Below, in pieces: positions 1-64,000 of a stretch of 64,000 nt of DNA. Within the stretch, counting starts at the first letter, position 1. Every line of letters begins with the position of its first letter. The position numbers were made by a program, and so were the translations under genes. The notes beneath the pieces were generated by a model. That model did not search any database. It was not told where the DNA came from and saw only the letters and a program-made list of their open reading frames with translations. Source of the DNA: Dimorphilus gyrociliatus (taxonomy: Eukaryota > Animalia > Annelida); the NCBI GenBank assembly GCA_904063045.1, contig CAJFCJ010000019.1, positions 1,751,700 to 1,815,699 on the forward strand, written 5' to 3'.

Positions 1-2601
1 AACCATACTCCAAACTTGTGCTGTAATGATATAAAGATATAAATTTATAATCGTTAAATTTTAATGTAATAGATGGCATACATATAGCTTTAGAAGTAGT
101 TTCTTGGACAAGTTTGCCTGCCACTTCTGATGTTTTCCAAGTTCTATAAAAATATTAAATAAACAAATTATATTTCGTTAAAAATAAGAGAAGTATATAA
201 TTACTGAGATAATTTGTCTTTTGCACCCTTAACAAATTCAGGGAAATACGACTGCCCGTGATTCAAATGTCTAAGAGTTGAAATAATGGATATTATATTT
301 TGAGGGAAATATTAATAAACAGCATACTCGGGATTAATATGTAAAAGTATTGTTCTGGGATGATTTTGCCATATTTTAAAGTTATTTGTGAGTTGCCAGG
401 CTTTTACAAAAGATATGTTAAAATCGTCCATCGTAGATGCATCTAAATAAAGAATCTATATATAGTAAAAAAAGAATTGTTGATTACAAGTTACCATTGT
501 TTACTGCTACAGCGGCTAACGACAACAAATACATTTTAAATTGATGTCTTAGCCAATCTTCACTTCCTTGCCAATCTAAACAAATAAATAAGATAATTAT
601 ACTACTTTTCTATTTTATGGGAAATTATAAAAAGAAAAACAAGAAAACCTCTTTCAAATTGCTGAAAAGATGAATTTTCTCTTGTAATTCTTAAGATCAT
701 ATCCACAAACTTTTTATCGGCACTTGTTGGTTGAGTAAGTTTCTCTAGCTCCTTGTTAGTAAATTTTAATTCCACTTTGTCATTCTTTATCTAAATAAAT
801 CAAGTGTAAAGTTTAATATAAAGAAAGAAATTGATTAGATCGATAGGATTATCGATTGAAAAGCTTTACGTACTTCGACAAGAGCATCATAATGCTTTGT
901 ATCCATTTTGAACACTTGATTAGTAGCACCGGCCCAATAGCACTTTGTTGTAGAACTTTTAAGAGTTTCCAGGTTGTGTAGAGAGCAATATGGAAAACAG
1001 AGTCGATTTTCGGAAAAAATTTTTAAAGGGAAGCCAAATTTACTAAAGTGTAAATTTTCAGCTGCTTGATCGTCATTTAACTGAGGACATTTATCATTTT
1101 CCAACCAATTTGACATAATTGCAGAATTAACATAGGATAGGGAATATTTTGCAGTATTTTCAAATATTTCAGAATCAGTAATAACTTGTTGACTAGATTC
1201 CTTGAAAGTATCTGACGAAATTTCACATATTTCATCATCTTTAGGTTTATCGTTAGGAATGTTTGAATCGATTTGATTTTCTTGAGATTCTGTTGACTCC
1301 GAAGAAGATTTTAAGATGATTTCTACAATTTCATCCCTTCGATCAGTTTCTTCTTCTATAGTTGTTTTTTTGTTTTTGTCGTAATTAGCTGCATCAGCAA
1401 GACCTTCCTCAAGAATTCCTATCACATAATATACAATTAGATTCAGTAACGTTTAGACTGAAATGCGAAGAAAATTACCTGGAACAAGAGACAAAATACA
1501 TAAAATATCACTGCAGAGACGATTACTCTCAATATTCGAAAAAAATAAAACTCTTTTTTCAATAAGCAACAGCTTGAATAATTGAATAATAAAAAATTTA
1601 TAATTATGAACCAGTTGGATGCAATTAAGTTCTAAAAAAAGAAAGATGTCACTTATAAAATATGGGTGAGAAATTGTCTTAATATATATACCTTGAAAGG
1701 GACTAGCATTATTTAGAGAGCTTCCAGAAAGTCCCATATTTACTTGATTATAGATAGTTTTAAGCCAATGAGTTGTTGAAAAGTTTTCATCAGCTATTTG
1801 TAACTCTTGAAAGTAAGCTTCCGTTAAAGGTTGTAAACATAGACGTATATGGCCAAATAAAGGCTTAATAAGTAGGGAAATAGAAAACAGAGTTAACCAC
1901 TGATACAAAATTTAAACAATATATATCTTATATATAAACCTTTGTGCTTAGGACACAGACTCCTTTAAGTACAGTATTCCTTGTGAACTTTTGCAGTTTG
2001 TTAATAATTTTCTAAAAGGTTTTATGAGAAACCATAAAAAGCGATTAATTAATTATTTTGTCCTTACTTACGGATACATCAATTTGCGAAAAACAAGATA
2101 CTCCATAAATAGAATTGTGATTTGTTTCAGAAATTCCTGGCAGGATGAAATATCTATGAAATAAAACAATGTATAGTGAATTTCATAATGATTTTCTATT
2201 TAACTAATTGATATATCAATTGTTTTGTATCAATTTATAATAAGCCGTTCTCATTAAACATTTATCTGTTTTGTAATATAGACAGATATTTTTAAATAAA
2301 AGCATAAATAATAAGCCTATATACTTACGACGTATCTGTACCTTCAGTTACTTTATGTGAGCCATCAGGAACTGCTAAATTCGGTAAATTAGTCCATTCA
2401 TTTGGCATAGAACTAATATCAAGTATATTTTCTTCATTGTCTTCGCCCTTAAATGGAGGATAACAGGCTTCCACCTTATAAGAAAAGTCATCTAAAAAAT
2501 TTTATCGAGCGATAAAGGAATTTACTGACAATTAGGCCCTTAGAATGGTCAAATTCGATTAACAATGCATAAAGAATAATGCTAGGACTCTTCTCGGACA
2601 T
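1..2601 (-). CDS. AVL9: AVL9/DENN-like late secretory pathway protein, multi-exon, 3' end runs off the window
   Basis: Spliced start MSEKSPSIILYALLIEFDHSKGLI|VEACYPP...EWTNLPNLAVPDGSH; LFKLLLIEKRVLFF, FGFPLKIF...YWAGATN and WQGSEDWLRHQF match AVL9 motifs. Confidence 0.85.
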
Positions 2602-2700
2602 CTCTAAACGGCACAATCAATAAAGTCTACTAAGATCGCTTTAAACGGGAATCAGTCTGCTATGAATTCATTTACATCGAAAAAGAATAACACTTGTTTA

Positions 2701-2739
2701 TGCGCATGCGTAAAATTGATTCAACCAATACGGCGGGAA
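2701..2739. promoter_or_regulatory. NRF1-like TGCGCATGCG + CCAAT + E2F-like GGCGGGAA module upstream of AVL9
   Basis: Motifs at 2701-2710, 2725-2729 and 2732-2739, 100 bp upstream of the AVL9 ATG; GC-rich motifs are rare in this background. Confidence 0.55.
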
Positions 2740-3575
2740 ATTCAACGCTTATGTGGTAATTTGATTTAAATATTTATGAATAGAGTGAAATATCTATAAT
2801 TAAAAGAAAGCCATGTCATAGGACATAGAAGGTCAATTTTCCAAAAACGTTCACATTTTAGATTACATAAGAGTATAAATTATGATTAATTTTAAAAGCT
2901 GTCTTCCGTATCCCATTTCGTTTATCATAATACTTAACATTAGATTTTACAGTTATAGACTCTACGACTATAGTTATCTTATTAGCAGAAGTTTTCGAAG
3001 TTATATTCCGTAAGCAAATATTTGATAGTTTCCTTAGGCTTGGTAAAGGATTGTCAAGTTTTCTATGATATTTTAATATGTATAATATCCTAACTATTCT
3101 ATTTACAAATATAAATGACAACTAGTTCTTTAGCATTATACTATAAATAGCCGTTTAGATAAACAATTATTAAGAGAAAGTGGATTATATTTATGGAATT
3201 GGTTAGATAATTGCCTGGAATTAAATATAGTAAAAAGAAGGAATATATCTCTATGTTATGTATACTTTTATCGTAAATATAGAATAGAATCGTTATACAA
3301 ATTTACAGTGCAAACAGTAGATATCCTCTGTAGAAAATGCTGGAAATTATACTATTCAAAAAGATGTTGAGATGATATAAACATCATAAATGCGAGTCTG
3401 TTATTCTAGAATATTATTATTGACAGATAGACTTGTAATTGTGGATTGCCACTCAATTTTTTTCAATCATTCGTTAATTAATGATAACACGTGCAAGTAT
3501 CTATTAAGATTACTTTTAAAATCGTAACCAATATCCTTTGTACTATTTTCAACGAAAAAGAGGAGAAAAGTTTCA

Positions 3576-3613
3576 TGCGCATGCGTATCGTAAATCTTGT
3601 GTTAGGGCGGGAA
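3576..3613. promoter_or_regulatory. Second NRF1-like + E2F-like module
   Basis: TGCGCATGCG 3576-3585 and GGCGGGAA 3606-3613, with almost the same spacing as the 2701 module. Confidence 0.45.
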
Positions 3614-4299
3614 GTGTAATTTTGTCAAATATGATAAAAAATAACAGCTAACTATGCTGTTGGATTAGTTAAATATATCTAAAATTTTAAAATCCCAATT
3701 AAAATAATAATATATAACTTCAATACGAAAACCATTATAAACCATCGCCTATCGAATTAGACTAGTGGTAATTTAGTCACTTTTGATATATTAAAGAACA
3801 ATTTTTAGGGTGATGGTTTTTAAAAAATTTTAAATATTAATTTAAGCTTGCTCTATATAACTATATGGAGAAGAATATATAAACAACGAGCTCTCAACTA
3901 TTACTCTATAAACTTAAACGATTAAAGTTTCAATCAAAAAGTCAATACTTTATATTAGTATATACAGTATATACAAATATATTAATCTTTTTTTTAAAAG
4001 AAGACAGAAAATGTAAATTTTTATTATTTTAGAAAATTTACATTTTCCGTTTGGAGTTCAAGCTACTAGAAAAAATTTTTAGATATTTGTTTCAAATAAG
4101 CGCAACTATAAAATTGAAATTAATTTTCATATCAGTCCACAATTATATGCGGAGCTATCATTTAAGTCAGCAATGGTAGGGAACCAGCCTTTAATGCAGA
4201 CGACACGAATTGAAAGAATATAGGGAAAATAAGCGCTCTGACAACAGGGCCAGAAATTGGAGGGAATTGACATTATCTAGTTATAAAATTGTATAAAAA

Positions 4300-4965
4300 A
4301 TGGCTGCTAATACAGAACAACAGCAACAAGCTGTCAGTGCTCTTCCGCTTCCTCCCAGTTTCTATGAAAACTATACAGATGAAAATGTGAAAAATCACCG
4401 GGCACCGCCACCTCCTCTGCCACCATCAGACCAAGAAGGTTACTCTTGTTTTGGAATGACCTTTAGCCAATCAAATGAGACTCCAATTGTCCCACCTTTG
4501 GAATCACAAAATGTGGAACGTCTTCATCCAGAAAGCTATGAGCATAAACGTGAATTGCTCAAGATGAACCACTCACTTCTCTGTGCCGTCCTTGATCTCC
4601 TTCACATTCTCGCATCATCAGCAGACAGTCCTCAAAGAGCGCAAAAGTTGGCAGATATATATCTCATTCTTATTCATATGCAACATCTTATAAACGAGCT
4701 TCGTCCAGTTCAAGCCAGAGATGCTCTTGCAGCTATGATGAGCCGACAAGTTGAGGCTACAAACAATGCTCTTTCGTCTGTTGCCAAAATAATAAATGAA
4801 GTAGCGAATATAGTAAACAGGTCATCTTCACCCCAAACTACTCATGTAAATGGACTTACAACAACAGAAGAAGAAAATGAGTTATATGAGTCGAATTCAA
4901 CGGATGTAAATCATCATTCACTTGCCTATCATAATCCATTATTTGAAAATATGGATTTGTTTTAA
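4300..4965 (+). CDS. MED7: Mediator subunit 7, single coding exon
   Basis: SALPLPPSFYENYT...PPPP...YSCFG...ELLKMNHSLL...HMQHLINELRPVQARD is the MED7 signature. Confidence 0.93.
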   Translation: MAANTEQQQQAVSALPLPPSFYENYTDENVKNHRAPPPPLPPSDQEGYSCFGMTFSQSNETPIVPPLESQNVERLHPESYEHKRELLKMNHSLLCAVLDLLHILASSADSPQRAQKLADIYLILIHMQHLINELRPVQARDALAAMMSRQVEATNNALSSVAKIINEVANIVNRSSSPQTTHVNGLTTTEEENELYESNSTDVNHHSLAYHNPLFENMDLF

Positions 4966-5411
4966 GCAAAAAAAAATACCAAAAAATACATTTTTCTTCA
5001 TCGTACCAAAGAGATAAGTGATTCGTAAAAAAACTGAGAAAATAGCTTAGAAAGTATGAAAGAAGGGAGGGAGAAATCTAGTTGGGATGTTATATAAACT
5101 ATGCAAAAAGAGAATGAAAGTTAATCTAATGAATGAGTGAAACAGTAGCAAAATCGCCTTAAATCGATATCGTCAATCTGCTTAACACTTGTTCAAAGCT
5201 ATACGTTTCTCTCTTTCTTTGATTGAACATTAACTTTATGATAGTTTCATTATATCAACAAAACTTTGTCACGAATATTTATATTTTTTTCCTCTTTTTT
5301 TATTAAAAAGAAAACCTTGGAAAAAGGAACTTCTTAAAATAATATAGTTACAGTTTTTGTTATTGAAAGTTAACTTAATTCGTTATTATTTATATTTATT
5401 AATAAAATAAT

Positions 5412-8400
5412 CTAACGGTTATTCGATGTATCAGACATAGGGGGTAACTGTTGGTTGCTATTTGCTGCAGGCGGCAAAACATGACCGCCTTTATGGCATA
5501 AAAGTGTTATTTCTTGTTTTAGAGCTTGGACTTCTTGAGCTTGCATTTGGACAAGTTGTATAAGCCTTTGCTTCTCTCTTTCGTCTTCTCCTCTGTCTGT
5601 TGCACCACTGGTTTGAGCAGCACCTCCTCCCATATGCTTCTGTCTATGATTCAAATCTTTCTCGTACTGTCTTCGTTCATCCTTTAACATGTTCATTTGA
5701 TCTAACCTATCAGTATTTTCTTTAATAGCTACGATTATTTCATCCTTTGCCTCTTGAATCCTATCATCCCACAATGAGAGTTCGTCGGCGCACCCACCCT
5801 CAGTTAATCGGAGCTTTTCTTTCAACTCCTCAATCGACCTATTAACTGTCACTTGCTCCAAAATTTCCATGTCAACAATTTTACCAAATTTAGCAATCAT
5901 TCTCTTATTGCATTCTTCGTCTAAATCAACGATCCTCTTCTCAGAAGTTCTTCTTTCTTTAATTAGATCCTTGTGTTCGCGTTTGGCATCTCTTTGTTGT
6001 TTCTTTTGAGCTTGCTTTTCCAACTCTAACTCTTTTATACGATGTTGCAATTTAACAACTCCCAAGCGCTCAAAAATGAGACAAGGTGTTAAGTCTGTTA
6101 AAAGAGATAAATCCTAATAAAACTCTCTGAAATATTTGTTCAAGAAGGAAGATGATCATGCAAGTAGAGAAAAATTAATGGAATGAAAAAAATAAAACTA
6201 AAAAGAGCTAAATTAAAGATAATCATAAAGTGATAGAAATATTTCTTGATAAATAAATATTTTTGATGAATCTGTCTAATCATTTTCTGTAATGTTATTA
6301 ATACTTATCATAAAAGGTTTTAACATCTTCAAGTTTAGCATCTGCTTATCCGTTAACATTTTAATGATATCAAGATATTTAAGAAGAGATTTGTTAATAG
6401 AAGGATACTAACCGGCTGGAATAGTTGAGTTCATGTGATGTTGAACTTGGTGTAGCTTAAGCGATACAACAACGTCGAACTCGTTGATTTTTCTTTGTTT
6501 CTCTTGTTGAAATGCTTCCAATTCGTTTTCAGCATTCTTTAAACCTTGTTCAATTACTTTTGCTTTTTTTTGTAAAGTATCCAATTCTTTCTTATAAGAG
6601 TCCATATTTTTCTTTTCCTCAGCAACTTCCTCTTCTAGATCTAATCTCTTCTCTCTCAGTGAACAAGTATTATCGTAGAGAGTTTGATCGCATTGAGGAG
6701 GACAAACATCTAAATCATATCCTCCGCCTTCGCTTTCATCATCCTCGTCCGACTCTTCAAAGTCCGAATCATCAGAATCGCTTTCAGAATCTTCGTCGCT
6801 ATCACCATCTCCATCGGATGCCTTAGCCTTCTTCCTCTTTATTCTCTTCTTAAATACTTTAGTAAGATAATCGGCAAATCTATTATTTTCGCCCAAAGAT
6901 TGTAGGAATGTAGCGTACAATTGTTTTTCTTTTTCACTAAGATTTTCCAAATCTTTTTTCTTCTTGGTTAATCTTGTTTGGCAATCGCTTATCTTTGTTT
7001 GCATGTCAATTTTCTCGGTATTTTTCATCTCTACTTTATCTGCCAATATATTTTCTTGCTTCTCAAATTCTTTGAGTAATTGCAATTCTTCAAACAAGGT
7101 TAATAATCTCAAATCAGCATTTTTCAGTGTAACATCTAATTCAAACTTTTCATGTCTTATTGTTCTTAGTTTGGCATCGAAATTACGAATGAGATAACCG
7201 ATATCCTTTAAAATCTTATCTTGTTCATATTTTAATCTGAAAGAAACAATTGATTAAATCAATTATCATTAATCTAGGACAAGAATTGTTAGAATTACCT
7301 AATATTCTTCATTTCTAATAGTTCTCTTTCAAGATCTGTTAATTGACTTTCATCTGTGGCTTGAATATCGTAGAAAAACTCTGATGGAGTGACTGTTTCT
7401 GTTCTTGTCATTTCCCTCCTAGGTGTCATTTGAGGTGTAGGTAATCTGACCGGTTTTGAAGGAGGCTGTACGAATCCTGCTGCCGCCATACCTGTACCAA
7501 CTGGTAAACCTGCTCTTTTTCTTTTCTCTGCCATTTCTTCCTTAAAAGACAGAAGGGTTTCTTCATTGTATTCGTATTTCTTTTCGGGAATCTCTTCATC
7601 GTCCATTGTAGGTATTGGTGGAATATCTTTAATTTCATCAACCTTCAAATGCTGTTGAACATTTTCCAATTGCTGTACCAAATACTCAATTCTTTGTATA
7701 GTTTCAATTTTTGATTGTCTCAATTGTAAAACTTTGTCATTGAATTTCTTTTTGAGGTCATACATCTAGATAAAACAGTGTTTACAGTTTATTAATATAT
7801 ATTAGTTAAATTCTATATTATATTTACCAATTGTTTTAATACTAATAAACGTCCTTTCGCCTTTAATGCAGTCATACGAAGATGAGGTGGTACAATGTAG
7901 GACTGTGAACTTTTTAATTTATAATCTCCCATGTTTTCTTTAGCATATTTAATCGCCGCGACATCCTCAGGGTCTTCCCAATCATCACTTGGTTTATTCT
8001 TAAAAAGTTCTTCCCACTCTAATTTTCTTTCTGATCGCTTCTTTTTCTTTTCGTCAACTCTTGCCAACTGTTTTAACACCCTTTCACCAACACTTCCAGT
8101 TAATGTTGTAACATGAGCCTTTTTATCTTCTTCCTGTTCTTCTTTAGCTTGTTCTTTGCCTTCTTCTTCTTCAAGTAAAGCAGTTTCCGTTGGATCTTTT
8201 GAAAGTTCTTCTTTAAGGGTAGTTGTTGTTCTCATCTTTTCAACTTCTGCTTGGACCATATGGAAGGTTTCTGACAGTTTGGCTGTTCTTAGAGTAGCAA
8301 CTTGATGACTAAAGTTAAACGATTTCACAACAATTCTCTCACAATCTACATCGTCTTTAAACTTTTTACGTAATTTCTCAAGAGCAATACGTTGCTTTTC

Positions 8401-11400
8401 TTCCTCCCAAGCCATTTCTTTGTGAACCATACTAATCTTCTCCTCTGTTTGCTTGTGTAGTTCTTTCTTAATTTCTGGATCCATTTCAAATTCGGTTCTA
8501 TCCAATTGAAGATGTTTAGGTAATTGATCATTTCGTTCGATGAGACCTCTAAAATGGTCTCTTAAAGTATCAATTATAGATCTAACACTATTCTTTTTCT
8601 GTTCTGCCAGAGCCATCATCTTATCATATTCAGCTTTTTGCTTGGCATCCTCAATACTGTAAGCATTTGCGTCTTCTATATCTGTGCCCTTCTTATCGTC
8701 TGATAATTTCGCACTTGGAATTTTCGCCTTATTCTCTATAACTCGTTTCTCAACTGTAGCATCATCCATCAATTCATAGGAGAAGAAGTTTCCATCTTTG
8801 CCGACTGTAAAAAGGAAGCTTCCGTCAAAGCTTACGTCTATATAGGTGATTTGTCCATATGTATTGTCGTGCATGCTTAGCTGCCAAAAAGGATCAATAT
8901 CTGCCAAGTTTGCATCTTTGACTGTGTAGATTCGAACTGCACCATTTTCCATTCCAATAATTATTTGTTGTCCAGTTTTACCGATTTTTACAGAAGATAA
9001 GGGAATATCATCTGACTCTTTTACTGGTATTGACTGGATTGGTTTATAAAGATCATCTTTATCTATTTTAGCTTTCTCATCCTCTTCCATAAATTTATAT
9101 TTATAGAGGTAGCCAGCATCAAAATCTCCCATTGATAACCAAAATTCTCCTTCTTCTTTACCATAGCTTCCAAAAAGTATTGGACTAGGTTCTTTAGGAA
9201 TATAGGGTTCCCAAGCTTCCTCTTCCTCTCTTCTCTTCCTTTCCTCTTCTTCTTTAGCTTTTCTCTTCTCTTCTTCAGCCTCCTCATCAACTTGGTCCGG
9301 ATCTTCTAGACCCCTCTCAATACGAATTCGTCGTTCTTCTTCTTCCTTTTTCCTTGCTTCCTCCTCTTCCTTTCTCCTCCTCTCTAATTCTTCTTCGTGC
9401 CTAAGTCTTGATTTAACACTTTTAAACTCTTGAGTTCTAACTTTCAAACCAGATATTTCAAAGGTTTTTGAAGTATCATAATTTCCAACTTCAGGGCAAG
9501 CTACTTCCAACACTTGACCCTCCAAACAGCAGACTAGCAAGGTATTCTTTTTCTAGAAGGTTAAAGTGAACTATATGAGCATAGTTAAGCTAAATGAAAA
9601 ACGAAAAAAAATCATACGAAAGATCCAGGAGACCATTCTATATATTTAACTGGTGACGGAGTCTTAATAAATCCAATTGCATCAAAAGTATTACCAATAT
9701 GCATAAAGAAAACGGTAGAATCTTCACTCTGTTATGTAATCCTGATAAGTATTCATGGCTAAAATATCTTTCAAATTATATTACCCCTGTGGCAAAAACT
9801 TCTCCAGTACTATCAACTGCCATGCAATTTACAGCTGCCGTGTGAGGCTTGAAAGCTTGTTTTAGGGCCAATTCATTTAAATCTTTCTGTTTCCTGTTTA
9901 AAATAAAAACAATCAATGATACAGAATTTATGCAAATAACAAAATTTAGCATCAGTTTACCTTCCATGAATATCTATACTCTCTCTCTGTTGAAATGCAA
10001 ATAACCTGACAACTCCATCAGCGAAACCTGCAGCTATTGTTGATCCTTTTGGGTCTACAATTTTCGGCATCCAGAGAATTGAATGTCCGGACATAGAATA
10101 AGCAGATTCGCATATTTGCTGTTTGCTTAGATAATCAATAATACGAACGGTTTCTGAGTTGGGGAAAAAGTAGGATAATGACTTTTATGATGAAAAACTT
10201 TTAAGACAAACTTACTATCTGCTCCTGTAGTAGCAACAAGATGTGATACTGGTGATGCGGATACACCAAGAATTTCTCCTGCGTGATAAGACATTATTTT
10301 CTCGGGAGCATGGGATGTAAATGAGAAAGACAAATCTAATTTCCATATTCCACCATTACCATCTTGAGCATACCAGATAACAGAATCATCTTCACTAACT
10401 GTTTTCACCAAATGCCTAAGATGGACATGATTTCCAACTCTAAGTTCATTCATTGGTTCCATTTCAAAAATAGCTGCCTCATCGCTAACATCAGCCGTAT
10501 CAATTGTTTCAAAATTCCATACTCTAATGAAACCATCAAGTCCAACAGTTATTAATTCACCTTCGTCCATAATTATTTGCTGAATTGGTCCAACATGGCA
10601 AGGTTTCTTATTCTTTCTACATATTTCCACTTTAATTAAACCACCATCCCATAATAGCATATTACCCCATTCGCATCCAGATAGAACTTTTCCATCAGGA
10701 AGTTCAACATACCCTTCAACATCAGAAATTTCTGTTTTCCCAAATTTTCCAAGTTGACCTTGCAGCTTCAATCCAGTAAACGTTTTAGCCATTCTCCAAA
10801 ATCTCACATGACCTGTTCCGGCTGACGTAAGTTGACCGGGAAGTTCTGAATTGAAAGAGACCCGAAATACATCTTGCGAGAAGGCTTTTGATCGGAGAAC
10901 AGTTCTCTCATTCTTCCAATCCCAAAGTGTTAACATATAATCTGGATCGCCACCCACAGAAGCTAATAATTTTCCATCAGGGCTAAATTAACGTAAACAG
11001 ATAAGTATAATTCACCAAATAGTAATTTCTAAAATAAATGACTTACTTGAATTCAACATAGGCGTATGACTGCTCAGTTCCCCCTCTTAAAATTCTCTTC
11101 ATCTTGAGAGAAGGCCATTCGTAAATAATAATTCGAGGACCAACGCCCTTTTCCGCAACAGCGATAAAAGTTTTTTGCGGATGTACCTACAGTTGTTACA
11201 ATAATGGTTGAAAGCATTTCTTTAGAAGATACAAATATAACTATTAATAAACTTACTGCAACATGTCCTATCGCTCCACCAGAAGTACTCCTTATATATT
11301 GCAGTTCTTTTGTATTGATATCTATAATTTGCGCGAGGTTACCTGCAACCCAAATAAGATGGTTGTCGTCTAATAAATTCAAATTGCACCTCTTATGGCA

Positions 11401-14400
11401 ATCGTAACCGAACGAATGACTGAAAATGATTTAATATAATTTATTATTTTAGTATTATATGCTCGAATACTCACTATAATTTCAGCATATCCGCTGGTAA
11501 GCCTGAACCTTCTGTTACCTTTGCAGAACTTATATACTCGTCTGCTTCGTAAAAAAAGTCTGCTGGTATAGCTTCTTCATCATCATCTCCTTTTGAATGC
11601 GGCCGACTAGCTTCGCTGACAATCTCATACTCGTCTCCTCTTATATTGGGATCTTGTCCATCTACAGGGCCTGACTTTTCCTCTTTGTCCTCTTCAGCTT
11701 CATCATCTGTTACCCATACTGTTTCCCATTCCTCGTCGTCCTCTGCCTCATCCTTCTTCTCAAGTGATTCCTCACTTGGCTTCTCTGCTTCAGCATCCTC
11801 GATAGTTTTTGTCTCTACTTTTTCGCTTTCACCGGTTGTCTGTTCGTCAGTTGAAGGCTGTTCTTTCACTTTTTTTCTACGAACTTGCTTCATCTTCTTT
11901 TCAACTGGGCGTTCTTCTTTAGTTTGATCTTCTGATTCTGTAAATATAAGATATATATATACATAAGTAGAATACAGATTATTTCTTATCTAACTAACGT
12001 TTTTGAGAAACCTCTGTATTCTCTTCATTTTGCTCTCTTAGTTCTTCTTTCTTATCTTCGACATTCTCTTCTTTAGTATCTTCAGTATTTTCTTTGATAT
12101 CAGTTTTCTCTTCTGGCTTGTCCTCGGTATTTTCGATTGGTTTCTCTGCTGCCTCTGTGGTTTCTTCACTAACTTTTTCATCATCTTTCTTATCTTCTTC
12201 GCTAGTGTCTACAGCTTGCTTGGGTTCTTTTTCTTCCTCCTCTTTCTCATCCTCTTTTTTAGTTTCAGTGTTTTCTTCCTCTTTCTCTTCCTCTGCTGTT
12301 GGTTCTTTTCCTTCTTCAACTTTCTCTTCCTCTTCTTTAGGTTCATCAGGCTCCTAAGAGACGAAAACCGTATTACAACAAATTCCTAAAGTGTACAATT
12401 GAAATACCTGAGGTTCGGCAGATTTCTCCTCTTTAGTTTCCTCTGTCACCTCTTCTTTTGCGTCTTCTGGTTTAGTCTCATCTGTCTTCAGGTCTGAGCT
12501 TTCAGCTGCAGGCGCCTGTTCTTCTTTATCTTTGTCATCAGATTCTGTTTTAGCTTCACCGGAATTAGTGGCTTCTTCCGGTTCTTTTACATTTTCATCA
12601 TTTTTTGCAGACGTTTGATCAGCATCATCTGTATCAGCTTTCGTTTCAGCCGAATCATCTTTATTTTCAGCTTCATTTTCAGCAGGTGCCTGAACATCAG
12701 GCTTTACTTCACCATCTTCTTTGGTCTCTTCTGTATTTTGAGCTTCTTGTTTGGGATCCTCCTGAGGTTTTTCCTGTTCTTGTTCAGCTGGTGGAGCTTC
12801 GGAAGCTCGACCTGAGTGTTCATGAGGGTCAGGAACATCTGTATTATATATAAATGGACATTGAACTATCTAGGGATAAAAAAGAAGGGAGCCACGAAAA
12901 TCAATTCTGTCTATTATAAACCATATCACAAAAGCATATTCCAAACAAAGTAAAAAAAGCTTCTTATGCGCATATATAGTGCAAAGTAAAAAATGTACGT
13001 GCTATTTATTAACAAACGTAAAGCATAATAAACAAACCTTTAATCGAATCATCAACTGGATTGTTTATTAATTAAGTGATTGATTAATTATCTTATAAAG
13101 AAATTTTCTAAAATCTTAACTATATGATATTTTTTCATGATTGGAGATCATTTAAAATATAGGCTATCTTTTAAAATATCAATAAATTAATCTATAAATT
13201 TAATAGAAGAAACTTACCTGGCGTTTTTTCCCTTTCAATAGTATTTTCAACATGTTCTGTAACTCCTCCATTATCTATATTTGTCAAAAAGTAATTTCAT
13301 TTAATTCATCAATGTTAACTTGTTGTACACTAATCAATTAAGTCGAATAATTAAGCAGTGGTGCACAAAAAGTGTGATTAAAAAAAGTAATAGAAGGTGT
13401 TCTTTGATCGGTTGTGTTCATATAGTCTCATAGAAGTTCTATCTTTGAATAAAGATAGAGAGAACAGGATAGTTTTTCAATTTTCTTGCATGCATAGAAC
13501 AAAATATAAAAAATTAAATAAAAGAGTTAATTGATCACCTAATACAGGATAGCAATTAGATGTTTCTAAAGCATAAAATTCTTTTGCTTCATAGCAAAAT
13601 CAATAATTATAAAAAAATCAATAAAATTTGGAAGTTTAAGAGTTTTTGGAGGATTAGGCCTGAAATTTCGGCTACCTTCAACTTTTTTGCTTGTTGATTT
13701 GGGTCTAATATCATCTTCTTTTGTTAGATTTGTCTCATTATTTGTTTTCTCTGGTATCTCATTTGGACTAGCAAGCCTTGGTGAGTTTTCTCTGTTTTCT
13801 TCTGCGCCATAAAATTTCCCTATGTCCGAATAGTCGGTATCAAAAATCTTCTTTTTCTCATCGGGAATTGAAAGTTTGTCTTTGATATTTTTTGAACTTT
13901 TGCTTTTTATCAGTTCATCTGACTCAGATGCAGCTTTTACCTCGGGAATATTTCCCTCGTCTCTCACTTTTTCCCCTGCATCCAAAATGTCTCTACTATC
14001 AACTGATTCTCTGCCTAAATTACCCTCGGAATCCGTTAGGTCACTAGATTGTAGCGTCTCTTGATCGAAGCTTTGTGAGTGAGCGTCCAAGGAGATTTGG
14101 TGTTTCAATTTATATCGACGAATAGCTTCTGCCTTCAATTGGGCAGTTGCTTTTTTAAAAGTGTATTTAGGCTTTGACTTGGTACTGGATTCGTCAGAAA
14201 GTGCTTCTTTATCTAAGTGTACATTCCACGGAAAATAAAAAATTTGCAAATAAACCTAATTTTATTGGGCGTACGTTTTCGTTTTATCGCTATTTAACCA
14301 GTATGAATTAAAATACCTAAATTTCCATGGAAAAAGTTGAATGTTCATATGAGGAATCTTTTTTAAAAAGCTGGAAATTTTCATCATAATAGAAACTAAA

Positions 14401-14692
14401 TCAACTTTTTTGTTGTAATAAGCGTTTATATCAACCTTATAGTACTTATTCAGTCATAAATTTAGATTTTAGCTTAACGCATTTCGACTTAAAGCTAAAT
14501 TTACTGTTAAATTGTATCAAAACAATACGATTTAATCAATTAGTATAAAAATTAGTAAGTGAAACTCCAGGTTAAATCACTCATGTGCATAGAGACAATG
14601 CACACAATTCCTTTTTCATTTTTTTTAATTAACTACATACCATCTGGAGCATCTTTTTCCTCTTGAGGAATAATTTCCTTCTCCTCATCCAT
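5412..14692 (-). CDS. CFAP44: Cilia- and flagella-associated protein 44 (WDR52): long acidic N-terminus, WD40 repeats, C-terminal coiled coil
   Basis: [74 protein letters not shown]; first exon [17 protein letters not shown] (14641-14692) is the inferred start. Confidence 0.9.
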
Positions 14693-14701
14693 TTTGAACA
14701 C

Positions 14702-14714
14702 GTTGCTAAGCAAC
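14702..14714. promoter_or_regulatory. RFX X-box (GTTGCTAAGCAAC)
   Basis: Palindrome matching the GYTRYY-N1-3-RRHRAC consensus, 10 nt upstream of the inferred ATG of ciliary gene CFAP44. Confidence 0.7.
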
Positions 14715-14902
14715 TTTCAAACTTCTTAGCAGTGCTTACGACTAAAAACCGGTACCGATTCAGACAGAGCGGAAACGGAAGCTAGCTATAACGTCCCGCG
14801 TTTGTGAATGCGGCGAGGTTTCTTTTTCTAATAAACAATTACTTAGTCAGAAGACTTCTGTGACAGGAAAATATTTAATTTATCCATTTCGAAAAAGCTC
14901 AA

Positions 14903-17178
14903 ATGAAAAGTAAGAATTCTTTACTAGAGATGATCAAATTTAGCCTAATTTCATGAAATTCTTTTGTTGATGCTACTTTTCGTTTGATTCTTTTATTCGT
15001 TTTCTTATACTGAAATCATTCCAGAAGTAGCAGAGAATCAACGAAAGAGGTCTTCATCTGGACCCTTCAAAATTGATCGTCAAGGCAAACGAGAAAAGTA
15101 CGGATCGTCGTCCCTTGCAAAACACCTGCATCAGGAAGTTAAATCGTCATCTGGTTCATGGATTGTAAGCTCAACAGATAGCTTTCAATCACAAGGTCTG
15201 ACTGATACTGATAATAGACAAGAGGATATCAGGGAAGTTTCCTTTGCCTCAGAAGTATTTTTTCCAGAAGCCGAATCAGACACTGAGCCTGTACCAGAAA
15301 AGAAAGAAAAAATTCAACCAATTTTTAGAGGAAGAGATTTCTCGTAAGTTATAATTTGCTTTAGCTTTATAGCAACAATTTAAAATATATTCATTAATTT
15401 GATGACTAGATTATATCAGCATCATGGGAAAAAACTTATTGTTTTAAAGAGAAAAGCCGATATAGCCGTTAGAGGCGTTTTTAACATACATGTCGTTCAC
15501 GGACAAATAACAATCTACGGATATTCGTTGAGCCCTGAAAATGGTTCTGTATCAATTTATTCACCAAATCGAATGACAGCAATTTCTTTGTCATATACTT
15601 ATGCCCGTAGTCTTACTTATAAGACTTATTCATTTGTTGAGGAATTCGAAGATGCTGTATGCGTGGCTATTTTAACACCCTTCGAAGATGAAAGTCTTAG
15701 GGTCATCAAATCATGTCAGTCATTTCGACGTTTATTTAATTTCGGAAACCTATCAGATTTTGACTATTTTGACGAGGATTTGAAAGTTGGATTTAATGAA
15801 ACATGCGAGAATATCCTGAAGTTTGATGACGATCATATTGATATCATTCGAGAGATAGATGAAGCCAATATGAATGGCGATGCTCCTTGCGTGGCTGTAT
15901 GCGGAGGTAGAGATACCGGAAAATCAACGCTTTGTAGATATTTAATAAATAAGTGCTTAAGCAGGTGTGTTCTTGACGTTTTTCAATAAGAGCTCATAAT
16001 AATCCTTTCTTTTTTCTAGTACGGATCAAGTAATCTATGTTGAAACGGATATTGGTCAAACAGAAACTACCGGTCCAACTTGTGCTTCTATCTCTGTGAT
16101 AACCTCTCCGCTGTTAGGTCCTCCATTCACTCACACGAATGTACCGAAATTAGAAACTGTATTTCTTGGTCATACAACGCCGGCTGATGATCCTATAAGT
16201 TATTTAAATGCTCTAAATCATTTATATCTACGACTGCAAAAATTACCTCAAAAAGTAACTACTATTATAAATACTATAGGATGGGTAAATGGACTTGGTG
16301 AACTGTTAATAGTTGACACTTTGAAAATATTTAAACCTTCTGTTATAATTCAAATATCTTCGTCGAAGCCATATCTGAATTTACCAGCGTTGACATCAGA
16401 AAAGTTAAATGGTATTGCATCGAATTTTAAAACTTCAGTTGGTAATTTGGATCATGAATTAATTCAAATAAAATCACCGACTGAAAATATTCGTATTGAT
16501 CATTCACTTCTTAACAAAGAATTAAGAGATTTGGCTTTAATATCGTCGATTTTTACCAACAAACGTAATATTTATAAAGCAAATTTTAAAGACATTGCCG
16601 TTAAAGGTGTCGGTTGTAAAGTACGAGATGGTTCACTTTTACCTTTACTATTGAACGCTCAAGTTATTGGATTATGCTCTAAACCGCAGGTTAGTTTGAT
16701 TTCTTTATTGAACCAAACTTTATTTTTTTCATTTCGCTTTTATTTGTCTTTAAAAGGATGTGGAGGTTATTCAGGGTGTCTATGATTTATGTTCAATTGA
16801 AGAGGATATTATCTGCTCTTGCTACGGATTAGGAATAGTAAAAAGTGTTGATATTGAAGATAGAATCTTCTACGTGGAGACTTCAATTGATCCTGAAGAT
16901 ATGATAAATGTTGACCTATTTATGGTTGGAGATACCTCAATACCCGTTGATATATTGCAAAATCAGGTTTGAATATCAGATATATATATATACTGTAAAT
17001 AGTTATTTATTAATAGTTTTGAAAACTCATTTTTATTATTCAGAGATCAACGTATTCGAAATCCTTCTATCTTCACAATTTTAATCCAGCTATTGGTTTA
17101 GGTTCAGTTAAAGAGAGTCGAAAAGTATTTCAATCAAGAAATACACCAAATCGCGACGTGCAAGCAGTCGATAACTAA
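14903..17178 (+). CDS. NOL9: Polynucleotide 5'-hydroxyl kinase NOL9/Grc3
   Basis: P-loop VCGGRDTGKSTLCRYLIN, ETDIGQTE, PLLGPPFTH, IINTIGWVNGLG, CYGLGIVKSVD; the N-terminal exons are less certain. Confidence 0.85.
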
Positions 17179-17210
17179 TTAGTAAGCAAGTGAGGGTGTC
17201 AATTTCATTA

Positions 17211-18947
17211 CTATTTAACGCATTCAGGCTTGACGGGATCGATTTTACGACGATTCGTTCTACTGGATGGTAAAGCCTCAAAATATTCATTCATACCTGT
17301 TTTTCGTAATTAGAGTAATAAGAAAAGTTAAAAAAAAAACTCATAAAAATTGAGAATTTTTTAAGAAATAAAATAAAAAGAGAAATGCAATTATTCTTAC
17401 TATTATCGAATTTTAATGGTAATTCTCCTTCACATAATTTCTGCTCTTGTTCGCTAATGGAAACCTTGAGAGAAAAATTTTTCCCACCTAGCTCCTCCAT
17501 GATATCATCAGTTACTAATATCTCGTTGACTTTCGCTTGCAACTCTCCAGATTTATATAGTTCGTATAAAGAGCGTACATCAGACTTTGTAGAGCAGATG
17601 ACTGACAAATAGGCTCCAACCCTACTCACTTGATCAAGTATTACTCGTCTGTTGTCTTGAAAGAGTGAGACTATAGGATGGGTACCTATTTTATCTTGTT
17701 CTTCCAGAGCGTCCAATAATCGAAGCAAAACTTTATTTAGAGCGTAATTCTTAAAAGCTTTGTCCTTATCATCTGACTCGCCTCTTAATTGCACAAGTAA
17801 TTCTCCCTTCTTTCTTCGACGAGTTTCACAAATTGGACCTCGGGAAATTTCGTTTGCGGCCTCCTGTAAGCCGCATTCTTTTAATGCTCTTATTACAGAT
17901 GAGGCCTTATATTCTTGTAATCCAACTAGAGAACGCCATTTGTAGAGAGCCCTCATGCACTTCTCCCTTGTTCGACCGGAGAAGGATGTCTCAATTTTTG
18001 CAATATCTGCTTTATTTAGGCGTAAAGAAACTGCTAATCGGCGCCACTCATTGTGAACATTATCAGTCACTTTAAGGAGAATATCTCTCATGCGAACTGC
18101 AATTGAAGATAATTGAAAATAAATTAGGATGTTTTATTACGCAGGTCATTAACCCACTTTCTCTCTCTACATGAAGTGCTAAAATATCGTCAATTGAAGA
18201 TTGAGAAAAAGCAATTCTGGTAGTTAAATCTGTGGAAAGGATTAGTAGGAATATATATATATATATATCCTGTTAAGCAATGGATTAATAATAATACCAG
18301 CTAATCTATTGAATCTACATTCTTTTAATGCGTCTAAAATGTCATTTAATATACGTCCGTTTAATTTCCTATCACCTCTCCATTTTGTCAACATATTCCA
18401 AGATTGCTCTTCAACTTTGCCGCTAGTTTTTTCAATATCCTTTTCAGGAGAAAAAGAATCAGATAATAAACAAATTTACGTGAAAGAGAAAAGAATGAAC
18501 TGGATAAACATATATAATTTATATATAAATTTATATATATATATATATAGATTGTATTACCGCAATGTCTATTTTGGAAAATTTTAGACTTTTTGCCACT
18601 ATCCTCCAATCATAACTAACATTATCATTTATGATGCGAAGAATTTGTCGAAATCCTGTTAAAGAATGTATTATTACATGTATATAGATGCAAATAAATA
18701 TTGTATAAAGAGTATACTATTCTAGATTTAAGATATCTTACTATCTTCTTCTTTTCCTTCTCCTTTGCCTTTTACCTCCTTTTCCTTTGAGTTCATCTGT
18801 GCAGTCTGTGTGCTTCCTTTCACCTATAGTTACAAACTATATAGACCTAGTATTTATTTAATTTATTGGCTGACTTTGATCGATCTGTTTTGACTATTAA
18901 TTCCTTTATTTTCCTTATTTTTTTTTTACCTGACAAACTTTTCGCAT
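17211..18947 (-). CDS. Protein with two tandem death domains and a C-terminal TRADD-N-like region
   Basis: DD1 VSYDWRIVAKSLKFSKIDIA|DIE...WNMLTKWR...ILDALKEC; DD2 VHNEWRRLAVSLRLNKADIAKIE...RALYKWR...VIRALKECGLQEAA; canonical GT-AG junctions; start exon uncertain. Confidence 0.7.
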
Positions 18948-20183
18948 AGAAATGTCGAAATCAAATGAAGAAGGTAGTTTAAGAACGTTCAATATATACT
19001 TTCGTATTTTCTATTTAACAGATTTACCGCCTATTCAATTCATTTAGTATTGGTATTTCTGTGTAAATACCGACGAATTTTTATTCTACGATCTTGGTTA
19101 CGTATGACAATCACGTTTGCTTGTTTTTTTTATATAAATTTATATGATCTATTTGTAACTATGACATAAAATATTCTGTGAAAGGCTGCAACTCTAATAG
19201 CCTCTTTTAAATAATAAGTTCATTTAGAAGACAAAAAATGATATATTATTAAGGAGAAAGAGTCATCCTAATTTCTAGTTCGCTATATTGTATATCATAG
19301 ATAAAATTTCTGCAATTTGTATATATTAGCAGTATTTCTTTTTTTACGATGGCCCTTATGGACATTTAGCTTTTATTCAACAATAGCATTATCATAGACA
19401 TTAGAAATTCTGATGATTACTCTTTCCCATACTAATCTATTATTGCTGCAAGTTTCATTTAATATCGCTATTAAGTAAGACAGTTTTACATATATGAAAT
19501 ATGGAATAAAAGCTAAAAAGCTAGTTTAATATTCCTTTTGTCTAACTGACACTTAGTCATGACTGAGCTAAATTGTTGTTGATGATCGTAAACTCAACAT
19601 TGAAGCATTCAATATCGCCAATAGGTCTGATGCTTTTATGCTATTGTAACAAGTAGACCTAGAAAAAAAAATATGTTGTTGTATATTTGATCATCAAAAT
19701 TTAATTTAGTAATAGATAACATTCTGATATAATCATGATTCAATGAATGCTTAATTCATGCAACTTGGGTAATCACTGAAGCGCTGTTTTAATAATAGCC
19801 CCGAGCTATAGACAGTATATTTATAAATGATAGTCATTAGTGTTGACACCTTTTCCTAAACTTCCACTCATACAGTCAGCTCGTTGACTAATGCTAATTA
19901 ATTGCAAAACCAATTAGCTAGTAAAGTTATAAATTGGCATTTGTTATAAATTTATACCGTTAGGAGCATAACTAAAGATTCTTATTTTCTGATTCACCAC
20001 TACAGGAATCTTTTTGTTTTATCGGTTATCTAATAGATAGTGATGTGATATTTTTTACATTATTATCAGTACTTTGACAGAAAATGATTGATAATTGAAT
20101 GTCTGTTCTTCAATGTATTGAATAATATTTTCCTCAAGACATAAAATTCATAAAAGCAAAAATTTTAGTGTTGTAGCTTTGCT

Positions 20184-22693
20184 TTATTTGCCATCAGCAA
20201 CAGCTTGAAGAAATTCAACAACGGTTCTCGTTGGTCTACCGGCCATTCCTTTAGTTAAATACGAAACTTCGCCTTTGTTAGACATGACACCAGCAATATC
20301 CATATGCATCCATTGATCATGCTCAACGAATTCCTAAAAATTAAAACAGATTTATTTTATACAGCATGCATTAAAAAAATTGGTTAAAAGGCGACCAAAA
20401 TGGCAAGTGAAATTGACCTTAAGGAAAGCGGCAGCTAAACAAGAGCCACCACCTTTAACACCAGTTGAGATAGTGCTGTTCAATAAGTCAGCCAATTGAC
20501 TGTCTCTCATTGTTTCTGTATAACATTTCCACAACGGCATTCTCCAGACGCGGTCTCCCGTTTGTTTACCCGCCTAAAAATGTTAAAATTAAATTCAAGT
20601 GTCTTATTTTCCAATAGTTAACGGTGACTATGCAGGTAAATCAACGGGGTTCCTTGCCATTTTGAACGACTTTTACCTTTATGATCGGAAAAAGTTGTTT
20701 AATTGCTTTTAACCTTCAAAAATGCAGCTGCCGTGCATGAACCAGCGTTACGGCCAGCTGATCCAATATTGTTTATGTCAGCTAATTGGCAGTCATTTAT
20801 TTGCTTTTTGTAGAGATTGAATAATGGCATACGCCAAACTCTATCTCCCGTTGATTTCCCAGCCTACCATGAATAAGGATTAAGGAGTAAAAAGTGAAAA
20901 ATGAAGCCTGTCTAAGATAGAGTGATCAAAGCTTACCTCATGCATTCTGGTCCATAGTTTATCAGAATTTGTAAACACACCTGCAGCCCCAGCACCCAAA
21001 GCAACCATCATCGCGCCAGTTAAAGTAGCCATATCGATAATTGCCTTTGGTTTAAAGGTCTGAGCATAACATAGGGCATCAGCAAGGACAAGACGCCCTT
21101 CGGCATCTGTATTATCAACTTGAATAGTTTTACCATTCATAGCTGTTACAACATCACCAGGTTTGGTTGCAGATCCCGAAGGCAAGTTTTCACAACAGGG
21201 AGTGAAAACTCTCAAGTTTATAGGGATTTCTAATCTAGCAGCTGCATATGCGCTTGCCAAAACGCATGCTGCACCTCCCATATCAGCTCTCATGGCGTCC
21301 ATGTTCGCAGGAGGTTTCAAGGAAATACCACCGGCATCAAAAGTAATACCCTTTCCGACAAGTGCAATGCATTGATCTCCCTCATTACCGCCTTTGTATT
21401 CAATTTCGACGAATTTTGGAGGTTCAACTGATCCATTGGTAACGCTCAAGTAACTTCCCATTTTATGACTTTCAGCCCATTCCCGATCGTGAACTTGTAC
21501 TTTAACATTCTTCAATTTTCCGATGTGTTCTTTTACCAATTCTCCTATTCTGGTTGGGGTCATTACATTTGCCGGAGTTTCCATCAAGCGACGAGCAAAG
21601 TTTTGAGCTTCAGCCAAAACGGTACCTCTCTTCCAATGACTACAGCTGTTTTCAAGGTAGCATCTTACTTTTGGAGCAGGCTTCTTCTCCGCTTTCAATT
21701 CATCGTAAACATATCTAGTTAAAGTTGAAAGGGGAAAAATACGCGATAGTGAAAAAACTCCTATTAAATATACAGTATATATAAAAACTAACGTGCAAAG
21801 AGTAGCTGCTTCAGCAGCGGCTTGAGCATTCGAGCACGGATCAACTAGAAAAAATCAGTATTAAACAATCACATTACTAAGTAGGTTGAAAAAAATAGTG
21901 AACCTTGAATGTCGTTGAAACCGGCTTCGTTTAGAGATCGAACACCTGTAGCAATGGCTGCTCTAATGTTCTCCTTGCTCTCGTCAACTTCTTCGAGAGG
22001 ATTGTAGCCAGCTCCCTTTTTTCCCAATGAAACAACAGCAATTGCTGGATAATTTTCATGGAGGCCATAGAAAACACGGCTTTTTCCTTTCTTAGAGGCC
22101 AAATTAGATCTTTAAAAAAAATATTGTATAAAAACACCTTTAAACAGCAATGGACTTACTGTTTAACCAGGTTAAGCAATTTCGAAGAAGTTTTATCGTT
22201 TACTTCCTTTGCTGCATCAGTTAAAGGAATTTCATTTTCGGAAGTAGGCTCATAAATACCCAAAACTAATCCTCTCTGTATTGAAAAGAAATGACTAATA
22301 ACCAGAATGTTAGTGTAATAGTGCCACCTTTCGTTTCATATAACAATTGAACATGGTTAAAGCGATGAATACTGTTATAAGTACGTGTCAGCACTACATT
22401 TGTTGAGGAAACTACTACCTCCTAGAATTTGAACACTTGTCCATAGTACAATTATCAATTCGGATAAAGGAACATATCAGTCGACTAAAGATAGGACTAT
22501 CATGAGTCTGCACACGACACATGCAACAACCAAGTTAGTTGTTCTTCAGTTTTATCCGAATGATAACTTGTACAGGACACGTAAGAAAAAACTGACACAT
22601 ATTACTTACGTTAGAAGTCATAGCTACTGAATAGGTTGCGAATGTTCTCGTCAATCTGAAAACCGGGACTAATCGAAAACCGATAAATACCAT
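20184..22693 (-). CDS. LAP3: Cytosol/mitochondrial leucine aminopeptidase (M17) with a duplicated penultimate exon
   Basis: [59 protein letters not shown]; all metal ligands present. Confidence 0.97.
20418..20573 (-). other. LAP3: LAP3 alternative exon B (duplicate, 156 nt, phase 0-0)
   Basis: [52 protein letters not shown], flanked by AG/GT, no stops. Confidence 0.85.
20714..20863 (-). other. LAP3: LAP3 alternative exon A (canonical, 150 nt, phase 0-0)
   Basis: [50 protein letters not shown], flanked by AG/GT. Confidence 0.9.
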
Positions 22694-22856
22694 AGTAAAA
22701 AAAAGGACGGTCAAGGTCGATTCCAGAATATTTTTCTTTTATATTCTAAGAGAATTAGCGATAATGGGAAATAATAGAAAAATTCTTTAAAAGTTGGCTT
22801 CTTAATAAACTTTTGTATAAAAATTACTAGATTAACTTAAATAATAGGAACTGAAT

Positions 22857-25005
22857 ATGAGTGCTAAATCAGCTGGTACCTTAGGGCGTATTTTTGCTCG
22901 TATCCTCCGGTTTATCCAAAATCGATGTATGGAATTATTAAAATTTCTATGGAATATCTTACCGCTACCTCTAAAAAATCGTCTTAAAAAACTGAAACTG
23001 TTATTCAATATATTGTTTTTTAATTCCCAAACGTCATGGTACACTGGACTAACAACCGCAACGGAACCGTGTAATTGGCTATTTAGCAGAGGATTAAAAT
23101 TAGCAGGACCGGTAAGGAAATTTAAAATAAATATTTAGCAAAATTGCAAAGGAAAATGCGATCATTTCCACAGATATTTGTTGTTGTTGTGGTTCTTCTC
23201 GTGACAATTGTACTCGTTGTATTCTTCGTATGCCTTCTTCCACAAAAATTTGAGGAATCACCTGGTTGGGCTTTGTGGCATTTATTCTTAGGTCACTATG
23301 TCACGTTAAATATTGGTTTTAATTACTTTATGGCCTTGAAAACTGATCCTGGAACACCTCCCAATGTAAGTTTGTAATTTAATATAGAAATTTAATGCGT
23401 TTTTTCAACATAGTTTTCTTTAACTCTTCTATTAATCTGCAGAGCGTTCCTGAAGTTGTATCCATATGCAAAAAATGTATTGCACCTAAACCTCCAAGAA
23501 CAGTAAGTTTATTAGGCGTAAAATTATACTTTATAAAATCTTTTAAGATTTTTGCTAATTGTATTAAATTTCAGCATCACTGTGATATCTGCAAAAAATG
23601 TGTATTAAAAATGGATCACCATTGCCGTATCCTTTTTTGATTCAGCATTTTTTTTTAGCTGATTAATTACATTCGTTAGCCTTACTTTTCCTTGATCATA
23701 CATTTTTTTTTCCTAAACAGCTTGGTTAAATAATTGCATAGGTCACTATAATCATCGTTATTTCTTCTTATTCTGCGCCTTTATGTTTCTGGGATGTTGC
23801 TATGTTGTTTTTTGTGCCTACGACTTCTTTCGAGATCATTACTACGGAAATGAGGTAAAAAAAAAACAAATAAAGTTAAACAAAAGCTTTTTACACCTTG
23901 ACTAATAACTCTTATAATTTTGTTATTTATTATTTTTTATCTTGTTTTTTATTAAAAAAAATACTTAACAAAATTTAACTATTTGTTCTTCTTACCTCCT
24001 AACGCCTCTCTTCAGGAATTAGGCGGTATTTTATACGTCATAACGATAATTAAAAGAAAATTAGGGTGGCAGAATGAGGTGAGCTTTAATGCATGACAAA
24101 AAAAAGGCTGCCAAGAAATTAAAAACTAATGTTTAACAAAGAAAAGAAAATTTCATAAGCATGTTTTTTTTTCTTAAAAATTTATTTCAGTGTTAAAATA
24201 TCTTGAAAGTTCTTGTAGATGTATTTGTTATTATGTAACTATATACTATAATATTATTTAACATTTTCCTTAAAAATTATAACTTTAGTTTAATTTTTTC
24301 CTATAAAAATTTATTATGCATTTTTCCTTGGCTTTTCTGTAACGCTGTTCAAACCTTTTTATTTTTTAGAAAGTTTATTCATAAAAACACATATGTTTAA
24401 AAATGGTTTTTTTCATATCTTCCTTACCTTCTTTCAGATGCATTTCCCATCAAGTATTAAAAAGATTTTAATACCTATTGGATTTGTTAGGAAAGCTATT
24501 TGGGGAAGCAATATTGCTGAGAGTCGAATTTTTACCACGAATTTAAAAGAAGGTGAATCTGTGTTATTGGTCAATGTTCCATATAGGGCTGATAAACCCC
24601 TTCTTCATGGATTTATTACATTTGAATTTATGTTATGCAGGTATTTATAAAGGTTTATGATTGATAAATCTCTGTAATTGACCATGATTTAAAAATTTTT
24701 CAAGTGGAGCTGCTTTCGCTATTTTGGGATTGACACTATGGCATGGGTCGTTGATCAGCTTAGCTCAAACAAGTATAGAAGTGCATATCAACGGCAAAGA
24801 ACGTAAGCGGTGTAAAGCTATCGGAAAGGTCTTCCACAACCCATACAATTTCGGATTTGTTCGAAATTGGAAGTTATTTCTTGGTTTATCAAAAGAACGC
24901 TCTTTCTGGAGACATATACTTTTGCCTTCTACTCATAAACCTTTAGAAGATGGCATTACGTGGCAGACGTCTTCCTATACTTTTCACCATCCTTCAAACG
25001 TATGA
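22857..25005 (+). CDS. ZDHHC16: Palmitoyltransferase ZDHHC16
   Basis: SICKKCIAPKPPRT|HHCDICKKCVLKMDHHC|PWLNNCIGHYNHRYF; LWHGSLISLAQTSIEVHIN; NPYNFG. Confidence 0.92.
23627..23720 (+). other. U12-type (minor spliceosome) GT-AG intron
   Basis: Donor GTATCCTTT and branch-like TTCCTTGAT at 23688-23696; removal restores DHHC-P-W. Confidence 0.8.
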
Positions 25006-25416
25006 AAAACTTGCTAACTAGTCATTATATGGTGTACTCTTCTTTATGTAGATTTATTAAAAGTAGAATTATGCTACTGTTACAATTTTTGAAAATAATC
25101 AAATGGAGCAATAAAAAATACGCAATAATATTAAACATACGAAGTTTAATCTCTTTTTAACAAGTTACTTGTCAAAATAGGAAGCAATATCTTACGAATA
25201 AAAACCTGATATTTAACATGTTATAAGAGAAGGTTATCATCATCTTTGTAAGTTTGCTACACGTTTTTACCGACTTGAGCGAAAAAGAGAAATTTACTCT
25301 AAAAGGTAGTAATCTTAAAATCATCTTCATCAATTTATTCAAGTGCATTGCATAAATTATTTTAGTGCAAAAAAATTGTTGATATAAAAAAAGAGAAGGA
25401 AAATAACGATGTCTTT

Positions 25417-28400
25417 CTACCTTGATTTTCTAGTTAATAAGGTTTCCTTATAACTTGAAATCATTTGCAGTATTTCGTCCTTTTCTGTTGTGATAATTAG
25501 TATTAATTTCGTTTTGCTACCAACTGTGACTGAGAAGGTGATTTCATCTTTTTCTGTTGAATTTATTGCCAGGATAAATTTATACGGATAGGTAGCATAG
25601 ATTTTCTATGAAAAGACGTTACAATCGTGTAATGTATTTAAGATCTAAAGGATGTAAGAATAATTAATTCTTCTGTAATACCTGACCCTCTTGCTCCATT
25701 AAATGGACACCTATCTGGCCAACTCCAAACCAGAGTTTCTTTGGAATATCTTCTAAAGTTGTTTGCTAAGGAAAAACGAGAAAATAGAATAAAGTGGGAA
25801 ACGAATCGCTTTTATGCATGTTTAATTACCTTTACTCCGAATAATTTCGCTCCGTATAGCGGCCAGTCTTGTAAAACTCTTAGAAATGCTTCGTTCGCTT
25901 GTTGTGGTCCTAAACCAACAAGTTCCATATGCAATTTAGCAATATCCTGAGCATCTATTAAATCTCTGATGGGTCGAGGAAGAATACGAGTAACGGAATT
26001 ATAAGAACCGGTTGAGAAATGTTGATAATCGCCGCATTCCGTTTGGGCTCGTAGCGCGCAGAGTCTTATCTGATTGATTTAGTTAAAAGGTTATGTTTTT
26101 CTCCCCGACAATTCTAATCTCTTACCGCATCTTCCTGGGTTAATGGAATTTTTTTTTCAAAAACGTCAGTAACCGATTGATGGTATAACATGTCTATTTC
26201 GACTGGGTCGTCCAAATTAGCATAAGGTTCAATAAAAATACGCTTCTGCGATATAAAGATAAGAGTATTAGAAAGATTTTATATATTTACACAAGTTACT
26301 CCCGGTTTATTTACATAAATGCTATATACCTTCAAAGATAATCTGACGCTAGATGATCGTATAGTTTTCATCCAACCTTCAAATTCGCACATCATATCGG
26401 CCATTATTTCGCTGGGCAATAAGTATTTTTCCTCTCTTGAACCATTACTCTCTATGCTGGCATATAGACCAAGCCCTTCAGCATCCGGTCTCATTCCAGT
26501 CCGACTAGTTATCTTTCTTATTAGTTGATCAACTGTTTCATCGGAAAAGAAGCCGAACACCAACTGATGACCATCTTGTAAGAAGACCCGAAGTTCCATC
26601 TGTTTTCTACTAGCTATTGCCTTTAATTCAGCTTTAGACGGCACATTTTTCCGTAACCTATAACTGTGTTTTGTTCTACTTAAGCAAATGCTGGCGAAAG
26701 AAGCAAAACGACCTTCTTCCAAATGCTTATGAATAGAGCATCTTTGCAGGTGTAAACGTAAATATTCTTCAATTAAATCGTTTGCAGGTGTTCTAACACA
26801 TATTAATGCTATAAGACAATGCCAAAATTTGGACAAAACTTTAGAGAAACTCTCTGGATTGTTTGTCATTGTTTGTTTGATTAATTGCAGGTATAATTCA
26901 TTGCATAAATGATGATTCTGCATTATTTCGCTAAGAATTTTTTGTACAAGAGAAAAAGGTTCGTTATCCTCTAAAGCGGCTGTATATAAAGGAAAAAAGA
27001 AAAATAGAAGGTGGGATAAAAGGAGATAGATAAATAGAGAGAAGGAGAGAGGGAGGGAGAGAGAAAGAGAGAGAGAGAGAGGGAAAGTGAAGAAAGAGCA
27101 AGAGAAGGGAGGGAGAAAAAAGATAGATAGAAAGTTAAAAATATACATAAATGAATATCAAATAAAGACTTACAGGCAGATTCTATCCCAGAGTACATTA
27201 GCAGCCATGTAAAAATTTGAAGTGCTTCCTCCTCCAAATCACCGTCCAATTTGGTTATGCTTTGACGTAATGGATTTTTAGTAAATGTCCAACAATCTCG
27301 TTTTGTAGGTAATATATCATTCTGGTTCGAATCGGAATTTCTAACAGGTGATTCATCTTTCTTAGGTGAATCTTGCATTGTTGGTAATTTTTCAGATGAT
27401 CTCCTACTCAATCTTCGTATTGCGCTTCTAAAAAAACCGATTCCACTCTCCCTAACTAATCTAGCCGTACCAGTTTGTACTAATTTCTTTCTACAGAGAT
27501 CTGTCTCTTCATTTAATTTTAACCAATCATATTCTGATTTATTATCCTGGAAGCTTTTCTCCCATACAATGAGATTAGGCAAAAATGTATCAATTAATTG
27601 ACAAACACCTTTTAATTCATTTAATTCGAAAACAAAACACTTCTGTTTACCAGCCACGCAATTCTTTAGTAGGAACGTTATAGTTCTATTATCTGTATCA
27701 CCTATGACGCTTTCCAATTCCATATAAGCGATATCTTGGAACATTTCAGTTTGTTGGAGAGATATAAATTTAATTCCATCTTTATTAACTGCTATCAGTA
27801 TCTCTAATCCCAGTATCCAATAACCTTTATAATAAGCTAGAAAGTGATTAGAGCCAAATAGAGGAAATTGACTTGCTAGGCTTAAGTAACGTATTTGCGC
27901 CTCGTGTTTTTTCTTTCCATTGCCGAATTTCTGTAATCGTTTAGAATTTATTGAAGCACAAGTTAGGAGTAAACAAATCGAACGCTAACGAACCTTATGA
28001 GCAAGAGAAATTTCCAAAGGCCAATTCCTAGCCTCCGAATCTAAAACTCTTTTACAGAGGAAAGAATCAACTTCCGTATATCTAAATATATTCTCTTCTT
28101 CGTAGTCCCCGTGCAAAACCTGAGCATGAAGTCCTGCTAATTGGATACATGTGGACGATGGTAATTGATATTCGTCATCCTAAAAGCATATATATATATG
28201 TGCACAATGAAATATATTCATCATTAATTATCCCATATTTAACATGTTTTTTACATCTACTTACATCAACCGTGTGATAAACAGCTTGAGAATATAGAAA
28301 ATGTAATTCTACTGGATCACAGTCAATGTCCGGAATTGTAGTTATTATCCTCTTTGCAAATATTAATCGATGAGAGGCGTTTGTTAAAGATAACTGATAA

Positions 28401-28823
28401 ACTGGCGATGCAGTTTTAGAACTTGCAGCACTGCCTCTAAGATAAGAGAATGATAATTTTAGTATATTAAAAATGTTTTTCTCTCCTTTTCCAATTAATT
28501 TTTATCTTTAACAAAAGAAAAATCATGACTAAATAGAAAATATGAAAAGTTACTGTTGTTGCCAAGCTCCAACAATTTCGGTGATGAATTCATCGTCCTG
28601 TAGATGGCGCTGATGATGATCGATTACTTTTTCCTGTAAGTAATAAATATACACATTTATATATATATATATATACTAATATAAATCTTTATACATATTA
28701 TATACATTTGTATATACACGGTTTATAAATGAGTATCTATAGGAGAAGAGCTTTGTAGAATAGTATATATGTATATTGTATATTTATATAAGTATATATA
28801 TGTAAGGTGTATGCCTGAAGTAT

Positions 28824-28859
<36 letters not shown>

Positions 28860-30732
28860 TACTTCCGTTGCAGCCTATATAATATATGCCTATACATATA
28901 TATATATTTAACGGTAACCTTCATGTAGTTTATATGTATGCTTATAATACAGATATACTCTCTTCGTCTCTATATTATTCATGCTTAGAGTTTTATACAG
29001 CGTGCATAACCTATAAAAGTGGATATAAATTTACATACTAAATATAGTATACGCACTATACATAGATAAATATATATATATTACATCATTCTTACTCGTT
29101 TATACAGTATAGTCTATATCTAATGATTATTTATTCATCATCTAACCTCGTACAACGCCCAGCCTTCTAGAGACTTGAGATTAATCTGTAATTAGACAAA
29201 CTTTACAAACCGCTTTCCTTGCAAAGTTATAATAACAAAACAAACCTTTTCGCGGATTTTTTTAATAGTATTTAGAACCGTATCGGTATAATCTAAAGCC
29301 AAAGCTTTCGTCTTTCCATCGTAAAAATGAACTTTAAGTAGGAGAGGTTGCAAATTTCTAATTGACTATAAAAAATAAGCGGTTATTCAATGATTTATAC
29401 CTTTCGGAACAAACGAAACAAAAAGTTTCAATTCAGACTAATTAATTATTCATTTAATTATCAATTAAATATAGATTTACCTCTACTTCAAGAGTTGACG
29501 GACCTATTGTCCTTTTCGGTCTAATTCTTTCTTTCCCCAAACATCTTTTTATTATTTTTGCGTACTCTCCAATCTTTCCAGGAGCTTTGCAGGCGGCTGA
29601 TACGTAGTTTTTAAGATACTATAAAAAAGAAAGGAAAAAAAAAGTACGATAGCTAAACAAGAGGTAGAGGAGTGGCGGTAGTGGCAGGGATCAGTGGATT
29701 TTAGAGAACCAGAGATGATAAAATTGACTAAACTACTCACCTCTAATAAGGTAGCGCTAGGCCTAAGGACAGATGACGTTATAGCGAATATATCCCACGT
29801 TTTGATTAGGTAGTCATCAATGGGACAGCCATTGGTTTGTCTAGCTAATTGGCAGAATATTTCATCCGTTAATTCATCGTACTTGAAGCATTGTTCAAAA
29901 ATTGAGCGCAGAATGTAATCCTCTTGGTCCGGTCTCGTTTCCCCTCTCACAATTTTGCAGATATCCTATATAGTTATTAGCATTAATACAGCTATTATCA
30001 TAACGATGACCACTATGGTGATGATGGTAATGATTATTACTATTGTTATTATTATTATTATTGTTGTTGTTATTATTATTATTATTATTTCAACGGTAAG
30101 ATCAATGACGTTGCTAATGGAATATATTCGTGTATAATTTATCTACCTTAAACGCCGAGCAAGCTAGATTAATAATTTGTTCGCTCTTAAAGTGGATGAG
30201 AGAAGTACTAATTGTCGCCTGTTTCGTATACCTAACCATATCCCTTATCGCAACGATATCCTGTTAAGACAAAAAGGAAATAAAGTAGAATTTTTATAGA
30301 AATATAAGAGATTACAAGGTTACACAATTGATAAGAATACGAATAATCAGCAGAAATAGAGAGAATTTAAACATAGAATAAAAAAAGAGGGAGAGGGAGG
30401 ATATAAGAATTTCTTTTCTTGTGATGAATAGATGACACCTATTCTATAGATCGTAGGAAAAAAATATTTCTGAAACATGCTAAATCAGCACATAGTGAAA
30501 ACGATCGGATTACGCCTATGGCTGTTGATGACAGGCGTCATATCTACACGTGCACCATATATAATTAGACGTTTATGCTTACGCTTGTTGACTTTCTTCT
30601 TACGGCACTAACTGTCTTCGTTATGGGAGACGAAGAATTTGCTACATGAACGTTAAAAAAACGCTCTGCAAAATCGAGAAAAGTTTTATTGGCTTTCTGA
30701 GACGATGGAACATGGAGGAACGTTGCAGTCAT
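25417..30732 (-). CDS. MyTH4-FERM-MyTH4-FERM protein (unconventional myosin tail-like, no motor seen)
   Basis: MyTH4 motifs LTDEIFCQLARQT and LCNELYLQLIKQT, WTFTKNPLRQSI; FERM motifs IQLAGLHAQVLHGD, QFPLFGS, LRVLQDWPLYGAKLF. Confidence 0.8.
27021..27130. repeat. Intronic GA-rich simple repeat
   Basis: Imperfect (GA)n/(GGGA)n tract. Confidence 0.85.
28828..28857. repeat. (AT)n microsatellite in a low-complexity intron
   Basis: About 15 AT units read directly. Confidence 0.9.
30037..30088. repeat. (ATT/GTT)n trinucleotide repeat
   Basis: Imperfect intronic triplet run. Confidence 0.85.
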
Positions 30733-30777
30733 TTTTTTCCTATCCAAATATTATATTCCTTATTAAGTTAATATACT

Positions 30778-30863
30778 ATTTCTTCTTCTTCTTCTGCTTC
30801 TTCTTCCCTTCTTCCTCTCCTTCTTCTTCTCCTCCTCTTCTTCTGTTTCCTCTTCCTCTTCTT
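30778..30863. repeat. (CTT/CCT)n pyrimidine-rich repeat
   Basis: Imperfect triplet run upstream of the first MyTH4 coding exon. Confidence 0.8.
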
Positions 30864-31191
30864 TACATTAACACTTCAAAACCTACAATCTTTTCTTTCT
30901 GCAAAAAGAATAAGAGAGAATATTTTTTCCTTTATTAATTGTTTTCCAGTTTATACATAGTTCATTATCGAAAATGTACAAAGCGTAATCTATAGGAGAC
31001 TGCAGCTGTCTGTGGACGATTTAATTAGCGTGATAAAAAGCATATGCATTTCATATTTGAGCAGCCGTAATAATTCGCACGTCTATGAAGTATATTCAGG
31101 ATGCGCATACTTTATGAAAGTAATGTGGAATAAACGTAAATAAATACATAGTGAATACTCAATGCATTCTTGTAGATTTTCGTTTCTTGTG

Positions 31192-31194
<3 letters not shown>

Positions 31195-31225
<31 letters not shown>
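31195..31225. repeat. (AT)n microsatellite
   Basis: About 15 AT units read directly. Confidence 0.9.
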
Positions 31226-31231
<6 letters not shown>

Positions 31232-31806
31232 TTATATTTATAACTTTATAACATACATACAAATGTACAATCAGGTACAAACATGGTACTGTAAATGTAC
31301 TTAATCAACTTGTTATGAATAAAAATGAAAGAAAAAAAACTTCGTAAAAATTTTGTCATGACAAAAAGAAAATTAGAAAAAAACGATCACCTTAAACGAT
31401 CAGCTTGTCGAACGCTTGATTAATTAATAACGATCGTTTTACAGTATTTAAGAGAAATTAATCGAATTTTTTTTTCTTTATACTTTTTCCAGTATTATTT
31501 AAGTATTTTGTCAATTTGTAATTAATAGTTGTAGTAGCACTTACAAGAAAACAAATCAGTTGCCGACGGCTTCGTACTCACCGTTATCTTTTCACCGCCA
31601 CCCGCATCAAATATAACTGCAATTCTGCAAAAACCGTAAACCGATTTGTTAGGCCTAAGACATCTTTGAGTTTGCAGCTACATCTATCGGTCGATTCTTC
31701 CTTTTTGTCTTGACCTTGACCCTGTACAACGTGCTACGAAAGTTTTCATTTTTTAACACCATTTCTGTTCTTTTTAATTCCAAATTTGGAGTTTATTAAG
31801 TAGAAA

Positions 31807-35070
<3,264 letters not shown>

Positions 35071-35125
35071 CATTTGTGCTTTTAGTTTTATATATACATA
35101 CATATACATATATATATTATATTAG

Positions 35126-35150
35126 TATATATATATATATATATATATAT
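35126..35150. repeat. (AT)n between the convergent RIOX1 and COP1 ends
   Basis: Read directly. Confidence 0.85.
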
Positions 35151-35227
35151 TCCTCTTAAATTTATTCGCATGCAAAAAGAAAAAAAAAGGGAATGTATAA
35201 AAAAATAACACTTGAATTTCGATTTGC

Positions 35228-37896
35228 CTAATACAGATGGACGTACTGAAATAAAAAAAGTGGTTAACTTAATTATCATATTAGTTATTCATCAACTTAC
35301 TCGGATTAGACCGGCGCTGTTACCGGCCAAAACAAAATTAGAATTCTGTAACGAATTACAAGTGCAAAAGCGCTCTTAGTTAAAGATAGAGTAATAATTC
35401 ACTCACCTCTTGCCAGCATACTGTACTCACAAAACTTGATGCTCCGCTGGAGAACTCGGATCGAACTGATTTATAATCGTCCGCCATTCGTGCATCGAAA
35501 GGATGGTGGCATATCGGAAAATTAAAGTCCTTATGATAAACGTATAGGGAATTATCTTCGCTTCCTTAAGAAATAATGCCAGTTAATTTTTTTTTATATC
35601 TTATTAATTGACATAAATAACTAACCACAAACGAGGTAACGATTTCTTCCAGATAAACCGACGAAATTCTTAAAATTTTTATGTCCTTCCAACGAGCGAT
35701 TACAATTAAACTTTCCTGTATTCTCATCGAGCTTCCAAACTTTGATTTTACCATCTACACTAGCAGATGCAAATTCGTTGGCGTTAATAAATTTGCAATG
35801 ATTAACAGCTTTTTCATGACCGCGTAAAACATGAAGCGGTTTGGATACGTTTCTCATATCATAGTAATATAATTTATGATCCGAACAACCGTACACAAAT
35901 TCATTGCTTTTCTCAGGATTAAATTTCGCAGTACAAACATTATAGTCTGCTTTAATTAAACTAATCTCATTTCTGTCTTTGACACTCCAAAGTCTAACGG
36001 TTGCATCGTCACCCGCCGATATAAATAAGTTAGGCTCACATTTCGAAAATTCAACATCCCAGCATCGTTTTTCATGAGTTTTAAAAAGCCTACAACAAGC
36101 AAATAGTAGCATTTGATAAATAATAAATAAACAGCCTTTACATACATAACAGCTTTTTTCGTAGAAATGTTCCACAAAACTAAGTTTCCTTCATAGTCAG
36201 CAGTTAACAAAGATTTCAAATAGAACCGACTCCAGGATATTGCAGAAATTTTGTGCTTATTTCTCAGGATTAAAGATGGAGAATTCAAATATGGATTTAG
36301 GCGATCGTGAAGAGAATTCTGAACAATATTGGTCATATCAAAAATTTTGACCAAACGTAAAACCCCAGCTGCAGCACAATACTCTCCGTTTGGGCTAACT
36401 TCAATTGAAGAGACAATGCAAATTGATTTGTTCGTTGGTTTATCAATATAGGATAATGTGCCGACGGTTCGAGATTTGGACACTTGGGTAATATCATATA
36501 TTTTTTGGTTAAATTCTTCTATTCCCTTAGGATCTCGCGCTGTTTCTTTAAATTCCTTTTCAATCTCATTCAAGTAAGGATTTAATCTTTTTAATTGCTC
36601 ATCAGCTGTCTATAATCAGAAATGGTTAAATTGAACGCTGAAAATGTATCATTTCAGTCTTACCATATCATCTGTATCTTCAACTGGTCCCATATTTAAA
36701 ATAGGTAGATTTTGCGAATTTAACTCTACAGGACTGTTTAACATGTCATCCAAATCAACCATCATAGGAACTTCATTCTTTAAAATAATTATATTGTTAA
36801 ACAAAAATATTAGTTAATGCGTTAACATTATCCAACTACTTTAAAAAAAAAACCTACAGATTCATTAAAAATTGAATTATTCTTTTTCTCACAATTCAAT
36901 TCACTTTCTTTCTGTATAGAGGAAATTTATAATACAAATATTCTATAAGTTGATACACAAGTTCATACAGTTTGGTTAAGATGATCTTGAAACAGCTGAA
37001 TATCCGAATAATAGTTAGTGCATGTTAATTTAGCTTCCTGTTTATTAACAAAAGGATAAAATTCAACATATTGCCAGCACAAAATGAAATCAATACTCAC
37101 CTTATATTTTTTCATTAGAAAAGTTTTGACAAGGTTTTTTACCATTGTATCACTTGTTTTTTTAATAACACTTAAGGTATGATTTCGTTTTTCTACAATT
37201 AACTGCCTAAGCCTATCTTTATCTCTTTCGTTGTTCATATCCAACTTTTGAACGAATTTATGAAATGAACAGAAAGGACTTCCTGTGTTTAGTGATCTAT
37301 GTTTGATACAATCTTGACACTGAAACCATAAGAAAAAACTTTAAACTTGAGTTTTTGCTCTAACTTAATTTCAACTAACGTGCTTGGAAGACAAGGTAAA
37401 ATTTCCCTCAACCATAGTTTGATTTATCATTTCAATAATTTGTCGAACTAAACAAATTAAAGACATATCAGAAAATTAACAATTTGTATTAGATTTCAAC
37501 ATTACTGGAATGATTTGGAAATATTCCATCAGCACCTTCGCTAATTATCATCTTACATATTGGACACTCTCTACTATCATGAAGGTGTTTTATAATACAT
37601 TTCTTACTATATAAGAGTAAATAAAGGTATTAGGATCATATCATAAAGCTAGCATATTTCATGTTACCAAAAAGTATGGCCACATACAATACTATGAGGA
37701 TCTTTCATTCTTTTTCGACACAAGATGCTGAAAAAATTCGACATCAATTAACAATAAAATCATTCAAAATAAACCAAACAAACCATAGACAAGGATCACT
37801 CGGAATGTCAAAAGTTTGCTTCCTTTTACTTCTTTCAGGTGAATCTGAATGTTTCCTTTTCTTACGAAATAAAGAGCCATTTGACAAGTCATTCAT
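35228..37896 (-). CDS. COP1: COP1/RFWD2-like E3 ligase (RING, coiled coil, WD40)
   Basis: Spliced RING CILC...CGHTFCKKC...CPIC; IVSSIE, KISAISW, DYEG, HEKRCW, GHEKAV, KNFVGL, GSEDNSLYVY; last exon inferred. Confidence 0.85.
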
Positions 37897-38561
37897 AACT
37901 GTATTTGTTCTAATCAGTTTAGTAACGATAATAAAGGAACAAACGATGTACGTCTCGGCTGAAGGCTAATGGATTATTACTTAGCGGTTCCTTTGAACTA
38001 ATCTAATGATTTATGATTTTTCTGTCAAATGAAAAGTTGAGCTAAGAAAATGCCATTCCTAAAACTTTGTATCAGTTAAAGAAGAAAATGATTCCTTCTT
38101 TGGTTGAGTGTGCCTCGACGTGGGACTGTCTAAACTTTAGATGGACAGAGTTTCACAAAAACAATCCAATATTGGTAAAACTTGAAAACTTAGAGATTCT
38201 GTATTACTACCTCTTATAAGTATTTTAACTTTAAAAATCCATTGTAAACAAAATTACCAAATAATTAGCTCCAAATTTGAATATATATTATTTCAACTGC
38301 AGTCATACGAAATAAAAAATGATGTAATTAATTTTTAAACTACCTTCAATATTTAATTAGTTGTCCAGGCATCAATTTTTAAAACATATTAAAACTGTGG
38401 GATGTAAAACAACAAAAAACTCTATTCTAAGGTAAATACTTAAGTTCAGAGAGAGTTCGCCATTTAGTAGTACCCAGATTGGTGATTTGCGGTGTTTTCG
38501 TATTTTTCGCGTAGATCTTATAGTTCGTCTGGATACCAAATACCAATCTTAATTTCTGAAG

Positions 38562-40821
38562 ATGAATTTGGGCTTACTAGGTAAAAGCTTATGTAAAATT
38601 TATTACAGAACTATATAAGAAATCCTAGTCTAAAGTAGCAACGAAAATAATTAAATAGTCTATTTGATTTTGCTTTATTATGAAACAATACACTTGTTTA
38701 TATACAGATTCCTTCGGTCAGTCGTATCCAGAGGTATAATTAAACCAAATATCATTTTCATAGATTTAGAGTTGCCAGCTAACAATGCAATTTTTGTAGG
38801 ATTTGGAACATCGTTTAGAATGTACGAGTCTTCCGTTAACTTGCACTTTCAACAAGAGGGGAACCCTTTTTGCTGTAGGTTGCAATGATGGTAGAATAGT
38901 TATATGGGATTTTTTAACCAAAGGTGTGGCAAAAACCATTACTGCTCATACAAGACCTGTTTGTTCTATTTCGTAAGTTTTAAAATTGATAGAAGTGAAT
39001 AATTCAAACATGCGCTCTGATTACAGTTGGTCAAGAGATGGACAATTAATAATAACAGCTTCTATTGACAATAGTGTTTGTGTTTTTGATGTCTTAACTG
39101 GTGACATGCTACAGAGCTATAGGTTTCCATCTCCAATTCTGAAAGTTCAGTTTAATTCGAGAAACAGGTAAATAAAAAATTACAAGTCTAATATTTTTTA
39201 TATTTGTTTTAAATTTTCAGAAACAGAGCTCTGCTTACACTTTTGAAACACGCAGCAATAGTTCTCAAATTAGATGAAGAAAAGTCTTTCGACGCAGTTC
39301 CACTTAGTAGTGATGTTAGTAGCTATTAAATAAAACTTTTTCCATTGTCTAATTGTGTCATTAATATTTCAGAATGATCTAAATATAGTTGCTTCTTTTG
39401 ATCGTAAAGGGCAACATATCTATACAGGGAACTCAAAAGGAAAAGTTATGGTTTTTAAGACTGATAATCTAAGTTTGGTTGCATCGTTCAAAGTGTCTAC
39501 AGGATCTACCAGTGCAATAGCAATAAGATCCATTGAATTCTCAAGGAGAGGAACGTATGTTGAAACATATTTTCAATTAACAAACATAAAATTCAGAGTA
39601 ATTACAATTACTGATTTTGCACTAGTTGCTTCCTTTTGAACTGTTCCGACCGTATAATAAGAGTATACGAAGCTGGCGAAATAATGGCCTGTGGTAAGGA
39701 TGGTGAGCCTGAACCTATTCAGAAACTTCAAGATCTTGTCAACAAGTAAGCATTTGGTTATTTCGTTTAACCTTTTATTTTATATCAATATTCTTTAAAA
39801 TCTTAAGAACAATGTGGAAGAAATGCTGTTTTTCTGGAGATGGTGAATTTATTGCTGCAGGTTCAGCTAGACAGCATGCTTTATATATTTGGGAAAAATC
39901 AGTTGGAAATTTAGTCAAAATTCTTCAAGGAATGAAGGGAGATGTTATGCTTGACTTCGTCGTATGTTTTATTTTTCTATCAGAAATATTATAAAAACAT
40001 TCTCATTTTTATGTTTTTATTATTCAGTGGCATCCAGTTAGACCTGTTTTGTGTTCGATAGCTAATGGTATTGTCTCTATTTGGTCTCAAAATCAGGTTG
40101 AAAAATGGAGCGCCTACGCTCCAGACTTTAAAGAACTAGAGGAAAATGTTGAGTACGAAGAGAGAGAATCTGAGTTTGATCTTAGTGATGAAGACAAGGA
40201 AGGAGTTAAACCTAAAAGTAAAATAGTTTATTACCTCTTCCGTTATGGATTATATAATTGATTCATTCTTCTTAGTTGAAAATTACGAGGATGAAAATGT
40301 CGATGTTGTAACAGAAGAACCTATTGAACAATTTTTAAGTAGCGATGAAGAACCGCAGTATGAAGCTGCTGCTCTTCACTTTCTTCCGATTTGTCCTGAT
40401 GTAGACGATCCAGAGGATTGGCCTGAGGGAGGAGAGGTAGATTTACAAAGAAAGCTAAAGATTCGTAAAGTTAATTTTCTTAATTCTCATAGCACTCATC
40501 AACAAAAGAAAATCAAGCTCTCGGGGAAAAACGTCAAATTCTCCCTGAAAAAGAAAATCCGCCTTCAAAAAAGAAAAAGAAAGAAATTAAAAATACTGAT
40601 ATAGATCTTCCTAATGCTCCCATTGATGGTAAATCTAATTCATAAGTTCCGTCTTCAGACATCACTAATTAACTATATTATTTTCTTCAGAATTGCATCC
40701 GATGTTATGTCCAAAAAAGCCAAATGAAAGTGGTAGAGTAGTGCAAAGAAAACCCGCAAAACCTGAAAAAGCTCGAAAGAAAGAAAGAAAAGATAAAAGT
40801 ATTATTCCTCTTTTCTCTTAA
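38562..40821 (+). CDS. RBBP5: Retinoblastoma-binding protein 5 (COMPASS WD40 subunit)
   Basis: [74 protein letters not shown]. Confidence 0.97.
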
Positions 40822-42065
40822 AAATTTTAACGCTAATGCTAAAGTTAAAATTTACAAATTGTGTTGTAGATTCTCTATACTACTACTGAAATAATTAGAA
40901 GATTAGGCATCGTTTATGAAGAATTATCTGTAAATAAGTGTCTTTATTTTAAGAAAAATAAATAATATACCCTATTTTTTTATCTCTTGATACTTCCTGT
41001 ATAGTTTACTTTTTTAATACACAAAGCATCAATACTCCTTTTAGACGTTATGTTATAAATATTTAAATATAAAGTTTTCTGTTACTGTAAGTAGTTAAAA
41101 GAAGAACATGACAGAAATAAGATTACTGGAGAGAAAAACATGTATAGCTGACATACTTATTGAAACTAGACTAAAGAAAAACATAGGAAATCTTCTAGCA
41201 CTAGAAAAAAGAAAGATAAATCATTCACTTTTAACGGGAAATCTAAAAGTTCTAAGAGGGCTATAGCTGACAGAAACGTACAAAATAATTTGAAAAAGCA
41301 ACGTAAATGTGTTAATAATCCTTCTCACTCAACATGTGCTATGATAAATAAAAGAGAGTTGAAAGATACCGTTGGATCTCTATATAATCACTTTGAAAGT
41401 TTACTTAAGCAATACAGGAAAAACACTAGCCAATTGTCCTAAAGAATTGTGTGTAAGTAAGTGCGGTATAATTTTAAATACTTCTAATTTATTCTATAGA
41501 AAAGCTAACTTGAAAAAGACACATAACGTTTAATGAACATGTTTGTTCCAAATAGAAATGGAAAAATATGACAATTAAAGATTTTTACGAAGCTATTAAT
41601 CGCTTTTACTCAAATCTCTCAGTTTCTCTCTCTGTATAAATTATTCTTCTTTGAAAAAATTACGGTGTGTAAGGGAATTCAAAGAGAATAAAATATTAAA
41701 CTTACTATAATATGAAAAAATGGACAAAAACCAGTCAATTTAAACTGGTTATTCATGCCAAAATATTACGGAGCCATATCTCTTTAATTTGGAGGCGGTT
41801 ATTCTTATAATTCATCTGATAGATACCGCATTGTTTGTATATTTTAGCAACTTATAGTCACAAATGTTCGTTTATAATATGTTTTATACCATTTATAAAC
41901 TGTTAGTCCTGTATCAACCGATAAAGAGGAAATTATAAATCTTATAGCTTTTGTTTTTTCCTACTCTATTAGTAAGAGTCGTGTGAATGTCCCTGTTTCA
42001 TAAGAATCTCTAAATGATTGCTACTATATAATATCTTGTAATATATCTAGGTAATTAAATTACAG

Positions 42066-45000
42066 ATGACAACGTTGACGTCTGACTGGAATGATGACAA
42101 TGTTGACGAAGGGTCTAAAAGTTAGTTTTACTCACAAAGTATTCAAATGGGGAGTAGGAACTAATAATATATATTTTTTGTACAATAGGGATAGTTGGTG
42201 AAGTTCAACTAAGAAAATATGGGCTATTCTTAGAAGATTACGCGGGACAATTGCAAGAAATAGAGGATGCATTAGGAGATCATATAGGAAATAATTGGGA
42301 TGAAATATTAGATCCAATTGGCCTTAATGTGGGAAATATTTTAATACAATTAGTACAATATAAATAATTATATCTTTTTCTAAACAGTGGTCACCTGTTG
42401 AACATATTAGCCTCATTAGCTTAGTACAAACAGATAATAAAGTCTTGAACAAGGTCGTAACTGTTTTAGCAGCAATGTGTGGAGAAATAGATTTCTTAGT
42501 AAAAGAAGCCGAAAAGAAGTTCTATAATACGCTCTTAGTATACGGTGAAGGTAATCTTCTCCTTAAATCTATAATAGTATATTCTACGTATATATATATA
42601 TATATTCTTTGTAATTAAATTACTTAGGTAAACATGAATCAGACGACGGAGAGGCTCAAATCCAAATGGGTAGAATGATTCCTTTTTTGCAGGTAAATTA
42701 ATTATTACAATATATTAATATTTTAAAACATAAATTAAACATTAATCATAGGAACTATCATCTTTCATTAAACGCTGCTACGATATTATGAAGTATACCT
42801 TACAACAAATAGGTGCATTATACAATGGTGCTAGGTAATTAATTAATGATTGAGATCTAAACCACATTTTAAAATTTATCCTATTCACACTTAGAGTATC
42901 TGTTATGACTGTTTCTGCCGTACACTTTCAGGTTAATATTTTAAGATATTTATAAATAATTATTTTTAAAGTATACAAAATTTAACATTGCTTTAAAATA
43001 GCTTGTCTTCGAACATGTTGGGTCACTTTTAAGATGTTTAATAACATTGGACGAAATTATTGAAAGCCAAACGATCCTAAAAGACCATTGGGTTCTCTAC
43101 ATAAGGTTATTGTAAATTATCACTAATCTTTTTTTATAAAATTGTAATTTTATTGTAAAATAGGATGATAAAGTCAATAAAACGAAATCCATCAGAATTT
43201 AAAGTTGAAATTCGCAACGTAAAACCATTTGATAAATTACTATCGAATCTTGAAAGCTGTATATTTAGCGGAACGATTTTCACGGTAAATCTATATTAAA
43301 GTGTTACATTCTTATGCTTTACATTTGTTTATATATATACTTTAATTAAATTTTATTAGACTGCAATCAGTCAATGTTTCGATTCTAATGGGATTAATGT
43401 TACTAAAAATACTGCTTTCATGGAAGAATTTACTGGAGTTTTAAAAGCTTTATCACAAACGATTGAAGCTAAATTAGGTACGAAAATTTAATATAAATTT
43501 CTTTCTTTTGCCCTAAAACTAATATTTCTTCCAGGCAAATCAGTTGAAACTGATCAAAGATTGAAATTAGTTGAACTCGCCGGTTTGTACGCTCTCTATT
43601 ACGAGTTATACAGACAACCGGAGAAAAAAGCTTTTAAATTGATTTGGGATGCTTACAAACTTGTAAATATAATGATATTTTCATATAGTATATACTTACT
43701 ATAAAATAGCTAATTTAAATTCATATTTTCTTAAGATTCCTTCAGTCACTCTAGTTGCTAATGTTTCCTGGTATCCTAATGAATTTCTACTACTTAAGAT
43801 ACCTGATTTACAAAAAATAATTGATAAAAAAGCAAAATTAGCAGTAGTTACTTCCAGACAAAATTGGCTTCAAAACAAATTGCAAACACTACCAAAGGAA
43901 ATTCAAGCTCTAAGAGCCCAACTTTCTGCTTGGATAGTTAAGATGAACAACGAGACTGAAGCTACACAAAACAATCCATTGGCATCAAAGCTAGATCAGA
44001 AATACTTATTGTTCACTCAGGGTTTAGTTTTTATTTGGTTAATGAACAATTTGGCAAGAGATATAATTAATATATTTGTTAATTTACAAAAATCAATACC
44101 GAAGCAGTGCATTATACAACTCTGCCGACTTTTCGAAATGATACAAGTTCGTTTCTCGAACTTTTTAATCAACTTATCCACTTATTAATAAACTTTCTCT
44201 CTCAAAAGGCGGCAAAAGCAATGTTTCACAGAAGAAATATGCTCTTATCGCAAGTTGGCAATCATATGATACAACACTTTACATACATTGCACTAACCGT
44301 ACTTGTTGATGCAAAAGTATATAATTACTTTCTATTAACTATATAAATATCAATATAAATTGTTTATCATTTTCAAAATTCACAGCAAAGTTTTGTCTCT
44401 GATAAGAAATATACAGAACAAAGATTAGACGTAGTATCGTCTATTGTTTTGGCTGAAAACGTTCTGAAAGGAACTCCATCTAAACAACGAAGAGATATTG
44501 CCAAATTAGCACTTTCTGTTGCTTGCAGAATGGTATAGTTTCCCTTTAAATACTACAGTTAAATATTCTAAATTTTCGAATTGATATTTACAGAGAGTGT
44601 TTAAAGAAGAATACTATCCAGCAATAGAGACAGCATTGCATAAAATAAAAATGCTTGTTGAATTAACTGACAGGTAAATATATACTTTAGCCTTATAGTA
44701 TAAGAAAATTAATAGCTATCAATTTTTTTATAGAATAAAGCAAGGAAGTGATTGTAGTTATCTTTATTGGCATTGTGACTTTTTGAATACATACTTTCAA
44801 GATATGTTTGAACAAGCAACGGCAGTTCATAATATTCATGTAAGTTAAAAATACTGAAATTCAGACAAACGAATTAAACGTCTAATTAATTTTAGTATAT
44901 GTTTGGATCACTTTCCGATTGTGTTCTTCCTTTAAAATCTGCAAAGCATGTTGAAGATCCTAATTCTCTATTGAAACTTTACGAAAAGAGCGTTATAAAT

Positions 45001-47154
45001 TATTTAGAAGAGGTAAAAAGATATGTTTTCTTATTAAAATTTGCCATTTAACTTATGAAAACTGCTTTCATTTTCATTATAAAGAATTTAATGAAAAAAG
45101 TCTGCTCAGCAATTGAAACTGATTTAAGATTACAAACTCATTTACATTTACAATTGGACGATATGAATCCTTTCAGAGTTGGCCTAAAAGACCTATCAGT
45201 CTTCGTTCGACTAATGCCCATTAGATTTATGGATAGACTTATTAGTATAAAAAGTATATTAATTTTCTTTTGCTTGCAATAATTAGTCCATAGATTTATA
45301 TTAACCTTAAAGTACATATATTATATTTCAATTTTTTATTTGTTTCTTTGTCTTACAGCCTACGTTGAACATTATCTAAATACTACATTCTATAATTTAA
45401 CAACAATCGCCTTGCACGATTGGAAAACCTATGCTGATATGAAAAATTTAGCCTATCAACGATACAATTTAAATCTTATAGAAACCTATCTTCCTAGTCA
45501 AACTCTGGAACAGGGTTTAGACGTATTAGAAATTATGAGAAATATACACGTATTTGTTTCGAGTTACGCGTATAATCTAAATAATCAGGTATACAAACTC
45601 TAAATTCATTAATAAATATTTATTACTTTATTTTACATGATTATATATAGATTTTTGTTGAAAAGAATAGTAATAATAAGCATTTAAATACAATAAATAT
45701 AAGGCACATTGCTAATTCTATAAGAACTCACGGTACTGGAATTATGAATACAACGGTAATAGATTTATTAAAACTTTTCGTATACATATTTTATAATGCT
45801 TCTCTTTATTCTAGATTAATTTTACTTATCAATTCTTACGAAAGAAATTTTTTACATTCTCACAATTTATGTACGATGAACATATAAAATCTAGGCTGAT
45901 AAAAGATTGGCGCTACTTTAAAGAAAATCATTTAAATAATGACCAAACCTATCCATTTGAAAGAGCCGAAAAATTTAACAAGGGAATAAGAAAACTAGGT
46001 TTATCAAAGGATGGTTTGAGTTATTTAGATCAATTTAGACTGTTGATAACCCAAATTGGTATTGAAGAAATCTTTTTCTTAACAAATTCTGTTTTATACA
46101 ATTAGTAATCTCATTTTTATTAAAGGTAATGCTATGGGATATATAAGAATGATACGATCAGGAGGTCTACATTGCTGTAGTAGTGCCATCTCTTTTATTC
46201 CCGATTTAGAAGATATTGTTAACTTTGAAGAATTTGTTAAGGAAGATAACCTGTCGACAGAAACTCAAAAAGCTGCTAAAATCGTTGATGTAGTAATTGA
46301 AAATTTGACAAAAAACTTTTCAGAAGGAACCGAATATTTCAAGGTAAAAATAATAATAATAATAAAAGAAACAATATTTAAAGCATTTGTTAGATAAAAG
46401 AAAAAGTCCTATTTAAATAATCTAATTACAAATTCTAATTAGATAAACATAAACTAAATTACAGATGCTCGTTGATGTGTTTGCACCTGAGTTTAGAAGT
46501 ACAAAAAACAAACATTTATCAAATTTTTTTGTGATTGTACCACCTTTGGTAAGACTCTATTTTTTATTCTTATAAAGCTTTGAAATTCTTTGACATTTCT
46601 AAAAACAGGCTTTAAATTATGTTGAGAACTCTATAAGTTGTAAAGAGAAACTATCAAAGAAGAATAAGGAAGGAGCTGCCTTTACAGATGACGGATTCGC
46701 CATGGGGGTAGCTTATATATTGAAACTTTTAAATCAATATTCTGAATTCGACTCCCTTCATTGGTTTTCTGGTGTTCGTTCTAAATATACTCAGGAAAAG
46801 GTATCTAAATACAAATATATTGTTGACAAATACATGCAATGTTTATTCATTTTATCTTTAGCAACAAATTCAAGAAAAGTTACGTACAGGAAAAATCGAA
46901 GAATCTTTAAAGCAAACCTATACTTTGACATTAAAACGATTGGATGTCTATCAGCAAGAGTTCGATTTGCTATACTATTCACATAGTAGTGCCAGAATTT
47001 TCTTTGGAGCTGATATGGACAAGGATGAGAAAAGTACGTATATATATATATACTGTATACAGTATATAAGTATCTCAATATAATCATTTTCTCTGTCTCT
47101 CCAGATGTTAGTGACATTCCAAACCCGTCTGCAAATTCTTCATCAACAGTTTAA
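42066..47154 (+). CDS. WASHC4: WASH complex subunit 4 (SWIP/KIAA1033)
   Basis: [82 protein letters not shown]. Confidence 0.96.
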
Positions 47155-47690
47155 AAATTCTAACTCACTGACTGTGTCATTTATTGCCATAATTATTAAA
47201 AAATCACGCTTCCGAACATCTTATGTGATATCTTTTCTGTTTACAAAAAATAAACAAAGAGAAGAAAACGTGTTATTTTTTCAGTTATAATTTGAATACA
47301 ATTTTATTATTTAAGTAATAAATTTGTTATGTTTATTACGCAACCGTAATATAATTTAAGTCAAACAAACAATTGAAAATTTATTATTATAAAGTAAATC
47401 TTACGAAAAGTATTAATTATGATCAATAGAGAAAATAAAGTAAAGCTTATATAATATATTTAACCATTGATAATTTTTTAGAATACTTTTAAAGTGACTA
47501 TTTATTTTAATTATGGAAGGTCTCAACCAATCAATATACCCTATGTACGATAATAAAGAATCGTATGATTTTGGTACACAATACTAGAAGTGGAAGTAAA
47601 CTAATTTTCTGACTCAGCATCATTTTTATATGGATTTATAGGCAATTAGCCGTTTATTAATTACAATTAACGAAATAAAATACTAAAGAA

Positions 47691-49113
47691 ATGCCATTGT
47701 TCATTAGTGGACGAGAATATTCCGAAACAACCGTAGAATCTATAAGTGCTTTCTACGAAGAATATTCATCATTGAGAGTTAGTTGAAGATTTTAACCTCT
47801 TCCATCGATAGGAATAATAATAATCGTGACTGGAATACTAAACTCTGATAATAATATTTATTTGTATAAGGATGCTTTACTTAAACAACTGATTTCCATA
47901 AGCAGATTTATATATTTGAAAACACTTGTAATATAATATCAGAGAACGCAGTATATATTTTTTAAACTGCAAATAATGTTTATATATTAATATCAATAAA
48001 AAAGAAATCTATTTTCCTATATCAGAAAGCAGCTGATGAATTTACTTCTCAAGACCAATTTGTCGTAAAACCGAATAATTTACTATATGTTTGTCAAGCA
48101 GAATACGCTACAATTATCCCAAATGAACGTAATTTTCCCACTTAAAATTTATTATAATATTATATCTAATTATATATCTATTTATTAGAGATTAAATTTG
48201 TTGGATCGTCTGATGCAACAACGTGTCATATATTTACTATAAGACATACGGGTAGTGGTATAACAGGTTTTTCTCATTTAGATGGAAATTCTACTAAAAA
48301 GATAATCAACATTTTAATAAGTAGTGTCTCGAACTTATCAAAAGGTTACCCAGATGGCAGGTATTATAAAATTAATTATCAATTTATTTTACTTATTAAT
48401 GTTGCAATAATTCTAGATTAGAATGTTATATTGTGGGCGGCTTTCTAGATGGCACGAATTCATCAGCAAATCTCTCTATGAGTATTATTGGTAAGACGTG
48501 ATAATCCTTTTGTATTCGATATGGTAGGAAATTTATAAAAGAAAATACTTTATTAGATTCTCTAAGCAAGTCGACAGAGAACATCTACCTAGAACTCTGC
48601 GCTGTAACACCTTTAAATGATTGTATCAAAGATGAAATCCATTATCCAATAGTGTACGGTGCATTTGTGGACTTGAAAAGTGGGAAGATAATGCCGGCAA
48701 CTTTTCAAAATAAAGAACCAGATATTGATCTTAGAACAGCTAAGCATTTCAAAGTGCATACACCAGCGGTAATCTAATTATAAATACGTATAAATGAAAC
48801 ACCATATATTGTATTGATAACGAACTATCCTTTCTTTCTCATTAACTAGAATATTTACAACACGGAAACTGGTGAAATGATTATTGATCCTTTTTCCTGG
48901 AGTACAGATGACAGCTTAATACGTGTATTATCATGGCCAAAAAAATGTATTAGACGTTATTTATCAACTAGTCCCAATCAAGAACTTCCTGACTTTGAAG
49001 ATCATATCCTACGTGGTGTAAAGATTTTATTAAAATCACCAAATGAAATCTTTCCAAATCAACAATCAAGAAAATATCAAATGGTTAATGACTTATGGAA
49101 ATTACAAGATTAA
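47691..49113 (+). CDS. NTAN1: Protein N-terminal asparagine amidohydrolase
   Basis: MPLFISGR, LLYVCQAEYA, GSSDATTCH...RHTGSG...HLDG, STSPNQELPDF. Confidence 0.9.
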
Positions 49114-49967
49114 TACTTTCTTCACAATGCACAATATTTCTTTGACCTATTTATGTACATTTTTTTTAATTAATCTTCTCATATTTTTTTATTACTTAGC
49201 TAAAAAAAAGGCCATATTTTTTAATTAAAGATATGTATAATAACCTAAGATTATTTTGTAACAGTAATTTATAAACATTATTCACTTAATCAAATTTTAA
49301 AAAGTGGTCGTCTGTTTTATAATTTCATAATTTTCTTAATAAAAATACTTTAAAATAGAAAGAAGCGTTTACTTATTATTGTCTCAGAATTCGATCGATT
49401 TCTTCATTCCTTTGTGGGGAAAAAAGAACGCTCGATGTTTATTTATTAACTTGAAAACTTTGAAATTCGTTTATTTCGCTTTTTGTAATTTATATTTGTC
49501 ACTTAGGAAAGTCTATTACATTTAGAGATTTAAGCTGTATTCGAAAATTTATATGACTGGTAATTCGAGTAAGGAGCGTGCTGTATTGTTTGTGATGGGG
49601 AGCACGTAACCCAATTTTAACGGACATTGCATCCATCTTTCAAGGAAAGCGAACAATTTTTATTTTGAATGAATTGATTAGCGGCGAAGTAAGCTCGACA
49701 AAACATTGATTTTTTCGCTAAACACAATGCTTTTTTCTGCATAAAAGTTAGTCTATTTTTGGAATATCACCAAGCAACGTTTCGCCTAAAGTTTTACTTG
49801 TCACTCTGCATTGAAGACTGAAACGGTTGGATATATCATGTTATCCTTTCCTATTTGAGAAATATATCATCCAAACATCCGTTTAATACATGTATAATAT
49901 TTGCAGATCGAACCGGAAAAGAGAATCGCTGGAAAGTAAAGAGCTGTAAAGCTACTGGTCCATAAAG

Positions 49968-52900
49968 ATGGAGGACCAAAAGACATGTATAGAATGGGCA
50001 GTGGAAGGCGAGCGCTTATGCAAATTAGGCCAATGCCAAAAGGGCATCGAATATTTTTTGAAGGCGATCGACGCAGGAACAGAAGATAAGCGAGTTCTTA
50101 GTGCGATTTACAGTCAAATGGGCAATGCTTATTTTTATCTCCAAAATTATACCAAGGCATTTCAATATCATAAACTCGACCTGCAACTAGCCAGGTTTGT
50201 TTACGAAACTTTTTAATTTACATAAATGCTTATCGTACTTCCGATTTTAAGCGTATGCTTATACAAATAGAAACTGTTGTTCGGTCATTCACTATCTAAC
50301 GGTGATCTTTTAAAGGCGTTTGTATAAGTGGTTATGTAAAATTTTAGAAATATTAACTTGTATATAAAGGGTCTTTAGAAGAAATTATAAGGATTTAATG
50401 GAAGAAGGAATAGTCATCGATCACATAACCACTTTAGAAAGTACTTTGTGCTTACTTTGCTATTCTATCATGAAACACAGCAACACATTACCAATTACAC
50501 TATGTTTTATATTTGTAATCGATCAGACAATATATGCCCGAACATTTTTCTCCGCATGGACATATATGTATGTAAATATATGAATATGTATCTGTTTGTC
50601 TATGTGGTTAAAGGGAGCTTATACACAGAGCAAATATTTAAAATAAAGATGTTTCTAGCTTCGAATAATCCTCACTTACCTGCTAACCGTTTTTAGAACA
50701 ATGGGCGATAAGTTGGGTGTAGCAAAAGCGAGTGGAAATTTGGGTAATACCTTAAAAGTTCTTGGACAGTTTGATGAAGCTATTGCCTGCTGCGAAAAGC
50801 ATCGAGATATTTGCCGGTAACCTTTTACAGTTTGCTAACAAAAACCCTTAAATTATATCATTAATCCTATTTGTTAAATATTTTATATTACTTTATTTTT
50901 CATAATATGTACATTTTTTCTTTTTACCTCACCAACTATTGATTGAAGTAGATTCAATGTTATGTTCTTTTTTATATTAAAGAGAGGAAGGCAACTTGGA
51001 AGGAGAGGCCAGAGCACTTTACAATCTCGGTAATGTTCTACATGCCAAAGGCAAGCATGATGGAAGAAACAACACACACGATCCCGGTCACTTTCCCTTA
51101 GAAGTTAAAGAAAGCTTAACCCGTGCTGCAAAGTATTACGAGTATGTAGACAATCAATCTCCAATTAACACAGTTCTATTATGAACGCTAACACAAGAGT
51201 GACATAATAGTTCTTTAAAAGCTGAGAATTATAATAACTACACACGAGTCAAGGCGTTTGGTTTATTTTTTTGTGCTTAACAGAGAGAACTTATCCGTTC
51301 TAAGAAAGCTACCTAAGCCGGATCGTGCGGCAGAAGGAAGAGCTTGTGGAAATTTAGGTAATACACATTATTTACTGGGAAACTTCGGTGAAGCCATGAA
51401 ATACCACGAACAGGTGGGAGAAAAACGATATTCTTCGCCTTTTTATTGCCTTACTAACCTAAAACACTTATATCGAAATAGAGATTGGCTATAGCAAAAG
51501 AATTTGGCGATAAGGCAGCTGAAAGAAGAGCTTACAGTAACTTGGGTAATGCTCATATTTTCTTGGGTCATTTTACTCAAGCATCTGAATATTATAAGTA
51601 TGTATTATCTTTAATTCAATAAATCCACTATCAGGTTAGAAATGAAATATTTTCTCTTCATTTAGCAAATGTCTTCAAGTTGCTAAAGAGCTTGGTGAAA
51701 AAGCTCTAGAAGCTCAAGCCTGTTATAGCTTGGGAAATACTTACACTCTAATGAGACAATACGAAAGAGCTATAGAATATCATGTTCAGCATTTGACTAT
51801 AGCCCAGCAATTGAATGATCAAGTTGGTGTTGGCAGAGCATGCTGGAGTTTAGGCAATGCATATGCAGCTTTGGGTGAAAACACACAAGCTCTAGAATAT
51901 GCAAACAGACACTTGAAAATATCCCAAGAAATTGGAGACACTGTCGGGCAAACTACAGCTAATTCTAACATAGCTGACCTGAAAAATTTAATAACAACAA
52001 AGTAAGTAATAAAAGTGTAATGATTTTTAATAAATAATTTTCATGACAATACTGTTTCATTTTTATCTATTTTTTATTATAACATAGTGATAGTAACTGT
52101 GAGAAAATTGAGCATAAACGTCGAGAACAAATCAGAAGAAACAGTATGGAGAACTTACAGCTGTTAAAGCTTACACCTGATCAGGTATACCTAATAGAGT
52201 GCATCAATCAAATAAGCTAAATATCAACAATCTTTAAGAACTGTTAATAAAATGCTGTAAAAAAAAATAATGTTCATTCTCGTTTTTTTTTATTTTCTCT
52301 ACTTAGAAAAAGCAAGCTAACGAAAGTGATGGCGATACAAAGGTAAGGAGAAAATACTAACAATAAGCAAAAACTGAGAGTAATCCTTTGATTTAATCCT
52401 CTAGCTGCAACCTTGCGACGAAGAGCTTTTCGAGAAACTGTTAGAGGCTAGTTCTCGTAGAATAGATGATCAACGTTTTGATGCTAGTAGAGTTTCTACA
52501 GGTAAATAATTAAAAATTTTAAGTATAAACTAAAATAAGTCTTTTTAAACGCTTGTGTCTCGTTCATCAAAAATTGCATGTTTATAAAACGTTAGATGGT
52601 GAAATGGAGGAAGCGTTTCTAAACCTAGTTGAAGGTTTGCAAAGTTGTCGAATGAACGAACAAAGAAGTGATTTACCCCCTTCAGGTGTTATATTTACCT
52701 GTTGTGAACAAATTTTTATTACCCCTATCACATTTATTGCACTTGGGCACGTTTTATTCTAACCCGAAAGTACTAAAACGCCTTTCATTGCAAGAATAAT
52801 GAGTTTTTTATTAATAAACAGTTCGAAGTGATGTTTTGGAAAGAGAAGATTCAGATGGTTTGAATGGTATACCAGCCGTCCGCAAAAATTCTCTTCCGGA

Positions 52901-53150
52901 CGATGACTTTTTCGACAATCTAATGAGATGTCAAGGCTCGAGAATTGAAGAACAGCGTTCAGAACTACCAACGAGACCTTTGGCTCCGACAGTCCCCGAT
53001 GAAGACTTCTTCGCTTTGTTACATAAATTTCAGTCGAATCGAATTGAAACTCAACGTTCTAAAATGCCTGAAGTACCTATTACCAGTGATTCGACATCAT
53101 CAATTCAAAAAACATCTTCAATTAAGAAGAAGTTTGGTAGGAAGACTTAA
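49968..53150 (+). CDS. GPSM2: G-protein signalling modulator (Pins/LGN/AGS3): TPR repeats + four GoLoco motifs
   Basis: EGERLCK, LSAIYSQMGNAY, GRACGNLGNTHYLLG; GoLoco cores RIDDQR, RMNEQR, RIEEQR, RIETQR. Confidence 0.92.
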
Positions 53151-53271
53151 AAATCAGTTTGTCTAGCGATCAAAATACTCGCCTTTTATGTTGTTCAAAG
53201 TTTATTTCAAAACATTTTAACATGATTCTTATATTTTTTTCACCAATCATTAAAAAAAAAGATGCACAAGA

Positions 53272-53869
53272 CTAATTTTTCGCTTTCGACAATTCTTCAG
53301 TAACTACATTATTTATCGCCAATGTAGCCTTTCTGTACTCATGATATTGCAGAAATCCGTCGTTATCTCGATCAAATGAATTTAGGCAGATGTCAACGAT
53401 TCCTATAAAAACGACTACATTAAAGAAGACCAGGAAATAAAATTTACTATCATGTCTTACTATGCACTGATTTTAATAGATTGTGATATTCTACTGTAGA
53501 CATAGTTTCATTATGAAAGTAATGTAAAAATATCTGTCGGAATTCAATTCCATCTAAGGCCAAATTGTGATCACTATCGTGCTGTTCGAAAATGTGAAAT
53601 TCAATTTCTTCATCTGAAATCTTTTCATCGGCAAGCTTTGCATCTTTCAAATGATCTCTCACATGTCTGTTGAAAAGGACACGTCACAAAGAAATCTTTA
53701 AGATAAAATGTAATCATATATACTCTTCATCGTGAAAAATTCTAGAATCCATCGGATTCTGTTGGACTTCATCTAATGTTACTTTATTATGATCTTCAAA
53801 GTGGCCATTGCAGAGAGCCAAAGATGTAAGTACTGCAAAAATCCCAAAAAGATAACAGTGCACCTTCAT
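53272..53869 (-). CDS. MCFD2: MCFD2-like secreted EF-hand protein
   Basis: Signal peptide MKVHCYLFGIFAVLTSLALC; EF hands HDSDHNLALDGIE and FDRDNDGFLQYHE across three exons. Confidence 0.75.
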
Positions 53870-54000
53870 ACTTCTAGTATTCAATACTAGTCAAACGAGA
53901 TTGAATTATGAATACATCTAGCCATAGCTTGTTCGATTTCAATGCTTGTTCAATGTTGTTCCAATAGGTGGCGACAATATTCGATACTATTTTGTAAAGT

Positions 54001-54074
54001 ACGCATGCGCTGATTTGGAGTTGTACATTTCGAGTAATAGTAGTCTGAACGTTTACGGGTATATATACCGCCAT
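54001..54074. promoter_or_regulatory. Bidirectional MCFD2/SNRPE promoter with NRF1-like ACGCATGCGC and YY1-like CCGCCAT
   Basis: Motifs lie within the 261-bp gap between the divergent ATGs. Confidence 0.5.
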
Positions 54075-54130
54075 CCGACGTCTAATCGATTTAAATTGTC
54101 TTTATTTCATCCTAAAAACACCTAGCTAAT

Positions 54131-54589
54131 ATGTCTTATAAAGGTGGAGGCAAAGTCCAGAAGATGATGGTTCAGCCCATCGTAAGCTATGATTAAAATA
54201 AATAACAAAAATCAACTTTGCATTAATTTTCTTATTATCGTCCTTACAGAATCTTATTTTTCGATATCTGCAAAGTGTAAGTTTAATAGAATTTTCCTTT
54301 AAATATTCTTAATATTAATATTTTGTGAAAACTTTTTACAGAGAGCTAGAGTATCGGTTTGGCTGTATGAACAAGCTAATACTAAACTTGAAGGTTGTAT
54401 CATAGGATTCGACGAATACATGAATTTGGTATTGGATAGTGCAGAAGAAATTCATCTAAAAACAAAGACACGAAAAGCATTAGGTATAATATATTTCAAA
54501 ACTACTTTTTTCTCATTTTTGCATCTATAGGGAGAATACTTCTGAAAGGTGACAACATTTCCCTAATTCACCAACTGGTCGACCAATAA
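54131..54589 (+). CDS. SNRPE: Small nuclear ribonucleoprotein E
   Basis: [10 protein letters not shown]|NLIFRYLQ...[17 protein letters not shown]...[13 protein letters not shown]. Confidence 0.97.
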
Positions 54590-55089
54590 CTTTGTAGAAA
54601 ATGTAAAAGAAAAGTTGTTACGTTTTCAATATAATTTTTGTACATGTCAAGTAAAAGAGAAAAATATTTAGATAACTCTTGCTCTGCCTATTTAACATAA
54701 TTTTTAAGCAAGTAGTAAGATATTAAGTTTGTTCTCTGATCTATTTATTTATATATAAATATACATCAAAAAATATGAATAAACATTTGGGAAAAAGAAA
54801 TTGTCAATTTTCATCACGTGATCAATCTCTTCAGTGAATTGTCGAAGATGTCAACCGATAAGAAGTTTAACTTTAAATATTCGGGGAGAATTTCTTTTTT
54901 GTTAATTTCAAAAAATGAGCGGTTTTTTTACTTGTTTTGGCGGTAAAAATTAAACTGGTTCACTATTATATTTTATTAGTCATCGACACCCTCGTCATTG
55001 CTCATATTTATTAGTAGGTAAACCTGTGCGATCAACGGGATCACACGAAATTTATTTGTACAAAAGGAAGTTTCTTAAAAACTAGCACG

Positions 55090-57023
55090 ATGGCGCCGGT
55101 GGATTTGAGAACCAACAAAAATTCAATTGAAGAAGCTTACAAAAAGGTTTGTGATGTAAACTCTGGTACTGACTGGGTAATATATGGATATGAAGGTAAA
55201 ACTAGCATACTTAAAGTGGATGCAAGTGGTAGTGGTGGATTTGAAGAAATGGCAGAAGATTTGAATAGTGGAAGAATTCAATATGTATATATCAGAGTTC
55301 AAGATCCCAATAGCGACTTACCTAAGTTTGTTTTCATAAACTGGCAAGGTGAAGGGGCCCCGGATGCCTTAAAAGGTTTATATACAAGATGTATTTAATC
55401 ATTCACAAAGATTATCTCTTAAGCAATAGTGATTAAGTTGCGTACAAGACTGTCCTAATCAGTTCACTTCAAAATATGTAAAACGTACAAAGCATCCGTT
55501 AGTTTATCTGAAATGAAAGCTTATGAGTGAGCGATAAAGCGATAAAATTTAGTTAGTAGTATAAGTTTTATTTACCAGAACATAATGTTCTTTCTACCAG
55601 TAAGAATCTGTGATAAATAGACTTATCAAAAAAGCTAAATTTATACTTCACGACTTTTTTAATGCTCTCTTTTTCAATTAATCACAAATGACAGAGATAA
55701 GAACAATATAATTTCTATTACTCCGTTGCACTATTTATTTGCAACGGTTAATTGTCCAAATCAAATGGGAGTTAATCCCAAATAAAAACTCTATATTTGA
55801 CAATTTCAGGATCCTGTGCGAATCATGTTAGAGATATATCAGCTGTTTTACGAGGTGCTCACGTTTCAATTAATGCGAGAAACGAAGAAGATATTGAGGA
55901 GGATGCTATTCTTGCTAAAGTTGCTAAAAGTTCAGTTTCTTCTTTTCGTCGTAGTGATGCAAAATTTGTTGAAGAACCAAGTGGTCCTGTTGGCACTAAT
56001 TATACGAAAATAAGACCAAATCAAGAAATTAGAACTAATGTAAGAGATGCATTTTGGCATAATCAGCAGTTAGAAGAAGAGAGGAGAAAAGCAGAAGAGA
56101 TCAAAAGAGTCCAGCAGGAAAGAGAAGCTTTAGAAAGAGAGAGAAAAGAAAGAGAAGAACGGGAAACCCACATCAGAGAAAAGCAAATAGCTGAAAAAAT
56201 GAAAACTTTTACCAACAGGGAAAAACCCATTTCAGTTGCAGAAGAAATTAGGAGACTACGAATTTCCTCCATTGACCAAGACGATGAACAAGAAAGAGCT
56301 AGCCGAGCTAAAAGAATGCAACAAGAAAGAACCGATGAAGCAAGAAGATTAATAAGTCAAAGATCTTTTCAGTCGTCTAACACAGATGAAAATACAAATG
56401 CACCAGCCACACAGACTACTTATAATCAGCCAAGTGCAGATACTTCTTCGTATCAGAGACAGGACTCTTCTCCTAAACCTGAGGAGTGTTGGGAACCTGG
56501 GTTAGAAGAAACTGATCTAGAAAAAGAACCAATACGACCATCTGCCCAAGGATTTGAACCCATGAGAGCCCCAATGAGACCTCCGGCTCCAGCATCTGAG
56601 CCATTAAGGGCACCTATGAGACCTCCTGTTCAAGAATCTGAACCAGTACGACGATCCATTCCGGAGCCAGAGCCAGAGCCTGAACCAGTAAGACAATCTA
56701 TTCCAGAGCCGCAGCCAGAGATTCAACCAGAAGAGTTGTATGAAGACACGTTTACACCAGAATATAAAACAACCCCAGCTGATAATGAATATGAAGCTGC
56801 TCAAGTCTCAAATGAACCTAAACCTGCTTCTCAAGAAGCAAGCCAAGGCCTAAAAGTCAAAGCTCTCTATGATTATCAAGCAACCGAAGAAGGAGAAATA
56901 TCGTTTGATCCAGGAGATATTATAACAATGGTATCACAAGATTATGACGGCTGGTGGGTTGGAAAGGCACCAAACGGACAAAGGGGAATGTTCCCCTCAA
57001 ACTATGTAGAAGTTATAGATTAA
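55090..57023 (+). CDS. DBNL: Drebrin-like / Abp1 (ADF-H, helical, Pro/Glu-rich, single SH3)
   Basis: [53 protein letters not shown]...WWVG...GMFPSNYV. Confidence 0.93.
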
Positions 57024-57399
57024 CTATTAGAATATTCTCAGCAAAAGGAAATCTTACTTTTACCAAGTTTTTGTATTCTATAACTCAGTTTTTTTTTACA
57101 ATTTAGTGTATAATCAATATCGCAAATTATTTGTTTTACAGATGAAATGTTTATTCTTCTTTTCTTCAAAAGTTTCTTTCTAAAACTTGATCTCTTGTGT
57201 CTTTCTCATATAAATAATGAACGCAATAACTAATGTTTACAAAAAAGGAGCCATTAATAGATTTATGAATAAAAATATTCAACAGTCATCTTTCACTCTA
57301 CTTTGAATAAATAACCTTGTCAATAATTTTGATTTACACTTTGCAATGGTAAAACTTAACTACTGTAGATGTCACTACTGCAAATCGGTTTTGAAAAAC

Positions 57400-58681
57400 A
57401 TGGATCAACGTGATTTGATAGAAATAGAAGGATTTCAAGGTTTTTCCTTAAAGGGTTTTTAAACAATATATATGAGAAAAATGTGTATTTAGAATTAATT
57501 TATTTGAAAATCTCTTATTTAAACCAATTACTTTACAAGCTGATGTTTAACTTCATTGAGCGATATTATGTTGATCAATAGCCATACCATGGACAACAAC
57601 TGCTAAAAGTAAAATACTTCACTACTTTTATATAAAAGAACACAATGTTGAAAATCCCAGCAGTTTGAAACCATTAAAAAAAACTCTTATAGTACTTAAT
57701 GTTCCTCCGTACGCAGATAAGGTATTCTTTAAATAATACATAAAGTATATTTTGCTAATTATCTTATTTATTCACTCTAGAATCATATTTTCAATTTTTT
57801 CGAGAGATGTGGAAAAATAACAAGAGTTATAATTCAATCGAAGCCTTCGAGTGCCGATGTTACTGAAGGCGGAAAATACTTTAATAAGACATCTCCACCA
57901 GAGGTAGTTTTCTCAAAACTGAACAATCATTTGATGAAATAAATATATTATTTTGTCTTCTGAAATCTGCAGGGTTATAAAGTAGCCTACGTTATCTTTC
58001 ATAATACTAAAGCATTAAAAAACGCTTTGAGTTTATCATCAACTAAAAGTCAGTCATTATCAACCGAAAAATGCCCATTTAAAGGATTTAAACAACGTCG
58101 GTATTTGAGACAATTATTTATCATTGTTTTTAAAATAAGATATTTTACAACTAGGACTAGCTGAGGAGAAAAAAGATCAATTCAATATTAATATAACAGA
58201 CCTTCAAGAAGAAATTACAAAGTATATGAAAGATTATGATACTAAAATTGCGGAAGTAAGTCTTCTTAAAGATAAACAAAAGCATGCAAAAAGTCGCGCT
58301 GCTAACTAATTTAACCTAACAATTAACAGCAAGTTAAAAGAGAGAAAGAAATGGATGGAGAGCCTGACGATGGAGGATGGGTTACAGTTACTCGTCATGG
58401 AAAGACGAAAGGCACTCCTAGAACGGAAGCTCATGAAAAGCGAGCCTTATTAAAAGAGAAAAAAAAGAAGGGAAACCAGGAACTCTTAAAATTTTACTCT
58501 TTCCAATGGACGAAGGAGAAAGAAGAACGTAAGTTGGATGTTATAAATTCAAAATTTTAATTTTAAATGTTTTTAATTTTTGAATAATCAAATAGAATTA
58601 TCGAAGCTGAAAGAGAAATTCGAGGAAGACAAAAGAAAAGTTCATAAAATGAGGCAGGAACGAAAGTTCCGTCCTTATTAA
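57400..58681 (+). CDS. RRP7A: Ribosomal RNA processing protein 7A
   Basis: TLIVLNVPPY, GYKVAYVIF, PDDGGWVTVTR, LKFYSFQ, C-terminal RKFRPY*. Confidence 0.92.
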
Positions 58682-59114
58682 ATTTTGCTACTCAAAGAAT
58701 TAGTATATTTAGCTCAAAATGTTGTTAAATAAGTTGATCTTTGTTAGAATAAACCCAAATGTTATCTGATATACCTCCACTTGACTGCTCGTATTTCAAA
58801 GGCAGGTTCTGTTTGAATCAAAAGAACTCATTGCGTAATTAATGATTGTCAGGAAGCTGGCAAATTAAAACCTTTAAGGAAAACTTTCACTCAATCGATG
58901 TGACAACAGTCACTCATCAAACTAACCGGTTAAAATTCGTGTATTTAAGATAAGGCGCCTGTCAGTTCAATATCGCGGTCAAAAGATATAGGCCATCAAA
59001 TTTGAACCTAACTAACTTGTGGAATAGTCTGGTTCTGTGGCTATAAGCGTTTATTATTTTTCAAAATATAGAGCTATTTCAAGTACGGAACTGGTGACCA
59101 GCTGAAATGTAAAA

Positions 59115-59968
59115 ATGGCGTTGCTTTTAAAATTAGGAAAATTAAAATCAGAAAAATGCACTCAAAAAGCAATAGATATTACTTTAGACGGAATTCTCCT
59201 TGAATCGGATAGAGGTAAATTATTATCTGAATTCGTCTATCATCTACTTTACGTTCGAGAGCAAATATCTATGCCACATACTCAACTGCTGAAGATGCCG
59301 GATAAGGTTAGTGCTCTAATCAATGATCAAATGTTTTTAACTATAACAAACTATTTGAACAGAATACCGAAAGTAAGAAGCTAAACATAAAGAGAGAACA
59401 TATTAAAATTGCTGCAAATTCATTACAACGTCTAGGATCTTATTTAGATAAATTATTTATTCATAGTTGTCATATAAGCTCAGTAGCTATACTACTTGGA
59501 TCATCACCTAACTTTTGCAACGAATGCTTTGTTGTTAACTTTCCTATCGACTTTTTCGAAGGACACGTTTTACCGGCAACAAAATCCCGTATGGAGTTTT
59601 TTAAATCGCTTTTCCAACAAGATTTTCTAAACGGAGCTATACAACCAAAGAGAAAACAAAGAATGTTTATTTTCATAAAAGTGCCGCCTGCAAGCAAATT
59701 TTCATCTGATATTAGAGATAGTCTTATATTTAAACAAAATTTTAAATTACCTACAAAAGGAAATGTTCTTTATAATGTCAACATTAAATGTAATGCTACT
59801 ATTGGAGAAAATGTTAGCTTTTCTAAAAGATTCGATCTGAACATTTCCGGTGTGGAACCTTTCGAACAACCAGAAATTGTTGAACAAACGTCCAGACCAG
59901 ACGATAATTGCAAAATTGATGAATGGTATCAAATAGATCATTTTTTTCAAGGATATTTTGACAAGTGA
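59115..59968 (+). CDS. MAD2L1BP: p31comet / MAD2L1-binding HORMA protein (divergent, two exons)
   Basis: KLLSEFVYHLLYVREQISMPHTQL resembles CELLKHIMYQRQQLPLPYEQL; AILLGSSP and WYQIDHFFQGY resemble the p31comet mid and C-terminal motifs; recalled similarity only. Confidence 0.65.
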
Positions 59969-60096
59969 ATGCTTTTACAAATTTCTGTGTTTTTTTTTAA
60001 AAGAATAAAATGTTACGGATTGTTCAACTTTTTGTTTATGTTCTTTTTTTGTATAAAGATGCCACTAGTGTCATCTATTGTTTAATAGTGTAGGCC

Positions 60097-63000
60097 ATGC
60101 ATTGCCGAATTCATCTTTTATCGTTTAATGGAACATACACACGCATTAAACGTTTTAAAGCTATTCAATGTATTTCAAAATGCTATTATTCAAATAATAA
60201 TCCATGGCTAGATTCATCGTCCTCCTCATCAGTAAATATTCCAATAGGAGATGAGTTTGTATTAAACTATAAGTTGAATTTCGTTGATATCTTTTTTTTC
60301 GTAGGTCCTTAAATTTATCTACTGGTAAATTTGCACGATTCTCCGACGGTTGTGCAGTTGGAAATGTATAAAATTTAAAAATACTTTGATTTATTGTAAT
60401 CACATTTTGTTACAATAACTTTAGGTTGGTAATACATCAGTAATGGTCACTACAGTAAGCAGAAAACAAGCTTCAAAGTTATCTTTCATGCCCCTAACAG
60501 TAAATTAAAAATTGTTTATTATTACTTTGAAATATACTCTAACAATAGTTTTAATTTTTAGGTGGATTATCGTCAAAAAACTGCTGCAGCTGGAAGAATT
60601 CCAACTAATTTTTTAAGAAGAGATTTGGCACCAAGCGAAAAAGAAATATTAATAAGCAGACTTATTGGTAAATAAAATTATAATCATTTTTAACAATTGT
60701 ATGTATATTAGTTCACTTTTTATAAACTTTATAGATCGATCGATTCGGCCTCTATTTCCAAATAATTTCTTTTACGAAACTCAAGTTTGTTGTGACAATA
60801 TATTGTTAAGGATGGAAATTCATTGTTTCTTTTTAAACTATAGGTTATGTGTAATCTATTAGCCGTTGATCACGATCACGATCCAGATGTTATAAGTATA
60901 AATGCAGGTTAGCTTTACACCCTCATTTAAAATTAGAGGCATAAAGAAAATAAAACCGTATCACCATTGTCATTTATATTAGCTTCGGCAGCATTAGCCT
61001 TATCTGATATTCCCTGGGACGGACCAATCGGTTCAACAAGAGTTGGAGTGATAAATAATGAAATAGTTCTAAATCCTACAAGAAAACAATTGAAATCAAG
61101 TAATTTAAATCTAGTTGTTACTGCTGCAAAAGATTCTAAAGTTGGTTCGTAGATTCTATTAACCTAAATTTATTCATATTTAGCGAAGTGGTCGTTTGTA
61201 TGATATATTATTTAACTTAATACAGTTATGATAGAGGGTAGCGCCGAAAATATTGACCAGCAAACCATTCAGCATGCAATAAAAAAAGGCGTTAAATCAT
61301 CTCAATCAATAATTAATTCTATTAATCAACTATGCCAGAAATGTGGTAAACCGAAAAGAGAGATAATTGAAGAGAAATTAATGGAAACTCAAGAGTTTAC
61401 AGATGAGATAAAACAGAAAATGAATGAGTAAATATTTGTAATTTATAATATTAAAACTGTTTTAAAACGTTTCATTTAAAAATAGATTAGCAAATGAAAA
61501 AATAAGACAAGTCTTAACAAACTTTGAACATCACAAATTCTCAAGAGACAACGCCTTAAGCGAAATACGTCAAAATGTTTCAGAGACTTTATTAGGTTTT
61601 TATGACAATTAATTTACCACTTTTAATAAATAAACTAAATATATATATATATATTTATTTATTTATTTATCTCAGCTGTTTATCCTGATTTATCGCCGTC
61701 TAAAATTCAAGAAGAACTGAATAATTTAGTAAAAGCCATATTTAGGTCATTAATATTCGAAACAAATATAAGGTAAGAAGTTTTAATTAATTTTACTAAT
61801 CGCCTTAAGATAATTAATTAATTTATTAGATGCGATGGACGTGGTCTTGACGATTTAAGAAATATATCTTGCGAAACTGGTTTATATAACCCTTTACACG
61901 GTTCAGCATTATTTCAAAGAGGTCAAACTCAGGTTCTGTGTACACTAACCTTTGATTCTCCCTTGTCTGCGGCAAAGATTGATACTATTTCCGCTTTGAC
62001 AGAGTAAGAGTTTTATCAATGATTAATTTAATTCTTTTATGTAATAAATAATATTAATAGGGGAATTAAGGAAAAGAATTTTTTTCTTCATTATGAAGTA
62101 AGATACTCTTTGAATATTTTATTTCTTTGAAATTTATTCTCAATCTCTCTCTCTATATATATATATAGTTTCCTCCATATGCTACGAACGAGGTTGGAAG
62201 GTTAAATTGGGGAAGGAGAGAAATTGGACATGGCGCTTTAGCAGAAAGAGCGTTGAGACCGCTCATTCCGTCAAATTTTCCTTTCACCTTAAGATTATCT
62301 GCAGAAGTACTTGAATCTAATGGATCCTCCTCTATGGCTTCGGTTTGCGCTGGAAGTCTTGCATTGTATGATGCTGGAGTCCCTATCGACGAAGCAGCAG
62401 CAGGAGTTGCTATTGGACTTATGACAAAGGATGATGATTATAGAGTTCTAACAGATTTATTGGTTGGCTCAGAATATTTTTTTTTAATATCAAATTTGAC
62501 GAATTCTGAATTCAACTTTCAAACAAACAGGGTATTGAAGATTACATGGGTGATATGGACTTTAAATTAGCTGGCACAAAGCAGGGTGTTACGGCAATAC
62601 AAGCCGATATTAAAATTCCAGGAGTGCCTTTGAAAATTATGATGGAAGCCATCCAAAAAGGAATGCAGGCAAAGAAGAAAATTTTAGATAAAATGAATGC
62701 TGTATTACCAAATCCAAGCGAACCAAAATCAAATAGACCAGTCGTAGAAGAAATCGAAGTTCCACTCCAAAAAAGAGCGAAATTTCTTGGAGCTGGAGGC
62801 TTTAATCTTAAAAGGATATTACTTGATACAGGAGTTTCAATCACGCAAATCGACGATACTAAATTTAATATATTCGCTCCAAATTCTGATAGTTTCAATG
62901 AAGCTAGAGAAAAAATTGATGAATTGTTGCAAGATGAGGTTAATACTTTTTTTTATTAGTTGATTGATTTATTGCTCATAGCTATTATAATCTATTTAAC

Positions 63001-63287
63001 AGAAAGAGATTACACTAGAGTTCGGAGCAATTTATGACGCTTCTATTGTTGAAATAAGAGATTACGGCGTTATGGTTAAATTATACGAAACTATGCAACC
63101 ATCTTTAATACATGTATCGCAATTGGATCAAAAAAGAGTTCAGCATCCATCGGCTCTCGGTCTAGAAGTTGGACAAGAGATTAAAGTTAAATATTTCGGA
63201 AGAGATCCAGCCGATGGCAAAATGCGTTTATCCCGTAAAGTTTTACAAACGACAAATCCAGTTGCTAGATCAACTTTAAAAAAATAA
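60097..63287 (+). CDS. PNPT1: Mitochondrial polynucleotide phosphorylase
   Basis: Transit peptide; [17 protein letters not shown]...[43 protein letters not shown]; KH and S1 domains. Confidence 0.97.
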
Positions 63288-63586
63288 TTTAGGCCTAAAA
63301 CTCTATTTGTTAAATATTTTGTATTTAAAAAATGACGGTTAATATTAATTTTAAATAAAAACATAAAAAAGGTAAGAGAGCCTAAGCACAGCAAAAAAAC
63401 GAATGATCTATAATTTTCCATCAGAAATTAGTTAATAAATTAATAAAGTAAAATAACCTATTAAAAAACGTTAGATATTTTTGATTGTTTAAAAGCGTCG
63501 ATTTGAACCTAAAACACAAAAAAGACCTAAAAAAAAACAGAAAAACAATACAATAAAGGAAAAAGAAGAAAGAATCACTAAAAAGC

Positions 63587-64000
63587 ATGAGAAGAACAAT
63601 GGGAACTATGAATGAAAATGATAGAAATAATAACAATAACAGAAGATCTAGAAGTATTAATAAGAAAAAACATAGTACTACAAATAGTATAAAGAATTTT
63701 GATAAATATATTATTAATCCTTCACCTGTAATCTCTGATTGGACAATTCCGCATATACATTTAATCAAGTTAACAGCCACAATTGAAGAAAAACCAACTA
63801 AAATTGATACCAAATCACCAGCCGTCCTTAAATATCGAACGCCTCATTTTGAGTAAAAAATATCTCCCTTTTCTTGGGTCATTTAAAATTCTAATTACTT
63901 TTTAATATATTTTTTTTTCTTTAAAAAAAAAAGAGCTAGGGCTACAGTTCAAATTCCTTGTATCGAAAGTGAGGTTGCCGTTCAAATCGGTTGGATTCAG
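63587..64000 (+). CDS. FAM78-family protein, 5' part only
   Basis: LTATIEEKPTKID...VLKYRTPHF|ARATVQIP...QIGWIQ resembles FAM78 VVLRYRTPHFRASAQV...VGWIQ. Confidence 0.75.

Follow-up and report, generated by a model that had tools for sequence, protein, structure and literature searches.

A candidate competing-RNA-structure device of ATE1-like build at the two alternative exons of a LAP3-like gene in Dimorphilus gyrociliatus

The LAP3-like locus of Dimorphilus gyrociliatus raises the question of how a transcript that carries two homologous exons comes to retain one of them at a time. The gene, of the M17 leucyl aminopeptidase type, lies on the minus strand of the window (the whole stretch of DNA analysed, 64,000 nucleotides of contig CAJFCJ010000019.1), and its two homologous exons are designated A and B. 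The Peptidase_M17 catalytic domain (Pfam PF00883) was recognised in the upstream 778-nt exon with an E value of 7e-95, and the best named matches were cytosol aminopeptidases of annelids, molluscs and arthropods, with 64-67% identity to this large exon. Best hits in annelids or molluscs, tiny introns and an AT-rich, compact genome would fit a miniature annelid (PMC7854359). By sequence, the gene product can be assigned to the animal M17 leucyl (cytosol) aminopeptidases and is LAP3-like. The exons concerned are the following.

20937-21714, minus strand: upstream constitutive exon, 778 nt, with the bulk of the M17 catalytic domain and the donor GAG/GUAAGC; it is spanned by RNA contigs that continue into A or B.
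20714-20863, minus strand: exon A, 150 nt, phase 0, with the canonical LAP3-type sequence, corresponding to PF00883 positions 224-270 and delimited by RNA joints.
20418-20573, minus strand: exon B, 156 nt, phase 0, a divergent copy, corresponding to PF00883 positions 224-270 and delimited by RNA joints.
20184-20333, minus strand: last coding exon, with the stop codon at 20184-20186, placed by its open reading frame and by joints from A and from B.

The 3' UTR reaches approximately 20088, where a poly(T) loose end was found (RNA run X9). Exons A and B share 60% identity at the protein level and 59% at the DNA level; their synonymous sites are saturated, 20 of the 28 same-amino-acid codons differing between the two, and exon A is 64-76% identical to the same exon in other animals. 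Positions 224-270 of Peptidase_M17 presumably contribute to the substrate pocket of M17 aminopeptidases, and from the position of both exons, the choice between them may yield enzymes that differ in specificity.

Joints in the assembled RNA of four runs connected the upstream exon, exon A and the last exon, or the upstream exon, exon B and the last exon. Neither an A to B joint nor a joint skipping both was listed in the RNA contigs of these runs, from which low-level double inclusion or skipping could escape, since Logan contigs drop rare variants. Depths were 12.5, 658 and 388 for the exon A joints (20862>20936 and 20332>20713) and 6.4, 338 and 154 for the exon B joints (20572>20936 and 20332>20417). 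The ratio A:B was about 2:1 in three runs and about 1.1:1 in run X5, with A as the major form in three of the four, and exon B was present in a third to a half of the transcripts. These data support A and B as true mutually exclusive tandem duplicates. An earlier note on this DNA, made from the letters alone, had proposed a choice between LAP3 exons, and this was borne out, both exons covering the same stretch of PF00883 and being joined in these two ways only.

Several simple causes of exclusivity were rejected. Frame is one of them, both exon lengths being multiples of 3; steric hindrance is another, as the A-B intron (140 nt, against 50-84 nt for the other short introns of the gene) is well over the gene's 50-nt minimum; and incompatible splice-site types are a third, since every intron of the gene is GU-AG. 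Frame and intron length therefore cannot enforce exclusivity. The donors of A and B, AAG/GUUAAA and AAG/GUCAAU, agree with the 9-nt consensus at 5/9 and 6/9 positions, respectively, and four of the five other donors in the gene score 6-7/9, the remaining one, a constitutive donor, scoring 4/9. The donor sequences given earlier were correct; the weakness attributed to both is only relative.

A docking-like element was located in the A-B intron, together with its two potential partners at the exon starts.

20629-20649, minus strand: element I, within the A-B intron, with complementarity to the acceptor end of either exon.
20846-20866, minus strand: selector A, made up of the acceptor UAG and the initial 18 nt of exon A; complementary to element I and paired with it in the minimum-energy fold predicted for nascent transcripts ending before exon B.
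20556-20576, minus strand: selector B, made up of the acceptor UAG and the initial 18 nt of exon B; complementary to element I and paired with it in the predicted minimum-energy fold with pair probabilities of 0.9-1.0.

Of the 18 positions in the core of element I (20649 to 20632, in transcript sense CCCCGUUGAUUUACCUGC), 15 form Watson-Crick pairs with the opening 18 nt of exon A; with the opening 18 nt of exon B there are 14 Watson-Crick pairs and one G-U. Both counts reproduce the 15/18 previously noted for either exon start. In a repeat search the pairing with A grew to 17 of 20 by inclusion of the U and A of the acceptor UAG (20629-20648 with 20847-20866). As isolated duplexes the two are nearly equal in energy (I-A -24.0 and I-B -24.9 kcal/mol). 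Both occupy 20632-20649, and the same nucleotides of element I being used for A or for B, the pairings exclude each other. The loop closed by I-B is 53 nt long and holds the probable branch point and the pyrimidine tract.

The first 18 nt of A and B are identical at 14 positions. The central two bases of element I pair with the UC of A and mismatch the CA of B, and its reverse complement is intermediate between A and B, a copy of neither. Given that A-B synonymous sites are saturated, an unconstrained intronic 18-mer would be unlikely to stay complementary to both exons, unless its origin were recent. Constraint on synonymous sites in the I-paired codons was also considered: shared synonymous sites amounted to 3/5 there versus 5/23 elsewhere, a trend whose excess is not significant (p = 0.12).

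A second pair of elements brackets exon B, and one arm of it overlaps a possible partner of the exon A donor.

20653-20675, minus strand: element II, in the A-B intron; its partner II' follows exon B, and the two form the predicted helix that closes the 301-nt exon B module.
20385-20407, minus strand: element II', in the last intron, beginning at +11 after the exon B donor.
20382-20390, minus strand: alternative partner of the exon A donor, where CUUUUAACC and GGUUAAAAG (20706-20714) can form 9 bp without a mismatch; shares nucleotides with the 3' end of II'.

Elements II and II' form 20 Watson-Crick pairs and one G-U out of 23, with a duplex energy of -28.7 kcal/mol, and the helix can be extended by 3 bp (GAA/UUC) across a one-base bulge. 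It spans 245 nt and brackets exon B at distances of 80 nt and 11 nt. Element II (20675 to 20653) lies 3 nt (GAA) upstream of element I. These values coincide with those first noticed, namely 21/23 pairs, a spacing of 3 nt between II and I, and a start of II' 11 nt past the exon B donor. The donor-A pairing (20382-20390 with 20706-20714) is in the minimum-energy folds predicted for the 671-nt and 603-nt pre-mRNA, and is weak as an isolated duplex (-11.0 kcal/mol).

The pairings are far beyond chance. In shuffles of the introns the observed duplex energy was reached in 1/2000 cases for I-A, 3/2000 for I-B, 0/2000 for both jointly and 10/2000 for II-II'. Among the 23-nt inverted repeats of the 64-kb window, II-II' alone passes a threshold of at least 20 matches and at least 8 G+C with arms at most 400 nt apart, and II-II' and I-A are the only 20-nt inverted repeats with at least 17 matches; block shuffles gave 0 (23-nt class) and 0.12 (20-nt class) such repeats per window. 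Complements in the upstream intron were unremarkable, at -17.0 kcal/mol with the A-B intron and -14.0 kcal/mol with the last intron, both weaker than the shuffle mean of -21.3 obtained for the pair formed by the A-B and last introns.

An origin from a transposon or MITE was rejected, since I and II have no further copies in the 64 kb, and so was an inverted pseudo-exon, because the reverse complement of the A-B intron resembles the exons only over the 17-18 nt of element I. Element II' is not a copy of exon sequence. An Rfam search of the elements returned nothing relevant.

In the predicted minimum-energy and centroid folds, I-B and II-II' occurred together with pair probabilities near 1 and exon B was enclosed by them. 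Fold z-scores were -3.4 (603 nt) and -4.1 (301-nt exon B module). This is the first of the two states postulated in the earlier note, in which II-II' and I-B coexist. In the long folds II-II' is confident for 12 of the 23 pairs only (20396-20407 with 20653-20664, probability about 1); these 12 bp correspond to the 3' part of element II, the 5' part having competing partners in the longer folds. The I-A pairing has an equilibrium probability of about 0, and forcing it costs approximately 18 kcal/mol. It appears in minimum-energy folds only of transcripts that end before the start of exon B, and flips to I-B once that start is present. The second postulated state, I-A, is thus retained for such shorter transcripts and is abandoned as a balanced alternative.

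Additionally, the argument that I-A is pseudoknotted with II-II', and so competes with it, was not compelling, as the loops measure 171 and 221 nt; with loops of this length the I-A/II-II' pseudoknot would be sterically feasible. Because I-A is absent at equilibrium, any switch would be kinetic or protein-assisted, and the one-sided thermodynamics, together with the share of B in the transcripts, imply that use of B needs kinetics, helicases or proteins. The excess of A agrees with a fold that hides B.

On the whole, the observed pairings are real, and the device at this locus is likely to be functional. It is moderately probable that it is a competing-RNA-structure device which picks A or B, built like that of ATE1 within about 480 nt. 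Element I would hold one acceptor at a time, leaving one hidden and the other free, and this single occupancy would prevent transcripts with both exons as well as transcripts with neither. Which exon is chosen would follow from the order of transcription: element I may pair with the acceptor of exon A as soon as it is made, and some 55 nt later, when the acceptor of exon B emerges, the local I-B hairpin would be favoured. Pairing of II with II' would then shut a three-way structure round exon B, looping B out. The equilibrium fold would consequently favour A, the major isoform, and B would be used if I-A persisted, or if the structure of I-B and II-II' were prevented or unwound.

A more far-reaching version can be advanced only tentatively and is, on the whole, doubtful. 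According to it, the approximately 480 nt would be a self-contained kinetic toggle with coding selectors, having converged independently on the ATE1 design in a compact invertebrate genome; II-II' would lock the state with B hidden, and the A:B ratio would depend on how fast transcription and refolding proceed and not on tissue-specific proteins. If working as proposed, the device would represent a second, independently evolved case of the two-module ATE1 design, contained in less than 500 nt versus 30 kb and with its selectors in coding sequence. The whole of it is small enough for one minigene, and the sequence in which its elements are transcribed would make it convenient for studying co-transcriptional folding in exon choice.

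The idea that a single element targeting either exon end was undescribed had to be given up, since human ATE1 has the same two-module layout (PMC7797038). In ATE1, exons 7a and 7b are governed by an element of the middle intron, R3, whose partner is R1 or R4, immediately upstream of 7a or 7b, and which thereby obstructs a single 3' splice site (Kalinina et al. 2021, PMC7797038). The adjacent R2 has its partner, R5, downstream of 7b, and this pairing promotes use of the proximal exon (PMC7797038). The ATE1 pairings were shown by disruptive and compensatory mutations and are conserved across vertebrates (PMC7797038), whereas the LAP3-like device is known from sequence, predicted folds and RNA joints. 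Both genes have two homologous, frame-preserving and mutually exclusive exons, one element between the exons (R3, equivalent to I) complementary to the acceptor side of both (R1 and R4, equivalent to selectors A and B), and a second middle-intron element (R2, equivalent to II) that pairs downstream of the distal exon (R5, equivalent to II').

On the other hand, the ATE1 selectors are intronic and lie at pyrimidine tracts, and those of the LAP3-like gene comprise the acceptor AG region and 17-18 coding nt; the central element is thus of the ATE1 type with its target shifted into the exon. R2 and R5 are about 30 kb apart against 245 nt for II-II', and the LAP3-like device occupies about 480 nt in a gene with introns of 50-140 nt. 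As to the second module, II-II' is present, the predicted folds loop out B, and A is the major form; II-II' may affect the ratio. Of the earlier interpretation as a whole, the duplicated exons, the non-random pairings and the first state stand, the second state does so only in part, and the novelty of the design does not.

Docking and selector systems have been described for Drosophila Dscam exon 6, 14-3-3xi, Mhc and MRP1, along with a bidirectional model for srp (PMC6071210). As in these systems, selectors compete for one docking sequence and only one pairing can form at once; the srp-type model also invokes a pseudoknot that keeps two pairings from forming together. The general features of the class were found here, that is, exclusive homologous exons, a shared docking element beyond chance, and use of the same docking nucleotides. 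The specific arrangement of Dscam exon 6 and 14-3-3xi was not found in the LAP3-like gene, where the docking element lies between the variable exons, the selectors are exonic, and the upstream intron has no notable complement. In those systems the docking site is in a constitutive intron upstream or downstream of the cluster, the selectors are intronic, and an exon is activated by the pairing next to it, either through relief of repression or because splice sites are brought together, with no masking of an acceptor; the LAP3-like docking element is instead predicted to repress the exon that it binds.

[quoted passage not shown] The LAP3-like selectors are, as this model predicts, duplicated copies of one sequence, both complementary to a single partner, but the duplicated arm is coding, not intronic, and the single-exon annelids examined show no ancestral stem. 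The exon duplication is absent from Capitella and Lamellibrachia, each of which carries the exon once only, with matching boundaries, and in neither does the downstream intron hold an unusual complement to the acceptor region (416/500 and 336/500 shuffles were equal or better). An ancestral stem-loop was rejected on these grounds.

A further parallel is exon 6B of chicken beta-tropomyosin, which is said to be repressed by a stem round the exon (reportedly the work of Libri et al. in 1991). There too, a structure of upstream intron and exon sequesters one of two mutually exclusive exons; unlike here, the repression is one-sided and no shared element is able to bind the other exon. The LAP3-like device is a good candidate for a new example of a known mechanism, and not for a new design.

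It is rather unlikely that the structures merely bias the choice, with the I-B hairpin and the II-II' loop-out dampening B, exclusivity coming from trans-acting factors or splice-site competition, and I-A being a by-product of the similar exon starts. Such a reading would explain why I-B and II-II' alone appear at equilibrium, and the 14/18 nt shared by A and B mean that a complement of B also matches A; moreover, the ratio A:B of X5 (about 1.1:1) departs from that of the other three runs (about 2:1), which points to regulation beyond a fixed fold. Yet element I is not tuned to B, as its central bases fit the UC of A and the two duplex energies are so close, and I-A by itself was equalled in only 1/2000 shuffles and is one of the two such repeats in 64 kb. 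An equivalent central element enforces exclusivity in ATE1 (PMC7797038).

Less probable still than a mere bias is an account of the inverted repeats as mutational by-products, produced by template switching or small inverted duplications and having no selected role in splicing. The exon duplication is lineage-specific, Capitella and Lamellibrachia having a single exon, and with just 3 mismatches apiece both repeats could be of fairly recent origin. Against this, two independent repeats 3 nt apart fall exactly at both acceptors and on the flanks of an alternative exon, and none as strong exists elsewhere in the 64 kb. A single copying event would be insufficient, the sense copies of I and II' being 148 nt apart and the antisense ones 3 nt, and the intermediate character of the reverse complement of I shows that it was not copied from either exon. 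At -24 to -29 kcal/mol, stems that cover splice sites would in any case influence splicing regardless of how they arose, and for the functional device favoured here a recent mutational origin, such as template switching, may still apply.

An intronic complement of exonic sequence is also the classic layout of an ADAR substrate, and element I could be an editing-site complementary sequence forming an exon-intron duplex for recoding of the first codons of A or B. The complement is present and the duplexes hold several adenosines; however, no A>G difference (T>C on the plus strand) was listed at either exon start in the four RNA runs, whose contigs hide low-level editing, the three listed differences being elsewhere and of other kinds. 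The duplexes are short (18-20 bp) and broken by mismatches, and II-II' is left unexplained, so that editing is a very improbable explanation. Inverted repeats closely flanking one exon are a known driver of exon circularisation, and II-II' flanks exon B at 80 nt and 11 nt, but promotion of back-splicing of exon B to a 156-nt circular RNA is hardly credible, given that none of the runs gave a backward joint 20418-20573 (contigs, and libraries selected for poly(A), would under-report such joints), that element I is left unexplained, and that exon B is clearly in linear mRNA.

Relatives of the region were sought by protein and metagenome searches. The protein searches (with the 272-aa exon ORF, and with a profile admitting full-length proteins) gave no relative above 74% identity, the closest being transcripts, which have no introns, and the metagenome scan recovered nothing closer than M17 genes with 44-55% protein identity. 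Several sequencing runs share 5-13% of the words of the region, and may come from relatives.

The gene was identified as an M17 leucyl (cytosol) aminopeptidase on the minus strand. The large upstream exon shares 64-67% identity with its best named relatives, the cytosol aminopeptidases of annelids, molluscs and arthropods. The exons concerned are the following:

20937-21714, minus strand: large upstream exon (Pfam Peptidase_M17, E 7e-95)
20714-20863, minus strand: exon A, 150 nt (Pfam Peptidase_M17 positions 224-270)
20418-20573, minus strand: exon B, 156 nt (Pfam Peptidase_M17 positions 224-270)
20184-20333, minus strand: last coding exon (ORF and RNA joints)

Exons A and B thus cover the same part of the profile, both start and end at codon boundaries, and show 60% protein and 59% DNA identity. 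The canonical 'LADxNNIG...CTAAAFL' of other animals is present in exon A and replaced in exon B, whose loop in this stretch of the catalytic domain is two residues longer. Since the region presumably contributes to the substrate pocket, the two isoforms may differ in enzyme specificity. The 5' end of the aminopeptidase gene is separated by about 500 bp from the start of an oppositely oriented DHHC-type palmitoyltransferase-like gene (23144-23640, plus strand; ORFs with 'KCVLKMDHHC'), which illustrates the gene density of the genome.

Exon usage was determined by aligning the assembled contigs of four sequencing runs (X1, X5, X9 and X11) to 19900-23100; two of the runs, labelled 'DNA?', were taken as RNA because spliced joints and a poly(T) end are present. 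X1, X9 and X11 each yielded two contigs, one of 205 nt and one of 211 nt, made up of exon A and exon B, respectively, with about 29 and 26 nt from the exons on either side. Each of A and B is joined to the upstream exon on one side and to the last exon on the other, and the loose ends found in X5, at 20865 and 20575, bear the terminal sequence of the upstream exon. Neither an A-to-B joint nor one skipping both exons was listed among the contigs of the four runs, which drop rare variants, so that double inclusion at a low level is possible. Exons A and B were confirmed as truly mutually exclusive. The A:B depths were about 2:1 in X1, X9 and X11 (12.5:6.4, 658:338 and 388:154) and about 1.1:1 at the downstream joints in X5 (7495 and 6854), an indication that the choice of exon depends on sample or stage. 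X5 (organism B) also contained an unspliced contig spanning the intron between B and the last exon (20306-20445). X1, a coral metatranscriptome, differs from the window at three single bases in the aminopeptidase exons and 3' UTR (20170, 20177 and 21159), which places the species of the window, or one very close to it, in that sample as a separate strain or allele.

The length of either exon is divisible by three; transcripts with both or neither therefore stay in frame and cannot be eliminated by nonsense-mediated decay. Every intron has GU-AG ends. Steric exclusion of A and B is unlikely, since the A-B intron measures 140 nt, against 50, 59, 73, 78, 84 and 334 nt for the other introns of the gene, and has branch-point-like motifs near its 3' end on direct reading. 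Introns this short would by default lead to inclusion of both exons, and hence something must hide one acceptor. An intronic element able to bind either acceptor, one at a time, would hide one of them and would also prevent both from being hidden together.

Element I of the A-B intron (20649..20632) could serve as such. It forms 15 Watson-Crick pairs with the first 18 nt of exon A, and 14 plus one G-U with those of exon B; the I-A pairing reaches 17/20 when the U and A of the acceptor UAG are counted, and by direct reading these also pair in the I-B alignment. Element II (20675..20653), 3 nt from element I, forms 20 Watson-Crick pairs and one G-U over 23 nt with II' (20407..20385), which begins at intron position +11 past the exon B donor, and this helix can be extended by three pairs (GAA/UUC) across a one-base bulge. 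The earlier note's counts, 15/18 for element I with either exon (one G-U with B) and 21/23 for II with its partner, were reproduced together with its spacings of 3 and 11 nt. The central GA of element I pairs with the UC of exon A and not with the CA of exon B, while, at two positions closer to its 3' end, it pairs with the synonymous variants of exon B and not with those of A; element I reads as a compromise between the two exons.

Two further sites involve these elements. The donor-like AAAG/GUAAAAGU (20667-20678, minus strand) overlaps the 5' end of II, 36 nt downstream of the real exon A donor, AAG/GUUAAA, whose match to the consensus it equals or exceeds; no RNA joint uses this site, which pairing of II would mask. 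The exon A donor GGUUAAAAG (20706-20714, minus strand) can pair without mismatch over 9 nt with CUUUUAACC (20382-20390), which overlaps the 3' end of II', and in minimum-energy folds this helix replaces the 5' part of II-II'. Such pairing would leave no more than about 50 nt between the A donor and the final acceptor, and could equally block U1 binding.

A 603-nt stretch of the pre-mRNA folded at -161.1 kcal/mol (z -3.4) and the 301-nt exon B module at -95.9 kcal/mol (z -4.1), the latter with II-II' as closing helix and I-B nested within it. In a 671-nt fold, pair probabilities were 0.9-1.0 for I-B, near 1 for the 3' 12 bp of II-II', with the 5' part of II paired elsewhere, and near 0 for I-A, which costs about 18 kcal/mol to force. 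As isolated duplexes A:I and I:B are balanced (-24.0 and -24.9 kcal/mol; II:II' -28.7 kcal/mol). When the transcript was grown, I-A belonged to the minimum-energy structure with the RNA ending at element I or 29 nt past it, the fold flipped to I-B once the first 18 nt of exon B existed, and II-II' joined once II' existed. Of the two-state switch proposed in the earlier note, the state with II-II' enclosing I-B is thus recovered in the predicted fold; the I-A state would be transient and not an equilibrium partner, because it folds only before the start of exon B exists. That the structures only dampen exon B, exclusivity coming from proteins, is rather unlikely.

The pairings are far beyond chance. 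Among 2000 shuffles of the intron sequences, the observed duplex energy was reached once for I-A, three times for I-B and ten times for II-II', and no single shuffled intron (0/2000) matched both I-A and I-B. At thresholds of 20 or more matches, 8 or more G+C and arms no farther apart than 400 nt, the 64-kb window has a single 23-nt inverted repeat, II-II', and 17 or more matches over 20 nt are reached by just two repeats, II-II' and I-A; 25 composition-preserving shuffles of the window gave means of 0 and 0.12 such repeats, respectively. Any naive inverted-repeat scan of the window is dominated by long (AT)n microsatellite tracts (28635-28925 and 35092-35150), with many overlapping low-complexity palindromes. 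No further copies of element I or II were found in the window, and no Rfam match to them. The elements are not remains of an inverted exon copy, since the A-B intron, when reverse-complemented, is similar to the exons nowhere but in the 17-18 nt of element I, and sequence comparison rejected II' as exon-derived. An origin of the repeats as mutational by-products is distinctly improbable. That element I is an editing complementary sequence is hardly credible, no A-to-G change being seen at the exon starts in the contigs of the four runs, and that II-II' drives circularisation of exon B is even less so, as these contigs hold no back-splice joint.

The homologous exon was located in Capitella teleta (L020:5493-5642, 150 nt) and Lamellibrachia satsuma (L021:16099-16245, 147 nt), and its first and last codons coincide with those of exons A and B, so that what was duplicated is an old and discrete exon. 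Neither locus has a second copy, which indicates a lineage-specific duplication. This duplication is nevertheless old, since 20 of the 28 codons for the same amino acid differ between A and B. Over such a period, an intronic 18-mer free of constraint would be expected to lose its complementarity to at least one of the exons, and that of element I argues for either selection or a more recent origin. The three differences between its reverse complement and exon A all fall at third codon positions, as expected if the exon drifted at synonymous sites only while element I stayed put. Shared synonymous sites numbered 3/5 in the I-paired codons and 5/23 elsewhere, a difference that is not significant (p = 0.12).

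The earlier note had supposed that the compact one-element design might be undescribed; an equivalent layout already exists in human ATE1, with mutually exclusive exons 7a and 7b (PMC7797038). There R3, in the intron between 7a and 7b, is complementary to both R1 and R4, and the partner of R2, which lies in that intron as well, is R5, on the downstream side of 7b; double inclusion increases when R3 is disrupted, and wild-type splicing returns in compensatory triple mutants (PMC7797038). Element I, selectors A and B (the acceptor UAG and first 18 nt of each exon), II and II' map one-to-one onto R3, R1, R4, R2 and R5. The selectors here, however, comprise the acceptor AG region and coding sequence, whereas those of ATE1 are in the pyrimidine tract, and the long-range helix spans 245 nt against 30 kb. 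ATE1 was demonstrated by mutation, while the LAP3-like locus is known from sequence, predicted folds and RNA joints. As a prediction, the structural switch has good support and is a close counterpart of a proven system; the LAP3 pair would be a compact and convergent new example of a known mechanism, and one that is easy to test. In outline it fits the model of Ivanov and Pervouchine, in which tandem exon duplication yields two selectors for one pre-existing partner (PMC6071210); no matching stem was found in the two single-exon annelids examined, Capitella and Lamellibrachia. Unlike the LAP3 layout, systems of the Dscam and 14-3-3xi type have the docking site in a constitutive flanking intron and intronic selectors, and pairing activates the chosen exon.

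Follow-up and report, generated by a model that had tools for sequence, protein, structure and literature searches.

A leucyl aminopeptidase gene of the M17 family and LAP3 type, encoded on the minus strand of a 64,000-nucleotide stretch of DNA (the window), very probably contains a tandem pair of duplicated, mutually exclusive exons, through which two isoforms share one catalytic centre and differ in a nearly invariant loop, likely in the S1' pocket, with the choice between the exons likely made by RNA pairing. Leucyl aminopeptidases of the M17 family perform housekeeping functions, are conserved, and include drug targets such as the Plasmodium M17 enzyme. Tandem mutually exclusive exons are a well-known class of mechanism, and the point of interest here is the swapping of a near-invariant active-site loop in a housekeeping peptidase.

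Gene structure and the duplicated exon

The gene has seven exons, rebuilt by combining the sequence with RNA junctions, the RNA evidence being assembled contigs of four runs (X1, X3, X4 and X5) from four studies that were aligned to it. All features of the gene given below lie on the minus strand. Exon 1 (22610-22693) carries the start ATG at 22693 and was placed by sequence and by the junction 22275/22610, which is present in contigs of X1 and X4. It is followed by exon 2 (22160-22275), exon 3 (21904-22109) with the M17 N-terminal domain, exon 4 (21793-21844) and exon 5 (20937-21714), whose 778 nucleotides, with 259 full codons, encode most of the M17 catalytic domain and are common to both isoforms. 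After an intron of 73 nucleotides (20864-20936, GT..AG) comes exon 6A (20714-20863; 150 nucleotides, 50 codons), the canonical version with LADINNIG...SCTAAAFLK, and behind an intron of 140 nucleotides (20574-20713), which holds two adjacent candidate pairing arms, exon 6B (20418-20573; 156 nucleotides, 52 codons), the divergent version. An 84-nucleotide intron (20334-20417) leads from there to exon 7 (20184-20333), again common to both isoforms, with 49 codons and the stop TAA. The protein is 511 residues long with 6A and 513 residues long with 6B.

Exons 5, 6 and 7 are consecutive stretches of the profile PF00883, whose curated cut-off was passed: exon 5 covers positions 1-222 (316 bits, E 2.7e-94), 6A and 6B both cover positions 224-270 (45.9 and 39.3 bits), and exon 7 covers positions 271-310 (27.7 bits). 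The peptide of exon 3 scores 25.7 bits against PF02789, the M17 N-terminal domain, where the cut-off is 23.4. The first exon encodes a basic and hydrophobic leader of 24 residues, followed by a second Met; it could act as a mitochondrial presequence, with an internal start for a cytosolic form. Upstream of exon 2 the contig of the relative sequenced in run X5 diverges from the window.

With introns of 50-334 nucleotides and a G+C content of about 32% in the window, this is an AT-rich invertebrate gene and not a vertebrate one; a gene as compact as this, and RNA that comes from marine and aquarium metatranscriptomes, fit Dimorphilus gyrociliatus. The original prediction had compared the arrangement to vertebrate LAP3, for which nothing similar was known to it. 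The vertebrate LAP proteins that were sampled do possess a single canonical segment where the gene described here has two versions, but the vertebrate framing itself does not apply to an invertebrate gene. The region of exon 5, one exon here, is interrupted by several introns in Ostrea, in Paralvinella and in the contigs L001 and L010, which suggests that the lineage has lost introns of the catalytic domain and kept the boundaries of exon 6.

The peptides of 6A and 6B are identical at 30 of 52 positions (58%) in BLASTP, with E = 2e-20 for the single comparison. Both exons are stop-free, in phase 0-0, and furnished each with an AG acceptor and a GT donor. At the nucleotide level they are only about 60% identical and their flanks are unrelated, which indicates that the duplication is old; a tblastn search of the 64-kb window detected 6A and 6B and no third copy of exon 6. 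Adjacent, homologous, of the same phase and of similar length, and with splice sites of their own, the two exons have the appearance of a mutually exclusive cluster. The original prediction had been made from the letters of the sequence, and its description holds: exon A with 50 residues and exon B with 52 lie where it had placed them, they translate as it had quoted (the 14-residue stretch of B included), and translation, BLASTP and the splice sites confirm the shared motif, the phase 0-0, the lack of stops and the distance of 140 nucleotides.

What the exchange alters in the enzyme

Exon 5 aligns to residues 128-388 of bovine lens LAP (1LAM), exon 6 to residues 389-437 (with the start at 389 or 391), and exon 7 to residues 438-480, including Ala451 and Met454 of the S1 pocket (DIAGVM). 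Conserved in exon 5 are Lys250, Asp255, Lys262, Met270, Asp273, Asn330, Asp332, Ala333, Glu334 and Arg336, as well as Thr359, Leu360 and Gly362 of the T359-G362 stretch. The ligands of the two metals (Lys250, Asp255, Asp273, Asp332 and Glu334 in bovine numbering) and the catalytic Lys262 and Arg336 are all in this exon, so that the earlier claim that the metal ligands belong to the shared upstream exon is borne out; the alignment of 6A to the bovine enzyme places the Ile of the motif NNIG at residue 421, and it is therefore indeed Ile421 that resides in the swapped exon, as had been proposed.

In the work of Burley and colleagues of 1991/1992, Ile421 reportedly lines the S1' cleft together with Asn330 and Ala333. 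It is also found among the inhibitor-contact residues along with the residues of exons 5 and 7 listed above (PMC7180978), and of these known contacts it is the only one that exon 6 supplies. The isoforms are identical except for the stretch equal to residues 389-437 of the bovine enzyme, and by alignment they take both the catalytic centre and the S1 pocket from shared exons. With bovine lens LAP and vertebrate LAP3 (1LAM, 1BLL) the protein has in common the domain layout, the metal, catalytic and S1 residues and, in 6A, the segment LAD-x-NNIG...CTAAAFLK.

The motifs LAD-x-NNIG and CTAAAFL are almost invariant in about 45 animal sequences, and 6A keeps both of them. In the corresponding ten-residue loop of 6B an Asn is replaced by Leu, the residues ST are inserted before the Ile, which is itself retained, and the Gly is replaced by Ser, resulting in LLNSTIS with its two-residue insertion; further on, CTAAAF has become CLAAAF. 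Given the near-invariance of NNIG and CTAAAFL, 6B alters strongly conserved positions, and its type of loop occurs in none of the solved M17 structures that were matched. Since Ile421 is in the swapped exon and the catalytic residues are in exon 5, a changed prime-side pocket is plausible, and it would be reasonable to suggest that the gene likely makes two peptidases of the same chemistry with a differently shaped prime-side (S1') pocket. Mixed hexamers of the two isoforms, which the original prediction had named as an alternative, would be a further possibility.

Exon 6 adds about 48 other residues, however, and the effect of the swap could lie elsewhere than at Ile421; as far as the alignments can tell, effects on assembly or regulation would be equally possible. 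We give a minor, though by no means negligible, probability to an explanation by which both isoforms exist but their difference serves to tune assembly or stability of the hexamer, regulation, binding of partners or a moonlighting role of B. This would agree with Ile421 being the one listed ligand contact among the approximately 50 residues of exon 6, and with the conservation of this Ile in 6B, whose changes surround it or affect the CTAAAF segment. It is less easily reconciled with the position of the largest changes (N to L, the ST insertion and G to S), which flank Ile421 within the near-invariant loop, as may be expected of an element lining a pocket. We favour the change of the prime-side pocket, and a pair of proteins with a single differing segment may serve as a natural experiment on the part of this loop in prime-side recognition.

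Expression and constraint of exon 6B

All 12 sampled words of exon 6B are present in run X1, which is a coral metatranscriptome. As a rough measure, the depth of the contigs with A and with B was 12.5 and 6.4 in X1, 28.9 and 22 in X5, and 7495 and 6854 in X4, respectively, and with depths so comparable 6B does not appear to be a minor form. A second, strongly altered version of a near-invariant loop is kept here in a swappable exon and expressed near the level of the canonical one.

The relative in X5 expresses both 6A and 6B, and from the window it differs at 6 of 151 positions in exon A (4.0%) and at 7 of 157 in exon B (4.5%), compared to 130 of 1297 in the other exons (10.0%). The Fisher test against the other exons yields p 0.012 for A and p 0.021 for B, and p 0.0008 when the two are pooled. 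Five of the changes in exon B are listed: four of them affect a third codon position, and the fifth results in Asp24Asn. In comparison with this single relative 6B is under no less constraint than the constitutive exons. Low silent-site change is a known pattern of alternative exons, which the X5 data fit. Both versions of the exon are kept under selection, on the evidence of X5 as the single relative, and the decay of exon B in relatives, which the original prediction itself had named as an argument against it, was not seen there, since X5 keeps 6B and expresses it.

Exon 6 is single, and has the same boundaries, in the annelids Paralvinella, Capitella and Owenia, in the oyster Ostrea and in the nemertean Lineus; it is also single in the contig L005 and, again with the same boundaries, in the contigs L009-L011. 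The outcome of the search for exon B in related genomes, which had been recommended along with the prediction, is thus divided between the X5 relative with both exons and five spiralian genomes with a single exon 6.

One could also imagine that the inclusion of 6B is splicing noise, or that 6B is a decaying duplicate and isoform B has no selected function. Such an explanation would be in line with the five spiralian genomes that manage with a single exon 6 and with the scores of 6B, which are below those of 6A both in the match to bovine LAP (37.8 vs 64.1 bits) and in the Pfam profile. We regard it as improbable, because 6B is intact and in phase and reaches, in three studies, a depth similar to that of A, because X5 maintains it at about 4.5% divergence against about 10% in the rest of the gene, mostly through third positions among the listed changes, and because the nucleotide identity of about 60% between A and B makes 6B an old duplicate that is nevertheless undecayed.

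Mutually exclusive use in RNA

The junction of exon 5 with 6A (20863/20937) is present in contigs of X1, X3 and X5, and the junction of 6A with exon 7, by which 6B is skipped, in contigs of all four runs. For 6B, the junction with exon 5, by which 6A is skipped, is present in X1 and X5, and in X4 there are loose ends of 12 letters which agree with the end of exon 5; the junction of 6B with exon 7 (20418/20333) is present in X1, X4 and X5. Neither a junction between 6A and 6B nor one between exons 5 and 7 is listed in the RNA contigs of the four runs, and in none of these contigs is the 140-nucleotide intron between 6A and 6B spliced out. In X1 and X5 the exons 6A and 6B appear as two short contigs, each with 26-29 nucleotides of exon 5 and of exon 7, a bubble such as alternative exons would be expected to produce. 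Each mature mRNA carries either 6A or 6B. The mutually exclusive use claimed in the original prediction is therefore what the contigs of four studies display, and the comparison of junctions proposed there has found the A-only and the B-only forms and, at the level of contigs, no A+B form. Contigs drop rare variants and give no exact isoform ratios, which leaves room for transcripts with both exons or with neither at a low level.

One contig of X4, at 20306-20445, is unspliced through the 84-nucleotide intron between 6B and exon 7 and has a depth of about 99, compared to about 6850 for the spliced form (approximately 1%); it represents low-level intron retention or pre-mRNA. Since X4 reveals a form of about 1%, co-inclusion at the percent level should have been visible as well.

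That transcripts normally include both 6A and 6B or lack both, and that the exclusivity of the two exons is an artefact of assembly, is extremely improbable, for even though both exons are multiples of three, so that transcripts with both or with neither of them would remain in frame and evade nonsense-mediated decay, and even though contigs can drop variants, the junctions which this demands are unlisted in four runs, one of them with depth in the thousands, the contigs of A and of B each run straight into both flanking constitutive exons, and joint inclusion of two exons that cover the same PF00883 positions would duplicate a structural segment.

Two contigs of X1 run for about 255 nucleotides into sequence unlike the window, one at the end of exon 5 (20937) and one in the 3' UTR (20045). 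These extensions could be chimeric contigs, the sequence of another organism, or an unrecognised alternative junction.

How the choice between the exons may be enforced

As the lengths of both exons, 150 and 156 nucleotides, are multiples of three, the reading frame cannot enforce exclusivity, and with a spacer of 140 nucleotides in a gene that splices introns of 50 nucleotides there is no steric enforcement through intron length. All splice sites are GT-AG, and the U12 type is excluded by sequence. The donors of the alternative exons (GTTAAA, GTCAAT) are weak compared to the donor GTAAGC of exon 5.

According to the predicted folds, exclusivity would most likely rest on RNA pairing. Within the intron that separates 6A from 6B, a candidate pairing arm (20653-20675) is complementary to a partner arm in the intron between 6B and exon 7 (20385-20407) over 23 nucleotides, of which 87% are complementary. 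The predicted energy of their duplex is -33.3 kcal/mol, compared to a mean of -20.9 for shuffled sequences (z -3.2), and the stem is present both in the MFE and in the centroid fold of the intron that extends from the donor of 6A to exon 7 (z -3.63). Formation of this candidate stem would loop out exon 6B.

A second candidate element in the same intron (20629-20648) is complementary to the acceptor of 6A together with the first 17 nucleotides of this exon (20847-20866), with 85% complementarity over 20 nucleotides. This pairing is present in one fold (z -1.81), and in the duplex test it was not above shuffled controls. In the fold of the intron from the donor of 6A to exon 7 the same element pairs with the first 17 nucleotides of 6B (20557-20573). 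We propose that the element, which adjoins the loop-out arm, may mask the acceptor of either 6A or 6B.

Competing RNA pairing, of the type with docking site and selector, controls the mutually exclusive exons of insect Dscam1 exon 6 and of 14-3-3zeta. In those systems, as in the gene described here, intronic arms are complementary to sequence that flanks or overlaps the alternative exons, and each pairing would hide one of them; here the pairings are predicted only. With neither frame nor intron length to explain exclusivity, the locus of about 660 nucleotides would make a compact test bed for the control of exon choice by RNA structure.

Relation to known systems

Exons 9 and 10 of PKM, the A and C forms of ketohexokinase and IIIb and IIIc of FGFR2 resemble the present pair in that neighbouring homologous exons, equal in phase and nearly equal in length, are used one per transcript, and also in that the swapped segment adjoins a functional site and the core of the protein is shared. 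The gene described here differs from them in its family, M17, and in that neither a frame shift with subsequent decay nor an intron that is too short explains exclusivity. Full-text literature searches returned no report of a gene for an M17 peptidase or a leucine aminopeptidase with mutually exclusive exons, and the genome paper on Dimorphilus gyrociliatus does not mention mutually exclusive exons. The pair adds an active-site case of either/or exons in a compact genome.

Among 365 collected proteins there were no gene models with two copies of exon 6 except fusions of tandem genes, and Cyprideis, considered as a candidate for an exon-6 alternative, was such a fused tandem gene. The best full-length proteins of the W type, considered as possible B isoforms, are products of paralogous genes or differ as isoforms at the N-terminus, and the isoforms X1-X3 of Tubulanus polymorphus all have the same exon-6 segment. 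An exhaustive HMMER protein search with exon 6B produced only four matches below 1e-10, none of them near-identical, and a metagenome scan with the same exon returned only relatives that are distant and for the most part bacterial, without another pair among them.

A second exon pair and the origin of the loop

A tandem pair of exon 6 is, on the other hand, present in contig L001 (GCA_022702875.1, JAKGBN010086771.1) at 3433-3772, with AG and GT sites at both exons. It begins with a B-like exon of 52 codons (3433-3588), which reads LADLNNSTINT, and continues, after 34 nucleotides bounded by GT..AG, with a canonical-like exon of 50 codons. As in the window, it is the same exon of the same gene that has been duplicated, and the B-like exon shares with 6B the two-residue insertion and the pattern N-S-T-I-x-T; unlike in the window, the B-like exon precedes the canonical-like one and the spacer measures 34 rather than 140 nucleotides. 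A spacer as short as this would by itself forbid co-inclusion.

In a tree of exon-6 peptides (50 columns) a clade that unites A and B has p-AU 0.053, and a clade of 6B with the B-like exon of L001 is not rejected (p 0.37), so the tree would be compatible with a shared as well as with an independent origin of the two pairs. We may even suggest, as a speculation that is more probably wrong than right, that the B-type loop with its two-residue insertion and N-S-T-I-x-T is an old alternative M17 loop, shared with the distant animal lineage of L001 or arisen there anew; its swapping would then be a recurrent route to two prime-side specificities, the choice being made by a two-state RNA switch on one intronic element.

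The canonical loop has neither an N-S-T sequon nor a stretch rich in Ser and Thr, both of which are present in the B-type loops of the window (20472-20480, residues 32-34 of 6B) and of L001 (within 3433-3588); the enzyme is presumably cytosolic or mitochondrial.
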